A stretch of 64,000 bases of DNA from assembly GCA_963769935.1 (NCBI GenBank), contig CAVYNY010000022.1:352001-416000 (forward strand). The letters are read 5' to 3'. How positions within the stretch are numbered: the first letter of the stretch is position 1; each line of letters opens with the position of its first letter. A model generated the notes under the pieces. It worked only from the letters and a program-made list of their open reading frames with translations, had not been told where the DNA came from and searched no databases. This DNA is from an uncultured delta proteobacterium (GTDB taxonomy: Bacteria > Desulfobacterota > Desulfobacteria > Desulfobacterales > JAFDCJ01). Made by a program: the position numbers and the translations under genes. Shown piece after piece: positions 1 through 64,000 of the stretch.

Positions 1-12
1 AGCTTTCCGGTT

Positions 13-2088
13 TTGTGCCAGACCGCCAAATTCCTCGAGTGGATTCCCAAAGATATTTCTGAGGAAGAAATTCAAGACTCCCAACAGCACCTTTCCGTCA
101 TCCGGCGCCTGAAGGCCATGGTCGTACCGGAGCCCCAGGAAGGCACCAATATCATCAACATCCGGGTCAAGTCGGAGAATGCCCGGGAATCTGCAAAAGT
201 GGCCAACGCTTTTGCACGGTCCTATCGGGAATACAACATCCAGGAGAAAAATAAAAAAACCTTCGAGACCAAAGCCTTTATAGAAGAACAGCTGCGATTG
301 ACGTCCAATCGGCTCAGACTGGCAGAAAACGAGCTTCAGGCTTTTAAAGAAAGTTACGGTCTCATCTCCTTGGATGCCCAAACTCAAAATACGTTGAACA
401 GGCTTTATGCGGTGGAAACGGAGTTTGAGAAGACCAAAGTCGACATCGCCGAAGTTGAATCACAGCTGAAGATGATTCAGACCCATAAGGTGCCCACTTC
501 CGGAATCTTAAATGACAGTTTTTTCGCTGCTTCGCCAAGCTCTCCGGTGTATGGGTTGAAAACCAAGCTGAGCGATTTGCTGCTGAAACGCCAAACCCTG
601 CTGATCAATTTTACAGATAAACATCCCAGGGTAAAAGAAATCGACGATCAGGTGAACGCAGTACTCCACGAGACGGAGAAGGAGCTGCAATCATTGCTGA
701 ACTCGTATAATATCCGTAAGAATGATTTTACGCAAAGAATTAATCAACTCCGCCGCGAGAATATGAGCCTGCCCGAAAAGGGATTGCAGCTGGTTCGGCT
801 GCAGCGTGATGTTGAGCTGCAGGAATCACTTTACTCCCAGTTAAAAGAGAAATATCAGGAAACCTTAATTCAGGAATCCGGCAAAGTAGAGGAAGTAACG
901 ATTGTCAAACCGGCTTTGCCCCCCGAGGAGCCTTTTAATATCCCATCCAAGTTAATGATTGTTGTTACCGGAATCGTGATGGGACTTGTCATCGGCGTAG
1001 TGTTTGCCTTTTTGGCCGAGGTGTTTGACACATCCATGGGAACCATCGAGGATGTGGAGGAATTGCTGAATGTCCCGGTGCTGGGGATTATTCCCCAGCT
1101 GGATGACGAGATCAAGGGCAAACGCCGCACGGATCGAAGATTACCAACAGAAGACCGGACCCATGATCTGGTAACCCATTATGAACCAAAATCGATGGGT
1201 GCCGAAGCGTTTCGGGCGTTGCGAACCAATCTTCAATTCCTGCGCCTGGAGATGAAGGGTAAACTCTTTCTGATTACAAGCTCGTTTGTGCAGGAAGGCA
1301 AAACCTTAAATGTGGTGAACCTGGCACTGAGCATGGCCCAGGCCGGCAACAAGGTACTGCTGGTGGATGCGGATTTACGCAAACCATCGGTCCACAGGGT
1401 ATTCGGATTGTCCCGGGAACCCGGAATTACAGACTATGTGCTGGGAAATTATCACTGGCAGGAAGTAACCAATACGATTTCCGATGTCATGCTGGGTGAT
1501 TTCGGAATTGACGACATTTTAAAGACTCCGGGGATGGACAATCTCAATGTGGTTACCGCCGGCACCAAACCGCCCAACCCCACAGAAATATTAAGTTCAT
1601 CGCGTTTTCGGGAATTTTTAGCCGAAGCCAATAAAGTTTATGATTTCGTTTTTGTCGATTCACCGCCCATTTTACCGGTAGCCGATGCAGCTGAAATCGC
1701 TCCCCTGATGGATGCCGTCTTTTTGGTGTATACGGTGGGAAAGATCGGCCGTGGTGTCCTTAAACGTGCCAAGTCCAACCTGGACAATGTGGATGCCAAG
1801 GTTTTGGGTGTTATCTTAAACAACGTCAAGCCCGAAGCCGGCCCCGAGTATTTTAAATATCATTCCCAGCATTATTACGGTCCCGAAGGCGAATCGACTC
1901 ATCAAAAAAGAAAATTTTCAAAATGGCTGCAGAAAATAAGAATACCCCTAACCAAAGGGACAATAATAAAACTAAGTGTATTTGTCATCGCTCTGGTATT
2001 GTTGGCGCTGGGTATTTTCTGGCAGGATATAAATTATTTTACCAACGATTGGCTTGCAACACTAAAGGGATTATTCGCCTCACCTTAA
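13..2088 (+). CDS. Wzc-type polysaccharide co-polymerase / tyrosine autokinase (5' end lies outside window)
   Basis: Coiled-coil periplasmic region, TM helix, 'EAFRALRTNL', Walker A-like 'SSFVQEGKT', 'LLVDADLRKP', 'DSPP', Tyr cluster 'EYFKYHSQHYYG'. Confidence 0.9.
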   Translation: MCQTAKFLEWIPKDISEEEIQDSQQHLSVIRRLKAMVVPEPQEGTNIINIRVKSENARESAKVANAFARSYREYNIQEKNKKTFETKAFIEEQLRLTSNRLRLAENELQAFKESYGLISLDAQTQNTLNRLYAVETEFEKTKVDIAEVESQLKMIQTHKVPTSGILNDSFFAASPSSPVYGLKTKLSDLLLKRQTLLINFTDKHPRVKEIDDQVNAVLHETEKELQSLLNSYNIRKNDFTQRINQLRRENMSLPEKGLQLVRLQRDVELQESLYSQLKEKYQETLIQESGKVEEVTIVKPALPPEEPFNIPSKLMIVVTGIVMGLVIGVVFAFLAEVFDTSMGTIEDVEELLNVPVLGIIPQLDDEIKGKRRTDRRLPTEDRTHDLVTHYEPKSMGAEAFRALRTNLQFLRLEMKGKLFLITSSFVQEGKTLNVVNLALSMAQAGNKVLLVDADLRKPSVHRVFGLSREPGITDYVLGNYHWQEVTNTISDVMLGDFGIDDILKTPGMDNLNVVTAGTKPPNPTEILSSSRFREFLAEANKVYDFVFVDSPPILPVADAAEIAPLMDAVFLVYTVGKIGRGVLKRAKSNLDNVDAKVLGVILNNVKPEAGPEYFKYHSQHYYGPEGESTHQKRKFSKWLQKIRIPLTKGTIIKLSVFVIALVLLALGIFWQDINYFTNDWLATLKGLFASP

Positions 2089-2164
2089 AGCAGATATTTC
2101 TTATACCTAAAAGGCGCTTCACAACATAATGCCGAATGCTGAATTTAATAATTAGAGGTAAAGG

Positions 2165-3556
2165 GTGCGATCATTATTATTTGTAATCTCATTTCTGCTG
2201 GTCGCTTTGCTGGCTGGTTTTCTCCTCACCCAGTATTCACCCACCTTTCTTGTGCTGGCGGTTGTTGCGCTCATTATCTTCACCGTTTCCTTTATCAACA
2301 TCGAATGGGGTCTCTACATCCTGATTGTTTCCATGTTGTTGTCACCGGAATTTATGGCCGGTGATACCGGCGGGGCAACTTTGGGCAGAGGGGTAACACT
2401 GCGTCTGGAAGATTTCATGTTGGCGGTCATCGGAATCAGCTGGTTCGCGAGGAATGCGGTAAACAAGGAGCTTGGGCTTTTTTTAAAAACGCCTTTAAAC
2501 AAGGCCATCCTTTTTTACATTTTAGCCTGTGTATTGTCAACCGGCTTCGGCATCATGGCCGGCCGGGTCGAGCTGAAAACCGGTTCCCTGTATGTATTAA
2601 AATATATTGAATATTTCATCGTTTTTTTCATGATGGTCAATCATGTCCGCAACACGGATCAAATCAGGCGGTTTATAATCTGTTTATTTTTAACATGTTT
2701 TATTGCGTCGCTTATCGGCGCATTTCAAATTCCAGGGGGGGGGCGTGTGAGCGCACCGTTTGAAGGGGAAGTCGGAGAACCCAACACCTTCGGCGGATAC
2801 CTTCTGTTTATGGGGGCCGTGGCAGCCGGCTTACTTGCCAAATCCGAGAATTTAAGAAGCAGGCAAATTCTGGCCATCTTAATATTTTGCATCATCCCGC
2901 CGTTACTGTTCACCCAGTCCCGATCCTCCTATCTGGCAATTGTTCCGGCCCTGCTGGTACTGGGATATTTGACGGAGCGCAGGCTCATTATCTTGGGTTT
3001 GCTTGCGATTGCTCTCTTGGTAAGTCCTCTCTTTCTGCCCAAGGCCGTTAAAAACAGAGTTATGTTTACCTTCACCCAACCCGAGGAGCAGGGTCAGATT
3101 CGAATCGGCGAGTTGCGTCTGGATACCTCAACGTCTGCCAGAATAAAAAGTTGGAAAGATGCATTTGCGGATTGGCCCAAACATCCTTTGCTTGGATATG
3201 GCGTTACCGGTTATCATTTTGTGGATGCTCAATTTCCCCGGGTACTGATTGAGACAGGAATTTTAGGTTTGACTGCTTTTTTGTATCTTCTTTATTCCAT
3301 ACTCAAATTAACACTGAAAAATTTGAAAGAAGTCAAAACTCCCTATTTTCAAGGGCTTGGGATCGGGTTCCTGGCCGGTTTCGTGGGGCTCATTGTGCAT
3401 GCCATCGGGGCCAATACTTTTATTATTGTTCGTATCATGGAGCCCTTCTGGTTTTTTGTAGGAATTGTAGCAGTTCTGCCGATGCTGGAAAACCAACCCG
3501 CCGAACAAATTTCGGAAATCCCGGTGGCGGGCAGTACTGTCAAATTCAGCTTATGA
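2165..3556 (+). CDS. O-antigen ligase/polymerase (Wzy_C) family membrane protein
   Basis: Many TM helices; 'GEPNTFGGY', 'TQSRSSY', 'HPLLGYG'; follows wzc-like gene. Confidence 0.8.
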   Translation: MRSLLFVISFLLVALLAGFLLTQYSPTFLVLAVVALIIFTVSFINIEWGLYILIVSMLLSPEFMAGDTGGATLGRGVTLRLEDFMLAVIGISWFARNAVNKELGLFLKTPLNKAILFYILACVLSTGFGIMAGRVELKTGSLYVLKYIEYFIVFFMMVNHVRNTDQIRRFIICLFLTCFIASLIGAFQIPGGGRVSAPFEGEVGEPNTFGGYLLFMGAVAAGLLAKSENLRSRQILAILIFCIIPPLLFTQSRSSYLAIVPALLVLGYLTERRLIILGLLAIALLVSPLFLPKAVKNRVMFTFTQPEEQGQIRIGELRLDTSTSARIKSWKDAFADWPKHPLLGYGVTGYHFVDAQFPRVLIETGILGLTAFLYLLYSILKLTLKNLKEVKTPYFQGLGIGFLAGFVGLIVHAIGANTFIIVRIMEPFWFFVGIVAVLPMLENQPAEQISEIPVAGSTVKFSL

Positions 3557-3724
3557 TATATCGAGTGAGGCATTACTTCTTTTCTGCATCTTCCAAGGAG
3601 CGAAAAGATCTGCCTAAAACAACCAGGTATACTATTCACAATACTGGGCATACCTGTGATACATTGGTAATTCAATGTTGTTGAGATTCTATCAGCCATC
3701 TTACCGGTTTTGCTATCTTTGATC

Positions 3725-4267
3725 CTACCCGGGATTATTTCCCTTTAACCGGTTAACCGCCAGAAACAGCCCAGCAATGGATTTGGCGTCCTGAATCTCT
3801 CCCCGTTTTATCATTTCCAAGGCCTCATCGAACTCGATTTCATGGACATTGATGATTTCATCTTCGTCGAGGTGTTGCCGGGCCGGCTGCAGTCCGCTCG
3901 CCAGAAAGATATGAATCCTTTCATCCGAGTACCCGGGCACCGGCGTGATTTCGCCCAATTTCTGCCATTGGTCGGCCGAGTAGCCGGTTTCCTCAATCAG
4001 TTCCCTTTTGGCGCAATTCAGCACCGATTCCTGTGGATCAAGTGTACCGGCCGGAATTTCCCAGATATAGTCTTTCAACGCATGGCGGTATTGTTTTAGC
4101 AGGAGGACCTTGGATTCATACAGCAACGGGATAATGGCCGCTGCTCCGGGATGCTCCACAAATTCCAGATCGGTGGTGACACCGTTAGCCAGTGTGACAT
4201 TTTCTCTTATCAGGTCGAATACTCTGGCCCGATGGACAATCTGTCGGTTGTTTACCTTTGCAGTCAT
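3725..4267 (-). CDS. NUDIX hydrolase (ADP-ribose pyrophosphatase-like)
   Basis: Nudix box 'GTLDPQESVLNCAKRELIEETGY', 'HPGA', 'QYRH'; start moved to MTAKV (ATG 4267, GGAG upstream). Confidence 0.9.
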   Translation of the reverse strand: MTAKVNNRQIVHRARVFDLIRENVTLANGVTTDLEFVEHPGAAAIIPLLYESKVLLLKQYRHALKDYIWEIPAGTLDPQESVLNCAKRELIEETGYSADQWQKLGEITPVPGYSDERIHIFLASGLQPARQHLDEDEIINVHEIEFDEALEMIKRGEIQDAKSIAGLFLAVNRLKGNNPG

Positions 4268-4346
4268 AGTTGGCTCCTGTTTTTTATTTGGTTTTCGCCA
4301 GATATGTAGTATATAAATTGTAAGTCTGTCGTCAATAGGTTTAATT

Positions 4347-5021
4347 ATGCCGGGAAATAGAAAAATCAATCCGGGGATTTACCTTGTGGTTGTCTGCCTT
4401 GCAATTCTTTCCTGCCAAGCGATTCGAACGACTTATAATGTCACCGAAGGAGCCGTCAAAACTACTTACAAGCTTTCTAAATTTACCGTTAAATCTGCCT
4501 ACGGTGCCGGCAAACTTATTTATCTTGTGGGCGGTTTTACTTTCGAGGTGGTATCCGCCCCGCTAAGCTGGCCTTTGACGCACCAGGAGATAGAGACCAT
4601 TGACGATCTTCCGCCCAAAGAGGCCATTCGCCAGGATAAAGTCAAAAAATCGCCCTATGTCGTCAACGGCAGGCGGTACGTGCCCATGTCCGTGGAGCAG
4701 GCGCGCAAGTATCAGGAAACCGGCACGGCGTCCTGGTATGGATTTGAGACCTATCAGCAGGAAGGCGGCCACATGACGGCCAACGGCGAGGCCTTTAATC
4801 CCAGCGGGCTGACTGCGGCGCATAAGTATTTACCGCTGCCGACTTTTGTCAAAGTAACCAATCTTGAAAACCGCCGCAGCATTATCCTGCGGGTCAACGA
4901 CCGCGGTCCTTTCGTAGACGGCCGGATCATCGACCTGAGCGCCGGCGCCGCGCGCAAATTAGGCTTCTATGAGCAGGGAACCGCCAAAGTACGGGTCGAG
5001 GCCATTTCGGCTGAAGGCTAG
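4347..5021 (+). CDS. rlpA: Septal ring lytic transglycosylase RlpA family lipoprotein
   Basis: Lipobox-like 'LAILSC'; 'ASWYG', 'TANGE', 'TAAHKYLP', 'VNDRGPF', 'RIIDLS'. Confidence 0.9.
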   Translation: MPGNRKINPGIYLVVVCLAILSCQAIRTTYNVTEGAVKTTYKLSKFTVKSAYGAGKLIYLVGGFTFEVVSAPLSWPLTHQEIETIDDLPPKEAIRQDKVKKSPYVVNGRRYVPMSVEQARKYQETGTASWYGFETYQQEGGHMTANGEAFNPSGLTAAHKYLPLPTFVKVTNLENRRSIILRVNDRGPFVDGRIIDLSAGAARKLGFYEQGTAKVRVEAISAEG

Positions 5022-5389
5022 GAAATAGGTTGAATGCCAAAACTGATCGGTTCCAGGTCCAGGGTTCAAATGTTACAACCAATAGAGACCGTTTTTATCT
5101 CATCGGAATTGGCCTTAAGCTCCGGTGCATACATGGCATGGCCCCGGGTGGGCCGAGCACTGAATTTGCCCGGGGTTTCCGCCCGCAGCCGGTAACTGAT
5201 ACCGTGCCGGCCCCTACCTGAACTTTAGCAAAATTTGGTATTTGTTATTTGATATTATCCGATCTTGACGTTCAACTAAAATCGCGATAATCTCTTGTAA
5301 TTAGAGAATAAAGTTGTCACCGGAATCGATCCGACGGCTGTGCGACATTGCTTAAATCGATCGCGATATCAGGCGAGAAAGGAACCTCT

Positions 5390-6715
5390 ATGAAAAAACC
5401 CCAAATAAAAACGTCACTGCCCGGGCCGCAGGCTGAGAAACTGATCAAACTGGATAAAACCTATGTCTCCCCTTCCTACACCCGTGTTTATCCGCTCGTT
5501 GCCGACAAAGCCAAAGGCCTCTGGGTCCAGGATGTCGACGGCAACATCTTTCTCGATTTTACAGCCGGAATTGCCGTCAATGCCACCGGCCATTGCCATC
5601 CTCAGGTTGTTAAAGCGATCCAGACCCAGGCCCGGCGATTGCTGCACATGTCCGGCACGGATTTTTACTACACCCCTCAGATCATCCTGGCCGAAAAATT
5701 AGCCTCACTCCTGCCCGGTCGAGGCGCCAAACGGGTTTATTTTGGCAATTCCGGTGCTGAAGCAGTTGAAGCTGCCTTTAAGCTGGCGCGCTGGCACACC
5801 AAACGTGAGTTGAACATTGCGTTTTTTGGTGCTTTTCACGGGCGCACCATGGGAGCGCTTTCGCTAACCGCCAGCAAGACCGTTCAGAAAAAACACTATA
5901 ATCCGTTCGTGCCGGGTATCACCCATATTCCCTATGCCTACTGTTATCGCTGTGCCTACAACCTAACCTATCCCCAGTGCCATCTATACTGTGTGCGCTG
6001 GGTTGAGGATACTCTTTTTCGAACAACGGTACCGGCCGATGAAGTCGCAGCCATTTTCGTGGAGCCGATTCAGGGCGAGGGGGGCTATATCGTACCGCCA
6101 CCTGAATTTCACAAGGAATTGAAAAAGATCGCCGTTAAGTACGGCATTCTTTATGTTGCCGATGAAGTTCAGTCAGGCATGGGTCGCACCGGCAAGATGT
6201 TTGCAATGCAGCACTTCGGGGTTGCGGCGGATATAGTAGCGGTGGCCAAGGGGATCGCCTCCGGATTGCCCCTGGGCGCCATGATTGCACCGGCAAAAAT
6301 CATGAACTGGGAAGCCGGTTCCCACGCATCAACGTTTGGCGGCAATCCGCTTTCCTGCCAGGCGGCGATGGTGACCATCGAACTGCTTGAAAATAGTTTG
6401 ATGAAAAACGCTGCCGATAAGGGCGAGCGGCTTTTAAAGGGTCTGGCTGAACTGCAAAAAACCTATGAATGTATGGGCGATGTCCGGGGTAAAGGCTTGA
6501 TGGTGGCGGTTGAACTGGTTAAGGATCGCACGACCAAGAAGCCGGCAACCGATTGGCGGAGCCGGATAATTAATAGAGCATTTGAGAAGGGATTACTTCT
6601 ATTGGGCTGCGGTGAAAACAGCATCCGCTTTTCGCCGTCCCTGACCGTAAACGATGATGAGGTCGATGTTTGCCTGTCCATATTCGAAGAAGCCGTCAAG
6701 GAGGTGGCGGGATGA
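5390..6715 (+). CDS. Class III PLP aminotransferase (acetylornithine/4-aminobutyrate aminotransferase family)
   Basis: 'NSGAEAVE', 'AFHGRT', 'EPIQGEGG', 'DEVQSGMGRTG', 'AKGIASG'; start MKKPQ after AAGGA. Confidence 0.9.
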   Translation: MKKPQIKTSLPGPQAEKLIKLDKTYVSPSYTRVYPLVADKAKGLWVQDVDGNIFLDFTAGIAVNATGHCHPQVVKAIQTQARRLLHMSGTDFYYTPQIILAEKLASLLPGRGAKRVYFGNSGAEAVEAAFKLARWHTKRELNIAFFGAFHGRTMGALSLTASKTVQKKHYNPFVPGITHIPYAYCYRCAYNLTYPQCHLYCVRWVEDTLFRTTVPADEVAAIFVEPIQGEGGYIVPPPEFHKELKKIAVKYGILYVADEVQSGMGRTGKMFAMQHFGVAADIVAVAKGIASGLPLGAMIAPAKIMNWEAGSHASTFGGNPLSCQAAMVTIELLENSLMKNAADKGERLLKGLAELQKTYECMGDVRGKGLMVAVELVKDRTTKKPATDWRSRIINRAFEKGLLLLGCGENSIRFSPSLTVNDDEVDVCLSIFEEAVKEVAG

Positions 6716-7020
6716 ACCGATTGCGGATTTCGAATTTTAGATTGCGGAATTTTTAGGTTGCGGCTTGCAGGTTGCAAGCTATGCGATGCTGGATTCTGCT
6801 TAGAGAACAAAGGCAAAAGGCAAAAGGTTAAAGGAAAAAGGTTGTTAGTTAATTGAATTTATTGTGTTTGTTGAGTTAAAAGGGAGAGAGCGGGAAATGC
6901 CGGTTTTTTTCTCAACTTCTTACCTTCTTATCTACTTTCTTCCTGAGCTTCTCAACTTCCCAGCCTTCAAGCCTTTCAGCTTCTGTCCTCAGTCCTCCTT
7001 GTCTTCTGTTCAAACTAAAG
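6716..7020. repeat. Intergenic degenerate 7-8-mer tandem repeats
   Basis: Runs such as ttgcggatttcgaattttagattgcggaattt and aaaggcaaaaggcaaaaggttaaaggaaaaagg, then complementary-type runs (ttcagcctt, ttctcaactt). Confidence 0.6.
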
Positions 7021-7151
7021 CTCGGGTTCGGTTGGATGGTGGTATATTAACTTGCAAACCCGGATGCCGGGGGTTATTGTTTAGAGAGGCAGACAAACTA
7101 GTGCGGTTTGCGGATTAGAGCCGGAAATAAAAATTGAAAGGATTTGATTGG

Positions 7152-8678
7152 ATGCAGTCCATATTAAAAAAATTGGGTTTGCCGGCTGAGCTGTCGGGAG
7201 CCGGGTCTGGTTCGTGGATCGATTGCAGCGGGGAAATTTTATCATCTAAATCGCCCATTGACGGGCAGATGATTGGAGAAATACGGAGTGCCGCCGACAC
7301 TGATTATGAGAAAATTATTGGCAGGGCCGCCGAAGCATTTAAGACATGGCGCATGATTCCGGCCCCGCAACGCGGGGATATCGTGCGTCAGATCGGCAAC
7401 TCCCTGCGCGATCACAAAAAGGATCTTGGCGAGCTGGTGACCCTGGAAATGGGGAAGATCCAGGTCGAGGGTGAAGGCGAAGTGCAGGAGATGATCGATA
7501 TGGCGGATTATGCCGTGGGTCAGTCCCGGATGCTCTATGGATTGACCATGCCCAGCGAGCGGCCCGATCATCGAATGTTTGAGCAATGGCATCCGCTGGG
7601 TCCCATAGGCATCATTACGAGTTTTAATTTTCCGCTGGCGCCCTGGGCATGGAATACCATGATCGCGCTGGTTGCCGGTGATACCGTCATCTGGAAACCC
7701 TCCTCCAAAACGCCGATTACGGCCATCGCCGCTATGAACATTGTTTGGGAAGTGCTCAACAGCAACGGACTGCCGGAGGGTGTCTGCAATCTGATCATCG
7801 GAAACCGGAAAAATGTCGGAGAGGCGCTGATCCGGGATCGGCGGGTGCCTCTGATATCCGCCACGGGCAGTGTTGCCATGGGGCGCCATGTGGGGCAAGC
7901 CGTGGCTGCGCGCCTGGGCAGGTCAATTCTGGAACTCGGAGGCAACAATGCCGTCATTGTGACGCCCCGCGCCAACCCGACAATGGCGGTGCAGGCCATT
8001 GTTTTCGGCGCCGTGGGCACGGCCGGCCAGCGGTGCACCAGCACGCGCCGGGTGATCGTGCATGAGGACATTTACGATGTGCTCGTTGAATCCCTGATCA
8101 ACGCCTATCGGCAGATATGCATCGGCAATCCCCTTGAAGACGGCGTCCTCATGGGGCCGCTCGTTGACCAAAAGGCGGTCACCGCCATGCAAAACGCCCT
8201 GGTTCGGCTAAAGGAGCAGGGCGGAAAAATTCTTTACGGGGGTGAAGTGCTGTCCGGCGGAATTTATGATTCCCGGACGTATGTGACGCCGGCTATTTGT
8301 GAAGCCGCAGCCGCGATGCCGATTGTAGAAGAAGAAACTTTTGCGCCGATTGTGTATCTCATAAAATATCGGCAATTGGAGCAGGCCATCGCCGGACATA
8401 ATATTGTATCCCAAGGACTGTCTTCATCTATTTTTACCAATGATATTATAGAGGCCGAGAGCTTTCTCAGCCACAGGGGCAGTGATTGCGGTATTGCCAA
8501 CGTGAATGTCGGAACGTCCGGCGCTGAAATCGGCGGTGCTTTCGGCGGAGAGAAGGACACCGGCGGCGGCCGGGAAGCCGGATCCGATGCCTGGAAATCT
8601 TATATGCGCCGGCAGACCTGCACGATTAACTGGTCCGGAAAACTTCCCCTGGCCCAGGGGATCCAGTTTGAGTTATAA
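7152..8678 (+). CDS. ALDH7-type aldehyde dehydrogenase (piperideine-6-carboxylate / aminoadipate-semialdehyde dehydrogenase-like)
   Basis: 'EGEGEVQEMID', 'LELGGNNA', 'GTAGQRCT', 'GAEIGGAFGGEK', 'LPLAQGI'. Confidence 0.9.
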   Translation: MQSILKKLGLPAELSGAGSGSWIDCSGEILSSKSPIDGQMIGEIRSAADTDYEKIIGRAAEAFKTWRMIPAPQRGDIVRQIGNSLRDHKKDLGELVTLEMGKIQVEGEGEVQEMIDMADYAVGQSRMLYGLTMPSERPDHRMFEQWHPLGPIGIITSFNFPLAPWAWNTMIALVAGDTVIWKPSSKTPITAIAAMNIVWEVLNSNGLPEGVCNLIIGNRKNVGEALIRDRRVPLISATGSVAMGRHVGQAVAARLGRSILELGGNNAVIVTPRANPTMAVQAIVFGAVGTAGQRCTSTRRVIVHEDIYDVLVESLINAYRQICIGNPLEDGVLMGPLVDQKAVTAMQNALVRLKEQGGKILYGGEVLSGGIYDSRTYVTPAICEAAAAMPIVEEETFAPIVYLIKYRQLEQAIAGHNIVSQGLSSSIFTNDIIEAESFLSHRGSDCGIANVNVGTSGAEIGGAFGGEKDTGGGREAGSDAWKSYMRRQTCTINWSGKLPLAQGIQFEL

Positions 8679-8699
8679 CAGGACTGAGGGCTGAAAAAA

Positions 8700-8935
8700 A
8701 TCCCGGGTTGTGAGCTGCATGTTGCGGGTTGGTGCGGGTGCGGGGTTGCAGTTTGCAGGGTGCGGGGTTCAGGATGCGGTTTGTGGATGCCGGCTTTTAG
8801 ATGTTGGTTGATTGGGTTGGTGCTTGCGAACTTAAGAACTCACGAGCTTACCAGCTTACTATCTTCCCAAATTCCCGGCATCCCGGCCTATTTGCTATGA
8901 ACTATGGACTATCAACTGTCAACTCAATTAACTCA
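8700..8935. repeat. Intergenic degenerate heptamer repeats
   Basis: gttgcgg/gggtgcg runs followed by ctatgaa/tcaactc runs. Confidence 0.55.
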
Positions 8936-9844
8936 ATCAACTGAGTCAACCCCATTATTTGCACTAAAGGTGCCCTTCAGCCAGAGTTCGGCAGCTTCTG
9001 CCACGCCGCCGTTGTTGTTGGAGGCCACCGCGGTGAACCGGTTCTTGAGATCCGCCGGTGCATTGTCGACCACATAGCTGTTGTCCGTCCACTCCAGCAT
9101 ATCCAGGTCATTGTAATCATTTCCCACCGCAACGATCCGCTGTTTGTCAATCTGCAGCTGGCCAGCCAGCCAGGCCGCCGTCAGGCTTTTGGAGACGGTG
9201 TTCGGAAAAATTTCGATCCAGGTGGATTTGCCGTCCAGCGGCGAGGTAGTCTGAATTACGCTGAAATCGGGTAATGCGCCGCGAATTTTTGCAATTACGG
9301 CGGTGTTGCCCACGGCCGGAACCACCGCCAGCAGCTGGGTTGCAAGGTATAGACCATGGAAGATGTCAGTTAAGGGTTCCGCGTAGTGCTGGTAAAGTTG
9401 CAAACGTCTTTCAAAATCATCATTTTTGCTGTTTGATCTGAAATAGGCGAACATGTGATTGTCGGGGATCGCGCGATGAACCATAAAATCGAGTCGGCTG
9501 GATTTAAGTACTTCACATGCCCGTTCAACTTCATGAGTTTCGAGGCCCGCCTGGCGGACGATTTTACCGCCGGTATATTGCAGAACCCCCGCCCCCATTG
9601 AAAATATAACGAAATCCAGCGGCAGATTCGAAACGCAGGCCCTGTTAAAGGAAAACAATGATCGTCCGGTGGCAATCGTCCGCACGATACCCAGTTCACC
9701 GAGTCGCTGTAGAGCTTCAAGATCTGCCTCATTAAACGTTCGATCGGAACGCAGCAGGGTGCCGTCCAAATCCATAATAAAAAGTCCGCTCGGTTTGGTG
9801 CCGCCTTGCGGATTGATTATTTGATGGTTTTGAGAGATTATCAT
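8933..9844 (-). CDS. Cof-type HAD hydrolase
   Basis: 'DLDGTLL', 'ATGR', 'VSKS', 'GNDYNDLDML'; exact start uncertain. Confidence 0.85.
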   Translation of the reverse strand: MIISQNHQIINPQGGTKPSGLFIMDLDGTLLRSDRTFNEADLEALQRLGELGIVRTIATGRSLFSFNRACVSNLPLDFVIFSMGAGVLQYTGGKIVRQAGLETHEVERACEVLKSSRLDFMVHRAIPDNHMFAYFRSNSKNDDFERRLQLYQHYAEPLTDIFHGLYLATQLLAVVPAVGNTAVIAKIRGALPDFSVIQTTSPLDGKSTWIEIFPNTVSKSLTAAWLAGQLQIDKQRIVAVGNDYNDLDMLEWTDNSYVVDNAPADLKNRFTAVASNNNGGVAEAAELWLKGTFSANNGVDSVD

Positions 9845-10068
9845 TTGCGGGTATCCGGAAACAGAGAAATATTAGAGGAGATGGCCTTTAGTGTCAATTG
9901 AAATTCTGGCGCTGTCCGACAATCTGGCCCAGTCTGACCCAAACCGGTCTCCGGAACTATTGCTAAAGAAAACCCGTGGGGTGACGATATATAGTTAGCA
10001 GGCAAATTTCTGCCAAAGTTATGAATTTGATGCAAGTATATTTAAATTAAATATTATTTCAACTTGTT

Positions 10069-10302
10069 ATGAACTTGCGGGTTGATTTGAGAAGCGTTGA
10101 AAAGGAGATACGGTTGATATCGGAGGCTAACTGGGACATGGAAAAGGAAACGATCATATTTTTTGATAAACTGGGGTTTGGCTGGGTGCTTGACAACGTA
10201 ATGGTCAAAGGGATGAAATTAAATCATTTTAAAGAGGATTGTACCTATAATAAATCCCTGATCAAAATCCTGGAGAATCTATTGGAAAACCCGGGTGTGT
10301 GA
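10069..10302 (+). CDS. Hypothetical small protein
   Basis: 77-aa ORF, no recognised motif. Confidence 0.4.
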   Translation: MNLRVDLRSVEKEIRLISEANWDMEKETIIFFDKLGFGWVLDNVMVKGMKLNHFKEDCTYNKSLIKILENLLENPGV

Positions 10303-10356
10303 CGGGGTTAAGTTTCTAAGCTTTTCCAAACAACACCTGTCTTAAATCTTGGTGCA

Positions 10357-10503
10357 TCAGGGTTGCCGGCGTGGGTTCTCCCTGTTGGCTTGGACTTGCT
10401 GGAGCTGCCGCGCCGACGCCTCAGGAATCAATCCCGCGGCCATTCAGGATCGGCAGTCATAAAGCTTGACATCTTCACATTCCCCGAAATTTATTTTTGC
10501 CAT
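10357..10503 (-). CDS. Candidate small selenoprotein (CxxU), 48 aa
   Basis: Manual translation MAKINFGECEDVKLYDCRS-U-MAAGLIPEASARQLQQVQANRENPRRQP; GCAGGAAG upstream; in-frame TGA at 10444-10446 followed by a possible hairpin. Confidence 0.5.
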
Positions 10504-10751
10504 TGAACTTCCTGCAGGATAAATAGTAATGTTTTCTCCCGGCAGCTCCGCTGATTGAAATTCGACAAACAGTGATAATATTTAAGATCTTCTTTATGAT
10601 AAAAAACTTTTCAATGCTGTTCTATGATGCCCGGTCCCGTTATTAGACGGACCGGCGCCCGGGAGGCTTCCGGGGTTAACCGGCGTATGGGCCTGATTCC
10701 GCTGAAATCAACAAAACCTGACACCTGAAACTTGAACAAAGATCGGACAAT

Positions 10752-12731
10752 ATGACAAGCACACACACCAACAACCATCTTTTTCGCGGACTTTTGCAGT
10801 CGGAAGACGGCCTGATTTCCCGGGTCCACGATGTGAATAAACAATCGATAACTTTCGAGGCTGCCTTCGGACTCAGCGATGAGCTAATCGAGCAACTTCA
10901 GAACCAACCGGAACATATCGTCTTCAGCGAGCGGTCCAGAATCGCTCGGCTTGGAATACGGATCAACAGTGCTCCCCCCAGTGCGGAGAGTCTGGCAGGC
11001 GGCAAGATTACCTTAACTCTGGTGGCGTCCGCGATGATTTCGGGGTATCCCGGCTTAGATGAGATAAAAGATTTTTTCACCTTGGGTCTGCCGGTAGGGC
11101 GTCTGGTTTTCTGTGATCCTGAAGCCCTGCTGAGCTCCGATGAGGTCTTGGCGGCGATCGACCGGGCCGAACTCAAGCTGCCGGCTTCGACCACCATCTC
11201 AAGCGATGGAAGTATCGTTATCGCCCCGCACAAAGTTGTATGTCGTTTCAGAGAGCCATTGGACAAAAAGACATTGGGCCGCATTTTGCTCCGGGAGGAT
11301 GGACGGGAGCTTCTCAACCGTTATCAGGTTCGTAAAGCGGTGCCCTCGGTAAACATTCCAGCCGGCGAAGGCGTTGTGACCACCTGCTCCATGTATCTCA
11401 ACGAACACTTCGTGGTCTTGCAAAGCGGCTTCACCACGGGCCGGAATCTGCCTGCCACCGTGCTGGATCCAATTAAAACCCGGGGGATTCGAATTTATCT
11501 GGAGATTGTCAACCAGAGCAATCATCCCATCGTCAATCCATTGATCTCGGCCAAGGTGTATAATGCCGCTAAATCACGCAACGGTGTGCCGCAGAAAAAA
11601 TCCGCCCCAACCGGTAATTTTTATACCTATCGTCAGATGCGTGAGTTCGAAAAACGCTTAACGGCCCGCGACAATTCCACCTGTCATTTCATCGACAAAC
11701 CGCTGGGGGTAATTCAGGGAAACACGGATGCGTTAAAAAAAGCCAGGATTTTTTCAAACGGGCCCGGCCAGGCCTGCGAGGTGACCAAGTCCATGTGTGC
11801 TCTGGCCCGACGTGATTTTTCACCGCATAGCGAATGCGCCCATCTGTATGCCACTGCCCGGATTCAGGATGCCGTCCGGAATTCTCCGGCCGTTTTGGCG
11901 ATGAAATATTTTCCCAACATCATTGAACATCGCGATATCATAAACCTGACCTGTGAAGGCAAATTGAGCACCCTGTATTTTTACGAACCGTCCTGCGAAC
12001 ACGGCCCGTTTTTATCGCAGCAGGATCACCATCGCCTGGAGGAATACCACGCCTTCGGGCTTGAGGTATACTGGGTATCGGGTCTGAACGGACGTCTCAT
12101 GAAACACACCCGGCGGGACGGAATGGGTTATTTTGTTGCCCCCGAGCGGATGGCTGATTTTCATAAATCCATGCTGTTTGCATTCTACGGCTCCAACCAG
12201 AAGCTGTCATCCAAGGGCGGAGCCCGGCTCGGCACCCTCATGGATGCCCTGATTGACTTCTGGGGCAAACGCATCGGAATCGTCACCGGCGGCGGCAGCG
12301 GCGTGATGGAGCAGGCCAACACTCTGGCCAGGAAACGCGGAATTTTATCCGGCGCCAACTTTTTGGACATTACCGACCAGTCGATGACGACCGATGTCGA
12401 CTTCTGCCAGGTTTTTCAGGCCACGTGTCGCCACAGCCGCCAGAAATGGTTCGAGATTGCCTCCTTTCCGATTTTTAATGTCGGCGGTTTGGGCTCCCTG
12501 GAAGAGTTGGGCATTACGCTGTGCAACATGAAGCTGTCCATTTTAGATCCGGTGCCGGTAATTTTATTCGACACGGAAGGGGACGGAAATTTTTGGACGG
12601 GCATCGACAGCCAGATCAATGAAATGGTCAAGCGGGGCAGGGCCCCCGCTTGGATCAAGGACAACATCGTTATAACGGATGATCCGAAAACGGTCACCGA
12701 AGTTTATCGTCAACGGCTTCAGCTATTTTAA
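10752..12731 (+). CDS. LOG-family nucleotide phosphoribohydrolase domain fused to a large N-terminal region
   Basis: C-terminal 'FYGS', 'VTGGGSGVMEQAN', 'VGGLGSLEEL'. Confidence 0.8.
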   Translation: MTSTHTNNHLFRGLLQSEDGLISRVHDVNKQSITFEAAFGLSDELIEQLQNQPEHIVFSERSRIARLGIRINSAPPSAESLAGGKITLTLVASAMISGYPGLDEIKDFFTLGLPVGRLVFCDPEALLSSDEVLAAIDRAELKLPASTTISSDGSIVIAPHKVVCRFREPLDKKTLGRILLREDGRELLNRYQVRKAVPSVNIPAGEGVVTTCSMYLNEHFVVLQSGFTTGRNLPATVLDPIKTRGIRIYLEIVNQSNHPIVNPLISAKVYNAAKSRNGVPQKKSAPTGNFYTYRQMREFEKRLTARDNSTCHFIDKPLGVIQGNTDALKKARIFSNGPGQACEVTKSMCALARRDFSPHSECAHLYATARIQDAVRNSPAVLAMKYFPNIIEHRDIINLTCEGKLSTLYFYEPSCEHGPFLSQQDHHRLEEYHAFGLEVYWVSGLNGRLMKHTRRDGMGYFVAPERMADFHKSMLFAFYGSNQKLSSKGGARLGTLMDALIDFWGKRIGIVTGGGSGVMEQANTLARKRGILSGANFLDITDQSMTTDVDFCQVFQATCRHSRQKWFEIASFPIFNVGGLGSLEELGITLCNMKLSILDPVPVILFDTEGDGNFWTGIDSQINEMVKRGRAPAWIKDNIVITDDPKTVTEVYRQRLQLF

Positions 12732-12782
12732 CGCGGTGTTCTGCAATCTTTTAAACTGACAGGGGACCTTGAGAAGATAACT

Positions 12783-14102
12783 TTGTTTACACTAAAGCGC
12801 ACCTTTTATCCGCTGCTCATTCCCACATTTCTGATTCTTCTCGCATCCGCGGCCATCATCAAATGGCCGGATCTGGCAAGGCAAGTCAATGATATTAGGG
12901 AACTGTGGGCGGTGATGGTGATCATGCCGTTTGTGCCTTATATTGTATTGGCGTTTGGCTTTGCCATGGGGTGGCGTTATGCCAATACCGGCTTAATACT
13001 GGGTACTCTGACGCTGGCCCTTTCCTATTGCGGTTTAAGTTATTTCCGATTCCCCGATCTGCCCCGGGAAGCGCTTGCGGGCCAGTCCGCAACCACCGCA
13101 GTGGCATTTTTATTGCCTTTGAACCTGTCCATTAGCAGCGTCCTGATCAGACGTCGACCCCTGACTTCGGCCGGTATCCTGGCCGCGCTTTTATTGGTCG
13201 TTCAGCTTGCTGCAATTTTCGCTTTCGGTCATCCCGAAGGATATTTATCATTGCTGGCTAAGGCAAAATTAGGGTCTCTGTCACCGGCGGTAGCCGCTAA
13301 ACTGTTCGAATTCACCAGGCGGCTGAGTCATGTGCTTTCCGATCACTCAGTTTTCAGGCTCAAGCAAATTCCCACCGTGGCGGTCGTGACTTTCGGGCTG
13401 TCGCTAACATTTACGTTGATACATTTTGTAAAAAGCGGTGATATTCGCATTGGCGGATTTTTCTTTGCAATTATTGCCGCATTGCTGGGCACCACTGCCG
13501 GACACCCTGAACCGGCCGTCATTTTTTATTTTATTGCCGCCGGACTGATTCTGCCTTTCTCCACCATAGAGGCCTCTTTTTCCATGGCTTATATAGACGA
13601 GTTGACCCGTTTGCCTGGACGTAGAAGCCTCAATGAGACGCTGCTCAATCTGGGCAAAAGATACGCCATTGCAATGGTTGACGTAGATCGCTTCAAAAAG
13701 TTCAATGATACCTACGGTCATAAAACCGGTGATCAGGTGTTGAAGATGATTGCCGCGCGGCTCGGAAAAATATCCGGCGGGGGGAAAACATTTCGTTACG
13801 GGGGAGAGGAGTTTACCGCCATTTTTGCCGGCAAGCTCGTTGAAGAAGCCTTCCCACATGTTGAAAATTTCAGAAAGTCGGTTGAATCAACACCTTTTAT
13901 TGTTCGCGGAAGGGAGCGCCGCCGAAACAGAGCGAGCAGCCGCGGCAAAAAGAGTGGGTTTACCCGCAAGCAGGTAAAGGTTACCGTTAGCATTGGCCTG
14001 GCCGCATCGGAGGGGCAGACGACGACTCCGCAGAAAGTAATCAAAGCGGCAGACAAGAAGCTTTATCAGGCCAAAAGAGCCGGGCGCAACCGGACGGTGT
14101 GA
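12783..14102 (+). CDS. Membrane-bound diguanylate cyclase (GGEEF)
   Basis: Multi-TM N-terminus; 'DELTRLP', 'DVDRFKKFNDTYGH', 'RYGGEEF', 'AKRAGRN'. Confidence 0.9.
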   Translation: MFTLKRTFYPLLIPTFLILLASAAIIKWPDLARQVNDIRELWAVMVIMPFVPYIVLAFGFAMGWRYANTGLILGTLTLALSYCGLSYFRFPDLPREALAGQSATTAVAFLLPLNLSISSVLIRRRPLTSAGILAALLLVVQLAAIFAFGHPEGYLSLLAKAKLGSLSPAVAAKLFEFTRRLSHVLSDHSVFRLKQIPTVAVVTFGLSLTFTLIHFVKSGDIRIGGFFFAIIAALLGTTAGHPEPAVIFYFIAAGLILPFSTIEASFSMAYIDELTRLPGRRSLNETLLNLGKRYAIAMVDVDRFKKFNDTYGHKTGDQVLKMIAARLGKISGGGKTFRYGGEEFTAIFAGKLVEEAFPHVENFRKSVESTPFIVRGRERRRNRASSRGKKSGFTRKQVKVTVSIGLAASEGQTTTPQKVIKAADKKLYQAKRAGRNRTV

Positions 14103-14260
14103 TAGCTCGGGGGCATCGGCGCAAAACTTTTATCAGAGGCAAGAGGCTTCAGGATTATAAATCATCAGTTGATACATTCAAAAATCCGCTGCGGTCGATC
14201 CCTTGATCCTCTTTAGAAAGGAAAACGCCCGGCAGCCTCTGCCAAGGACATTCGAGCGTG

Positions 14261-14860
14261 CTATAGCTTATCGGCGTGCTTTGAAAGAAACTCCGCCACG
14301 CCCTCCGTGGTGGGTTGCATTCCCTCGTCGCCTTTGTTCCAGCCCGCCGGGCAGACTTCCCCGTACTGCTCGGTAAACTGCAACGCATCGACGATGCGAA
14401 TCATTTCATCGACATTGCGTCCCAACGACAGGTTATTTACGACCTGGTGCTGAACAATGCCTTTTTTATCAATCAGAAAAGAAGCCCTCAAAGCCACGCC
14501 ATCGGGATGCTCAATGCCATAGGCCCTTGTAATTTCGTGTTTGACATCTGCAACAATCGGAAAATCCACCTTCCCGATGCCGCCGTTTTCGATGGCAGTG
14601 CTGCGCCAGGCAAAATGGGTAAATTGGGAATCAATGGAAATTCCGACCACCTCAACATCGCGCGATTTGAAATGCTCCATTCGTTTGTGGTGGGCAATGA
14701 TTTCAGTCGGGCATACAAATGTGAAATCCAGCGGCCAGAAAAACAACACCACATATTTTCTTCTCAGGTCCGAGAGCTTGAAATTCTCATTAATCAAGCC
14801 ATCCGGCATGACAGCCGGCGCCACAAAATCAGGTGCTTCCCTTGCTACCAGTACACTCAT
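14261..14860 (-). CDS. 2-Cys peroxiredoxin (AhpC/TSA)
   Basis: 'PLDFTFVCPTE', 'GEVCPAGW'; start MSVLV (ATG 14860, GAAGGGG upstream). Confidence 0.95.
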   Translation of the reverse strand: MSVLVAREAPDFVAPAVMPDGLINENFKLSDLRRKYVVLFFWPLDFTFVCPTEIIAHHKRMEHFKSRDVEVVGISIDSQFTHFAWRSTAIENGGIGKVDFPIVADVKHEITRAYGIEHPDGVALRASFLIDKKGIVQHQVVNNLSLGRNVDEMIRIVDALQFTEQYGEVCPAGWNKGDEGMQPTTEGVAEFLSKHADKL

Positions 14861-15113
14861 TATAATATCCCCTTCGGAGTTCAGGTTTAGGTTGCCTTGA
14901 CCGGATGAGTTTTGGGCCCAACCGATCATTCCATCACCGACCGACGAGTTTAATATGATGCTTAAATCGGAATTTGCAATACCCCAACCCCGACACGCCG
15001 GATCAAACCGCCGCTGAGGCACCGAGATCCAAAGCCAACCCCTTGGTCGTTATTCATCATTGGGTCTTTTGACCTTCGCACCAAAATGTTTTCGTGGGAG
15101 CTTGCCATTTCGA

Positions 15114-16733
15114 CTACCGCATGCCGCGCACATCGATAGCGGCCAAGCCTTGCAAGAATTTATGGCTGAGCCCTTCGCTGATGACATGCTCAAAAACATG
15201 TCCTTCCGGTGTGACCCCTCTTATTTTTCCGTCCGCCAAAAACTTGCTCAGAAGCTGTTGACCGGATTCAATCCGGTCGGCGGCATCAATTATTCGGATT
15301 TTTGCCCCGGAGGCTTTCGGCAGGGGGATTTTTTTATCTAAAAGGAATTTCATGAAATTAACAATGCGCGCCAGGCGCAGCAGGGTGACGGATTCTTCTC
15401 TGGTGGTTATGTGGGACAACGGCAGAGCACTTGACCGCAGGCACGCGAATTTCTTGGGCAGAAGCTCGAGGCTGGCACACAAATCATAATCCCGGCTGCC
15501 CGGCGAAGGATAAAAAATGGACGCCCCGACTAAAACCCTCAGGCGGGCCAGATACAGCAGATCGGATATCGAATCCTGCGCCTTTTGAAAAGGCGCCCCA
15601 CAAATGATGTAACCGACGGCATTCAGATCATAGTATTCGGCAAGGTCCAAGGCGCAGTTAAAAGAATCGCGAACATCAGCCCTGTTGAATCGCAAGAGCT
15701 GCTCCTTTGAGGTTGAGCCGACTGAAAGATTCAAGGATTTGAATCCGGCCGACTTCATTGCCCGGATGACTTCTTCATCCAGGGACGGCGGATACAGGCC
15801 GTTCATGGCTCTCAACTCCAGCGAATCTCCGAAACGGCTTTTGATGGCCTGCAGCAAACTTAAAAACCAGCGGCGATTAAAAGACAGATTTTCATCTTCG
15901 AAATCAATGAAGCCGACCTGGTATTGATCAACTGCATTGCCGATTTCCCGCATAACCGCAGCGACGCTTCTCCGGCGGTAAGCCGGCCCTGACTGGGCCC
16001 CGACACTGCAGTAGGTGCAGGCCATCGGGCATCCGCGGCCGGCCACAATGACCATGCTGCCGCTTTTGCCGCGGCGGTAGAAGCGCTGGTTGATAAGCTC
16101 GGCCGCCGGCAGCGGAAAGTTGTCCGGGTGCCGCATCCGGGCCGGAGAATTGATGTGAAGCGAGCCGTCCTTGCACCTGAACACAAGACCGGGTATGGCG
16201 TCAAATTTTCCCCCCTCCGAAAGCGCTCGTGCCAGCAGCGGCATGGGCACTTCGCCCTCGCCCCGCACGACAAAATCGACAGCTGCAGATTCCATTACGG
16301 CTTGCGGCATGGCCGTCGGATGGTGGCCGCCCATAACAATTTTACAATTCGGGAGATAGGCTTTGACGGTTTCCGCTGTCTGAACGGCCTCCTGCGCATA
16401 GGGTGTAAATAATGACGAGATGCCCACTAAAAACGCTCCTGACGCTTTGGCTTTTCTGCCGATATAGTCAAAACTGTAGCCGAAGTGTTTATACTGATAA
16501 AACAGGGCAAACGGTGAGCGGTCCGGTTGGGCGTAGTACTCCCGTAAGTAGCTCATTTCCTGCGGTAGATCGCGCAAACGTGATTTGGAAGTGGCCAATG
16601 CATCCAGAATCTCCACTGAAAAACCGCTGGCGGTCAGAGTCGATGCGATGCAGGCCAAACCATATGGAATGGTTCGTTTGGCAGTGAGATAGAAGTCTCT
16701 GATCGGCGGCTGAATGAGAAGAATGTCGGGCAT
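15114..16733 (-). CDS. Cobalamin-binding radical SAM protein
   Basis: 'GGHHPT', 'RGEGE', 'GRGCPMACTYC' (CxxxCxxC), 'FEDENL'. Confidence 0.9.
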   Translation of the reverse strand: MPDILLIQPPIRDFYLTAKRTIPYGLACIASTLTASGFSVEILDALATSKSRLRDLPQEMSYLREYYAQPDRSPFALFYQYKHFGYSFDYIGRKAKASGAFLVGISSLFTPYAQEAVQTAETVKAYLPNCKIVMGGHHPTAMPQAVMESAAVDFVVRGEGEVPMPLLARALSEGGKFDAIPGLVFRCKDGSLHINSPARMRHPDNFPLPAAELINQRFYRRGKSGSMVIVAGRGCPMACTYCSVGAQSGPAYRRRSVAAVMREIGNAVDQYQVGFIDFEDENLSFNRRWFLSLLQAIKSRFGDSLELRAMNGLYPPSLDEEVIRAMKSAGFKSLNLSVGSTSKEQLLRFNRADVRDSFNCALDLAEYYDLNAVGYIICGAPFQKAQDSISDLLYLARLRVLVGASIFYPSPGSRDYDLCASLELLPKKFACLRSSALPLSHITTREESVTLLRLARIVNFMKFLLDKKIPLPKASGAKIRIIDAADRIESGQQLLSKFLADGKIRGVTPEGHVFEHVISEGLSHKFLQGLAAIDVRGMR

Positions 16734-16814
16734 GTTGTTGCGTCTATTGAGTTTGTTGAGTTGATAGGGAAAAGGATAAAGGTAAAAGGCTAAAGGTGAA
16801 AGGAATAAAAGCTG

Positions 16815-16990
16815 GAAAGCTGGAATGCCTGGATGCTGGAAGGCGTTAAGGGTCCAGCTTAACGGATCTTTTTTGCCTTTTTCCCTTTGAGCTATGAGCT
16901 ACGAGCTATCAGCTGACGCGCAAGCGTCCCACCTTCTGCTCTTCTCACCTTCTTACCCTCTCACCTTCCCACCTTCTCACCTTCTTCTTT
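16815..16990. repeat. Dispersed intergenic repeat, copy 1 (copy 2 at ~20525-20660)
   Basis: Shared text 'atgctggaaggc..taa.ggtcca.cttaa..atcttttttgcctttt..gagctatgagcta..cagctgacgcgc.agcgtcccaccttct'. Confidence 0.8.
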
Positions 16991-16991
16991 T

Positions 16992-18071
16992 TTACGATAC
17001 CATTCGCTTCAACTGGGGTAAAAACTTATGATTGGCCTTGGGCAGTGGATAGGTTTCGAGTTCGTCAAGCTCGATCCAGCGAAAATCCACGGGGCCTTTT
17101 AATTTTACCCGGCCGGAAGCATACGAGCAGCAAAATACATCCATCAGAATTTTAAAATGGGTGTAAGCGTGTTTGACCTTGCAAAGATGCGTGTCTATTC
17201 CGACCGTTAGATTGACTTCCTCTTTGATCTCTCTGATGCAGGCTGCTTCGGGTTTTTCTCCGTTGCGGATCTTGCCTCCTGGAAATTCCCACAGGCCCCC
17301 AAGCAATCCATCATCTTTGCGGCGCGTAATCAACACCCGGCCGTTTTTAAATACAACGCCGACTGCGATCCGATACTGCGGTGTCGGGGATTTTTTCAGC
17401 TTCCTGGGAAATTCGGCCGTCCGGTTGGATTGGTAGGCCTGGCACTGCGTCTGAACCGGGCAGGTATCGCAAAGCGGATTCTGCGGTTTGCAAACCGTGG
17501 CGCCGAGTTCCATCAGGGCCTGATTGAAGATCCCCGGCCGGCGGTTGTCCAGTATATTTGCGGCGGCCGTCTGATATATTTTGTTCGATGTTGATTTGTT
17601 CACCGCAGCTTCCATGGCGAACAGGCGGGAGAGCACACGTTTGACATTCCCATCGACAACCGGGTAGGGCTTATCAAAGGCGATACTCAGCACAGCGCCC
17701 GCAATATAATCACCAACACCGGGTAATTTACGAAAATCCTGCCAGCTTTGCGGAACAGCTCCCCCGTACTGGTCAAAAACCATGCCCGCGGCGCTGCGCA
17801 AATTGCGGGCGCGGGCATAATATCCCAGACCCTCCCAGGCTTTGAGAACTTCCTGCAGACTCGCCCGGGCCAGGTGTTTTATATCCGGGAAGCGTTGCAG
17901 AAATTTTTGGTAGTATGGCAAAACCGTGTTGACCTGGGTTTGCTGCAACATTACTTCGGAAACCCAGATGTGGTATGAATTTTTTGTTTTGCGCCAGGGC
18001 AGATCCCTGTGATTTGCCGAATACCATTCGGTCAGGGCTTGGCGCAAAAATTGTATTTCTTTCTTTTGCAT
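16992..18071 (-). CDS. mutY: A/G-specific adenine glycosylase MutY with C-terminal NUDIX domain
   Basis: 'RDLPWR', 'SEVMLQQT', 'WEGLGYYARARNL', HhH 'LPGVG', 'VDGNV', Fe-S Cys cluster. Confidence 0.95.
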   Translation of the reverse strand: MQKKEIQFLRQALTEWYSANHRDLPWRKTKNSYHIWVSEVMLQQTQVNTVLPYYQKFLQRFPDIKHLARASLQEVLKAWEGLGYYARARNLRSAAGMVFDQYGGAVPQSWQDFRKLPGVGDYIAGAVLSIAFDKPYPVVDGNVKRVLSRLFAMEAAVNKSTSNKIYQTAAANILDNRRPGIFNQALMELGATVCKPQNPLCDTCPVQTQCQAYQSNRTAEFPRKLKKSPTPQYRIAVGVVFKNGRVLITRRKDDGLLGGLWEFPGGKIRNGEKPEAACIREIKEEVNLTVGIDTHLCKVKHAYTHFKILMDVFCCSYASGRVKLKGPVDFRWIELDELETYPLPKANHKFLPQLKRMVS

Positions 18072-18219
18072 GTCCGTATAGGGTGTTAATAATAGAGTAT
18101 GTGCATTTTGATATAGGCGTTTCAAGCATCTGAATTGTTACGCATTTTTTATCCTGATTGATTCAACAAATCGATCCCATGAGCGCTGAACCCTTGAACC
18201 CTGAACGGCTAAACTCTAT

Positions 18220-19608
18220 TCACCGCATAATCTTTCTTAGTATTCTGAGCTTGTTGCCATAGGGCGGGTAGCGCAACGGCGCGTCTAATCGGAAATATCT
18301 TCTAAGAATGCTCTTTTGGTGAGAAAACGTATCAAAGCTTCGCTTGCCATGATAACTGCCTATTCCACTGCTGCCGATTCCGCCGAACGGCAAATGCGGA
18401 TTTGTAAAATGCAGCAAGGTGTCATTGATGCAACCGCCGCCGAACGGGATGTCCCTGATAATTTTTTCGCGATGCTGCTTATTGTTGGAAAAAAGATATA
18501 ATGCCAGCGGCGCGGGCTGCGATTTTATCCGGGCAATTACTTCCGCTAAGTCATCAAAGGCGATTACCGGCAGGATGGGACCGAAAATCTCCTCCTGCAT
18601 AATGGAATCATCCCAGGCAACCGCATCTATAATGGTCGGAGCGATATAAAGATTCTCTCGATCGGCCTGACCTCCGGCAATTATGTCTCCATGCTGCAGG
18701 AGTTTTTCCAGACGCAGGAAATGTTTTTCGTTAATGATCCGTGGATAGTCGGGACTTTGCCGGGGGTCGCGGCCGTAGAACTGACTGATGCAGGTTCTCA
18801 TCCGGTCAGTCAATTCCGCTTTAAGGCTGCGGTGCACCATCAGATAATCCGGAGCGATGCAGGTTTGGCCGGCATTGATGAATTTCCCGGAGACAATCCG
18901 TCTGGCCGCCGTAGATAAATCTACATCGCGATCCACAATACACGGGCTTTTGCCGCCCAGCTCCAGGGTAGACGGTGTCAGATTTCTAGCGGCCGCCTGC
19001 ATGACAATTTTGCCGATACCGGCACTACCGGTAAAGAATATATAATCAAAGTTTTCGTCCAGCAACGCTCGGCTGACCTGTGCATCGCCTTCGATGACAG
19101 CAATGAAGTTGCGATCGAAATTCATACCGATGATTTCGCTGAGTATCCGAGCGGTGGCAGGCGCGAGTTCCGAGGGTTTTACCACGCTGCAGTTGCCGGC
19201 TGCCAGCGAGCCGATCAAGGGTCCGATGACCAGTTGAAAAGGATAGTTCCAGGGAGAAACAATGAGCGCTACCCCGTATGGTTCCGGATAAACGAAGCTG
19301 GCACCCGGAAATTGAAATAAATGGGTCCGAACCCTTTTGGGTTTGACCCATTTAGCCAGATGCTTTCTGACAAATCGGATTTCATCCAGAACAAGGCCCA
19401 CCTCGGTTAGATAGCCTTCATAGGCCGATTTAGAAAGGTCCTGATGCAGGGCGTTTAATATATCTTTTTGATGGTCGCGGATGACGCTGTAGAGGGTATC
19501 AAGTCGGGCGCCGCGAAAGCCGAGGTCCCGGGTCTGTCCGGAATCATAGAAGTTTTTCTGGCCGGCCAAGATGGTTTTTATATTTTCCATGATGCTGCCG
19601 TCGTTCAT
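18220..19608 (-). CDS. Aldehyde dehydrogenase (ALDH3-like)
   Basis: 'PWNYP', 'KPSE', 'LELGGKSP', 'NAGQTC', 'EEIFGP', 'RYPPY'. Confidence 0.9.
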   Translation of the reverse strand: MNDGSIMENIKTILAGQKNFYDSGQTRDLGFRGARLDTLYSVIRDHQKDILNALHQDLSKSAYEGYLTEVGLVLDEIRFVRKHLAKWVKPKRVRTHLFQFPGASFVYPEPYGVALIVSPWNYPFQLVIGPLIGSLAAGNCSVVKPSELAPATARILSEIIGMNFDRNFIAVIEGDAQVSRALLDENFDYIFFTGSAGIGKIVMQAAARNLTPSTLELGGKSPCIVDRDVDLSTAARRIVSGKFINAGQTCIAPDYLMVHRSLKAELTDRMRTCISQFYGRDPRQSPDYPRIINEKHFLRLEKLLQHGDIIAGGQADRENLYIAPTIIDAVAWDDSIMQEEIFGPILPVIAFDDLAEVIARIKSQPAPLALYLFSNNKQHREKIIRDIPFGGGCINDTLLHFTNPHLPFGGIGSSGIGSYHGKRSFDTFSHQKSILRRYFRLDAPLRYPPYGNKLRILRKIMR

Positions 19609-20444
19609 ACATTTTCAGGATCCGGGCATTGGGCGACGCTCCGCGCCAGGGCACGCATATGTGCTTTCTCGGCCTGGGCGAGGGCCAGAAATGTTTCCCG
19701 GGCCTCGGAACCGGCGCTGCGTTCGGCCAGTACCCGGTACAGGTCAAATGCGGCGTATTCAATGGTAAGCGCCAGGTCGATCACCGCCGAGCAACCTCGG
19801 CCGGCTTCCGCCTCCAGCATGTTGCAGGCGTCTTCGAAACTCCGGCCGCCTTCTAAAATATCACCTGCCAGGCGCTGATACAGCTGGTCAAACGGCGGCG
19901 GGCCGGGTTCGAGTTCCTGCCAGAAACGATAAATCAGCGTCGCATGCCCCTTCTCTGCGATGGCGATCTGCTCGAAGGCCCGTCCTATGGGATTGCCACT
20001 GTATTTGTCACTTGCCAATCGGTAGAACCGCCAGGCGCCTTTTTCCAGATCCATTGCGGTGGCCAGCAGCCGGTCCGGTTCCTGGTCCATATCGAAAATT
20101 TGCACTTTGGGATAGCCCGTTAAGGTAATGCCTTGCCAGTTCCGAAGTCCGCCCATTAAATTGAAGACGGATTTTTGACAGATCTCACTTTCGCCGGCCA
20201 ATGAAGCCGCCCATTGCGAGCGCCCGCCGTTGTCGCAGTAAAATATCAAATCCCGGTCGCCCGGCAGGGAAAACAGCCTGGTTTCAACCTCGGCCAGCGG
20301 CATGAGCCTGGCTCCCGGAAGATGGCCCAGTTCATATTCCGACTCCTGGCGCACATCGATTACCAGGTAATCCTTTTCGTGGTGATTTTTCAGGTACTCT
20401 CTGAATTCTTCGCTGGTCAGTGATTTGAATTCCAGGTTGTCCAT
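19605..20444 (-). CDS. Rhodanese domain fused to ferritin/rubrerythrin-like domains
   Basis: 'DVRQESEYELGHLPGA', 'YCDNGGRS'; paired 'EKGAWRFY..EKGH' and 'EYAAFDLY..EKAH'. Confidence 0.8.
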   Translation of the reverse strand: MDNLEFKSLTSEEFREYLKNHHEKDYLVIDVRQESEYELGHLPGARLMPLAEVETRLFSLPGDRDLIFYCDNGGRSQWAASLAGESEICQKSVFNLMGGLRNWQGITLTGYPKVQIFDMDQEPDRLLATAMDLEKGAWRFYRLASDKYSGNPIGRAFEQIAIAEKGHATLIYRFWQELEPGPPPFDQLYQRLAGDILEGGRSFEDACNMLEAEAGRGCSAVIDLALTIEYAAFDLYRVLAERSAGSEARETFLALAQAEKAHMRALARSVAQCPDPENV

Positions 20445-20524
20445 GGCGATGCAGTTGATTTAGTTGATAGAATTTATTGAGGTTATTTAGTTGATAGTTG
20501 GCATTTCATAGTTGACAGCAGAAA

Positions 20525-20660
20525 GGCTGGGATGCCGGAATGCTGGAAGGCTTTAATGGTCCAACTTAATGCATCTTTTTTGCCTTTTTCCCTATGAGCT
20601 ATGAGCTATCAGCTGACGCGCGAGCGTCCCACCTTCTCACCCTCTCACCTTCCCACCTTC
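20525..20660. repeat. Dispersed intergenic repeat, copy 2
   Basis: Near-identical to 16815-16990 by eye. Confidence 0.8.
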
Positions 20661-20692
20661 GTCTTTTTTCAGCTTCCGAGCCTCCCCGCCTC

Positions 20693-22777
20693 TTACCCTT
20701 TTCCCAGAATCCGGTCCAGCATAATCCGGGTGTCGGTGGTGGAATCGGTGCAGGAACCGTTGCGGCATACATGAGCGGTGGCCTTGCCTTCGATAACCTG
20801 CAACCCGTCGGTATATCCGGCAAACCGGGCCAGTTGCTCGGCATTTTGATCCGATTTAACAATGGCAACCTTGTTGGGTGCAAAATTAAGATTCAAGGCC
20901 GCCACCAATTGCCGGGTGTCCGTTGCCTGCGGTTCGCCGGTGATAATTACTTCCTGGCCCGGTTGCAGGGCAAAATCAAGCGCACCCAAAAAATGGGTAA
21001 AGGCCTGGGGTTGAGATTTTACCGTCCCGGCAAAGGCCCTAATCTGGGCTTGGGTCCGGTCTTCCCACCGCGGGTCGCCCGTCAATCTGAACAGTGTCAC
21101 CAGGTTGAACAAAGCCACCGAATTGGCCGAGGGTATGGCCCCGTCATACAGCTCCTTCGGTCGTACCGGCAGATCGACACTTTCGCCGGAAGTGGAGAAA
21201 AAACCGCCGTTTTTTTCATCCCAGAAGTCCTCTATCATAATTTCCTGCAGCGCGCGAGCTTTTTCGGCAATTGCCAGGTCAAATGTTGTCTGGTAAAGGC
21301 TTAAAAGTCCCTGAATTAAAAAAGCATAGTCGGAGGCCTGAGCTTTTACCGCCAGCTCACCGTCGCGGAAACGGTGGTAAAGGCGCCCGTTGCTATCCGT
21401 CATCTGCGTCAGGATAAACTCAACGGCCCGGCGGGCGGCAACTTCATATTCGGGCTTGTTTAAAATCCGCGCTCCCAGCGCCAGCGCCGCAATCATCAGC
21501 CCGTTCCAGTCGGTGAGGATCTTGTCGTCCTTTAAAGGATGAATCCGTTTCTCACGATGTTGAAACAGCCGGTCGCGAATTTTCTCCCATTCCTCGCGCA
21601 GTTGATTTTCCGGTACATTCAGTTTTACAGCCCATTTGTTCAGAGGAGCCGTCAGGTGCAGGATATTGGCGCCGGTTTTCTGACGGCTTGCTTCATCGAC
21701 AAAGTTGCCTTCCGGACTTAACCTTAAGATTGTTTCCCACCGCGATGCGCTTTCACTGCCCAGCACCCGGCGAAATTCCTCTGATGTCCAAACGTAAAAC
21801 TTACCTTCCTCGCCCTCGCTATCGGCGTCTTCAGCCGAGTAGAAGCCGCCTTGGTCGGCGGTCATGTCCCGCAGGACATAGGTCAGGATATCGGCGGCCG
21901 TTTCGGCGAACAAGGCGTCTCTGGTAATTTGATAGGCTTCCAGGAAAGCGGTGGCGATCAGGGCCTGATCATAAAGCATTTTTTCGAAATGTGGCAACAG
22001 CCATCGCGCATCGGTGGAATAGCGATGAAAGCCGTAGCCGACGTGATCCCATATTCCGCCCAGACGCATAGCGGTTAATGTTTTTTGGACCATATCCAGG
22101 GCCTGCGCTTCTTCGGTGCGATGGTAAAAGCGCAACAAAAAAAGCAGTCGATGCGGGGTGGGAAACTTAGGCGCGGGTTCAAACCCGCCATGCTGCGAAT
22201 CAAAGGATTTTTTTATCTGCGTGTAAGCCAGCTCCAGCAAAGCGACATCCGGCTCCTCGGATGAGGTATAGGCAAAAGCCCGATCCAGATTGGCGGCAAT
22301 GCTGGTGGCCGAGGTTTCGATCTTTTCATTTTGGTTGGACCAGAGGTTTTTTACCTGCCGGCAGATGTCGATAAGGCCTGCCCGGCCTTGACGGCTTAGT
22401 TTGGGAAGATAGGTGGCGGCAAAAAAAGGTTTTTTTTTAGGGGTCATGAAAATGCTCAAGGGCCACCCGCCGCTTCCGGTCAGCATCTGGCAGGCAGCCA
22501 TATACACGGCGTCGATGTCGGGGCGTTCTTCGCGATCCACTTTAATGCAGACAAACGTATCGTTGAGATATTCCGCGGTTTTCTGATCTTCAAAGGATTC
22601 TTTTTCCATGACATGGCACCAGTGGCAGGTGGCGTAGCCGATGGAAAGAAAAATGGGTTTGTTTTCGGCGACGGCTTTGGCAAAAGTTGCCTCGGACCAG
22701 GGGTGCCAGTCAACCGGATTATGGGCATGCTGGATCAGATAAGGACTTTTTTCGTTGATGAGATGGTTGGGAGACAT
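20693..22777 (-). CDS. Thioredoxin-domain protein, YyaL/Ssp411 family
   Basis: '[21 protein letters not shown]', 'CHWCHVM', '[10 protein letters not shown]', 'PHFEKMLYD'. Confidence 0.95.
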
Positions 22778-22993
22778 GAATTACTCCTTTTGTGTTTAGG
22801 ACAGTCATTACGCCGGTTATATCAGAGCGTGTTTTGTCTTGCGGATGAAATAAAGCAAGGAGGCGGGGAAGCCGGGCGGCCGGAAAGCCTGGCTGCAAAA
22901 AAACCACCCTTGCGCTTCCTGTTTCAAGCTTCCCCGCCTCTTGGCCTATCTGTTAATATAGGCACGGAGAATCTTATTGGCAATTAAGTAATA

Positions 22994-24628
22994 TCAGCGG
23001 TTTTTCAAATGAGGGTAAGCAGGATAGGTGGTGAGCCGGGAATCTTCAATCGGCTTTCCCACGGTAAAGTGATACAGACTCTGATATCGATGGCCTTTGG
23101 TTCCCAGCACTTCATGCACGGCATCGTCAAAGAAACACCCGATACCGGTGCCGCGAACCCCGTGGGCTTCGGCTTCCAGGTATAAAACCTGGCCGATCAT
23201 CCCGGTTTCCCAAAAAAGCTGCCGGTAGCGATAGGGCGCGCTGCAAATCGCAGCGTTAAACACGGCAATCATGCCCAGCGAAAAAGCGCCGTCGCCGGCG
23301 ATATCCTGATGGCAGCTCACCAGCGTGGCCTGCTGCCGGAAATTTCCCTTTTGCAGCAGATAAAGCGGAAAATCCTTTTCGATCGACTGCCAGACAAAGC
23401 CTTCATCGGCGGACTTTTTCAGCAGGTCGATATCTTTTGCTCTTCGTAGAAAACAATATAAACCAGGTGCCAGGTCCGTCACGTGATGGAGGAAAATGAG
23501 CAGGTGAATTGAAGGCTGCGTGAGTTCTACATCAAAGGGTGCACAGGTGTTGCGGGGTTGGGTTTTATCCAGTATGGCCAGAAATTGGGTTTTGCTCATC
23601 GATCCGCTGCGGTCAAGCGCGGTGGCGCTGCGCCGTCGGCGGATGATCTGAGCGGCGGTGAGTTGGCTGGTCGCTTGATAATGCCAATCCTCATGGCCGA
23701 AATCGTATTTTTTTTGTGGGGTTGCCGGCTTGCGGGTCAGATTTGCAGTTTGGTAAATGATCTGCCAGTTGATCCGTTGTTTGCTCAGGGTGTTGGGTAT
23801 GCCCGTAAAGGCCAACCGACCAAAATCTGTAACGACGGATCGCGGCAGCGAACGGGGAATATCAGACCGGTCATTGGAATGCACGAAGCATAATAAATCC
23901 GGATATTCTTTTTCCAGATCTGCAAAGCGGGTCTTCTCAAATCCCAGTATGGTATCAAGGGCATCATCTGAGAGTCCGTTCAGATACGTCGCTTTCCAGC
24001 CGAACAGGTTGGCGGCAATACTGAGAGCGGCCAGGGCATGTCCGACATCGTGATTGCAGTAGCGAAAGGCGCGCTCCCCGTATTTCCAGGATTCACGCCA
24101 GAAAATACTGCTCAAGCCGATCAGAAAGCCGCTGCCTCTGAAATGCGTCAAAATTTGCTGCTGAATCTCTGCGGTAAGCAGGGCCCGTTCTTCCAGGCAA
24201 TGGGTTAAAGCGTTGTAGTGATAGATTCCTGCCGGCACTGTATCGAGTTGCGGCAATATCAGGTGGGCTTCGGTGGGATGAAGATTGCCGCTTGAGGGAT
24301 TCATGCGCAGAGCCCATTGCGATCCACCCACGGCTTTCCAGGCCGACAAACCCAACGACAGCTCCAGAACCCCCGCGACAGTTTCGATGGTAAATTCCCG
24401 GGCAGGGTTGTTGTCCCGCCGGTACAAATCCGGATGCGCCGCTGCGGGGTCTTTTTTTAGAAGCGGGAGTTCGACAATTCGTGTTTTTTCGTAGAAGCGG
24501 AACGGATTCGGCTGGTTTTCCCAGTCCATATATCCCGCAGATCTGGCATAGTTCCTGAAATGGTGCTTGGTTTCTTCGTGGTAGCGAACAATGTCTGCGA
24601 CACTATTTTTGCCATCAACAGGTGTCAT
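22994..24628 (-). CDS. SagB/ThcOx-family double nitroreductase-domain protein
   Basis: 'YHEETKH', 'LRMNPSSGNLHPTE', 'WKYGERAFRY', 'GTGIGCFFDD'. Confidence 0.85.
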   Translation of the reverse strand: MTPVDGKNSVADIVRYHEETKHHFRNYARSAGYMDWENQPNPFRFYEKTRIVELPLLKKDPAAAHPDLYRRDNNPAREFTIETVAGVLELSLGLSAWKAVGGSQWALRMNPSSGNLHPTEAHLILPQLDTVPAGIYHYNALTHCLEERALLTAEIQQQILTHFRGSGFLIGLSSIFWRESWKYGERAFRYCNHDVGHALAALSIAANLFGWKATYLNGLSDDALDTILGFEKTRFADLEKEYPDLLCFVHSNDRSDIPRSLPRSVVTDFGRLAFTGIPNTLSKQRINWQIIYQTANLTRKPATPQKKYDFGHEDWHYQATSQLTAAQIIRRRRSATALDRSGSMSKTQFLAILDKTQPRNTCAPFDVELTQPSIHLLIFLHHVTDLAPGLYCFLRRAKDIDLLKKSADEGFVWQSIEKDFPLYLLQKGNFRQQATLVSCHQDIAGDGAFSLGMIAVFNAAICSAPYRYRQLFWETGMIGQVLYLEAEAHGVRGTGIGCFFDDAVHEVLGTKGHRYQSLYHFTVGKPIEDSRLTTYPAYPHLKNR

Positions 24629-24650
24629 TGGGAGGTGTCATTGGGCGGGA

Positions 24651-24682
24651 AAAAAAGGCAACACCTTCGGGTGTTGCCTTTT
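24651..24682 (-). terminator. Intrinsic terminator after hesB-like gene
   Basis: aaaaaaggcaacacc-ttc-gggtgttgcctttt hairpin with A/T tracts. Confidence 0.8.
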
Positions 24683-24705
24683 ATGCTGTCTGCCAAATTG
24701 AATTA

Positions 24706-25017
24706 TCAACTGCAACTGCTGCCGCAGCTTGAGCATGACGATGCCGGTCCGAAATCGATGTTGGAGCTTATTTTAAACCCATACCCTAAAAAATCCACCG
24801 TCACGGGCCTGGCCTTTTCGTCAAAATCCTTATCCAGGACAAATTGAAATCCATTAACATCGTACACATTATCTGTTTTTTTGGGCTCATCCAGAGCCAT
24901 TGCCAATGAAGGGCCGCCTCACCCGCCCTCATTGAGAAAAATGCGAATCGGAACGATTTCGCGATCCTTAAAATATTCTGAAATTTGCTGGCTTGCTGCT
25001 TCGGTAACCTCTACCAT
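24706..25017 (-). CDS. HesB/IscA-like selenoprotein, 103 aa (Sec33)
   Basis: MVEVTEAASQQISEYFKDREIVPIRIFLNEGG-U-GGPSLAMALDEP...SCSSCGSSCS; AGGAGG RBS; TGA at 24919-24921; GGCTC-TGGAT-GAGCC hairpin 20 nt downstream. Confidence 0.9.
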
Positions 25018-25166
25018 ATCATCCTCCTTAAACTGAAATATGATCAGCGCAATTCAACTGGCGGGAATGGACCTGATCGTGAAATTTTACCCACATGTTA
25101 ATTACCTGGATCAATTTTGTCAATGGCTATTATCCGATTCGAGTGATGTCCCGTCCGCGCGCCGGT

Positions 25167-25694
25167 CTATGCACCTATGGAGCGAATATAATCTTGATAG
25201 ACCTTCAGATCCCCGGGAGAAAAAAGCATAAAAATCACTTTTTTGACGGACGTATCGGATCCAAGAAAATCGCAGGCCGTGTCCACCGCAATTCGACAGG
25301 CTTGCTCGATGGGGTAGCCGTACACCCCGCAGCTGATGGCCGGAAATGCTATCGAGGCCACGTTGTTTTCAGCTGCAAGCTTCAGGCTGTTGCGGTAGCA
25401 TGCGGTCAGCAGTGTCCGGTCCCGCGGTTTGCCGCTATAAACCGGGCCCACCGTGTGAATAACAAAGCGGGCCGCAAGGTTATAACCTCCGGTTAATCGG
25501 GCTTCGCCGGTGGGGCAGCCGCCCAGGCGGCGACACTCTTGCAGCAGCCCCGGTCCCGCTGCCCGGTGAATGGCACCGTCAACGCCTCCGCCGCCCAGCA
25601 GGGATGTGTTGGCCGCATTGACAATGGCATCTACATCCAGCCGGGTGATGTCCCCCTGTTTGGCTTCTATTTTATCCAGAATATTTTTTTCCAT
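25167..25694 (-). CDS. Macrodomain O-acetyl-ADP-ribose deacetylase (YmdB-like)
   Basis: 'GDIT', 'IVNAAN', 'GGGGVDGAIHRAAG', 'HTVGP', 'FPAISCGVYGYP'. Confidence 0.95.
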   Translation of the reverse strand: MEKNILDKIEAKQGDITRLDVDAIVNAANTSLLGGGGVDGAIHRAAGPGLLQECRRLGGCPTGEARLTGGYNLAARFVIHTVGPVYSGKPRDRTLLTACYRNSLKLAAENNVASIAFPAISCGVYGYPIEQACRIAVDTACDFLGSDTSVKKVIFMLFSPGDLKVYQDYIRSIGA

Positions 25695-25798
25695 TGCTTC
25701 CCCCATAAACGGAGTTTATTGAGTGGCTAGGGTTTATAGAGTTGATTCAGTTGATAGGTGACAGCTCATAGGAAAATTCATTTATGCCGACCGATTTC

Positions 25799-25852
25799 GT
25801 AGGGCGGGCCTCCGTGCCCGCCGAAATGGGTCGGCACGGAGGCCGACCCTAC
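25799..25852. repeat. GTAG-type REP doublet (REPIN-like)
   Basis: GTAGGGCGGGCCTCCGTGCCCGCC ... GTCGGCACGGAGGCCGACCCTAC inverted pair. Confidence 0.75.
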
Positions 25853-25939
25853 GCCAGCGCCAAACCAAAGTTTCTTTTATGATCAGACCGACATTTATTT
25901 TGGCCAGCGATCCGCCGGCGGAACCCCTGAAACCTTAAT

Positions 25940-26434
25940 CTAAAGATCATACAAGGTTTCATCTCTGGTCGGAGCGGGGCGCTTCATGCCTTTGGCAGCA
26001 CCTTTTTTCTCGGGCAATGCAAACGGATCTTCCTGCTCCAGGAGATCTCCCATTTCGGCTTCGATGGCCTCAGGATCCTCGCCGGCTTCCATGCGCTTTA
26101 ATGCTTCCTGCATTCCGGCTCCGAGTTGAAGTCCCGTCATATCCGTCAATTTGCGCATCAGATTGGCGGCCTGACGGGGATCATCCTCGTTAATATTTTC
26201 GGCTTCACCGGCCAACATTTGCATGGCTTTTTCCATTTTGCCTTCGTCAAGGGGCAGGTCGTCTAACTCACCGTCTTCTTTGGCTTTACCGGTAAAGGCA
26301 AATTTAGACATCTGTCTGGAAAGCGTTTTTGTTTTACATTTAGGGCAATTCGGTTTCTTACGGGTGTTGACGGTCCTTGAAAAGAAATTAAAAATTGTAT
26401 TGCAATCCTCACAGAAAAACTCGTATATCGGCAT
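25940..26434 (-). CDS. FmdB-family zinc-ribbon protein
   Basis: 'MPIYEFFCEDC...CPKC'. Confidence 0.85.
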   Translation of the reverse strand: MPIYEFFCEDCNTIFNFFSRTVNTRKKPNCPKCKTKTLSRQMSKFAFTGKAKEDGELDDLPLDEGKMEKAMQMLAGEAENINEDDPRQAANLMRKLTDMTGLQLGAGMQEALKRMEAGEDPEAIEAEMGDLLEQEDPFALPEKKGAAKGMKRPAPTRDETLYDL

Positions 26435-26690
26435 GATTTCTCCCTCTTGTCTGCATGTGCAATCCATATCTATAACGTTTCGAAAGAATTATAAAATCTG
26501 ATAAAATCTTTGTCAACTGAATAAGATGAGCGCTTCGCTCAAGGATCCCCGCCGGCAAGCGGATTTTGATGCGGTTTTGCCATCAGCCGGGCCTCAAGCA
26601 GCGCAGCATTCATTTCTTCACGGTTGACTTGCAGTCCGTCATTTGTTATGCCACCGGGGACCAAATATAACCGGAAAGGATTTTTATATT

Positions 26691-27131
26691 ATGGAAAAAA
26701 CACTTTCAATCATTAAGCCGGATGGTGTCCAGCGTGGACTCATCGGCCAAGTCGTCAAACGGCTGGAAAAGAGCGGTCTAAACATCGTGGCCATGAAAAT
26801 GATCCACATGACCAAAGAGCAGGCCAAGGGCTTTTACGCAGTGCACCGGGAGCGGCCCTTCTTTGAGAGCCTGACGGATTTTATGAGTTCCGGCCCGGCG
26901 GTCGTCATGGTTTTGGAAGGGGAAAACGTTATTGCCAGATATCGTGACTTGATGGGCGCCACAAACTATAAAGAAGCAGCTGAGGGTACGATTCGAAGAG
27001 AATTTGCCACCGACATCGAAAAAAATGTGGTTCACGGTTCCGACGCACCGGAGACGGCCGCCTTTGAAATATCATATTTTTTTAATCAATTTGAAATCGT
27101 AAATGTCCAAGCCCACCAAAATAAATCTTGA
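26691..27131 (+). CDS. ndk: Nucleoside diphosphate kinase
   Basis: 'IIKPDGV', 'GATN', 'NVVHGSD'. Confidence 0.97.
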
Positions 27132-27879
27132 TAACATCTCAATTGTTTTACACCGTACGCGTTTTCCCGAAAACATTGGGGCTGCCGCCCGGGCTATGCG
27201 CAACATGGGCATCTCGCAGCTGATCGTGGTGGAGCCTCAGAATTGTGATCTGACCAAAATCTGTAAGATGGCCACCCACGAGGCATTGGATGTGGTGGAG
27301 CAGATGAAAGTCTGCCCGTCGTTGAAGTCGGCTCTGGCTGAATTTAATTTTGTGGTCGGCACCACCGCCCGCCTGGGCGGGCAGCGGAAAGTCGTCAGTT
27401 CGCCGGCCAAACTGGCGCCGAAGCTTATTTCCCTTTCCGCTCAAAATCGAATTGCCATACTATTCGGACCTGAAGACCGCGGTCTCACAAATATCGATAT
27501 CCGTTCTTGTGATATTCTGGTTAACATACCCACGGCCGAATTCTCTTCCCTCAACCTGGCCCAGGCGGTTATGATCATGTGCTACGAGTTGTTTTGCTTC
27601 AGCCCGGATAAATCCGGGGAGTTTGCACCGCGTTTGGCCAACCGGCATGAACTTGACGCCATGTACGAACAGCTGAAAGATGTGCTGATGCGTATCTGTT
27701 TCATCAATCCGGAAAATCCGGATTATTTTATGAGCAACCTGCGGCATTTTGGCTCGCGCCTGCAGCTCCGGGCCAGAGAGGTGAGAATTATCCGAGGCAT
27801 TTGCCGGCAGATCGACTGGTATGGGCGCAAGTGTCACGCGGATGGACGCAAGCAGGGAAGGGAGGAGCCTGAGGATTAA
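27103..27879 (+). CDS. trmJ: TrmJ/TrmH-family SPOUT RNA methyltransferase
   Basis: '[14 protein letters not shown]', 'FGPEDRGL', 'SSLNLAQAV'. Confidence 0.85.
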
Positions 27880-27961
27880 CCCGGACGAGCCGAGATAGAA
27901 AAGATGAACATCGAACATCCAACGTCGAATCTTCAAAGACGGATAAGTTTGGGAGGGGCAA

Positions 27962-29071
<1,110 letters not shown>

Positions 29072-29080
29072 TTATTTGAC

Positions 29081-30877
29081 TCAATCCGTGTCGGACTTGA
29101 GCACGGCCAGAAACGCCGACTGCGGAATCATTACTTTGCCGACCATCTTCATGCGTTTTTTGCCTTTTTTCTGCTTCTCGAGCAATTTGCGTTTTCGCGT
29201 AATGTCACCCCCATAGCATTTGGCGGTGACATCCTTGCGAAAGGCCGACACGGTTTTGCGAGCGATAATGTTGCCCCCGATGGCTCCCTGAATCGCGATT
29301 TTAAACATCTGACGCGGAATTTCATCGTGCAATTTTTCGCAGGCCGTTCGTGCGCGGGCAACGGCATTGTCTCTGTGCACAAGCAGGGATAAGGCATCCA
29401 CCCGTTCGCCGTTGATAAGTATGTCAACTTTGACCAGGTCCGTGGGCCTGAAATCGATTAAATCATAATCAAAGGATCCATAGCCCTGGGTTACTGATTT
29501 GAGCCGGTCATAATAATCATAAACCACCTCCGCCAGAGGCAATTCGAAAATCATCTCGAGCCGGTCGCTGGTGAGATACTGATAATTTTTATTTACCCCG
29601 CGCCGATCGAGGCTTAATTTCATGACCGCTCCCATGTAACGGTCCGGCACGATAATCGAAGCTCGAATAAAAGGCTCTCTGGTTTCGGCGATGAGGGTCG
29701 GATCCGGGTACAGGGCCGGGTTGTCGATGGTTTTTTCAGCTCCGTCATTCATACGCAAGTGATATTGAACTGAAGGTGCGGTGAGAATCAGAGAAAGGTC
29801 GTATTCCCTTTCGAGTCTTTCCTGGACGACTTCCAGATGCAACAGACCCAGAAATCCGCAGCGGAAGCCGAATCCCAGTGCAACGGAAGTGTCTTTTTCA
29901 TATATCAGGGCGGCATCATTTAATTTGAGTTTTTCAATTGCGATCGCCAAATCTTCGTATCCATCAGATGCCACAGGATAGATGGAGGAGAAGACCACCG
30001 GCTTGGCTTCCTTGAAGCCGGGCATGGGCGCATCGCAGGGCCTGTCCTTTAATGTGATGGTGTCTCCGCAGCGGGTATCGCTGACGGTCTTGATGCCCGC
30101 TGTCATATAGCCTACCTGGCCGGCGGACAGCTGTTTTTGTTTTATCATGGCGATTTGAAATAAGCCGACTTCTTCAACCTTGTAGGTCGCATTGTTGGAC
30201 ATGAAACGGATTCGGTCCCCGGTAGCCAGACACCCATGGAAGACCCTGAGGTGTACGATGGTGCCGCGATAAGAATCATAATGGGAGTCAAAAATCAGGG
30301 CTTTCAGCGGCAAGTCGGGGTCACCGGTCGGCGGCGGCAATCTGAGGACAATTGCCTCCAGCAACTCTTCGATCCCGATTCCCTCTTTAGCGGATATTAG
30401 AAGGGAGTCATCCGGATTCAGACCGAGATCGTCTTGTATTTGTTCTTTTACACGGTCAATATCTGCCGACGGCAAATCTATTTTATTGATGACCGGAATA
30501 ATTTCCAGGCTATGCTCCATGGCCAGATACAGGTTGGCCAAAGTCTGGGCTTCAACGCCCTGACTAGCGTCAATCACCAGGAGGGCACCTTCGCAGGAAG
30601 CGAGGGAGCGTGAGACTTCATAGGAGAAATCAACGTGGCCGGGAGTGTCGAGAAGATTTAAAAAATAGGATTTACCGTCTTTGGCGACGTACGGCAGACT
30701 CACCGTGTGGCTTTTGATAGTAATGCCGCGTTCCCTTTCAATATCCATGCTATCGAGAATCTGGTCCTGAAACTCCCGCGCGGAGATAATATTCGTAGCT
30801 TGAATGAGTCGGTCTGAAAGGGTAGATTTACCGTGATCAATATGGGCGATGATACTGAAATTTCTTATATTTTGCAT
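29081..30877 (-). CDS. lepA: Translation elongation factor 4
   Basis: '[17 protein letters not shown]', '[11 protein letters not shown]', '[14 protein letters not shown]'. Confidence 0.98.
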
Positions 30878-31083
30878 TGAGTCGCGATCTTGTAAATTCG
30901 CCTTGGCGCGTGTGATAGTTCGATAAAAATGATGATATCAGCAAGCCGGCAAAAGAAAGTTGACAGTGTTTATCTTTCCGGCTATACTTCAACATATAAT
31001 TAATAAATTTAGCCTTTTACCAATATTTACCGGCTTCTGTCAAGTCTGCAGTAGCTTTATATTGGTTTTATCCGGTAATTTCT

Positions 31084-32016
31084 ATGGCACCATCCAGCGG
31101 AAATATACGCGTCTTAATCGTCGATGACGAAGAGGCGGTGCGCAATACCATGAATGAGTATATCCAAACGGCCGGCTATATTTCCGAGGCGGTCTCCTGT
31201 GCCGAAGAAGCCCTGAAAATACTGAGGACCGACAACTTTCAGGTTGTTATCACGGACATTATCCTGCCTGCCATGGGCGGCCTGGAACTTACCAAAGCCA
31301 TCAAAAAGACCAAAGATTCCGATGTCATTGTGATGACCGGTTACAGCGATGACTATTCCTATGAAGAAGCGATCAATATCGGTGCCAGCGATTTCGTTAT
31401 TAAACCGGTCCGTCTCGAGGAGCTTTTGCTGCGGTTAAAGCGGGTCCTCAAGGAGCGCGAGCTCACCAAGGAGCGGGTCCGAATGATGGAAAAGCTGCAA
31501 AAGCTGGCTGTCACCGACGGTTTGACGAAGCTTTACAATTCAAGATCATTTTACTCCCAGCTGGAAACGGAGGTTGATCGCGTTAATCGTTACAAGCACC
31601 CGCTCTCACTGCTGCTGCTCGACCTTGATCACTTCAAAGATTACAACGATAACTACGGTCACCTCGAAGGCGATAAGGTACTGGTTCGATTCAGCCAGAT
31701 CATTAAATCCTGCTTGAGAACCAACGACTCAGCCTACCGCTACGGCGGAGAGGAGTTTACGGTTATTTTGCCGGAAACAGGCGGGGCAGAGGCCAAAACG
31801 GTTGGGCAGCGAATTCGAGCAGCGTTGGAAGCCGAGCGATTTTCACCGCCTAACGGAGAAGCGGTTACCATCACCATCAGCATCGGGGTTACGGAATACC
31901 ATCCCAAGGAAGAACTGTCTGCCTTTATCAAACGCGCCGACAAAGCCATGTATCTCTCCAAGCAGAACGGACGCAACAAGGTTTCCGCGCTTTATGCCGA
32001 GGACACTCATGAATGA
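31084..32016 (+). CDS. Response regulator-diguanylate cyclase
   Basis: REC ('LIVDDE', 'ITDI', 'KP') plus 'RYGGEEF'; RxxD I-site 'RTND'. Confidence 0.92.
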   Translation: MAPSSGNIRVLIVDDEEAVRNTMNEYIQTAGYISEAVSCAEEALKILRTDNFQVVITDIILPAMGGLELTKAIKKTKDSDVIVMTGYSDDYSYEEAINIGASDFVIKPVRLEELLLRLKRVLKERELTKERVRMMEKLQKLAVTDGLTKLYNSRSFYSQLETEVDRVNRYKHPLSLLLLDLDHFKDYNDNYGHLEGDKVLVRFSQIIKSCLRTNDSAYRYGGEEFTVILPETGGAEAKTVGQRIRAALEAERFSPPNGEAVTITISIGVTEYHPKEELSAFIKRADKAMYLSKQNGRNKVSALYAEDTHE

Positions 32017-32161
32017 TGGTATTGAAAGACGAATGACCGGTGACCAGTGACGAACAGTGGATGTCGCTGCGTTTGGCGATTTTTATGAAATCATTTTAAA
32101 TCGACAAAATCCTGATACATTCGTTCGGCATTCGACGTTCGACATTCGTCGTTCCCACCCC

Positions 32162-33130
32162 TTACTTTAATGCCACTTTAAGGTACAGATCTCCCCGTTG
32201 ACCCGTTGGATATTGTTTTCCCAGTCCTCTGAGCCGCAGCTTGTGACCCTCCTGAATCCCAGCCGGTACCGCCACCTTGAAGAGGCGTTTATGAAATCCC
32301 CGCGGAATGTTGATCAATTTATAGGTACCTGCGGCAGCTTCATGCGCTGTGATGGTAATTGTGCCGTAAAGGTGCGGATCAGGTCCGGGGCCGACCGGCC
32401 GAATAGCCTGAAGATGCGGGGATTTTCGGCGCGCGGTTACGCGACGAACTGCCTCGGGCGGCTCGGCGCCCGGTAGTGCCAGCAAAATCTTTAAGCATAA
32501 AATGCCGAAGATAAACCCTCCGATATGCGCCCACCAGGCAACACCGCCTGCCTGGCCATGGCTGGCGGCTGCGCTGATAAATTGAAATAGGAACCATAAT
32601 CCGAGAAAGAAATAGGCCGGGATCTCCAGAAAATAGGGAATAAAAAAAATGGGGATGAGAGTTAAGATTTTAGATCGCGGGTATAGAACAAAATAAGCGC
32701 CCATCACACCTGCAATCGCACCGCTGGCACCGATGGTGGGGACATTGGAGTTCAGATTTAAAAGAAGATGGGAAATCCCCGAGGCGAATCCGCAGCAAAG
32801 GTAAAATACCAGGTAACGCCCGTGACCCAGGCGGTCTTCAACGTTGTCGCCGAATATGTAAAGCGACCACATATTGCCGAGCAGATGCCAGAAACCGCCA
32901 TGCAGAAACATAAAAGACAAGAAGGAAAAAACCTGGTACGGGTTGCTGAAATAGATGCTGATTTGAGGATTCGTATAACGAGCCGGCACCAGACCGAAGA
33001 TATAAACGAACCGGTCCCCCTCGGCTCCCAACGACAGTTGAAACAGGAAGACAAGCACATTGATGCCGATGAGGACGTTGTTGACAACCGGATAATTTCG
33101 GGCCTGGACCGTATCACGCAGAGGGATCAT
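32162..33130 (-). CDS. Rhomboid intramembrane serine protease with C-terminal DnaJ_C-like domain
   Basis: 'MIPLRD', 'FLHGG..HLLGNM', 'GASG', 'WWAHIGG'; tail 'VPAGIQEGHKLRLRGLG...RGDLYL'. Confidence 0.9.
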   Translation of the reverse strand: MIPLRDTVQARNYPVVNNVLIGINVLVFLFQLSLGAEGDRFVYIFGLVPARYTNPQISIYFSNPYQVFSFLSFMFLHGGFWHLLGNMWSLYIFGDNVEDRLGHGRYLVFYLCCGFASGISHLLLNLNSNVPTIGASGAIAGVMGAYFVLYPRSKILTLIPIFFIPYFLEIPAYFFLGLWFLFQFISAAASHGQAGGVAWWAHIGGFIFGILCLKILLALPGAEPPEAVRRVTARRKSPHLQAIRPVGPGPDPHLYGTITITAHEAAAGTYKLINIPRGFHKRLFKVAVPAGIQEGHKLRLRGLGKQYPTGQRGDLYLKVALK

Positions 33131-33134
33131 AGTT

Positions 33135-33473
33135 CGGGTTTCGCGTTACGGGTTAGAGTTACGAGTTACGAGGTGCGGGTTGCAGGTTACGCGTTACAGG
33201 CGATAAAGGCATAGCGCAGAAGGCAAAGCGCATAGCGTGAAAAAAAAATATTAGTGAATCCCTGATCGTTCAGAACTTGAAAATTTGCAGAGAAATGAAA
33301 ATAAAAGCAAATCATCAATACGTGTTCCGTGCGCCTTATACCCAATGCCTTGCGCCTTTTTCTTTTATCCTACCAGCTATCACCCATGAGCTATCAAGCG
33401 GCGCGTCGGCGCCCGCACCCCGCAACACGCACCGCGCAACTCGAACCCCGCACCGCGTAGCCCGCACCCCGCA
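33135..33473. repeat. Intergenic heptamer repeats in inverted arrangement
   Basis: gttacga/gttacgg run at left; cgcaacac/cgcaccc run at right. Confidence 0.6.
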
Positions 33474-36137
33474 TCATGCCTGCGCTGCCTTTATGCGGTC
33501 AAGGTTGAGTTGAAGTTTTTGCTGCTTTTCCAGCAAGGCGCTTTGTTTCTCCTTCACTTTGTCAATCACATCGGCCGGTGCCTTGCTCAGAAAACCTTGA
33601 TTTGCCAGTTTTTTGTCCACCGCTGTCAGTTCGGTTTTCAATTTGTTGATTTCCTTGGCCAGGCGTTGGGTTTCTTTGCCGAAGTCAATGATACCTTCCA
33701 GGTCGACAAAAATCGAAGCATTGTTTACCACTGCGGTGGCGGATGACCTCGGTCTTCGGCCGGAGTTTTGAACCGTGAGCGAATCCAGCCGGGCAAGATT
33801 GAGGAGCAGGTCGCGTTGACGGTCAATTACTTCCCGGGTAGAGGTGTCCTCTGATACAATCAAGACCCGCAAGGATAGAGACGGAGCAATGTTCATCTCG
33901 CCCCGTACATTCCGGATGCCCGTAATTACACTCATCAGGATCCCCATTTCAGATTCAGCTTCCCGGTACTGATAGGCTGCGGCATTCTCGGTGGAAAACT
34001 CGGGATAGCCGGCTTTCATAATTGAACCGCTGGTACCGGGCATATGGTGCCAGATTTCTTCGGTAACAAAGGGGATAAATGGATGCAGCAGCACCAAAGT
34101 ATCCCGCAACACCCGCCACAGCACCGACTGGGCTGCTTCCTTGGCTGCCGGTCCCTGTTTATCGTAAAGGGCCGGTTTGACGGCTTCAAGGTACCAGTCA
34201 CAGAATTCATGCCATACAAAATTATATAACACTCCGGCCGCTTCATTGAAGCGATAACCGTCCAATGCATTGGCCACTTCGGTTGTCGTCCATGCCAGGC
34301 GGGATAGAATCCATCTGTCAGGCAGCGAAAGATTGCGAGCATTCAGCGCTTCATATCCTTGCTGCAGGTGCAACATCGCAAAACGGGATGCATTCCACAA
34401 TTTGTTAATAAAATGCCGATAGCCTTCAACCCGTTTTTCCGACATTTTGATATCCCGCCCCTGGGCGGCAAACGCCGCCAGGGTGTATCGGAAGGCATCC
34501 GTGCCGTAGCGGTCGATGACGTTCAACGGATCGATCACATTGCCCTTGGACTTGCTCATCTTCTTGCCGTCTTCGTCCCGCACCAGAGCGTGAACATACA
34601 CATCTTTGAAGGGCACGTCATGCATGAAATGGATACCCATCATCATCATGCGGGCCACCCAGAAAAATAAAATATCAAAACCGGTGACCAGCACGGATGT
34701 GGGATAAAATGTTTTTAAAAGAGGTGTTTCGTCCGGCCATCCCATGGTAGAAAAGGGCCAGAGGGCCGAGCTGAACCAGGTGTCCAGAACATCGGTTTCC
34801 TGCACAAGTTTTGTCGAGTTGCACCCCGGACATGTCCGGGGCGCTTCCATTGATACTGCAATCTCACTGCATTCATCGCAGGTCCAGGCCGGTATCTGAT
34901 GCCCCCACCAGATCTGCCGGGATACACACCAGTCCCGAATGTTGTTCATCCATTCATAATACGTATTGTTCCACATTGCCGGTATGATTTTTGTCTTACC
35001 GCTTTGGACTGCGGCGATAGCCTTTTCTGCCAGGGGTTTGGTCCGTACGAACCATTGTTTGGAAAGATTCGGTTCGACCACCGTTTTGCAGCGGTAGCAG
35101 TGGCCCACGCTGTGGCGATAGGGCACGACCTTAACCAGCAGTCCTTCAGTTTCGAGTTCTTTGACCACGGCCCGGCGGCATTCCAACCGATCCATTCCTT
35201 CAAACCGGCCGGCCTCGGCGGCCATATCGCCGTCGTCACTGATGACTTTTACACTGGGCAGGTGATGGCGGGCTCCGATTTCAAAGTCATTCGGATCGTG
35301 GGCCGGGGTAATCTTCAAACCGCCGGTTCCAAAGGACCTGTCGACGTAGCTGTCTCTAATAATAGGAATTTCCCTCATCATCAGCGGCAGAATGACCTTA
35401 TCGGATTTAATGTTCCGATAGCGCTCATCGTCAGGGTGGACGGCCACTGCCGTATCACCCAGCATCGTTTCGGGTCGGGTGGTTGCCACCACGATGCCGC
35501 CGGACCCGTCCGGAAACGGATAGCGGATATGGTATAGGTGGCCGTCAATTTCTTCGTGTTCAACTTCAAGGTCCGCCAGTGCCGTGTGACAGCGGTGGCA
35601 CCAGTTGATTATGTAGTTGCCCCGATAAATGAGACCTTCCTCATAAAGCTGCACGAAAACTTTTCGCACAGCCTTCGACAGCCCTTCATCCATGGTAAAG
35701 CGTTCGCGTGCCCAGTCACAGGAGGCCCCCAAACGTTTTAGCTGATTGATAATGGCGCTGCCGTATTTTTCGCGCCACTGCCAGACGGCCTCGATGAATT
35801 TCTCCCGTCCCAGCTGATGACGGTCCGTGCCCTCTTCAGCCAGTTTTTTTTCGACCACGTTTTGAGTGGCGATCCCGGCATGGTCGGTACCCGGCATCCA
35901 TAAAACATTATCTCCCCGCAGCCGTCGGTAGCGGCATAAAATATCCTGCATGGTAATATTCAGAGCATGCCCCATATGGAGCACACCGGTGACATTCGGC
36001 GGTGGGATGACAATCGAATAGCTTGCCTGGGTACTTTGCTCCTGGGCGGCAAACAGCTGCTCCTTTTCCCAGAATTCATACCAGCGCTTTTCGACCTCGT
36101 GCGGTTCGTAACCCGTGTCAAATTGGTTGAGACTCAT
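33474..36137 (-). CDS. valS: Valine--tRNA ligase
   Basis: 'PPPNVTGVLHMGH', 'ATTRPET', 'DVLDTWFSS', 'KMSKS', C-terminal coiled coil. Confidence 0.98.
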   Translation of the reverse strand: MSLNQFDTGYEPHEVEKRWYEFWEKEQLFAAQEQSTQASYSIVIPPPNVTGVLHMGHALNITMQDILCRYRRLRGDNVLWMPGTDHAGIATQNVVEKKLAEEGTDRHQLGREKFIEAVWQWREKYGSAIINQLKRLGASCDWARERFTMDEGLSKAVRKVFVQLYEEGLIYRGNYIINWCHRCHTALADLEVEHEEIDGHLYHIRYPFPDGSGGIVVATTRPETMLGDTAVAVHPDDERYRNIKSDKVILPLMMREIPIIRDSYVDRSFGTGGLKITPAHDPNDFEIGARHHLPSVKVISDDGDMAAEAGRFEGMDRLECRRAVVKELETEGLLVKVVPYRHSVGHCYRCKTVVEPNLSKQWFVRTKPLAEKAIAAVQSGKTKIIPAMWNNTYYEWMNNIRDWCVSRQIWWGHQIPAWTCDECSEIAVSMEAPRTCPGCNSTKLVQETDVLDTWFSSALWPFSTMGWPDETPLLKTFYPTSVLVTGFDILFFWVARMMMMGIHFMHDVPFKDVYVHALVRDEDGKKMSKSKGNVIDPLNVIDRYGTDAFRYTLAAFAAQGRDIKMSEKRVEGYRHFINKLWNASRFAMLHLQQGYEALNARNLSLPDRWILSRLAWTTTEVANALDGYRFNEAAGVLYNFVWHEFCDWYLEAVKPALYDKQGPAAKEAAQSVLWRVLRDTLVLLHPFIPFVTEEIWHHMPGTSGSIMKAGYPEFSTENAAAYQYREAESEMGILMSVITGIRNVRGEMNIAPSLSLRVLIVSEDTSTREVIDRQRDLLLNLARLDSLTVQNSGRRPRSSATAVVNNASIFVDLEGIIDFGKETQRLAKEINKLKTELTAVDKKLANQGFLSKAPADVIDKVKEKQSALLEKQQKLQLNLDRIKAAQA

Positions 36138-36262
36138 TTCAATATTGCTCCTTGCTTTTCATTTTTTCAGCAATCGAGGTTTTACGCATCTCCATCCGCC
36201 GAAATAAAAAAGGGGATTATAAATTAATCCCCATTAATTTTCCAGCGGTTTTTACGATTGTT

Positions 36263-38210
36263 TTAGTAATTATCGTCGGGCGGGCTGCTGTCCATTAGAA
36301 CACCCTTCAAGCGTTCGATCTCTTTGGCTACCGTTTTTTCAATTACATCGTAAATGATTTTTTCTATCCGGCCGGAAAATTTTTCATTGATGACGCGTTC
36401 AATGGCCTTATCAATTTGTCCGGGTGAAAACGCGGCTAATTCTTCAGAATGCGGCTCTACCGCTAAATTTTCCTGGATGGCATTCGTGCCTGCAGGGAAA
36501 TCTTCAGGCGGCGATATCGCCTCTGGTTCATCGATTGGATCTTCTGATAAAAATGCATCCAGTCGATCGACTTGTCGGGCGATTGCACCGGGATCAAAAT
36601 TAAAATCGAACGCCTCATCTTCCGAGTCCGGCACTGCAGATTGGGCCGCTAATTCAGGAGCCGGGGCATCTTCGGTATTCTCAGCTTCTTCTTTTGTCAA
36701 CCGCCATTCATCGAGCGCTGCATTGTTGAAATCAGTTTCGGCAGCCTCAGGTTCCGGCTTTTCATCATCATCATCATCATCATTCTTCTTCTTCTGATTC
36801 TTCACTGAAAAAGTCGTCGAGTTCGGTGTATTCGCTTTTTTCGTCCGATTCACCGATTCCTATGATAGGTTCCTCTGCGGTCTGCCGGTCCTCTTCTACC
36901 TCGATCAGCTCGAGAAAGTCATCTTCCTCTTCATCAACAGTATCCAAAATACCGGCCTGTTCCAACATTTTATCGCTATCGTTCGGATAATGCTGATCAA
37001 ATTCGGTAATTTCGACAATGTCATCTCCCGTTTCGGCGTCAAAATCCCATGAACCATCCAGGGGGATTACCTCATCGTCATCTTCCAGTTCGGTTGCGTC
37101 CTCAAGATCAACAAGCAAGCCATTATCATTTTCAAAGTCCAGAGGTTCGTCCAGAGATTCGTTGTCTTCCAGCGCCACGATTTGCTCATCTTCCTGCGGG
37201 TTGGCATCCAGGGCGAGGAGGTTGGCGTCATCATTTGGTTCAAATTCGAATTCTTCGGTCGGTTTGAAACGTTCTCTTGCGTCATCTGAACCTATCGACT
37301 GCTCCACGGTTCGGGCGATGATATCATCGCCGCTGTCGGTCTCTTCTCCAATCTTGGTGGGTTCACTATTCGCCTCATCCTCGTCTTCAAAATCAAGTTC
37401 AGTGAGGGCTGCCAGATCCGGCAAGTCCTCGATATCGTCATTTCCCAGTGCATCGGCGTCCAGCATGGCGATGGTTGGCGGCGTTCCGCCCGCGCCTTCA
37501 TTCACATCTGGGTTGTCATTGTGCCGGTGGGAGTCAAATTCCAAGTATTCCGCCGGTTCTTCGGTTTGATCGCGGCGGCCGGATCTATCAGTTTCACCCA
37601 GAACCATGCTGACAAAATCCGGTTGATCTTCGCTGCGTTCATCATCCAAGGCAATCAACTCGTCCCCGTCTTCATCCGTTTCATATTCAAGTTCAATTTC
37701 CTCTTCGAGGTCAAACAAATCCTCATCATCTTCGACACCTGCTGTGTCAGCGTCCGTTACTTCAGCCAAACTTTCGTCTACCGCATCCGGCTCATTATCC
37801 AGTATAATGACATCATCCTCCGAGGCTTTGAATTCGAATCCGTCATCTTTTTTGTAGGGTTCGTCTTCGTCGGATCCCAAAGAATCATTTATGGCCGATG
37901 CAATCAGCTCGTCCTCCCCCATGCCGGTTTCATCATCTGCAAACTGATCGTCCAGTTCTAAGATTACATCTTCTTTCAAGATACCGGGTTTTGAAGCTGC
38001 TTCCCAAACGGTGAAAGCCTCATTGTCATCATCACTGTCGATTTTATGAGCTTCATCGCTCAGGCCGTCGTTTAATTCTATTATGCCGTCATTCTCTTCA
38101 GTCTCAATAATGACCTCATCGGTGAGCTCGATTATGGCATCATCGTCCGATGAGTCGGTCTTGACCGAATTCTGCCGGGGATCTTTTTTATCGATCATAG
38201 TTGTCACCAA
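36263..38210 (-). CDS. Very acidic low-complexity protein, PopZ/RomR-C-like, split by an apparent frameshift at ~36783
   Basis: Two overlapping D/E-rich ORFs meet at a GAA/GAT microsatellite; N-terminal 'DDAIIELTDEV', C-terminal 'IEKTVAKEIERLK'; directly upstream of valS. Confidence 0.65.
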
Positions 38211-38431
38211 TCGGTAAAAGGAAGGTTGTTCATAAGGTCGAAATGATTTTCAAATTATTATTATCTTTGGGAAAACTATCATATGGCTTGGTAAGTGTCA
38301 AGAAATATTAACTTATCAATCCGGTCGTTTCGGCGGGTGGCAGTGAACGAAATTCTGAACCTTGAACCTTTGAACTTATTTATTTCAAAAACCATTTGCA
38401 GGATTTGATGATCAGTTATAAGTAAACCGTC

Positions 38432-39196
38432 ATGAGACACTTTTACGTCGATCCGGCAGCCGTGACCAAACCCCTGGTTATACTTAAAGGTTCGGAAGCC
38501 CATCACATCAAAAACGTCTTGCGTTTGAAACGCGAGGACCCCATCAAGCTGATTGACGGAACCGGAAATGAATATGAGGCGGTTATCAAAGTCTTGGATA
38601 CCGAAAAAGTTGAGCTCGAAATCCGGCACGAGTTTCACCCCTCTGCAACTGCTGGTGCACGGATTTTGGTGGCCCAGGCCTTTTTAAAAGAAAAAAAGAT
38701 GGACGATCTGGTGCGCAAACTCAGCGAACTGGGCATGGCCGGTTGGGTCCCCTTTTTTTCGCAGCGCTCCATTGCCAGGCCGGCTAAAGACCGTCTGGTC
38801 GGCCGAACCAACAGATGGAAGCGAATTGCCGCCGAGGCTGTCAAACAATGCCGTCGCAGCGACCTGCTGCAAATTTATGAGGCACTCAGCTTCAAAGAGG
38901 TGCTGCAATTCAGCCAAACCTGTGATTTGAAAATTGTTTTCTGGGAAAATGAGACCGTTCCTCTGAACCGGGACCCGGGATCGAAAGGGCAGGTGCCCTT
39001 AAAAAAAATTATGCTGATGTTGGGACCCGAAGGTGGCTTTACCGAGCAGGAGATCGAATTGGCTCGGCAAGGTGGATTTGCAGTCGCCGCGCTGGGGCCC
39101 CGCATTTTGCGGGCTGAAACCGCCACCCTGGCCGCCTCGACTTTGATCCAATATCTGTATGGTGATATGGGGCTGGGGGGGGACCAGCCGGATTAG
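38432..39196 (+). CDS. rsmE: 16S rRNA m3U1498 methyltransferase
   Basis: 'HHIKNVLR', 'ELG', 'GPEGGF', 'LGPRILRAETA'. Confidence 0.95.
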   Translation: MRHFYVDPAAVTKPLVILKGSEAHHIKNVLRLKREDPIKLIDGTGNEYEAVIKVLDTEKVELEIRHEFHPSATAGARILVAQAFLKEKKMDDLVRKLSELGMAGWVPFFSQRSIARPAKDRLVGRTNRWKRIAAEAVKQCRRSDLLQIYEALSFKEVLQFSQTCDLKIVFWENETVPLNRDPGSKGQVPLKKIMLMLGPEGGFTEQEIELARQGGFAVAALGPRILRAETATLAASTLIQYLYGDMGLGGDQPD

Positions 39197-39367
39197 AAAT
39201 TCCGTTTATCTGAGGGTACGATTAGATGTTTGGCAAAGTGATAATCCATGAAAATCCGTTTCCATTAATTAAGATTATGGATCAAAAATTTCTTGACAAA
39301 GAATCGGGGGTTTAATAGAAGAGAGCTTCTCAAAATTAAGACCATGTCTATAATTTGGTTTTAATAC

Positions 39368-39443
39368 GCCGAGGTAGCTCAGTCGGTAGAGCAGGGGACT
39401 GAAAATCCCCGTGTCGGCAGTTCGATTCTGTCCCTCGGCACCA
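39368..39443 (+). tRNA. tRNA-Phe (GAA)
   Basis: 76 nt GCCGAGGTAGCTCAG...CT-GAA-AA...GTTCGATT...CCTCGGCACCA cloverleaf. Confidence 0.98.
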
Positions 39444-39447
39444 TAAG

Positions 39448-39486
39448 AAAAAGGATATCAAGCTAATGTTTGATATCCTTTTTTTA
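39448..39486 (+). terminator. Terminator after tRNA-Phe
   Basis: aaaaaggatatcaa-gctaatgt-ttgatatccttttt. Confidence 0.75.
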
Positions 39487-39655
39487 TTTTGGAAACCAAA
39501 CCTTTCGATAGGCAGCTCCCTTTCTTGACAAATAATACCCTTAAATGTACCATAACGACTAGAAACAAATGATAAATTGTAGAATCAATTTTTTTGGCTA
39601 AATTTTCCAGTTACATCATTTACCCGGACGAAATGGCCCTCGAGATTTTCGACCA

Positions 39656-39961
39656 ATGAGTGAAGTGCGAATTAGTATACCAAAACATAAAATTGCTGAT
39701 TTTTGTAAACAAAATCAGGTCCGCAGATTATCTTTGTTTGGTTCGATACTTAGGGAAGACTTTGGGCCGGACAGTGATATTGATATCCTGGTGGAGTTCG
39801 AGCCCGGCACCCGGATGGGACTCATCCGGCTATCCGGATTGGAGATTGAGCTTGGTAAAATAATCGGACGCAAGGTCGATTTGAATACCCCTGGGTTGCT
39901 GAGTAAATATTTTCGCGACCAGATTCTTGCTGAGGCAGATGTGCAATATGACGCAGCATAA
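39656..39961 (+). CDS. Minimal nucleotidyltransferase (MntA-type antitoxin)
   Basis: 'LFGSILR..DSDIDILVEF', 'RKVDL'. Confidence 0.9.
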   Translation: MSEVRISIPKHKIADFCKQNQVRRLSLFGSILREDFGPDSDIDILVEFEPGTRMGLIRLSGLEIELGKIIGRKVDLNTPGLLSKYFRDQILAEADVQYDAA

Positions 39962-40298
39962 TGACATGATAAGGCTTCAACATATGCTCGATCATGCAAA
40001 GGAAGCAATATAACTGATTGCCGGCAAAGATAAGGCGGAACTTCAGCGCGACCGGGTTTTAGAGCTTGCCCTGATCCGACTGATTGAGATTGTGGGGGAG
40101 GCATGTGCGAAAGTCAGTTCTTCGACTCAACTAAAATACCCTTCGATACCTTGGCCGCAGATCATTGGCATGCGCAACCGGTTAATTCATGGGTATGACT
40201 CCGTTGATTTGGATGTTTTGTGGGACACCATCGAAGTCGATTTACCGCCTCTTGTTGATGTCCTTGATAAAATTATTGGTCAAAACGGCGAAGAATAA
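39948..40298 (+). pseudogene. HEPN/DUF86 (HepT-type) toxin with premature TAA
   Basis: Frame MTQHNDMIRLQHMLDHAKEAI*LIAG...IEIVGEA...GMRNRLIHGY; stop at 40011-40013. Confidence 0.85.
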
Positions 40299-40375
40299 AT
40301 ATACATTGGCCGTTTTATAAGTCGGATCGCCAAGCATATTCAGCGTTAATGATGCTGAAATAATAATCTGGTAAA

Positions 40376-41305
40376 TCAGCTCTCCGCTAATCTCTTCAAC
40401 GAATACATCCCATCTAACCCCTTGATCGGTTTGGGTTTTTTCTCATGTTTTGAGAAAAATAGATGTTTAAACCGCTGGTAATTTTTAGCCACAAATACCT
40501 TTGATCCAATAATTCCCGAATCTGTAAAATAGCGGGTGCGGTATCTGAACCGATCGCTTTTGCTGAGTTGAAATTCTCTGCGGCGCTCCTTTGCCAGCAC
40601 CTTGTTTTCAATAACCTTCGCGTTGCCTTTCTCTGGCTGGTTCAGCGCTCCTGCCTCATAGACATACCGGCGGTATCTTCTGATGCGCTCTTTTTTGCTT
40701 TTGACATTAAATTCCTTTAAACCAAAATCTGTAGATAAAAAGCTGTCCCGGTTGGTGGTCTGGATATGGTAGCCCAGTGAATTCCAGCGGTATTGTTCCG
40801 GGAGCTCCACTATCCCGGCACGCAGGGGATTCAGATCGATATAGGCCAGGCAGTTGATCAGCGTCTCGCCGTTTTCAACGATCACGCTCTTAAAACGATC
40901 GCCCCAAAAGTAACCCCGCCGGTGGTGGCGCCGGTTGTAAAACCGGGCAAAGTTAACTTTGATTTCTCGCATAAATTCAGAAAGACTGGATAGTTTTTCC
41001 CGCAATGATGACACCAGGCCTTCTGCGAAAATGCGCTCATCCCCGTAAAAATCCACATAGCGATTTAGAATATCCTTGTCTGTAAACTTGTGCTCAGGAA
41101 ACATCCTCACCAAGATATGGAAATGATTTCCCATCAAACAGAATCCTAATATCTCGACTAAATAAAGGGTAGCGTAACGCCTGATCAGATCCAGCATAAA
41201 ATCTTTTTCGACGTTGCCCAATGGAAAGCCGTCCAGGGCGGTTCTGGACATAACGTGATAAACGGTGCTTTGATCATCAATGATCATTCGTTGCGTTCTG
41301 GGCAT
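40376..41305 (-). mobile_element. Y1 HUH transposase, REP-associated (RAYT-like)
   Basis: 'YHVMSR', 'MGNHFHILV', 'FWGDRFKS', 'YIDLNP', 'YRWNS'; start MPRTQR after AAGGAG. Confidence 0.85.
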
Positions 41306-41446
41306 GATATGCTCCTTTTCTTTTTTATTGATTGTGACTTCCATTGCACATGAATTGATATGTGTCAAGCATAAAGTACCTGTCCCCTATTCTCTTTCTG
41401 CCGGCCAAGTGGTTTCAGATGACCGGTCAATGGACAGAAAGATAAA

Positions 41447-42004
41447 GATAAGAAGTTGCTTTTCCGAAGCGGAAGAATCGGAAAAGGTTAATTGTGTGCC
41501 GGAATCAGCTTCCGACTTCGCTCTTCGAGCTACGACGGGACAAGGCAACTCAACATATTGAGGCGTCAATTAAACGGACCAATGACCATCCAGCTAACGG
41601 AAGCGGGCTTTGTTGTCAATATCGATTTTTGGAGGTGGAATTGAGAACTTGGGCAAATTCGGACATAGCTCACCGTTTTGCCCGCAGCTTGATTTTTTTA
41701 AAGGTAGGCTCCCGTCTTCGTTCTTCGAACTACGCCGCGACAAGGCAACCGGATAATCAGCATCGATGATGTAACGTGTCGCGCCGAAGCAAATGGACAG
41801 TAGGCGGACGTGTCACGCCAAAGAAGCAAATCCGCAGCTGGAACTTATCGTGACGAAAATAGCGAAGGCGGATCATCCGCGCCGGGCGATGAGGATTCGT
41901 CATATAAGATGAAGGATTCGGTCCGCCTCCGGCGGATTGGCTCGCGGAGGCGGTCTGTGTTTAACATCCCATAAGTCCAGGTGCTTGAGGATTTTTTTGA
42001 CGAG
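41447..42004 (-). mobile_element. IS91-family 3' remnant (transposase tail plus oriIS-like end)
   Basis: 41907-42004 matches the transposase tail at 47582-47675; minus strand ends AGCAACTTCTTATC; 41447-41699 is homologous to 59395-59739. Confidence 0.7.
41511..41544 (+). repeat. 34-nt hairpin mini-element (other copies 41711-41744 and 59484-59517)
   Basis: TCCGACTTCGCTCTTCGAGCTACGACGGGACAAG, identical at 59484-59517. Confidence 0.85.
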
Positions 42005-42348
42005 AGGAATGTTCCGGAAGTGCTTTTTTACAAATGTTTCGGCACCCGGAATCCACCTCGTATTTATCACTTTCTCAAATACCAGCTCTGAATATTTCTG
42101 GGCATCCTCCTCTATTTTTCTTTCCGGGGATGGGTCGCCGATAATATTGTAATGGGCGTACTTGATCTTTTCTACCCGGCTGATGCCTCCGTGACGCTGG
42201 TGGTGGGCCACAATCTTCTCTACGATTTCTGGCCCGTATGGTTTGAATATTTCCCTGTACGCGTTGGTTATTGTTGCAGTCGAGTCGACGAGAACGCCGT
42301 CGAAATCAAAAAAAACATGCTGAGTTAGGTTTATACATGCTGTTTCAT
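42005..42348 (-). pseudogene. HAD-family phosphatase, frameshifted and 3'-truncated
   Basis: MKQHV|FFDFDGVLVDS interrupted by a 20-bp insertion; fused at 42004 to the IS91 tail. Confidence 0.8.
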
Positions 42349-42477
42349 TTTCCTGCAGAGAGGTGACAAATTGCTTGACATCATGAAGCTGACAATACAT
42401 ATATGTGTGACAGGTAGGACGTATTACAACTCATATCTAATGTCAATATCAAATTCAACTCAACGGGATAATACCAC

Positions 42478-43230
42478 ATGAGACTAAAAACGAAACGTGC
42501 TTTAATCACCGGTGGAGCACAGGGAATCGGTTTGGCTATTGCGCAGAGATTCTGCAGGGAGGGTGCACAGGTCTGGCTTGCAGACATGAACCGGGAAAAG
42601 GGTATCGCTGCCGCGTCAGCACTGCAGGAGAATGGTGGCACGGCTGCCTTTGTATATCTCGACGTCAGCGACGATGCCAACTGGAATCAGGTGTGCGCTC
42701 AGATCGAAGAGGAAGCGGGCGGCATAGATATTCTGGTAAACAATGCCGGTATCAACATTCGTAAAGCGATCGAGGAGATGAGCGGAGAGGAGCTTGACCG
42801 CATGTACGCGGTCAACATCAAGGGACCGTTTCTCGGCATCAAGCATGTGCTGCCGATCATGAAGTCGATAGGCGGAGGATCCATTATCAATATGTCGTCC
42901 GTCTGCGGCCTTATCGGCCACCTTTACACGCCTGAGGCGTATACGACGGCGAAAGGGGCGTTGACCACCCTTACCAAGGCGGTAGCCTCCCGGTACGGAA
43001 AGTTCAATGTGCGCTGCAACTCCATCAATCCGAGCACTGCCGATACCCCGCTGGTGCAGGAGATGCTGAAGAATCCCGAGTGGAAGCAGGAGCGTCTGGG
43101 GGAGGTGCCGCTCGGCAGGATGGCAGGTCTTCATGACATTGCGGCGGCGGCACTCTACCTGGCCTCGGAAGACGGCAGTTTTATCAATGGCGTCGCACTG
43201 CCCGTCGACGGGGGCGTCACGGCTTATTGA
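42478..43230 (+). CDS. SDR family NAD(P)-dependent oxidoreductase
   Basis: 'TGGAQGIG', 'LVNNAG', 'YTTAK', 'VDGG'. Confidence 0.92.
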   Translation: MRLKTKRALITGGAQGIGLAIAQRFCREGAQVWLADMNREKGIAAASALQENGGTAAFVYLDVSDDANWNQVCAQIEEEAGGIDILVNNAGINIRKAIEEMSGEELDRMYAVNIKGPFLGIKHVLPIMKSIGGGSIINMSSVCGLIGHLYTPEAYTTAKGALTTLTKAVASRYGKFNVRCNSINPSTADTPLVQEMLKNPEWKQERLGEVPLGRMAGLHDIAAAALYLASEDGSFINGVALPVDGGVTAY

Positions 43231-43267
43231 CCGCGAGCCTGCACACAGAAGATGGCGGTGAAGGACA

Positions 43268-44017
43268 GTGGTTGTTCAGGCAGCGGGACGAGCCGGGGAT
43301 GAGCACGTGAATACCATTCCAATAAAAAATATAAAAAGCGAGAAGGTTCATGCCCAGATATATGAGCAGATAAAAACGCTTTTGCTGGACGGCCACTGGA
43401 AGGCCGGGGAGAAGATCCCCTCGGAAGCGGAGCTGTGCCGTATGACCGGCGTCAGCAGAGTATCGGTCAGGACAGCGCTCAAATCCCTCATCGCCCAGGG
43501 CTTTCTGGTCTCGCGTCAGGGGGAGGGCACCTTCGTGGTGGACGTCTCCGTCGACATGAACATGGAACTGCTGGTGCCGATAATCGGCCTGGACAAACGC
43601 AATATTCTCGAAGTCCTGCAGTATCGCAAAATTCTTGAAGTGGGAATCGTCCCCCTCATCTTCAAGAACCTTACCGAGAGCAATCTCGTGGATCTGGAGA
43701 GAAACCTGGTTGAGCTCGAGCAGACGCCGGAAGAAGAAATCGCCACAATTACCGAGCTGGATCTCGAGTTTCACCGCCTGCTCTGTCAGATCTCAGGAAA
43801 CTCCTTGATCATCAAAGTGAACAGGATCCTGGGAAATCTTTTCAGAAAATCAATGGAAGATGTGGTGATTGCGCTGGGCAACCAGACCGGAAGGAAGTAT
43901 CACAGAAGAATTTTTGCAGCCATAAGCGAGGGGGACCAGCAGAAAACAGCGGCGCTGGTAGAGGAGCATATCGAGAATACCATAGAGAGCATTGAACGGG
44001 CGAAACAAAAAAAATAA
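43268..44017 (+). CDS. GntR/FadR-family regulator (start possibly GTG 43307)
   Basis: 'GEKIPSEAEL', 'GVSRVSVR', 'QGEGTFV', FCD 'DLEFH'. Confidence 0.9.
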   Translation: MVVQAAGRAGDEHVNTIPIKNIKSEKVHAQIYEQIKTLLLDGHWKAGEKIPSEAELCRMTGVSRVSVRTALKSLIAQGFLVSRQGEGTFVVDVSVDMNMELLVPIIGLDKRNILEVLQYRKILEVGIVPLIFKNLTESNLVDLERNLVELEQTPEEEIATITELDLEFHRLLCQISGNSLIIKVNRILGNLFRKSMEDVVIALGNQTGRKYHRRIFAAISEGDQQKTAALVEEHIENTIESIERAKQKK

Positions 44018-44079
44018 GCCGTGGCGGGCGTTTCGATCACGGATAAAAACCAACAACAAACCAGAGGTGAGAAGAGAAA

Positions 44080-44718
44080 ATGGACGAGTCAAAAATGATA
44101 GAAGAGCTGATCACATACAGTAAAATCCTCTATGAACGCAAACTGATTCACGCCACCGGCGGCAACACCAGCGTGCGTGACGGTGATGTCGTCTGGATCA
44201 GCCAGACAGGTGCAAGGCTCGGCGAACTGAAGGAAAGCGAGGTCGTAAAAGTCGACCTCAACGGTACGGTGCTCGGCGGCAGCGCCCCCTCCAAGGAAAT
44301 GGGAATGCATCTGGCCATGTATCGGGCCAGGAAGGAGGCACGAGCCGCAATCCATGTCCATCCTACCTTTTCCATTGCCCTGTCGACGCTGATAAGCGAA
44401 GAGACAAAAGATGCCGTGCCGCCGTATACCGCAGCCTTTTATGTACGGGCGGGAAAAGTGCCGATGATCCCGTATCACGCCTCGGGCTCTCATTCCCTCC
44501 ACGTCGCGGTGGAAGCGCTTGCGCCGAAATACCACGCTCTGCTGCTGCGCCAGCATGGCCTGCTCGTTTCCGGAAAGGATATGGCCGATACGCTCGGCAT
44601 TGTCGAGGAGATCGAACAGTGCTGCCAGGTGGCCGTTGCCGTCGGCAAGACGGGAGAGTATCTCAAGGAATCGGAGCGGGCGGCAATTGATGAGGCAATG
44701 GGTAGAACCTGGGAATAA
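44080..44718 (+). CDS. Class II aldolase/adducin family (OtnC-like decarboxylase)
   Basis: 'GGNTS', 'PSKE..MH', 'HVHP', 'LLRQHG', 'EEIE'. Confidence 0.85.
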   Translation: MDESKMIEELITYSKILYERKLIHATGGNTSVRDGDVVWISQTGARLGELKESEVVKVDLNGTVLGGSAPSKEMGMHLAMYRARKEARAAIHVHPTFSIALSTLISEETKDAVPPYTAAFYVRAGKVPMIPYHASGSHSLHVAVEALAPKYHALLLRQHGLLVSGKDMADTLGIVEEIEQCCQVAVAVGKTGEYLKESERAAIDEAMGRTWE

Positions 44719-44739
44719 TTTTTCATGTGAAGGTACACT

Positions 44740-46098
44740 ATGAATCCACTATTGATGGCTTTTTACGGAGATGATTTTACCGGGTCCGCCGATGCCATGG
44801 AGGCGCTGACCATAAATGGCGTCAGAACCGCCCTGTTCCTCGGTCACCCAACCCAGGAGAGACTCAACAAAAGCCTGGCGGATCTGCAGGCGGTGGGTAT
44901 TTCCGGCGTCAGCCGGACGATGACGCCAAAACAGATGGATGATGAACTGCCGGATCAGCTGGCGCTGCTCAACAGCCTCAACCCGCGGCTGCTCCACTAC
45001 AAGGTGTGCGCCACGTTTGATTCTTCTGCGGCAATAGGCTCTCTCGGACATGCCGCCGATATTGCCTTTACCGTCATGAATCCCGATTACGGGGTTATTG
45101 TCCAGGGGGTTCCCCTGCTTGGTCGCTACATCGTCTTTGGCAATCACTTCACGGTATATGGCGACGAACGGTACCGGCTTGACCGGCATCCGGTGATGAG
45201 CAAGCACCCGATCACGCCGATGAGCGAGGGCGATCTGAGGGTACATTTTGCCACCATGTCGAAGAAAACGGTAAAGCTTATCGATCTGCTTCATCTCGGT
45301 GAATCCTACGAGGCGCTTTCTGATCGGTTCGACCGCTATGCGAAGGAAAACGACATTATTCTCTTTGATACCCTGGATGACAACCATCTCCTGCAGATTG
45401 GCAGGCTGCTGCATGACAAGTCTGCCAACGGCAGTATCTTCGCCATCGGTTCCTCCGGTTTTGAATATGCCATGGCCACCTACTGGCGTAAAAAGGGAAT
45501 TGTCGACAAACCCAAGGATTTTCCATCCATCGGGCCGGTTGAGCAGCTGATCGTCATGTCCGGCAGTGCGGCGGAAAACACAGCCGAGCAGATCAGATAT
45601 GCCGTTTCGCACGGGTTCGAGGGGATCACCTTGAACACCGATCTTCTCGTAGATGACCAGACGGCGGCAGACGAGAGAAACCGGGTCATCAGCAAGGGGC
45701 TTGAATTTCTGAGAAATTTCAAGAATATACTGATCTCCGCAACAATAGGTCCTGATGACCCGATCATCAAAAAAACGAGAGACAGAATCAGGGAACTTGG
45801 CATTGATGCCAGTGAAACCGGGAAAATCATCGCCAAACAGCAGGGCCTTATCCTTCGGGCGCTGTTATCGGAAACCGGTCTTGGCAGGATCTGTGTTGCC
45901 GGTGGGGACACCTGCAGTTATTCGCTGCGCCAACTGGATATCCACTCGCTGGAATTGTTGATGCCGATTGCTCCCGCAGCGCCGCTGTGTCTCGCTTTTT
46001 CCGACAACCCGTCGTTTGACAGGCTGCAGGTTGCCTCCAAAGGCGGGCAGATTGGTGCGGTTGACTATTTCATACAGGTATTGGAGGGCAGGAGATGA
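44740..46098 (+). CDS. Four-carbon acid sugar kinase (DUF1537; OtnK/DtnK/OiaK family)
   Basis: 'YGDDFTGS', 'YKVCATFDS', 'HPVMSKHPITPM', 'GGDT', 'KGGQIG'. Confidence 0.9.
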   Translation: MNPLLMAFYGDDFTGSADAMEALTINGVRTALFLGHPTQERLNKSLADLQAVGISGVSRTMTPKQMDDELPDQLALLNSLNPRLLHYKVCATFDSSAAIGSLGHAADIAFTVMNPDYGVIVQGVPLLGRYIVFGNHFTVYGDERYRLDRHPVMSKHPITPMSEGDLRVHFATMSKKTVKLIDLLHLGESYEALSDRFDRYAKENDIILFDTLDDNHLLQIGRLLHDKSANGSIFAIGSSGFEYAMATYWRKKGIVDKPKDFPSIGPVEQLIVMSGSAAENTAEQIRYAVSHGFEGITLNTDLLVDDQTAADERNRVISKGLEFLRNFKNILISATIGPDDPIIKKTRDRIRELGIDASETGKIIAKQQGLILRALLSETGLGRICVAGGDTCSYSLRQLDIHSLELLMPIAPAAPLCLAFSDNPSFDRLQVASKGGQIGAVDYFIQVLEGRR

Positions 46099-47138
46099 CA
46101 AAAACCATGAAGGCCCTGGTACTCGAAGAATACAACAAACTCGTCTACAAGGATATGCCGGTTCCGGGTATCAGCGAAACCGAGGTGCTGATCGAGGTGA
46201 AGGCCTGCGGTATCTGCGGCAGCGATGTTCACGGCATGGACGGGAGCAGCGGCAGGAGACATACCCCGCTGATCATGGGGCATGAGGCCTCAGGTATTAT
46301 TGTTGCCCGAGGAGAGCAGGTGAGCTCTTTTTCTGAGGGTGACCGGGTTACGTTTGATTCCACCATCTATTGCGGGAAATGTTTCTACTGCCGGAAGGGA
46401 CTGATCAACCTCTGCGATAACCGTAGGGTGCTCGGCGTTTCCCCGAAGGAATACCGCCAGCATGGAGCCTTCGCCCAGTATGTGGTTGTACCGGAACATA
46501 TCCTCTACCGCTTGCCGGATGGGCTGTCCTTCGAACAGGCGGCGATGGTAGAGCCGGTTTCAATCGCCTTCCATGCGGTCAATCTTACCCCGATTTCCCT
46601 CAACGACAGTGTCGTTGTGATCGGTGCCGGCATGGTCGGGCTCTTTGTCGTGCAGGCCTTGCGGGCAGCTGGGTGCGGAACCATAATTGCCGTTGATATT
46701 GAACAGAGCAAGCTTGATACGGCCCTGAAGCTCGGTGCCGACCATGGTCTGCTGGCCGGAGCGGTCGATGTCCCGGAAGCAGTCAGAGGCCTGACTGAAA
46801 ATCATGGAGCGGCGCTGGCGGTAGAGGTTGTCGGCAATACTGCCGCTGTCAATACGGCGATCTCCTCTCTGCGTAAAGGCGGCTCCCTCACCATCATCGG
46901 CAATCTTTCGCCAACAGTGGAGTTCCCGCTGCAGGAAGTGGTTACCAGGCAGATCAGCGTTAACGGTTCATGTTCATCCTGCGGTGAGTATCCCGCCTGC
47001 CTTGACCTGATTGCCCGCGGGGTGATCAATGTTGACGAGATGATCAGCAAGGTGGCGCCGCTGGCCGAGGGTGCAGACTGGTTCCGGCGCCTGTATAACC
47101 AGGAGAAGGGGCTGATGAAGGTGATTCTGCAGCCGTAG
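46095..47138 (+). CDS. Zn-dependent polyol/sugar-acid dehydrogenase (MDR family)
   Basis: 'CGICGSD', 'GHE', 'CGKCFYC...C', 'GAGMVG'. Confidence 0.9.
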   Translation: MTKTMKALVLEEYNKLVYKDMPVPGISETEVLIEVKACGICGSDVHGMDGSSGRRHTPLIMGHEASGIIVARGEQVSSFSEGDRVTFDSTIYCGKCFYCRKGLINLCDNRRVLGVSPKEYRQHGAFAQYVVVPEHILYRLPDGLSFEQAAMVEPVSIAFHAVNLTPISLNDSVVVIGAGMVGLFVVQALRAAGCGTIIAVDIEQSKLDTALKLGADHGLLAGAVDVPEAVRGLTENHGAALAVEVVGNTAAVNTAISSLRKGGSLTIIGNLSPTVEFPLQEVVTRQISVNGSCSSCGEYPACLDLIARGVINVDEMISKVAPLAEGADWFRRLYNQEKGLMKVILQP

Positions 47139-47573
47139 GGTTTCTCCTCATATCTCGAAAAAACCGGCCGGACCGCAGCCAGGAGCCATTCCGGCACAGT
47201 CCGGCCGGTATCCTCTGCTCAACACGATTGTTCTCCGCCGCCGCAGCACGGTCAAACGACCAGACAGGACAGATGCCGCCCCATCTGCGATGAGCCCTTT
47301 TTTCTTTTCGAATTGAATTGAATTTTCGTGTAAAATAAAATCATTATTCTTGTATTCGTGCTTTTCTCGGCGTGGCAGATTTTTGGATGGCGGCAGCGGT
47401 TGAGGTGAGCTGAGCGATATATCAGTGCAGAGATGGGCGGAAAATGCTCGGAGAATCCCGGAATATCTCTCTAGTGTTTCAGATCATAGCCCGTTCGCCT
47501 ACAGCTTCGCTGTTGAGTTCCTTGTCGGAAGAAGGTTCTGCCGGCAGGCGGAGCTGGAAACGGTCGACAAATC

Positions 47574-48898
47574 TTACACACAGATGAAGGATTCGGTGGG
47601 CGGGCTATTGGTTCGCGGGGGCGGTCTGTGTTTAACATCCCATAAGTCCAGGTGCGTGAGGATTTTTTTGACGAGCTGCTCTTCCTCGATAAATGAAATT
47701 ATTTTCATAGACCCCAGGCACTTAGAACACACCAATGGATTAATCCCGCCGGGGCGGGATAGATTTTCTGTATCAAACGAGCCCAGCTTTTACGGAATTC
47801 TTTAGATGAAAGCTCAGATTCAATCAACGCCGGGACTACATCATCGGTGCTGGCTTTTTTGCGTAAGCCGCGCGATTTATTGGAATAAAATCCATAATAT
47901 CTGACCATTTGCTCGCCACGGTTCGGGATATGGGCGGTCAGCTGTGCGAGCCAATCCAGAGCATCAAACGTTTTACTGGTCTTCCCATCCTTTGACTCAT
48001 AAATGACTTTTGCCACGCCGTTGGCTGATTCACCAGCCGCAATATATGTCATGCGCTCTTGGGAAAAGGAGGCTCGAATAATATAGCGCGCCAGGTTTTC
48101 CAGGCCGTCTTCATTGTGCGGCCAAATGGCTTTACCACAGTACACGTGGAATCCGCTGTGACGCCAATTCATCATATTCTCGATGATGACATCCGTGATT
48201 TTGCCTTCGGCTTTGAGCATTTTGAACACTTCATAGCGAAACAGCTTTTCAAGCTCACCGGTATCAGGTGATGGGCATACCATGAAGGCGTTATCGTTGT
48301 AAAAGCAGCCATCGGTGGCCAGCACATGTAAATGCGGATGAAAATTTTGAAAATCACCAAACGACTGAACGGCGACTGCAGCACCGGCTTTGGCATCATC
48401 ATAGGCTATCGCTTGGGTTAAATACAAGTTCAGCACTTTCCAGGCGCAACGGCTCAGTTTTGTGAGCAGTTTACGGTCAAACATGAAATAGATCCGCAAT
48501 CTTTTTGGAATGCTGAATACCCATTGCCGGTGCGGCACATATTTTAGCACTTCTGTGCATAACCATTCGCCGAATTCCACCACCCGTTTCTGATGGCATG
48601 ATGGACAAAAATGGCGACGCTTGCATGAAAATGCCAACAAATATTCATGGCCGCAATCTTCACATTTAACGCGCGCAAAGCCAAAATGTAAATCCCCACA
48701 ATCCATATAGCGCTGAATGACATCCGTCACATAAGGCCGCCAAAAGCCAAAGCGGCGCTGATAACGATCATCCCAGACAGCTTCCAACTGTTCAAAATGA
48801 TCTTCGACGCAGCGGTAATAGGCGCTTGCCTTGGGATTGCGCGGTTGATAAACATCAAAATCAATTGTAGTAGGGCACGCGTTTAACATATTGACCAA
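47574..48898 (-). mobile_element. IS91-family (Y2 rolling-circle) transposase, frameshifted near the C-terminus
   Basis: 'CGDLHFGF', 'SCKRRHFCPSC', 'HPHLH', 'YIIR', 'VRYYG'; tail NPLVCSKC..MKIISFIE..ILTHL lies in another frame after a palindrome at 47743-47760. Confidence 0.9.
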
Positions 48899-49206
48899 TC
48901 CAACACGGAAAATACGAGTACCCTACACGATCAAAATGTATGCGTAAATGTAAATATCTATGTATATATAAATCGATATTTTTTAAAAGTCTTTTTATTC
49001 GAATCATTCATTTTCAACCAATACGATAATCTGTAAAATTCCCAAGAATTTACCGTGCAATAATGGAACAATCTCTTTGCTGAGATTTAGAGCGCCTGAG
49101 CTGAATATATGGAAAATTGATGCGATCAGGTTTTTGGGGAAGAATGCAGATAGGAACTTAGAGGAAACAAAACTGTGCCAAAATCGATCGCTTTTGTTGA
49201 GTCACA

Positions 49207-50559
49207 TTATTTTCTGCCTTGCTGCCGGAATATAGCTTCCGTAATCGCATCTAAAAATTCAGGAATGTCCCAAGGCGCCCTAGCTGTTACTATTCTACCC
49301 TCTATAACAGCTGACCAATCGCCATTATATGTTCCACCCATGATAGGAACAATATCTATAACTTGGGTAATACCAGCAGCCTTCTTGCCTTCAAGAATGC
49401 CGGCAGCTGCAGAAGCTATAGTTCCGTGACAAATAGTTGCAACGATCTTACCAGCGCTATAAGCTTCTTTTAGAAATTTTTCATTTCCAGTCGAAACTAT
49501 GTTCCACGGACCAAATCCACCAGGTACCACAATGACATCAAAATCCAAAGTACGAATGTCTTTTAATGCACAAATCTTATATCTGCTTGTAGGAACTTCT
49601 TGTATAGGAATAGTAGTACCAACACTACCCATAACTATATCTAATCCTATGCCTCCAGTGCGGGCTCTTTGTGCAGTAGGAAAAGTACCGAAGGTTACCT
49701 CAGCGCCTCGATACAATAATTCCAGGAAGGGAACACACATTTCAATATCTTCATAATCTTCGCCGGCAATAAATAATACTCTTGTTCCTTTTAAGCTATC
49801 CTTTCTTGGATCCGTAAACTTTGGGTCGACCATTTTAGCTAATTCTCTAACGAATTCAGGAGTATCAACAGTATTTTGAGCGGTAATTAGTTTGCCGTCA
49901 ACAACAACAGCTGCATCAGTATAAGTACCTATCCTTTCAAGCATCATTTTAACAACTCTGCTACCAGTGGATTTTTTGCCATTCATGATGCCGACACGGA
50001 TATACGGCATGGTACCTTCACCAATAGCACCCATGATAGCACCGCTATCAGAACAAGTTTTTACAAAATCCCAAACTGCAGATTCTGACAGCATGATATC
50101 GGCGGAATGATTACCTAAAACGACAAGTACATCGTAATCCTTAGGATCAGCATCTTTCATGCTCTTATACGTCCCACCCTTATCAAAAGCTATGGTTTGG
50201 ATAGGATCTACATGTAATCCCCATTGACCTTCAACGCCTTTGGTAATTACTGCAGGTCTTGTATTTTTCCAAAAAACCCAGTCAACCAAGATCCATTCGA
50301 TAGTTCCACCAAATTCGCCTACATAATGCAATAATTCGTAAGCTTGATAATCACTAAATTCAGCAGCAATGAGTAAACCTACTTTTTTTCCTACCAATGG
50401 ACCTACTGGTTTTCTTTGCCCACCATATTTTCCTTCTCTTCCGTCCCATATTGTTGCAGTACCATCTTGAAAAACTCTAACGCCTGTTTTCTTTACAGCT
50501 TCCATAAAGCTTGTTGACTTTGGTAATGTTTTATTCATAAATCCTTTTTTCATAACCAA
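49207..50559 (-). CDS. Double-domain DJ-1/PfpI family protein
   Basis: Two repeats; the second has 'YEDIE', 'VPGG', 'ICHG'; the first has 'AIGEG' without the Cys; visibly AT-rich. Confidence 0.85.
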   Translation of the reverse strand: MVMKKGFMNKTLPKSTSFMEAVKKTGVRVFQDGTATIWDGREGKYGGQRKPVGPLVGKKVGLLIAAEFSDYQAYELLHYVGEFGGTIEWILVDWVFWKNTRPAVITKGVEGQWGLHVDPIQTIAFDKGGTYKSMKDADPKDYDVLVVLGNHSADIMLSESAVWDFVKTCSDSGAIMGAIGEGTMPYIRVGIMNGKKSTGSRVVKMMLERIGTYTDAAVVVDGKLITAQNTVDTPEFVRELAKMVDPKFTDPRKDSLKGTRVLFIAGEDYEDIEMCVPFLELLYRGAEVTFGTFPTAQRARTGGIGLDIVMGSVGTTIPIQEVPTSRYKICALKDIRTLDFDVIVVPGGFGPWNIVSTGNEKFLKEAYSAGKIVATICHGTIASAAAGILEGKKAAGITQVIDIVPIMGGTYNGDWSAVIEGRIVTARAPWDIPEFLDAITEAIFRQQGRK

Positions 50560-50609
50560 TCCTCAATCCATGCTGAACAAATTAATTTTATCCAAAGCCC
50601 GCAAAAAGC

Positions 50610-51665
50610 TCACACATTTCCCCGGCTTCTACGCACGCGGATCGCGTCGACCAGCACAGCAAAGAAGATCATCAAGCCTCCCACCATGTCTACGTAGAAC
50701 GCCGAGATGTTGGTGATTTGCAGCGCAACTTTGACGACCGTGAGCAAGAGCACACCTCCGAGCATTCCGATAACTCGGCCTCGACCACCATAAAGTGAGA
50801 CGCCACCGATTATCGGTGCGGCGATTGCATAGAGCAAAAGATCCCTGCCAACGGTCCTGTTGATGCCGTTGAGCCACGACGTGACTAGAAAGCCAGCCAA
50901 GGCTGCCATAGTTGCGGAAACGATGAAGGCCTGAATCTTCGTCCTACTTACGTTGATACCAGCCGTGAACGCGGCGCGTGGGTTACCTCCCACGGCGTAG
51001 ATGCGGCGGCCCCATGTTGTGCGACTCAGCACGACTGCGGCGATGGCATAGACGAGCAGGAAAGCAGCGGGCATGATCGGCCATCCGCCGACACGCTCAT
51101 TCCCGATAAGGAGATAGCCGGGGTTCTCAACAACCTTTGTGGCACCTCTCGTCACTGCTAACAGCGCTCCCTGGAGTACAAGGCCCATGGCAAGCGTCTC
51201 AATCAGTGAGTTCATTCCTATCTTGGTTACGCAGAACCCGTTGAACAGTCCGATACCTGCGCCGGTCGCCAGTACCGCTAGTAAAGCAATTGCGGCAGGC
51301 ATATTGCCGTTTGGCTCAACCAGTATGACGCCTACCCATCCGGCGAACCCAAGGACGCCGATAACCGACAGGTCGATATCTCCGATGAGCAGGGTGTGCG
51401 AGACCCCTAAAACAATCACCCCGAGCACGGTGGCCTGGATCAAAATGTTCTTTAAATTCGCGATAGTGAGGAAGAAGTCATTCGCGTAACCTGCCCCGAA
51501 AGAGAAAAGGATGATGAGCAGCCAAACAACGTTGTCCAAGAGCCGATCGACGATCAAACGGCTCTGCAGCCCGCTTATGAAACGAGCCGGCCAACCTCGG
51601 GTCTCGATAGGGATGGCAAGTTTCACTGGCTCTTCTTTTTTCACTGCTGTCTCTTGTTGCCTCAT
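50610..51665 (-). CDS. Sugar ABC transporter permease (RbsC-like)
   Basis: 'GDIDLS', 'GRRIYAVGGN..AA..AGI', 'IIGGVSL.GGRG'. Confidence 0.92.
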   Translation of the reverse strand: MRQQETAVKKEEPVKLAIPIETRGWPARFISGLQSRLIVDRLLDNVVWLLIILFSFGAGYANDFFLTIANLKNILIQATVLGVIVLGVSHTLLIGDIDLSVIGVLGFAGWVGVILVEPNGNMPAAIALLAVLATGAGIGLFNGFCVTKIGMNSLIETLAMGLVLQGALLAVTRGATKVVENPGYLLIGNERVGGWPIMPAAFLLVYAIAAVVLSRTTWGRRIYAVGGNPRAAFTAGINVSRTKIQAFIVSATMAALAGFLVTSWLNGINRTVGRDLLLYAIAAPIIGGVSLYGGRGRVIGMLGGVLLLTVVKVALQITNISAFYVDMVGGLMIFFAVLVDAIRVRRSRGNV

Positions 51666-51708
51666 CAGCTACCTCATTGCGCCCTTTCGCGTTACGGAGG
51701 GCAGATCC

Positions 51709-53253
51709 TTATGCACCAAGTGCCCTCAGCACAGCCTCGATATTGAGTGAATTCCCACTGAGTTCCTCGACGATGCGCCCACCACGGAACACCAGCGCCC
51801 GGTCGGCCATCTGGACAAGCTCTTCCGTGTCGTAGGCCAGCAGCAGAACCCCGAGCCCCTCGTGAGTGAGCTGATCGATGGTTTGGTGAACCTCCTGCTT
51901 GGCACCCACATCAATCCCGAGCGTCGGCTCGTCAAGGATTAGCACCTTCGGCCCTGCATTCACCAGACGAGCAAGAAGCACCTTTTGCTGGTTCCCACCT
52001 GAGAGCTGGTCAACCTGCTGGCCCGAATGAGTCACGGTCATCTGAAAACGGTCGCGCATCTTTTTGAATGTTTGCTCCATTGCTGGAATGTCAATGAAAC
52101 CCCATTTTCGGGTTGGCCATCGACCGGCGTGCAGGTTGAACCGAACTGACAGTTCGCCAAACAATCCGTCACCTTTGCGATCCCGCGGTAGATAGACGAT
52201 GCCGTGGTCTACCACTCCGGTCACGGTGTCTGCCTCCACCGATGAACCCTCGAGAAGAACCCGGCCCCCATCCCTCGGCTCAAGACCCCCAAGTGCTCGC
52301 GCCAGCTCACTCGCGCCCGAGCCAGGGAGACCGACGAGGCCGAGGATCTCGCCTCGGCCAAGGACAAACGACACGGGTTCACCCCCTCGAGCGCGGAAAT
52401 CTTCGAGCTCGAGGAGTGGCTCCGGGTGCTGCTCCACCTTGCGGCCGAACGATACTACGTCGGTACCTGTGACCAGTTCGGCGAGCTGGGACGGTGGCAC
52501 GGCCCCCGGATCGTTGCCGCGCGCAACGACTTTGCCGTCTCGCAGGACCGTGTACTCGTTGCAAATCTCGCGGAGCTCGCGGATGTAATGCGAGATGAAA
52601 ATGAAGGTCTGTCCCTCCTCGCGGAGTCTTTTGATCCACGCGAAAAAGGATCGCCTCTCCGCCTCCGTGAGGGATGTCGTCGGCTCGTCGAGCATGGCCA
52701 GTTGACCCTCGTCCGCGAGGGTCTTCACAATGCCCAACATACGTTGGTCGGGGATAGACAATGAGCCGGCCAGCGCGTCGACTGGAATGCCGACATAGTG
52801 CGACTCGAGAATCTCGTGCGCCCTTAGACGGACATCCTGCCAGTCGATTAGTCCCTTGCCTCGTGAGAGATTCGACATCATTAGGTTTTCGGCGACTGAC
52901 AGGTCCGGAACGATCTCCGAATCTTGGGTCAGCAGTCGAATGCCCATTTTTCGTCGCTCGACGAGCGCCGTGCCGGTCACATCGCGGTTCTGGAAGAAGA
53001 TCCTTCCACTTGAAGGCGTGACCGCGCCCGCGATCATCTTCACAAGCGTAGACTTTCCGGCACCGTTTTTTCCAACAAGACCGTGAATCGCCCCACGTGA
53101 CACGGCGAAGTCGCTGGGCAGCAATGCCTCAACGCCTCCGTACGTCTTCGCCAGGCCCTCAGCATGGACGATGTGAGTATCGCCATTTTCGAGCGGGGGC
53201 AGCGATGCCTGCCCCCGTTGTTCGGCGTGTGACGAATCCCCGAGCGCTGACAC
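51709..53253 (-). CDS. Sugar ABC transporter ATP-binding protein (RbsA-like)
   Basis: 'GKNGAGKST', 'LDEPT' twice, 'LSGGNQQK'; start set at the GTG overlapping the upstream stop. Confidence 0.92.
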   Translation of the reverse strand: MSALGDSSHAEQRGQASLPPLENGDTHIVHAEGLAKTYGGVEALLPSDFAVSRGAIHGLVGKNGAGKSTLVKMIAGAVTPSSGRIFFQNRDVTGTALVERRKMGIRLLTQDSEIVPDLSVAENLMMSNLSRGKGLIDWQDVRLRAHEILESHYVGIPVDALAGSLSIPDQRMLGIVKTLADEGQLAMLDEPTTSLTEAERRSFFAWIKRLREEGQTFIFISHYIRELREICNEYTVLRDGKVVARGNDPGAVPPSQLAELVTGTDVVSFGRKVEQHPEPLLELEDFRARGGEPVSFVLGRGEILGLVGLPGSGASELARALGGLEPRDGGRVLLEGSSVEADTVTGVVDHGIVYLPRDRKGDGLFGELSVRFNLHAGRWPTRKWGFIDIPAMEQTFKKMRDRFQMTVTHSGQQVDQLSGGNQQKVLLARLVNAGPKVLILDEPTLGIDVGAKQEVHQTIDQLTHEGLGVLLLAYDTEELVQMADRALVFRGGRIVEELSGNSLNIEAVLRALGA

Positions 53254-54386
53254 TATGCCTTCAACCCCCAATCTTTTGTCACGACATTGCCCCACTGGCG
53301 AGGGTCGTTAGCGACTTCGGGCGTCTCAATGTAGTACGGCGGGATGTTGACGACCGGGCCAACAATCCCCTTGATCATCTGGATCGGTGCCCGCTCCCAG
53401 TAGTACCTGTCGTTCTCGTACGTTTCGCCCACCGGAATTTCCTTACCCTGCATAGTATACTTGGTCAGCATTTCCACGGCGATCTGTGCATACGCTACCG
53501 GATCCTGGGACACCGAGGCGTCGATGATGCCTTTGCGCACCCAATCCAACGCCATCGGCTCACCATCGATCGTTGTGATGATGACATGGCCGTCCTCGCC
53601 CTTCGGCACCAATCGATTCGCCGCTTTGAGGGCATTTATAACCCCTCGGGTGAGGGTGTCGCTTGGAGCGTGAGCGGCGTCAAGGTCGGGATGCTCAGCC
53701 AGGGTTGCCTCAGTGATTGCTCGTGCGTTCTCCTCGCTGCCCTGGGTCGGCCGACCGATGTTCTGGATACCGGGATAGTCCGAGAACACCCTGTTCCAGC
53801 CCTCGTACCTAAGTCGCCATGCCTCCGGCACAAGCGAGCCGTAAGCGTTAAGAACCTTGCCCCGAGGTTTCCCGTAGCGTTTGGTCAGCAGTTCGACAAT
53901 CTTCTGAGCCGCATCCACACCACCCTGGAAATTGTCGTAGGCGACCGTGATGTCCGCGTAGCCCACGGAGAGCGGCGAGTCGACGACAGCTTGGGGGATG
54001 CCCGCTTTTTTATACTTCGCGGTGATCGGGGCCAAGATCTCCGAGGACACTGGGTTCGAGATCAGCATCGCGGGGTTCTTGAGTAGCAGCGAGTTGAAGT
54101 TCTCTGCCTGGACGATGGCATCGAACTCCGGGTTGGTGGACTGGTACTCGTATCCCTTTTCCTCGACTGCGCGTTTAATCGCTTCATCCAACGCCACGAA
54201 GAAGAAGAAGGCCATCGACTTGTTGGCGTAGACCGCGAGTTTTTTCTTTTGGGCTAGTGCGGTCTTTTCGTAGGCCGTGAGGAGGCCACCCGCTCCCAAA
54301 GCAACAGCTGCCTGTCCTGTGAGTTGGAGGAACCGTCTTCGGTCCATCATAGAGTCATACTCAATCATCCTCTTTTTTTTAGCCAT
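53253..54386 (-). CDS. Sugar ABC transporter substrate-binding protein with Tat signal
   Basis: 'DRRRFLQ' twin-arginine motif; 'YDNFQGG', 'IDG', 'SQDP'. Confidence 0.88.
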   Translation of the reverse strand: MAKKKRMIEYDSMMDRRRFLQLTGQAAVALGAGGLLTAYEKTALAQKKKLAVYANKSMAFFFFVALDEAIKRAVEEKGYEYQSTNPEFDAIVQAENFNSLLLKNPAMLISNPVSSEILAPITAKYKKAGIPQAVVDSPLSVGYADITVAYDNFQGGVDAAQKIVELLTKRYGKPRGKVLNAYGSLVPEAWRLRYEGWNRVFSDYPGIQNIGRPTQGSEENARAITEATLAEHPDLDAAHAPSDTLTRGVINALKAANRLVPKGEDGHVIITTIDGEPMALDWVRKGIIDASVSQDPVAYAQIAVEMLTKYTMQGKEIPVGETYENDRYYWERAPIQMIKGIVGPVVNIPPYYIETPEVANDPRQWGNVVTKDWGLKA

Positions 54387-54484
54387 CCTTGCCGTCCTTT
54401 CTAGGGCATCATAGCCCTAATTGATTGGAGTTATCCCCACCCGACATACAGGGATCGCCGGCCAATCCGGCAAAATATTTTATA

Positions 54485-54515
54485 TATTGAAACGGCATCT
54501 CAATATTTGAGACGT
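54485..54515. promoter_or_regulatory. Candidate IclR operator upstream of the ABC operon
   Basis: Overlapping palindromes ttgaaacggcatctcaa and tctcaa-tat-ttgaga. Confidence 0.45.
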
Positions 54516-54709
54516 ATTATGTTTTTATCTGCTTGTCAAGTACGGATATTCTTTTTGGACAACTCCTTCGATGAGAGCGGCAGGTCTTCCCTTTGTCAAA
54601 TGATAATTAGGAAAAATGAGCATAGATCGCCTGGGCTGCTTTCCACAAGCGCCGTTTGGAATGACCCCAGTCCACAAGGCTGTTGTAAAGTTGCTTGTCA
54701 GAAACGAAA

Positions 54710-54763
54710 AAGCCTCTATCAGTGAGGTTTCGTTGCCAAGTGAAACCTCACTGATAGAGGCTT
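54710..54763 (-). terminator. Long hairpin terminator after iclR-like gene
   Basis: Perfect 22-bp inverted repeat aagcctctatcagtgaggtttc / gaaacctcactgatagaggctt with a T tract on the minus strand. Confidence 0.75.
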
Positions 54764-54803
54764 AAGATGAAGCGTAACACAAGAGGGGAATATCAGGACA
54801 TAC

Positions 54804-55583
54804 TCATCTTGTCCACGTAATCCCACCTAGTTGCTCTGAAAGTTCCCGAGAAGCCTTCAACAGCGGTTCTTTTAGCTCCTCTAGTTTCTCAAACGAAAAG
54901 CGCGAATCGGGTCCAGATATGCTGATCCCTCTATGAACTCGTCCTCCGCTTTCAAAGATAGGTACAGCAATACAGCGCATGCTGTCGGAGAATTCGTGAT
55001 CATCAGTAGCATAACCTTGAGATCGGATAAGCTGCAATTCTCTTCTGAACTCATCCGGATCTGTAATGGTGTTGCTGGCCATTTTAGGCAGTCCCGCAGC
55101 CACAAACGCTTCAATATATCGTATATCTTGAAAGGCTAACAAGACTTTGCCGATGGATGTACAATGCAACGACTCTCGATCACCTATCTGAAAATCGACG
55201 GTGACGAGCTGTGTGCCCTTCACCTTCAGCACGATTACCGTCCTATGGCCGTCTAAAACGGAGAGGTGTAGGGTTTCGTGGGTCTCGTCAGTTATCTGTT
55301 CAAGCCTTTGACGGATCAATTCAGTGACCTCATTGTCTGCCAGCAAGTTGCGACTCAAGGAGATGACTTTGTAGCTGAGTCTGTATCGCTTCGAGATCTC
55401 GTCCTGGGTGACGTACCTGGCATCGACCAGTGTCTTCAGCATACGATAAGCTGTGCCTTTATCGATACCCACCTGTTCGGCCGCTTCGGTGACGGAAATT
55501 GGCTGTGAGGAAAACGCGACAGTCTCAAGCACGTTGAGTGCTTTGAGCGCAGTAGAACTTGTATTGGCACTATTGTTTGCCAC
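54804..55583 (-). CDS. IclR-family transcriptional regulator
   Basis: N-terminal HTH 'KGTAYRMLKTL', 'HCTSIGKVLLA', 'CIAVPI', 'ISISGP'. Confidence 0.92.
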   Translation of the reverse strand: MANNSANTSSTALKALNVLETVAFSSQPISVTEAAEQVGIDKGTAYRMLKTLVDARYVTQDEISKRYRLSYKVISLSRNLLADNEVTELIRQRLEQITDETHETLHLSVLDGHRTVIVLKVKGTQLVTVDFQIGDRESLHCTSIGKVLLAFQDIRYIEAFVAAGLPKMASNTITDPDEFRRELQLIRSQGYATDDHEFSDSMRCIAVPIFESGGRVHRGISISGPDSRFSFEKLEELKEPLLKASRELSEQLGGITWTR

Positions 55584-56078
55584 AGGCTTCCCTTTATTTT
55601 AAATAGTGTGTTGATGTTTCAAAACCAGCAATATATTTTGATAAATGAAAAAGTAGTTAATATAGAATATAGCAGATTCTGCTTATATGTGTCAAAACGG
55701 GATGCGAATTAGTACAGCCTCCCAAAGGTTTTGAGAGTGGTTTTTATGCTTAGTTGCAAAGTTAAAGGGATTAAAAAGAGCCAAGATAACTATTTGGATT
55801 TGGGAGTTGGGGTCGGACCACGCTGAACGTTTGATAATTATCTATCTATGCTAAAAATAGTGCCGTTTTTGGGCTTAAAGTTATGATTTTGTTGGCAAAA
55901 AGACCAGTGTAAGAAAAATATGTCATTTATTTTTGCCGAAACTGGATTGTGCCCAAATTGTGCCCGTCAAGGTCAAACATTTCCAAACAGTTCCAAACGA
56001 AACCAAAAATAGCCTGATAAATTGGAATCGAATCAAGTGCCTGTAATTACAGCGGTTTCGAATTTTCAAAAAATTGGT

Positions 56079-56126
56079 CTGAAAATCCCCGTGTCGGCAG
56101 TTCGATTCTGTCCCTCGGCACCATAA
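56079..56126 (+). repeat. att repeat: 3' part of tRNA-Phe
   Basis: Identical to 39399-39446; followed by terminator aaaaaagccccaga...tctggggctttttt. Confidence 0.95.
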
Positions 56127-56288
56127 AAAAAGCCCCAGATATTTCTCTGGGGCTTTTTTATTCCGTTTTTTAGTCTCATCCAGCAAGCAGTGGTGGCGGG
56201 CAAATTGCCGATGTTCTTGACAGACCTAACGGATATAGTTATCATGATGTATAAATATATACACTATGCCATCATGGAGGTATTTGAT

Positions 56289-56537
56289 ATGCTGCGAACT
56301 CAAATTCAGATTGAAGAGGATCAAATTAAGTGGCTTAGAAATACGGCCAAGGAGAGAGGTGTGTCGGTATCTCAATTAATCCGCGAAGGGGTTGAATTTT
56401 ACCGTAAATATGAGGACCGGCTTCCTGAAGATAAAAAAAAGAAAGCCCTGGAAGCAATCGGGCGTTATGCTTCAGGTGTTTCTGACATATCTGAAAGGCA
56501 TGATGATTATCTGGCTAAAGCTTTTAAAGCAGGGTAA
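56289..56537 (+). CDS. CopG/RHH antitoxin (VapB-like)
   Basis: 'RTQIQI', 'GVSVSQLIREGV', 'SERHDDYL'; upstream of a PIN gene. Confidence 0.85.
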   Translation: MLRTQIQIEEDQIKWLRNTAKERGVSVSQLIREGVEFYRKYEDRLPEDKKKKALEAIGRYASGVSDISERHDDYLAKAFKAG

Positions 56538-56541
56538 AGAC

Positions 56542-56964
56542 ATGACAATTGAAAAAGTATTTATCGACACCTCAGCTTTTTATGCGTTGATGGACCGTTC
56601 GGATAGCTACCACCAATCAGCAAGCAGACTTTGGACCCATTTTCTTGACAAGGGTTATGAACTGAAGACGAGCAATTATGTTACGGTCGAAACTCTGGCT
56701 TTATTGCAAAACAGATTAGGCTTTGAAGCCGCCGATCTCTGGTCCCGAGATGTACTTGGTATTGTGGAATCAATTTGGATTCATGAAGTACTCCATAATT
56801 TGGCATTTGAAATTTGGTTGAGCCTTGGAAGACGGAAATTAAGCTTGGTAGACTGTGCAAGTTTCGTGGTTATGCGGCATGTCAAAGTGGAAAAAGTCTT
56901 TGGATTCGATAAGCATTTCACTGAACATGGCTTTGACGTTTTGAATGAGCGTGCCCTGCGTTGA
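56542..56964 (+). CDS. PIN-domain toxin (VapC-like)
   Basis: 'FIDTSA', 'E', 'SLVDCASF', 'FDKHF'. Confidence 0.9.
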   Translation: MTIEKVFIDTSAFYALMDRSDSYHQSASRLWTHFLDKGYELKTSNYVTVETLALLQNRLGFEAADLWSRDVLGIVESIWIHEVLHNLAFEIWLSLGRRKLSLVDCASFVVMRHVKVEKVFGFDKHFTEHGFDVLNERALR

Positions 56965-56994
56965 TTTTGTCGATATTTAAATGCGATTGATGCA

Positions 56995-57143
56995 TCAGCT
57001 CTCCGCCAACCTTTTTAGTGAAAAAACTCCATCCAAACCCTTTACCGGTTTGGGAATCTTGCGCAGACGCCCTCCGTTGCATAGCACCTTTTGCAGGTCC
57101 CTTGTTCTCCCTAAAGCACTTTTTGCACGAATGTCCCCTATTG
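56995..57143 (-). mobile_element. Internally deleted RAYT-like element
   Basis: 56995-57060 resembles the RAYT 3' end at 40376-40440; 'tgtcccctatt' matches the RAYT 5' flank at ~41381. Confidence 0.65.
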
Positions 57144-57165
57144 TCCTTTTGCCGCGGATCCCGCG

Positions 57166-57549
57166 TTAGGCCTCGATACTGCCGATGATGTCAGTGTCTG
57201 CAAAGTTGCCGGCAATTCGAGAACTGAAGATGTCACCAATCCCCTGATCAAAGACAAGCTCGGGGGGAACCCGCGAGTCGATGCAGCCCAGTACCACGGC
57301 GAACGGGTATTGCCCCGCAGCTGTCGCCCGGACCTGAGCCATCAGGTTACGCTGGAGCATCTTTCCGTCTACGAATCGCTCGTTACCATCCTTGAGCGCG
57401 CGGAGCGCTTGCGCCGGCGTCATGTTGCCCTGTGACTCTTCTGACATCGCGGGAATCTCAGCCGCTAACGCACGGCCGGACACTGTAAGTAGGGCTCCCG
57501 CAGCCGCTGCGGCCGGCAGCAATTTGAGTAGTTGGCGTCTGTTCATCAT
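57166..57549 (-). pseudogene. Tat-exported beta-carbonic anhydrase, 3'-truncated
   Basis: 'NRRQLL', 'GNERF', 'GQYPFA', 'CIDSRV', 'GDIF..RIAGN'; stops at 'GSIEA' before the HxxC motif. Confidence 0.85.
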
Positions 57550-57724
57550 TTTGTCCTCTTTTCTTTCCTGCAAAATCGTCTCAGCGTATTAACGGGCAGC
57601 TTTTTCCCTTGGATTCATCTTTGCGACGGTAAAATGGTCATTCTCAGGCCGGTAAACGGTCTCGTTTTTGACATCACGATTTAGTTGCCGTTATTCTACG
57701 TTGGTCCGGTGCCGGTTTGTCCGG

Positions 57725-57840
57725 GGTCGTCTTCGTGTGGGAGTGGCTTCTGCCTGCATCCCGGGTCAGCGAGGCTGCCACGAAAGGAACTCCCTCTAAA
57801 GCTTTGATCGTGGCTGGAAGCCGGTCCCACGAGGATGGCC
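57725..57840. repeat. REP doublet (GTGG variant) forming a long hairpin
   Basis: GTGGGAGTGGCTTCTGCC ... GGCTGGAAGCCGGTCCCAC with additional flank pairing. Confidence 0.6.
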
Positions 57841-58314
57841 ACAGTTCTTAAGTTAACGACATTATCTTCATTTACAAATAAGAAAATATGGGTGCTTTGT
57901 TGGGATATCAAGTTGAATTTTGGAATTGTAATTGGAATGATAGTCAGGCTCAAATGACGATTAAACTTCACGTGAGGAGGGTCGATTGATAGAAAAATAT
58001 GAGCAAAATTCAGTTTCTATGTCTCTTGAAGCGGTTTATTGAGATCTTTCTGAATATTCACCCATGAGTCTTCACTAATCACTCTGATTATGGAGGTCAG
58101 GATTTTTTTGTTGCTGTCCAGCCGCGAGAAAATATTCGCCCGGTCTGTGTCCTGGCACTGGGTAAGTCTGAAAGCAAGACGCAGTGTGTTCACATGCTCC
58201 TTTTTTTGGGGGCCATAGCAGACAAAGGTGGCTCTCATAAGGATTCAGGGCAACAGTGAACCGCTATGTTTTTTTTATGCAAGCAAGGGATCAATTTACG
58301 GAGAGGGCGGCCTT

Positions 58315-59373
58315 CTACGCTGGGTTGTTTTCGCAGACGTCCTTAAAAAGCTCGAGATTCGTGGCTTGCGCGTCCATCATGCCCTGCTTGTTTTCGGCGG
58401 GCAGTGCTGCCCCCATCCAGTTCACGTTGAAATTCAGTCGCGTACGCCCCTCGCCTTGAGGATATAAATCGTAGTAGAGCACGATCGTCAAGTCGATGTC
58501 GGGTATTTCTACTTGCTCCGAATAAAGGGCATGGTCTTCGCTGAAGTCGCGGTAAATGGCGGTGTTGATCAGCGTCATTCCCATGAACACACAGTTGTGC
58601 CGCATGCCTATACGCTCCGACGTCATTTCGCGATTTATAGAATCAACGCCCGCCAGCCAATCCGGCCGCTTGTCGACATTGATCAACGTTTGGTAAACTG
58701 CTTTAAGAGGTGCATTGATCACAATTTCAAGATTGTCGTCCCCTTTTTCGACAACGAAACTTGGAGGCGACGGTGGCGGAGGGATCCGGGCTTTGTAATC
58801 GGTCAGCGTTGCAAATTCGAAGTCGACTTTGCCGATTCCGTCGTAACTCTGACTTGATTTTGACCATTGGAGCGTCGGATTTGGATCGCTGTGGCCGATT
58901 GCTTCGCAGCAAGGCACGGTTATCAGGACGTATTCGTCAGAGTCGACGTTGTTCTTCAGGAGCCGGTGAGCGATGATCATGTCAACTCCGGTCGCTTTGA
59001 CGAACTGAGCGACCTTAACTTCCTTGATGTACCCAAAGTGCGTGATGAACTTGAGCGTCAGATTGCTGGCAGACTGGCACGCCCCGCACTGGCAGACTGT
59101 GTCACGTTCTATGACCATGAGTTGTCGGTGGAAGTTCGAAAACATGCTCAGGCACTGATCGACGAGTTGTTTGTGTCGCAGCGGTTCGCCCTTGCGGTAG
59201 AACAGAACGGCATCACCTTCGATCTCAGCCAATGTGAACCCCGTATCGTTTGACTCGACGATACGTTCCAGCAGCTCTGTTATGATGTGGGCGCAGTGAT
59301 CGATCTCCGTGGTGCTCGTGAAATCAGTAAAACCACTGATGTCGGGAATGAGGATTATCGCTTGTTCAGCCAT
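58315..59373 (-). CDS. DUF2652 (cyclase-like) domain plus SRPBCC/START domain protein
   Basis: 'PDISGFT', 'EIEGDAVLF', 'CQCGAC', 'LKFITHFG', 'HRLLKN'; C-terminal 'INAP..VY..L....RPDW'. Confidence 0.75.
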   Translation of the reverse strand: MAEQAIILIPDISGFTDFTSTTEIDHCAHIITELLERIVESNDTGFTLAEIEGDAVLFYRKGEPLRHKQLVDQCLSMFSNFHRQLMVIERDTVCQCGACQSASNLTLKFITHFGYIKEVKVAQFVKATGVDMIIAHRLLKNNVDSDEYVLITVPCCEAIGHSDPNPTLQWSKSSQSYDGIGKVDFEFATLTDYKARIPPPPSPPSFVVEKGDDNLEIVINAPLKAVYQTLINVDKRPDWLAGVDSINREMTSERIGMRHNCVFMGMTLINTAIYRDFSEDHALYSEQVEIPDIDLTIVLYYDLYPQGEGRTRLNFNVNWMGAALPAENKQGMMDAQATNLELFKDVCENNPA

Positions 59374-59394
59374 AGGGAGGGTCCTTTAAGGGAA

Positions 59395-59739
59395 GATAGG
59401 AAGTTGTTTATTCAAAGCGGATAAATGGAAAATAGTCAATTTGGTGTCGGTTTTAGCTGTCGACTTCGCTCACCCGTCGAGCTTCCGACTTCGCTCTTCG
59501 AGCTACGACGGGACAAGACGGCGGGACAAGACGGCGGGACAAGATGACGGAACAAGACGACGGAACAAGAGACAGCCCTACGTATTGAAGCGGCCTTTAA
59601 CGCAAACAATAATCACTTAAGTAATCACAGCAGGTTTTGATGTCAAGATTTGATTTTTTACGATGGAATTCAAAATACTGGTCGATTTGAGTCCCGTCGC
59701 CGGCGTGATTCACCGCTATGGCCTCAGCTGGATTTTTTT
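59395..59739 (-). mobile_element. Orphan IS91-family oriIS-like end containing nested mini-elements
   Basis: Minus strand ends AACAACTTCCTATC; collinear similarity to 41447-41699. Confidence 0.6.
59505..59569 (+). repeat. Five tandem 13-mers
   Basis: acgacgggacaag acggcgggacaag acggcgggacaag atgacggaacaag acgacggaacaag. Confidence 0.9.
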
Positions 59740-59857
59740 TATATAACTTGCGCCGAATTTTTTGAACTATAGATCTAACCTGACAAGCATAACGGCACCA
59801 TTATTTTTATGGAGAAGATGGCTTGACAACTTTATAATTGATGCTATGATGCTTTTT

Positions 59858-60124
59858 ATGAGAACAACATTAACCATAGATGACGATTTGGCGCGAGAAT
59901 TGCGGGAGAAAGCCCACAATACTGGGGCTCCTTTCAAAGAGGTCGTTAATAAAGCTATCAGGGCCGGTCTAGAGCATGTTGATAAACCCAAGCAGAAAAA
60001 ACCTTACAAGCTTAAGACCTATTCCCTTGGATATCCGCCCGGTGCAGATCTCGACCATGCATTGAATCTTGCAGATCGATTGGAATCGGAAGAAATCGCA
60101 CGGAAGCTCTCGTTACGCAAATGA
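59858..60124 (+). CDS. VapB-like antitoxin
   Basis: 'MRTTLTIDDDL', 'FKEVVNKAIRAGL'; ATGA overlap with the PIN gene. Confidence 0.85.
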   Translation: MRTTLTIDDDLARELREKAHNTGAPFKEVVNKAIRAGLEHVDKPKQKKPYKLKTYSLGYPPGADLDHALNLADRLESEEIARKLSLRK

Positions 60125-60549
60125 AACTTGTTGATATCAATTTGTTGATTTATGCCATCAATGAAGATGCCCCTCATCATTTTAAAGCCAAGAAATGGCT
60201 CGAGGATTCCCTGTCAAACGATGAACCTATCGGTTTTGCCTGGATCGTCATTTTAGGCTTCCTTCGAATTGTTACCAACGGCAGGATTATGCCGACACCA
60301 CTAATGCCTGAGGTTGCTATCGACTTTGTCAACGATTGGCTTCAGCAGCCGCCGTCTCTAACTGTTGTACCGACACATCAACACTGGTCAATTTTCAAAG
60401 AACTTCTCATGCCCCTTGGAACGGCTGCTAATTTAACGTCCGATGCCCATCTTGCCGCTTTAGCTATTGAACATGGAGCTCGTCTCTATTCTACAGACAA
60501 TGATTTCAGTCGCTTTCGAACGCTGCGGTGGACAAATCCGATAGAATAA
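60121..60549 (+). CDS. VapC-like PIN toxin
   Basis: 'VDINLLIYA', 'GFLRIVT', 'DAHLAALAIEHG', 'STDNDFSRF'. Confidence 0.9.
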   Translation: MKLVDINLLIYAINEDAPHHFKAKKWLEDSLSNDEPIGFAWIVILGFLRIVTNGRIMPTPLMPEVAIDFVNDWLQQPPSLTVVPTHQHWSIFKELLMPLGTAANLTSDAHLAALAIEHGARLYSTDNDFSRFRTLRWTNPIE

Positions 60550-60585
60550 AAAATTCCCATTGTCTAATCCCGCATCCGGCACATT

Positions 60586-62916
60586 TCAGGGCTGCCCTGT
60601 GAATTCAAAACTTAATTTGGTCTGCAGGTTTTCAATGCGGATAAATATTTCTTTGAGCAGTTTTTGCTCGATACCCGAGAGCTCTTTGGGATTAATATAA
60701 TTATCCGGTGCGGCATCTTCATCGAGGACCGCGGTCACCTGCCGGAGGAGGCGCATTTGCATCAGGACACTGTAGGCCTGCTCGATTTCGCGATAATCCT
60801 CGGCGGGAATGATGTCTTTTAAAGACAACTGATAAAGCCGCTCCAGCGTATTGGTCTCTTCCAGATTGTTTTTCAGAGCATATATCCGCGCATAATCGAC
60901 AATCGGCATCATGGCCCTTTTGATATCGAACTTGTTGCGGTGCTCCCCTTTGGATTCCACTACAAAGTTGCGGAAAAAGCCGATGGGCGCTTTAAAATGC
61001 AGCGCATTTTCAGTCAGATTGCGAAAGAACCCGGACCAGCCCACAAGGGATTTAAACAGATCATCGCGCAGCTCGCGGATAAGCCCCATATCACCATAGG
61101 CCCCCCTGAAATCAAAAAATATGCTGGAATAAAGCAGGTCTTCCGGGTTGGCGCTGTGAATCCAGTTTGAAAAATATTCTTTCCAGACCGTCAGCGGCTG
61201 GCACAATTTGGGATTTTTAGCCATGATGTTGCCTTCGCAGAAGGCATAACCGGCCTGATCCAGCCAGGTACAGACTTTATCGGCGAACCTTAAAAAATAG
61301 GCTTTAACGGATGCTTCCGAATCCGGCGGAACATCTTCAAAAACTATGGCATTATCCTGATCGGTCTTTAAGGTTTGCTCTTTGCGCCCTTCACTTCCCA
61401 AAATCATGAAAACAAATTTGGCCGGCGGGGGACCCAATTCCTCGAGGGTGAACTCGATGAGCTTTCTTAAAATCGCTTCGGAGATCGTCGTAATGAAGCG
61501 GTTTATGTTTTTTGCCGGCGCTCCCGCGTTAATGAGATTTTGAATTAAGCGCGGCAAGCGCTTATGCTGGTGCACGATGCCTTCGGGTCCGGTTGCGGAC
61601 GAAATTTCACGGATCAGAAACACAGGTGATTGCCCCTGGGCCATCAATAAATCCTGGTTGGTCAGAACGCCCACTACCTTGTTGTTTGAATCCGTGACGC
61701 CGATGTGCTTGATATTTTGTTGCATCATGGCCATCAGAGCTTCAAAAATCAAAGCATTTTCCGGAATGGTTTTCAGGGGTGAAGACATGATTTCCGCCAC
61801 CGGACGGCTGGCATCGTATCCTTTGGCGATAACCTTGGTGCGCAAATCATTGTCGGTGGCAACACCGATAATGTCTCCCCCGGCCTCCCGGATAAAAATG
61901 GAGCTGTGACACCGGCGGCTCATCAGTTCCGCTGCGTTCTGAATGGAGACATCCTTGTCACAGGCCGTGAGATTCTTGCTGCAGATACTCGCAACCGGTT
62001 GATTGAATAACTGCAGATTCTCGACGCGTTGCGGAAGACTTTTGGCGATGATGGCGGCATAATACCGGTCCATCATGCGCTTACCGAAAGTATCCGTAAA
62101 GAAGTCGGCAAAGGCCTCATGCTGTTTGCAGGTTTCGAAAAAAACATCCTGAGGCACCTTGTAGAAATAGGTATCTTCCGTCGTCCGCAGGGTGCGAACG
62201 GCAATCAGGTCGTTGAGCAGCATTGAAATGCCGCCGAAAGTTTCCCCTTCCCCGAGCACGCCCCGGAGATTTTTTTGATTGTCGTCTTCAAAATAGCGTT
62301 CGGCCGCACCTTTCTGAAGGATATACAGGCCGTCTACTCTGGACTCACCCTGCACAAAGACAACCGTATCTTTGCGGTGATGAATCGTCGAAATTTGAGA
62401 GGCGAAATTGGGCAGCTCTTCCGGGGGCAAAAACGAAAAGGGCGCAATCCCCGACAAGAAGTGAAGGATCTGGGAGGCGGCAATTACCGCCGCATAGGAT
62501 TCATCCGCCATATGCGCTCCAAAGGCATCCGCGAAATAGTCGTAAAACCATCGATGCCGCCGGCAAACTTTGAGAAAATGCTTTTTAGTCAACTCATAAA
62601 AGGAGGCATCTTCTTCTACGCTCACACTCCGGATGGAAAGTCCCGAATTCATTAAAATAGACATGCCGCCGAAAATATCGCCGGTCTTCAGCAAACCACG
62701 GAGCATTTTCCGGCCCTGGCTTTCAAAATAAAGCTCCAGTGTACCGGAGGTGATAATCAATATTTTTTCCAGTGTCGTTTGCCCCTGCACAGCCAAAACG
62801 GTTCCCTTGTGATATCGGATCACCGACATCTGCGAGACGGCTTGTTGCAGTTCATCTTGCGGCAGGCGAGAAAAAGGCTCAATCTTTGATATGAATTCCA
62901 ACGCCTGATTGTCCAT
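60586..62916 (-). CDS. Two cNMP-binding domains + CBS pair + DUF294 nucleotidyltransferase
   Basis: Two cNMP-like repeats, CBS pair, 'GSEGRKEQTLKTDQDNA', 'IFFDFR', 'DIK'. Confidence 0.9.
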   Translation of the reverse strand: MDNQALEFISKIEPFSRLPQDELQQAVSQMSVIRYHKGTVLAVQGQTTLEKILIITSGTLELYFESQGRKMLRGLLKTGDIFGGMSILMNSGLSIRSVSVEEDASFYELTKKHFLKVCRRHRWFYDYFADAFGAHMADESYAAVIAASQILHFLSGIAPFSFLPPEELPNFASQISTIHHRKDTVVFVQGESRVDGLYILQKGAAERYFEDDNQKNLRGVLGEGETFGGISMLLNDLIAVRTLRTTEDTYFYKVPQDVFFETCKQHEAFADFFTDTFGKRMMDRYYAAIIAKSLPQRVENLQLFNQPVASICSKNLTACDKDVSIQNAAELMSRRCHSSIFIREAGGDIIGVATDNDLRTKVIAKGYDASRPVAEIMSSPLKTIPENALIFEALMAMMQQNIKHIGVTDSNNKVVGVLTNQDLLMAQGQSPVFLIREISSATGPEGIVHQHKRLPRLIQNLINAGAPAKNINRFITTISEAILRKLIEFTLEELGPPPAKFVFMILGSEGRKEQTLKTDQDNAIVFEDVPPDSEASVKAYFLRFADKVCTWLDQAGYAFCEGNIMAKNPKLCQPLTVWKEYFSNWIHSANPEDLLYSSIFFDFRGAYGDMGLIRELRDDLFKSLVGWSGFFRNLTENALHFKAPIGFFRNFVVESKGEHRNKFDIKRAMMPIVDYARIYALKNNLEETNTLERLYQLSLKDIIPAEDYREIEQAYSVLMQMRLLRQVTAVLDEDAAPDNYINPKELSGIEQKLLKEIFIRIENLQTKLSFEFTGQP

Positions 62917-62994
62917 GGCACTCCTTGCCGGAATGGCAATAGGGGCGATTCATTGGTTTGCTCCAGGCCTCCTGGTGGTGAATAGCATAATTGT

Positions 62995-63120
62995 GTCCCC
63001 ACACCAGCAGGAACTGGAAAAAGCCGGCGCTGAATTGAAAATCGCCAACGAACGGCTGAAGGAATTGGATCGTTTAAAAGAGGGAATTATCTCAACCGTC
63101 ACCCATGAATTGCGACCGTC
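62995..63120 (+). pseudogene. Histidine kinase fragment (coiled coil plus H-box)
   Basis: 'ELEKAGAELKIANERLKELDRLKEGIISTVTHELR' with no ATPase domain. Confidence 0.65.
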
Positions 63121-63234
63121 GGCCGCAGCGTGCGTTTTATCGCCGGCTGACTGCATTGAAGGCACCTTGCGCGTGTCGCAGGCTTCGGCGGAGTATCAGG
63201 CTTTGCGGGATTTCGCGCAGCCGATGGCTTCTAA

Positions 63235-63389
63235 GGGCTCACTCAAAATAACTTCACATTTTATCCGCCGCTGCATCCCGTCTGGCTGCGTTGCGAAAGC
63301 TCGGAATATCCGGATATTCCTGTGTTTTCGCGCCTTGCCAAACGGGCGCCTCAACGCCTAAAATTGTGAACTTATTTTTTCGTGTACTC
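63235..63389. mobile_element. MITE-like element with imperfect terminal inverted repeats and TAA duplication
   Basis: Left aaaataacttcacatttta vs right (rc) aaaataagttcacaattta; CTAAG at both ends. Confidence 0.65.
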
Positions 63390-63426
63390 TAAGACAGTTT
63401 GCTTTTCCTTGAGGGTCGCAGGGTCA

Positions 63427-63624
63427 TCAAATGATTCGGTTAGGCTCGCGGGTCACGCCGGCTTCAAGAACCATAAATCCAAAGGATGCCGACACAATCA
63501 CGTTGGGTTTCGCATCTTCGATCCGGACCGTCCGCTCACACGAGGCAAAACTACTGAAGACCATGGAGTGCCCGTCGCCGATTCGCGCACACGCCAGCAG
63601 GGCAATCACGGCCGCGGGAATCAT
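63427..63624 (-). pseudogene. Acetyl/propionyl-CoA synthetase internal fragment
   Basis: 'MIPAAVIALLACARIG..HSMVF..FA...RIEDAKP.VIVSAS', a degenerate Acs/PrpE segment. Confidence 0.7.
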
Positions 63625-63693
63625 CGAAAGACAGAGACGGCAAAGCCGGAGGATTTGGTGCTCCTCCGGCCCTTAGCGGATCGCTGTATTGCT

Positions 63694-63780
63694 TTACCCC
63701 CACCAACCCCATCCAAAGGAGGCCGTAAACAAAATACTAAAAATAACAAGTCCTATCATCCACCAATCTTCTTTTTTCAT
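63694..63780 (-). CDS. 28-aa single-TM small protein
   Basis: MKKEDWWMIGLVIFSILFTASFGWGWWG with an AAGGAG RBS, directly after the symporter. Confidence 0.6.
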   Translation of the reverse strand: MKKEDWWMIGLVIFSILFTASFGWGWWG

Positions 63781-63810
63781 GGTCTGATCTCCTTATTTCT
63801 GTCGGCAGGA

Positions 63811-63999
63811 TTAAGCTTCTTTGACAACGATCATCGTCTCTTTTTCGGCCCGTTCGATCTGCACCTCGTTGGTGGTCGCCATTTCGGCTTTAAAGCACAG
63901 GGCCCACATCATGATGATGCCCAAAATCCACCAGACGATCTGCCAGGACCACAACGGCGGAAATCCGGCAAACGAAAACGCCTTGTTGCCGATGATGCA
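63811..63999 (-). CDS. C-terminus of a probable sodium:solute symporter (extends beyond window)
   Basis: Manual translation ...GFPPLWSWQIVWWILGIIMMWALCFKAEMATT...KEA*; DUF294/Acs neighbourhood. Confidence 0.6.
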   Translation of the reverse strand, partial: CIIGNKAFSFAGFPPLWSWQIVWWILGIIMMWALCFKAEMATTNEVQIERAEKETMIVVKEA

Positions 64000-64000
64000 G

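Follow-up and report, generated by a model that had tools for sequence, protein, structure and literature searches.

Locus and gene product

The DNA analysed here, called the window, is a stretch of 64,000 nucleotides from an uncultured member of the Desulfobacterales. Between a valyl-tRNA synthetase gene (valS) and a divergent rsmE-type gene, it holds a minus-strand gene for an acidic protein (38198-36263), read in two frames that are joined over a +1 shift (Table 1). An earlier note on this DNA, made from the letters alone, had described a D/E-rich, low-complexity product of about 650 aa if the frames were rejoined, and this is what was obtained: the protein has 644 aa (with an X at the join), 34.9% D+E and a net charge of -188, and its FoldIndex is below 0 in 95% of 51-residue windows. 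The 5′ frame encodes 472 aa with 37.5% D+E when started at the ATG of 38198, and the start coordinate of the earlier note is explained by a TTG in the same frame at 38210; the 3′ frame is open over 36853..36263 and carries the C-terminal helix quoted there. All five short hydrophobic motifs that had been quoted as recurring were likewise found in the translation. Neither piece of the gene matched a Pfam or NCBIfam model, PF10691 and NF052660 included; the Pfam search found no receiver domain, as had been claimed, and the 644-aa protein lacks the PopZ helix 1 pattern. The acidic gene is real, conserved and uncharacterised.

The stop codon of the acidic gene is followed after 125 nt, on the same strand, by the start of valS (PF00133, E 3.5e-150). 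Counts of promoters and terminators in the region were at shuffle level. RNA-library contigs cover the acidic gene and continue into valS, which is proof neither of transcription nor of a single transcript.

Further genes of the window were recorded in passing. A rhomboid protease is fused to a DnaJ C-terminal domain at 32162-33130 on the minus strand (PF01694 and PF01556), and a minimal nucleotidyltransferase (PF01909) and a Y1 transposase (PF01797) lie downstream of rsmE at 39656-41368. The minus-strand ORF at 41900-42400, by eye, resembles a HAD-family hydrolase at its start; its tail is different, basic and rich in Pro, and the ORF is possibly a rearrangement remnant.

Table 1. Features of the acidic locus, in window coordinates.
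Feature	Position	Strand	Basis or remark
valS, valyl-tRNA synthetase, conserved downstream neighbour	33474..36137	-	Pfam and synteny
8-bp hairpin between acidic gene and valS, terminator-like on both strands	36212..36232	.	Site counts not above shuffles
Acidic gene, 3′ part	36263..36778	-	Next frame, 171 codons and stop; acidic linker and end helix
C-terminal amphipathic helix, conserved (profile A1)	36290..36442	-	Only part with a predicted fold
(GAA)n-T-(GAT)n triplet repeat with +1 frameshift	36762..36795	.	Likely assembly slip or strain-level slippage
Acidic gene, 5′ part	36780..38198	-	472 codons to frameshift-created TGA; acidic, low-complexity; homologues continuous
Degenerate motif copy FLELIEV, kept across genus	36897..36917	-	Translation and homologues
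Degenerate motif copy IVEITEFD, kept across genus	36996..37019	-	Translation and homologues
Degenerate motif copy LFDLEEEI	37695..37718	-	Translation
N-terminal IIELTDEV motif, residues 22-29, common to PopZ and some RomR-type proteins	38112..38135	-	Conserved
rsmE-type RNA methyltransferase, divergent upstream neighbour	38432..39196	+	Pfam and synteny

The frameshift

The break falls in a GAA/GAT repeat that is longer in the source gene than in its homologues; TRF places the repeat at 36762-36783, with an extra single base between the GAA run and the GAT run. Eight sequencing runs were compared, and contigs of three of them (X1, X4 and X9, as opposed to X2, X3, X5, X6 and X8) span the repeat. 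Over window positions 36000-36906 (907 bases), contig 1 of X1, which may be the source sample of the assembly, has 903 letters (net -4), and over 36000-37291 (1292 bases) the X4 contig has 1279 (net -13); the X9 contig likewise shows 13 gaps, X9 and X4 coming from one study of a related strain. Such lengths restore the frame provided that the gaps fall in the repeat, a position that is only inferred because the alignment skipped the repeat itself. The homologue P0008, 82% identical to the acidic protein (81% before the site and 82% after it), is unbroken across the frameshift site, as is P0004 at 70% identity.

Since the frame is kept in independent contigs and in a homologue of 82% identity, we read the break as an assembly slip, and very probably not as a biological feature. 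A frameshift that is real in the source organism would make the gene a pseudogene, or place its end helix under a repeat-length switch that turns it on and off; the shift does lie in a slippage-prone tract, longer than that of the homologues, and the length of this tract varies among contigs. This reading is nevertheless improbable, given frame-restoring lengths in all three contigs that span the site, equal conservation of both halves relative to P0008, and a second split gene in the same assembly, an mglA copy on contig C4.

The family in the Desulfobacterales

With the 27-row profile A1, the family was found as a single copy in 113 of 121 Desulfobacterales genomes, and a search with the last 62 residues of the acidic protein was positive in 31 of 41 related genomes. 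In a phylum-wide sample, A1 matched in 13 of 301 genomes, 11 of these being Desulfobacterales. The family profile is matched at E ≤ 0.001 by 950 clusters (50% identity), and the source names of the homologues are those of Desulfobacterales. Among 116 apparently full-length representatives, length ranges from 124 to 781 aa with a median of 233, and D+E from 21 to 38%; the idea of a “much longer” organiser does not hold for the family, great length being a trait of the source genus.

Conservation is confined to two parts, the end helix and an IIELT motif close to the start. Between them lies a linker of 60-700 residues, acidic, predicted to be disordered and with 4.9% Pro as against 12.5% in PopZ. 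The expected disorder agrees with the AlphaFold2 model of member P0246 (121 rows), which has one helix at residues 148-191 with pLDDT >90 and values of about 50 elsewhere. Receiver domains were absent from all 150 family representatives and from the 20 weak-match loci, the helix 1 pattern was seen in 0/120 family proteins versus 32/45 alphaproteobacterial PopZ, and of 140 end helices none has a Trp and five have a Pro. A PDB fold search with the P0246 model gave nothing at E ≤ 0.001, which is what a single helix would lead one to expect; a profile search of PDB sequences gave nothing below E 0.5, and a complex prediction with three copies of the end helix scored 0.12, which counts neither for nor against an oligomer. 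The nearest clusters in the ESM Atlas are unnamed Thermodesulfobacteriota proteins, and one cluster with 10% DUF2497 at 0.87 is a lead only.

Position upstream of valS

A conserved linkage to valS had been proposed as a check, and it was observed: valS lies directly downstream on the same strand in 30/30 loci of a first set and directly downstream in 20/20 further loci chosen from weaker A1 profile matches, 50/50 in all. The gap to valS is 31-524 nt across family loci (15 in one locus, where the gene end is masked by N). On the other side, an rsmE-type gene was seen in 11 of 29 other family loci, a count from flanks too short to reveal rsmE near long genes.

The same slot is occupied by PopZ and by RomR-type proteins. 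Among the best PF10691 matches of an alphaproteobacterial sample, 24 of 30 PopZ genes precede valS; this tally takes in G369, an unpublished genome that none of the claims made here depends on. A search with a DNA pattern describing the end of the shared helix yielded at least 80 loci, comprising 45 PopZ, 19 receiver-bearing RomR-type genes and 16 others, one of the latter a frameshifted PopZ; in this set valS follows 41 of the 45 PopZ and 13 of the 19 RomR-type genes. Across the phylum, 40 loci upstream of valS were inspected, about one genome per family, chosen among 150 of 292 matches. In sixteen the slot holds an acidic protein of the receiver type whose end resembles RomR-C (PF00072 over its cut-off in 13 and weak in three), and in ten an acidic protein that has a similar end and no receiver. 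The remaining 14 show something else or offer too little sequence, with no such gene seen before valS, and these count against reading the slot in terms of scaffolds and homology.

Several occupants of the slot deserve separate mention. An HD-domain dGTPase-like gene, identified by eye, sits in or next to it in several Desulfobacterota families (L034, L041, L064, L065 and L071). In Sinorhizobium meliloti Ak57 (CP090106.1), popZ lies between tolC and valS at L072:2260-3189, frameshifted in the record and not annotated. In Pseudomonas aeruginosa (CP109682.1), a small gene between holC and valS (L074:3015-3383) is labelled ‘DNA polymerase III subunit chi’ by the sources and matches no Pfam or NCBIfam model; by eye it is PopZ-like, with an end helix, an IPLLSDV motif and, at the N-terminus, an amphipathic stretch. 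A link was not supported, a profile of 11 Pseudomonas-type sequences scoring no higher than permuted controls against PopZ, the acidic family and RomR-C. The profile test thus does not pass everything that comes from this slot.

The end helix and PopZ

PopZ is described from Alphaproteobacteria. When family members were compared with all 24,736 Pfam models, PF10691 was matched at E ≤ 0.1 by 27 of 121, and the next family by four; the best match had an E of 2.8e-4, and no family member passed the curated cut-off. A PopZ profile built from 30 Pfam-picked sequences reached at least 10 bits on 64 of 150 members, as against none of 150 for the reversed profile. In hhalign, family and PopZ aligned at 85.5% (score 27.9, 39 ungapped columns; reversal 15.2), all such comparisons being gapless at 82.8-85.5% and above 25/25 and 30/30 permutations that keep the hydrophobic pattern, the best of which came near the real score (27.2 vs 27.3; 26.2 vs 27.9). 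At the level of profiles, the PopZ signal appears weak but consistent. The 644-aa protein itself ranks 552nd in its genome with the PopZ profile, giving no direct PopZ signal, and the link to PopZ runs through its relatives because the source protein alone does not score. Of the PopZ-like C-terminus that had been proposed, the similarity stands for the end helix of the family, which aligns with PopZ and beats reversed and permuted controls, but does not extend to a PF10691 or NF052660 match of the source protein, to helix 1 or to the defining Trp and Pro.

Beyond the helix, which aligns without gaps over 39-41 columns and ends in V-x-x-E-I-x-R in both, the family shares with PopZ (PF10691, DUF2497; NF052660) the place directly upstream of valS, an acidic linker predicted to be disordered and a VLELTD/IIELTD-type motif early in that linker. 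The valS neighbourhood of the PopZ gene is noted in PMC6414705. Unlike PopZ, the acidic family has no client-binding helix 1 and no predicted helix 2, its end helix lacks Trp or Pro and its linker is poor in Pro; it stays below the family cut-offs, is up to three times longer, and often has rsmE upstream instead of tolC. According to PMC12999525, PopZ H3H4 is a trimeric coiled coil, W151 is required for the trimer and helix 2 for filaments.

The end helix, RomR and bridging sequences

The direct comparison with RomR-C, the other similarity proposed earlier, is doubtful, judged by its controls. In hhalign the family scored 88.7-92.3% against forward and 80.7-89.6% against reversed targets; in one comparison forward did no better than reversed (88.7 vs 89.6; 48.6 vs 69.9) and in a second it was barely ahead (90.6 vs 80.7; 33.4 vs 49.0), the reversed target beating the forward one for the pattern-picked set. 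The RomR-C profile reached at least 10 bits on 71 of 150 members forward and on 14 of 150 reversed. In the source genome, a Myxococcota-rich RomR profile ranks the 644-aa protein 654th, profile A3 finds nothing at E ≤ 0.05, and a reversed Desulfobacterota RomR profile also ranks the acidic gene first. What stood of the proposal is a link weaker than that to PopZ and partly at control level for the family, and clear for bridging members.

The link to RomR is carried by the bridges. Two of these are family members: L232 scores 31.6 bits with the family profile and 30.5 bits with RomR-C (reversed, 2.1), and L245 scores 39.1 and 28.3 bits (reversed, 2.3). A profile of eight receiver-less proteins from other orders ranks the acidic gene 1st of 76,324 six-frame ORFs of the source genome (E 2e-4), as against 368th for the reversed profile. 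This receiver-less set matches the family at 96.6%, RomR-C at 96.7-97.7% and PopZ at 94.8-95.1%, well above controls, and Desulfobacterota RomR-C matches Pfam-picked PopZ at 92.5% (reversal 12.4%). Sets picked by the DNA pattern inflate scores between RomR and PopZ, and we therefore relied on sets picked by synteny or Pfam.

RomR of Myxococcus xanthus and its homologues resemble the acidic family in lying directly upstream of valS and in having an unstructured linker and a Glu-rich end helix; acidic-family genomes carry MglA, with MglB seen in the source genome, the sole genome checked for it, and some receiver-bearing forms of Desulfobacterota have the same motif directly after the receiver. 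They differ in that the family lacks the receiver, the RomX-binding part described in 10.1101/2024.02.20.581209, and the invariant Trp and Pro; the alignment has a four-residue gap and a profile match near the reversed controls. According to PMC3441718, RomR consists of receiver, linker and RomR-C, RomR-C is described as not homologous to characterised domains, and both a receiver-less RomR-C match and genomes whose RomR lost a domain are mentioned. PMC12719032 gives RomR 371-420 as a trimer and W394 as binding MglC. Given the importance of W151 for the PopZ trimer and of W394 for MglC, the missing Trp counts against the reading as a PopZ/RomR-like scaffold. In other orders of Desulfobacterota, the acidic proteins that lie before valS and have no receiver (L032, L048, L050, L061 and L067 among them) share the slot and the end helix with the family (hhalign 96.6-96.8%, reversal 5-11%); they differ in that most retain the Pro and that two match PF10691 weakly (E 6.7e-4 and 0.013). 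They are likewise uncharacterised.

The IIELTD-type motif

In its strict IIELTD form, the motif occurs only once in the acidic protein (residue 22); a loose form (two hydrophobic residues, D/E, then L/I) has eight copies there, as against a mean of 1.8 and a maximum of 7 in 2000 shuffles. The pattern [IV][IVL][ED]L[TSV][DE] was fixed on the family before PopZ was tested with it, and occurs in 18 of 30 Pfam-picked PopZ. Loosened at two positions after inspection, it occurs in 20 of the 30 (shuffles: mean 0.12, maximum 2) and in 78 of 116 family members (shuffles: 1.25), the motif background being 13 in 6701 ORFs. The motif is also present in six of 16 receiver-type proteins at residues 144-159, directly after the receiver, and in seven of ten receiver-less proteins of other orders, mostly near the start; it was absent from 44 of 45 mostly rhizobial PopZ, searched with a slightly different pattern, and from all 19 pattern-picked RomR proteins. 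With the motif behind the receiver in RomR-type proteins and near the start in receiver-less ones, the acidic family looks, in sequence, like a PopZ or RomR with its head removed, beginning at the motif.

Proposed function and alternatives

By membership the acidic family is neither PopZ nor RomR, and it is most likely related to both. Its end helix is, on profile evidence, quite likely homologous to those of PopZ and RomR. The shared helix, motif and place before valS make it likely that the family, too, organises cell poles, and that PopZ and RomR go back to one ancestor. The best explanation, to which we give a probability of roughly 0.55, is a headless PopZ/RomR homologue that acts as a self-assembling oligomeric scaffold at the cell pole, polar function being the somewhat favoured role by analogy with its relatives. 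By analogy with RomR 371-420 and PopZ H3H4, the end helix would form a coiled-coil oligomer, probably a trimer. Acidic assemblies can be excluded from the nucleoid, and the strongly negative linkers would keep these assemblies off it and hence gather them at the pole. Partner proteins would dock at the IIELTD-type motifs, of which one is conserved and several are degenerate. Recruitment would be unlike that of the models, as the family lacks the receiver that serves RomX-MglA, the Trp that serves MglC and the helix 1 that serves PopZ clients. Condensation may be weakened by the long linker: a doubled PopZ linker led to a higher saturation concentration in PMC9512792.

The family could also descend from the same ancestor and be polar no longer, having lost head, Trp and Pro; it would then serve as an acidic, oligomer-forming scaffold or chaperone in another part of the cytoplasm, with division sites or basic proteins as examples of its place of action. 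That receiver, helix 1, Trp and Pro are all gone fits this, as do lengths that vary freely from about 120 to 780 aa and the lack of a predicted counterpart of PopZ helix 2, which PopZ filaments need according to PMC12999525. We hold it to be rather unlikely, however, in view of the single-copy retention in 113/121 genomes, the retained hydrophobic register and motif, and the polar location of both characterised relatives; in M. xanthus, RomR-C and the linker are each sufficient for polar targeting (PMC3441718).

Two further readings compete with these. If the likeness were convergent, a matter of composition among acidic low-complexity proteins that end in an amphipathic helix, and the place before valS had been filled independently, one would understand why reversed RomR-C profiles score nearly like forward ones on the family, why every PF10691 match lies below the cut-off and why the source protein has no direct score. 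What makes this unlikely is that the PopZ signal is direction-specific (64 vs 0 of 150), that bridging sequences exist, that the motif is a second common feature at a matching place, that three groups share the same neighbour, and that the Pseudomonas gene from the same slot failed the same test. Alternatively, the valS linkage found in 50/50 loci could itself be functional, the protein assisting or positioning ValRS or translation; yet PopZ and RomR share this neighbour and have known polar roles, the gap ranges over 31-524 nt (15 in the one N-masked locus) with a terminator-like hairpin at the source locus, and many bacteria carry valS without such a gene, which makes this very unlikely.

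Building on the headless polar scaffold, a broader picture can be drawn tentatively. PopZ, RomR and the acidic family might form one ancient valS-linked scaffold superfamily with the plan [swappable head]-[IIELTD motif]-[acidic disordered linker]-[oligomerising end helix], in which the head would be helix 1 in Alphaproteobacteria, a receiver in myxobacteria and geobacters, and nothing in Desulfobacterales. With heads swappable and none in Desulfobacterales, IIELTD/VLELTD could be the ancestral client-docking site, and sulfate reducers could hold a minimal polar condensate with its valency set by motif copies and linker length. The literature accessible to us, mostly non-subscription text, contained no statement of homology between PopZ and RomR and no description of the acidic family. 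If the picture is true, the two best-studied bacterial polarity hubs would gain one origin, via a family between them at the same locus; a candidate pole organiser would be named for a whole order of sulfate reducers; a conserved motif in PopZ itself would be highlighted; and natural scaffolds of 120-780 residues would be at hand for condensate engineering.

A separate canonical RomR-C was found in none of 41 related genomes, three weak matches being the acidic family's own helix, and MglA is present in 40 of the 41; a link of the family to MglA-controlled motility is therefore possible. The source genome has an mglB-mglA pair and pilT, and a single roadblock-family match in a search that need not detect MglC. 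Its two best matches to a RomR receiver profile were dismissed as RomR, having by eye no RomR-C end. For MglA, the genome encodes three full paralogues (C3:81879-82481, C16:249755-250354 and C20:46928-47524) and the split copy on C4 (C4:36465-37051), most relatives having two to four; the C3 copy lies between a short mglB, which it follows, and an unnamed gene of 260 aa.

Follow-up and report, generated by a model that had tools for sequence, protein, structure and literature searches.

A non-coding DNA unit of 30-36 nt with fixed ends, found in the 64-kb stretch analysed here (the window) and throughout its 8.0-Mb source genome (G000), is a real, very small insertion element, akin in behaviour to SDR repeats and to REP and IS605 ends, with a testable candidate enzyme. 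The analysis shows its ends, its empty and filled alleles, nesting at three sites within itself, covariation of its stem and association with one clade of GIY-YIG genes. Movement is likely to be as a folded single strand of DNA, with a single-domain Slx1-like GIY-YIG nuclease as the likely enzyme that cuts and rejoins it in trans. The more specific proposal, that a stand-alone Slx1-like GIY-YIG protein of ~85 residues is the transposase that takes out GNA-stabilised 30-36-nt ssDNA hairpins and puts them back at GN^A steps in other hairpins, is put forward tentatively.

The intact 34-nt unit at 59484-59517 (plus strand) consists of a 5-nt arm, the sequence CTTCG, a stem with a triloop, the sequence CTACG, a 6-nt arm and a CAAG tail, and an identical unit is located at 41511-41544 (plus strand), each directly after AGCT. 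A 34-nt variant at 41711-41744 (plus strand) follows GGCT and carries a compensatory, paired stem change, and two degenerate units, one of 34 nt (41775-41808) and one expanded to 64 nt (41809-41872), lie head to tail on the minus strand. An earlier note on this DNA had pointed out these copies, the last two as degenerate reverse copies at ~41776-41872, and the window sequence bears out its description. The intact units and the variant sit in a ~300-bp non-coding repeat, host repeat H. One copy (41441-41770, plus strand, limits approximate) carries the units at 41511-41544 and, at a second site, 41711-41744; the other is split by the 59.5-kb units into a left part at 59393-59458, ending in the AGCT flank of the target, and a right part at 59570-59740, its end approximate (both plus strand). 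Hairpin units gather in host repeat H, of which G000 has about a dozen paralogs. Its neighbours in the window are a PIN-domain (VapC-like) module, directly downstream, and a nearby nucleotidyltransferase module. Several modules of the window are toxin-antitoxin-like: PIN-domain proteins are encoded by two of the ORFs at 56392-56964, 60121-60549 and 39656-39961, and a minimal nucleotidyltransferase by the third.

Genome-wide, the 34-mer occurs in five exact copies and in 52 copies at up to nine mismatches, far above chance. A search with a more general grammar (5-nt arm, CTNCG, short stem-loop, CTNCG, 6-nt arm, CA(A/G/C)G) gives 71 units in G000, against 3-7 or 2-3 in block-shuffled genomes. 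ORFs of at least 150 aa make up 75% of G000, yet they hold only 3 of the 66 first-round units. The foot tag is CTTG in 47, CCTG in 24 and CGTG in 15 of 86 distinct parsed units, the parser having allowed only these three, and is CTTG in the window units. Viral contigs gave no exact match.

Alleles with and without the unit are present for three host repeats, H, J and K. Empty paralogs of host repeat H at C13:211.6 kb, C22:539.7 kb and C35:93.0 kb read GCT^GCA, the empty form of the site at 41511-41544, and filled copies carry the unit exactly at that point with nothing duplicated. Host J, a ~200-bp repeat with about 41 copies in G000, is empty in 17 of them, filled in 23 and doubly filled in 1; host K has five empty copies and one filled. 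Single units, rather than inverted doublets, make the difference between filled and empty alleles. The host-J insertion is 35 nt long, with one extra T, and is the exception to exact insertion; 23 copies share it, so that host J apparently multiplied after the insertion took place. Host J also interrupts the tmRNA-linked GIY-YIG gene introduced below, for example in L042 (C1:159.3-159.5 kb). The absence of target duplication that the earlier note had reported is thus confirmed with this one exception, and its reading of the unit as a minimal non-autonomous element is supported by the empty alleles and by nesting at CT^NCG.

Recursive excision of units from G000 and from 86 loci of relatives yielded 147 events in 51 context classes, from which the target sequence can be read. 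Base counts over the 51 contexts are G 36 at -3, C 29 at -2, T 36 at -1, any base at +1, C 33 at +2 and G 35 at +3; CT^ fits 26 of these independent contexts, CT^NC 24, CT^NCG 17 and RGCT^ 16. Insertion prefers (G)CT^NC(G), a sequence that the unit itself offers at three internal sites and at its left junction, all of them used. Insertion after (A/G)GCT, as originally suggested, was not borne out: RGCT was rejected as the target with its 16 fits among 51 contexts, and both AGCT flanks in the window are the same position of paralogous copies of host repeat H, and hence one target observation rather than two independent ones. The accompanying suggestion of self-insertion at AGCT|ACG fared better, as self-nesting at CT^ACG. 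Once loci fetched twice and one site used twice are dropped, 24 nested calls reduce to 19 distinct sites, every one of them at CT^NCG: the second internal site accounts for 13, the loop for 4 and the first site for 2, although a nested insertion would have been detectable at any of about 33 unit positions. Head-to-tail dimers fit insertion at the left junction, where CT^TC is recreated. At G000:C16, ~6.7-6.95 kb (minus strand), at least five units stand head to tail, followed by a three-level nest. Of the 51 contexts, 25 lack CT^, several of them in 7-8-mer arrays, and in L047, L049 and L321 a 30-nt subtype is inverted at exactly the CT^ACG bond; together with the extra T of host J, these cases are not explained by a single-strand, single-specificity model.

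In the nest at 59.5 kb, between 59459 and 59569, two left halves (59459-59483, degenerate, and 59484-59504) precede a run of five right halves of 13 nt each, spaced 13 nt apart (59505-59569). The intact unit at 59484-59517 is the innermost insertion, with the minus strand as its predicted folded strand, and the degenerate left half at 59459-59483 (plus strand) belongs to an older outer unit split at its own CT^ACG; its loop is altered and may preserve part of a further insertion or have been copied from the right arm by template switching. The four further right halves at 59518-59569 (plus strand), made up of one identical and one near-identical pair, comprise at least one displaced outer right half plus, likely, slippage copies. 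Pure nesting is expected to leave equal numbers of left and right halves, so that two left against five right halves make a contribution from slippage probable. The earlier note had read the stack as repeated self-insertion. That reading stands for at least two nested insertions; the surplus right halves likely reflect 13-mer slippage or the loss of stacked left halves. Five insertions, one for each right half, were considered and rejected, given only two left halves here and two left and three right halves in the orthologous locus L002 of G022. One sequencing run (X3) weakly suggests one 13-mer fewer, from the loose end of a single contig at a depth of about 4. Among the contigs of seven distinct runs, none spanned the 59.5-kb locus and no excision joint was listed.

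Covariation in the unit points to a DNA hairpin formed by the minus strand and containing three GNA motifs. In 57 distinct 34-mers the minus-strand loop, which the search left unconstrained, is G (52/57), any base, A (55/57). The inner stem pairs by Watson-Crick rules in 51-55 of the 57, with several, compensatory pair types at two of the three pairs, and the outer arm covaries as well. Opposite each other in this fold, as a GNA/GNA internal loop, lie the two CTNCG sites, which the search had fixed at every position but N. The minus strand is predicted to be more stable than the plus strand in 54 of the 57 sequences; nearest-neighbour folding energies of the units are no better than those of shuffles (z -0.1 to -0.8). 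The available text of one source describes GCGNAGC as a very stable DNA mini-hairpin (PMC13037366).

A candidate for the enzyme emerges from the neighbourhood of a small GIY-YIG clade. G000 encodes one intact member, an 89-aa protein with a PF01541 match (G000:C22:129194-129460, minus strand) behind a tRNA-Pro gene, and a second, interrupted gene behind tmRNA, and hairpins of the same grammar precede both. The CTWCG-pair motif occurs within 300 nt of 66 of 80 GIY-YIG relatives from many phyla, at a density of 38 per 10 kb near the genes and 1.4 far from them. In a second, class-level set it is found at 17 of 23 clade loci and at 0 of 5 weaker GIY-YIG matches. Across 103 GIY-YIG loci, CCAnn-CTYCG follows without a gap at 56 tRNA or tmRNA ends; a right half closes 48 of the 56, and in 42 of these 48 the displaced CCA then follows. 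We read the tRNA-end units, 33-153 nt in length, as beginning with CCA and as placed at the discriminator^CCA junction, so that the tRNA end is restored. The flanking hairpin of the GIY-YIG gene itself contains a nested 34-mer at CT^ACG in L047. A generic hot spot at tRNA ends was rejected: the motif lies downstream of only 4 of the 52 tRNA and tmRNA genes of G000, where three real units are found, two of which precede a GIY-YIG gene.

The Tyr, Tyr, Gly, Arg, His and Glu positions, which are the catalytic residues of GIY-YIG enzymes, are conserved in 72-73 of 73 clade members, and a structure model (pLDDT 92) has Slx1 as its top fold match. At L072, L086, L094-L096, L100-L102 and L124, the GIY-YIG stop codon is followed at once by a second copy of part of the upstream hairpin module, which suggests that the gene lies between direct repeats. 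Two further GIY-YIG genes in Desulfobacterota relatives, L352 (G395:C560) and L351 (G445:C122), presumably encode Ssn-like proteins, one of them with an SRM motif beside it; the clade, itself selected by similarity, forms a separate branch from these two and shares 26% identity with one.

The association extends to whole genomes. Among 300 genomes of the class, the GIY-YIG clade is found in 9 of 15 element-rich genomes and in 15 of 285 others, and it is present in all seven families concerned; the counts depend on thresholds (10 matches, E 1e-19) set after the data had been seen and on kin genomes that are not independent. Within the genus, among 60 close relatives examined, the gene does not discriminate (7 of 14 element-positive against 2 of 8 element-negative genomes). 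We infer from the local and genome-level association that this small clade is a much better candidate for the mover than the RAYT encoded in the window.

The strongest rival accepts a real mobile element and assigns its movement to another enzyme or to host nick-and-copy repair, so that the units at GIY-YIG cassettes would reflect shared ancestry or landing sites; we regard this as unlikely, though several observations are in its favour. The GIY-YIG clade was not found in 6 of the 15 element-rich genomes, nor in G015, with 16 copies, G008, G010 and G014 (incomplete assemblies). The short units of G000 are not adjacent to the GIY-YIG gene, none of their 60 clusters having a frame of the clade within 500 nt. 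The targets are heterogeneous, and units also land in unrelated REP-like hairpins, such as the CGTC-type (SRM-like) repeat and the GTAG-type REP that flank a Y1 gene at L393 (330-420 and 2120-2200). Against another enzyme, no other family tested has units enriched around it: besides the Y1 enzymes discussed below, the motif was within 300 nt of 5 of 30 GxxExxY genes and 1 of 30 four-helix-bundle genes, and the frames neighbouring the 60 clusters include no recurrent enzyme gene. As for host repair, the units have exact ends in hosts without shared flanks, a result that homology-dependent copying alone would hardly produce.

An HUH (Y1) transposase, either the RAYT in the window or another, could instead move the units by peel-and-paste of the IS200/IS605 type, a route that we judge improbable. 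The architecture does fit: according to the available text of PMC6006769, such elements combine a hairpin, a conserved left flank, a conserved terminal tetranucleotide and the absence of target duplication. HUH enzymes are able to cut as well as to join DNA. The window encodes P0001, a 309-aa Y1/HUH protein of RAYT-like type (40376-41305, minus strand) whose start lies about 205 nt from a unit. Of 86 distinct units, 21 have a 3' end like the end motif of the P0001 family, GGGACAGG; the other 65 lack a GGGACARG end. This motif, present in P0001 as GGGGACAGGTACTT on the minus strand at 41374-41387, stands about 80 nt before the start codon at 71 of 74 family loci and makes P0001 TIRYT-like: it is a long Y1 protein preceded by a GGGGWSAS-like motif, which resembles the TIRYT motif described in the available text of PMC3733652 and PMC6006769 (Di Nocera 2013; Quentin 2018, subclass 2.1). 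It differs from a TIRYT/TIRtron in that a matching downstream inverted (right-end) motif is found at only 1 of the 74 loci (among L125-L204).

The distribution of the units argues against P0001 and its kin. Of 80 P0001 relatives, 4 have the hairpin motif within 300 nt, which is the background density, and genomes of the class with such relatives number 1 among the 15 element-rich and 27 among the 285 others; seven genomes with 5-7 RAYT matches have 0-3 matches to the hairpin motif. At the genus level, RAYT is present in 9 of 14 element-positive and 4 of 8 element-negative genomes. Of 16 Y1 loci in G000, the one in the window is alone in having the pair motif within 300 nt upstream, its unit being inside host repeat H, and three have it within 900 nt downstream. 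In the five richest genomes, 6 of 26 Y1 loci have a loose motif within 800 nt, two of these being real units. Mobilisation by the nearby RAYT, which the earlier note had raised as a possibility, is not supported, given the 4 of 80 relatives, the 1 of 15 element-rich genomes and the separate end motif of the family, and P0001 is probably a bystander.

Movement by way of RNA, copied back into DNA by a borrowed reverse transcriptase, a route reportedly proposed for cyanobacterial SDR repeats, appears very improbable: G000 has 10 RVT_1 matches (and 4 IS110 matches), and units at tRNA 3' ends would be transcribed, but the conserved GNA triloops and the GNA/GNA loop are DNA-type motifs, neither the RVT_1 nor the IS110 genes are recurrent neighbours of units, no reverse transcriptase family recurs beside the 60 clusters, and Rfam at gathering score matched nothing in the window except one tRNA. 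Least probable is an absence of mobility, with slippage and gene conversion among repeats producing the pattern. That reading has in its favour an unbalanced 13-mer array whose copy number seems to vary, and the 23 genome copies that ride in one host repeat (J). It is largely refuted, and survives only for the surplus 13-mers, since identical units occupy unrelated hosts for which empty alleles exist, and nests of up to four levels combine different subtypes whose outer arms match.

For the GIY-YIG nuclease, the following mechanism would account for movement. The minus strand of the unit, when exposed as ssDNA, would carry a C(T/C/G)TG tag at its 5' end and fold into a hairpin closed by a GNA triloop and interrupted by a GNA/GNA internal loop. 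By analogy with SsnA, the nuclease would bind this hairpin and cut at the end of the tag and at a GN^AG-like other end; it would then cut the GN^A step in another hairpin, where the released piece could be joined by strand transfer or host ligation. The hairpins beside the GIY-YIG genes could be the enzyme's own sites, on which the short units merely land. GIY-YIG enzymes are known as hydrolases, and we know of no joining activity in the family. Should the nuclease also join DNA, it would represent a new transposition chemistry and a very small tool for ssDNA insertion; should it only cut, it would define a clade of site-specific ssDNA nucleases with their own hairpin, apparently apart from Ssn. 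Elements this small carry almost no information. For the present family there are exact ends, a target rule derived from nesting at 19 sites, predictions of strand and fold, and an intact candidate enzyme of 89 aa.

Our literature search, in which subscription papers were under-covered, found no description of this hairpin family or of its link to GIY-YIG genes, and the available part of a bioRxiv preprint (10.64898/2026.09.22.753630) does not describe the hairpin element. Among known systems, the element resembles REP/REPIN-RAYT and IS200/IS605 in its ssDNA hairpin, foot tetranucleotide, conserved flank and lack of target duplication, and in having non-autonomous copies, with one enzyme gene serving many of them, as far as these systems are described in the available text of PMC6006769, PMC3733652 and PMC3116915. 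It departs from REP/REPIN-RAYT in its tag, which is C(T/C/G)TG rather than GTAG or CGTC, and in the lack of a cognate RAYT flanked by the repeats (a REPtron), with the motif near 4 of 80 P0001 relatives and real units at 2 of 26 Y1 loci in the richest genomes. What inserts here is one 34-nt hairpin on its own; in the available text of PMC3116915, REPIN singlets are treated as immobile remnants. CGTC repeats are said, in the part of PMC3733652 available, to be without a dedicated transposase. Like a non-autonomous IS200/IS605 element, the unit has a conserved flank and a terminal tetranucleotide and inserts without duplication, the extra T in host J being an exception; it has one hairpin instead of two subterminal hairpins shared with a TnpA parent, and no enrichment near Y1 genes.

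A close parallel on the enzyme side is the Ssn family of nucleases (cd10448) with its NTS/SRM repeats, for which Chenal et al. (2025) suggest an origin in mobile elements (PMC11893778, available text). Both systems pair a single-domain GIY-YIG gene of ~90 aa with tagged hairpin repeats dispersed in the genome. In the same text, SsnA binds the tagged hairpin on one strand only and cuts ssDNA a few bases upstream, 5' of the tag; cleavage alone is shown for it, and the text available does not describe nesting, target sites or tRNA anchoring for Ssn (PMC11893778). The clade studied here differs in what appears to be a separate protein branch and in its flanks, where the SRM motif was found in 0 of 80 and 0 of 20 cases.

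In behaviour the closest parallels are the SDR repeats of cyanobacteria. SDR1-8 of the Nostocaceae, from the work of Elhai et al. in 2008, are reportedly 21-27 nt long, occur in heptamer arrays and mini-transposons, and nest in themselves; we know of no enzyme for them. Going by that description, the two share a structured unit of less than 40 nt, exact insertion and nesting both in itself and in other small repeats. The present element is 30-36 nt long, comes from Desulfobacterota and has a GNA DNA fold and a candidate enzyme, whereas SDR repeats are reportedly 21-27 nt long, belong to cyanobacteria and reportedly had an RNA route proposed for them. The available text of PMC5861425, PMC3116915 and PMC2884548 presents SDR repeats as small dispersed hairpin-forming units that target a specific motif, with SDR5 inserting into HIP1. 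If the GIY-YIG protein is indeed the transposase, it would give this SDR-like class of smallest mobile elements a named enzyme.
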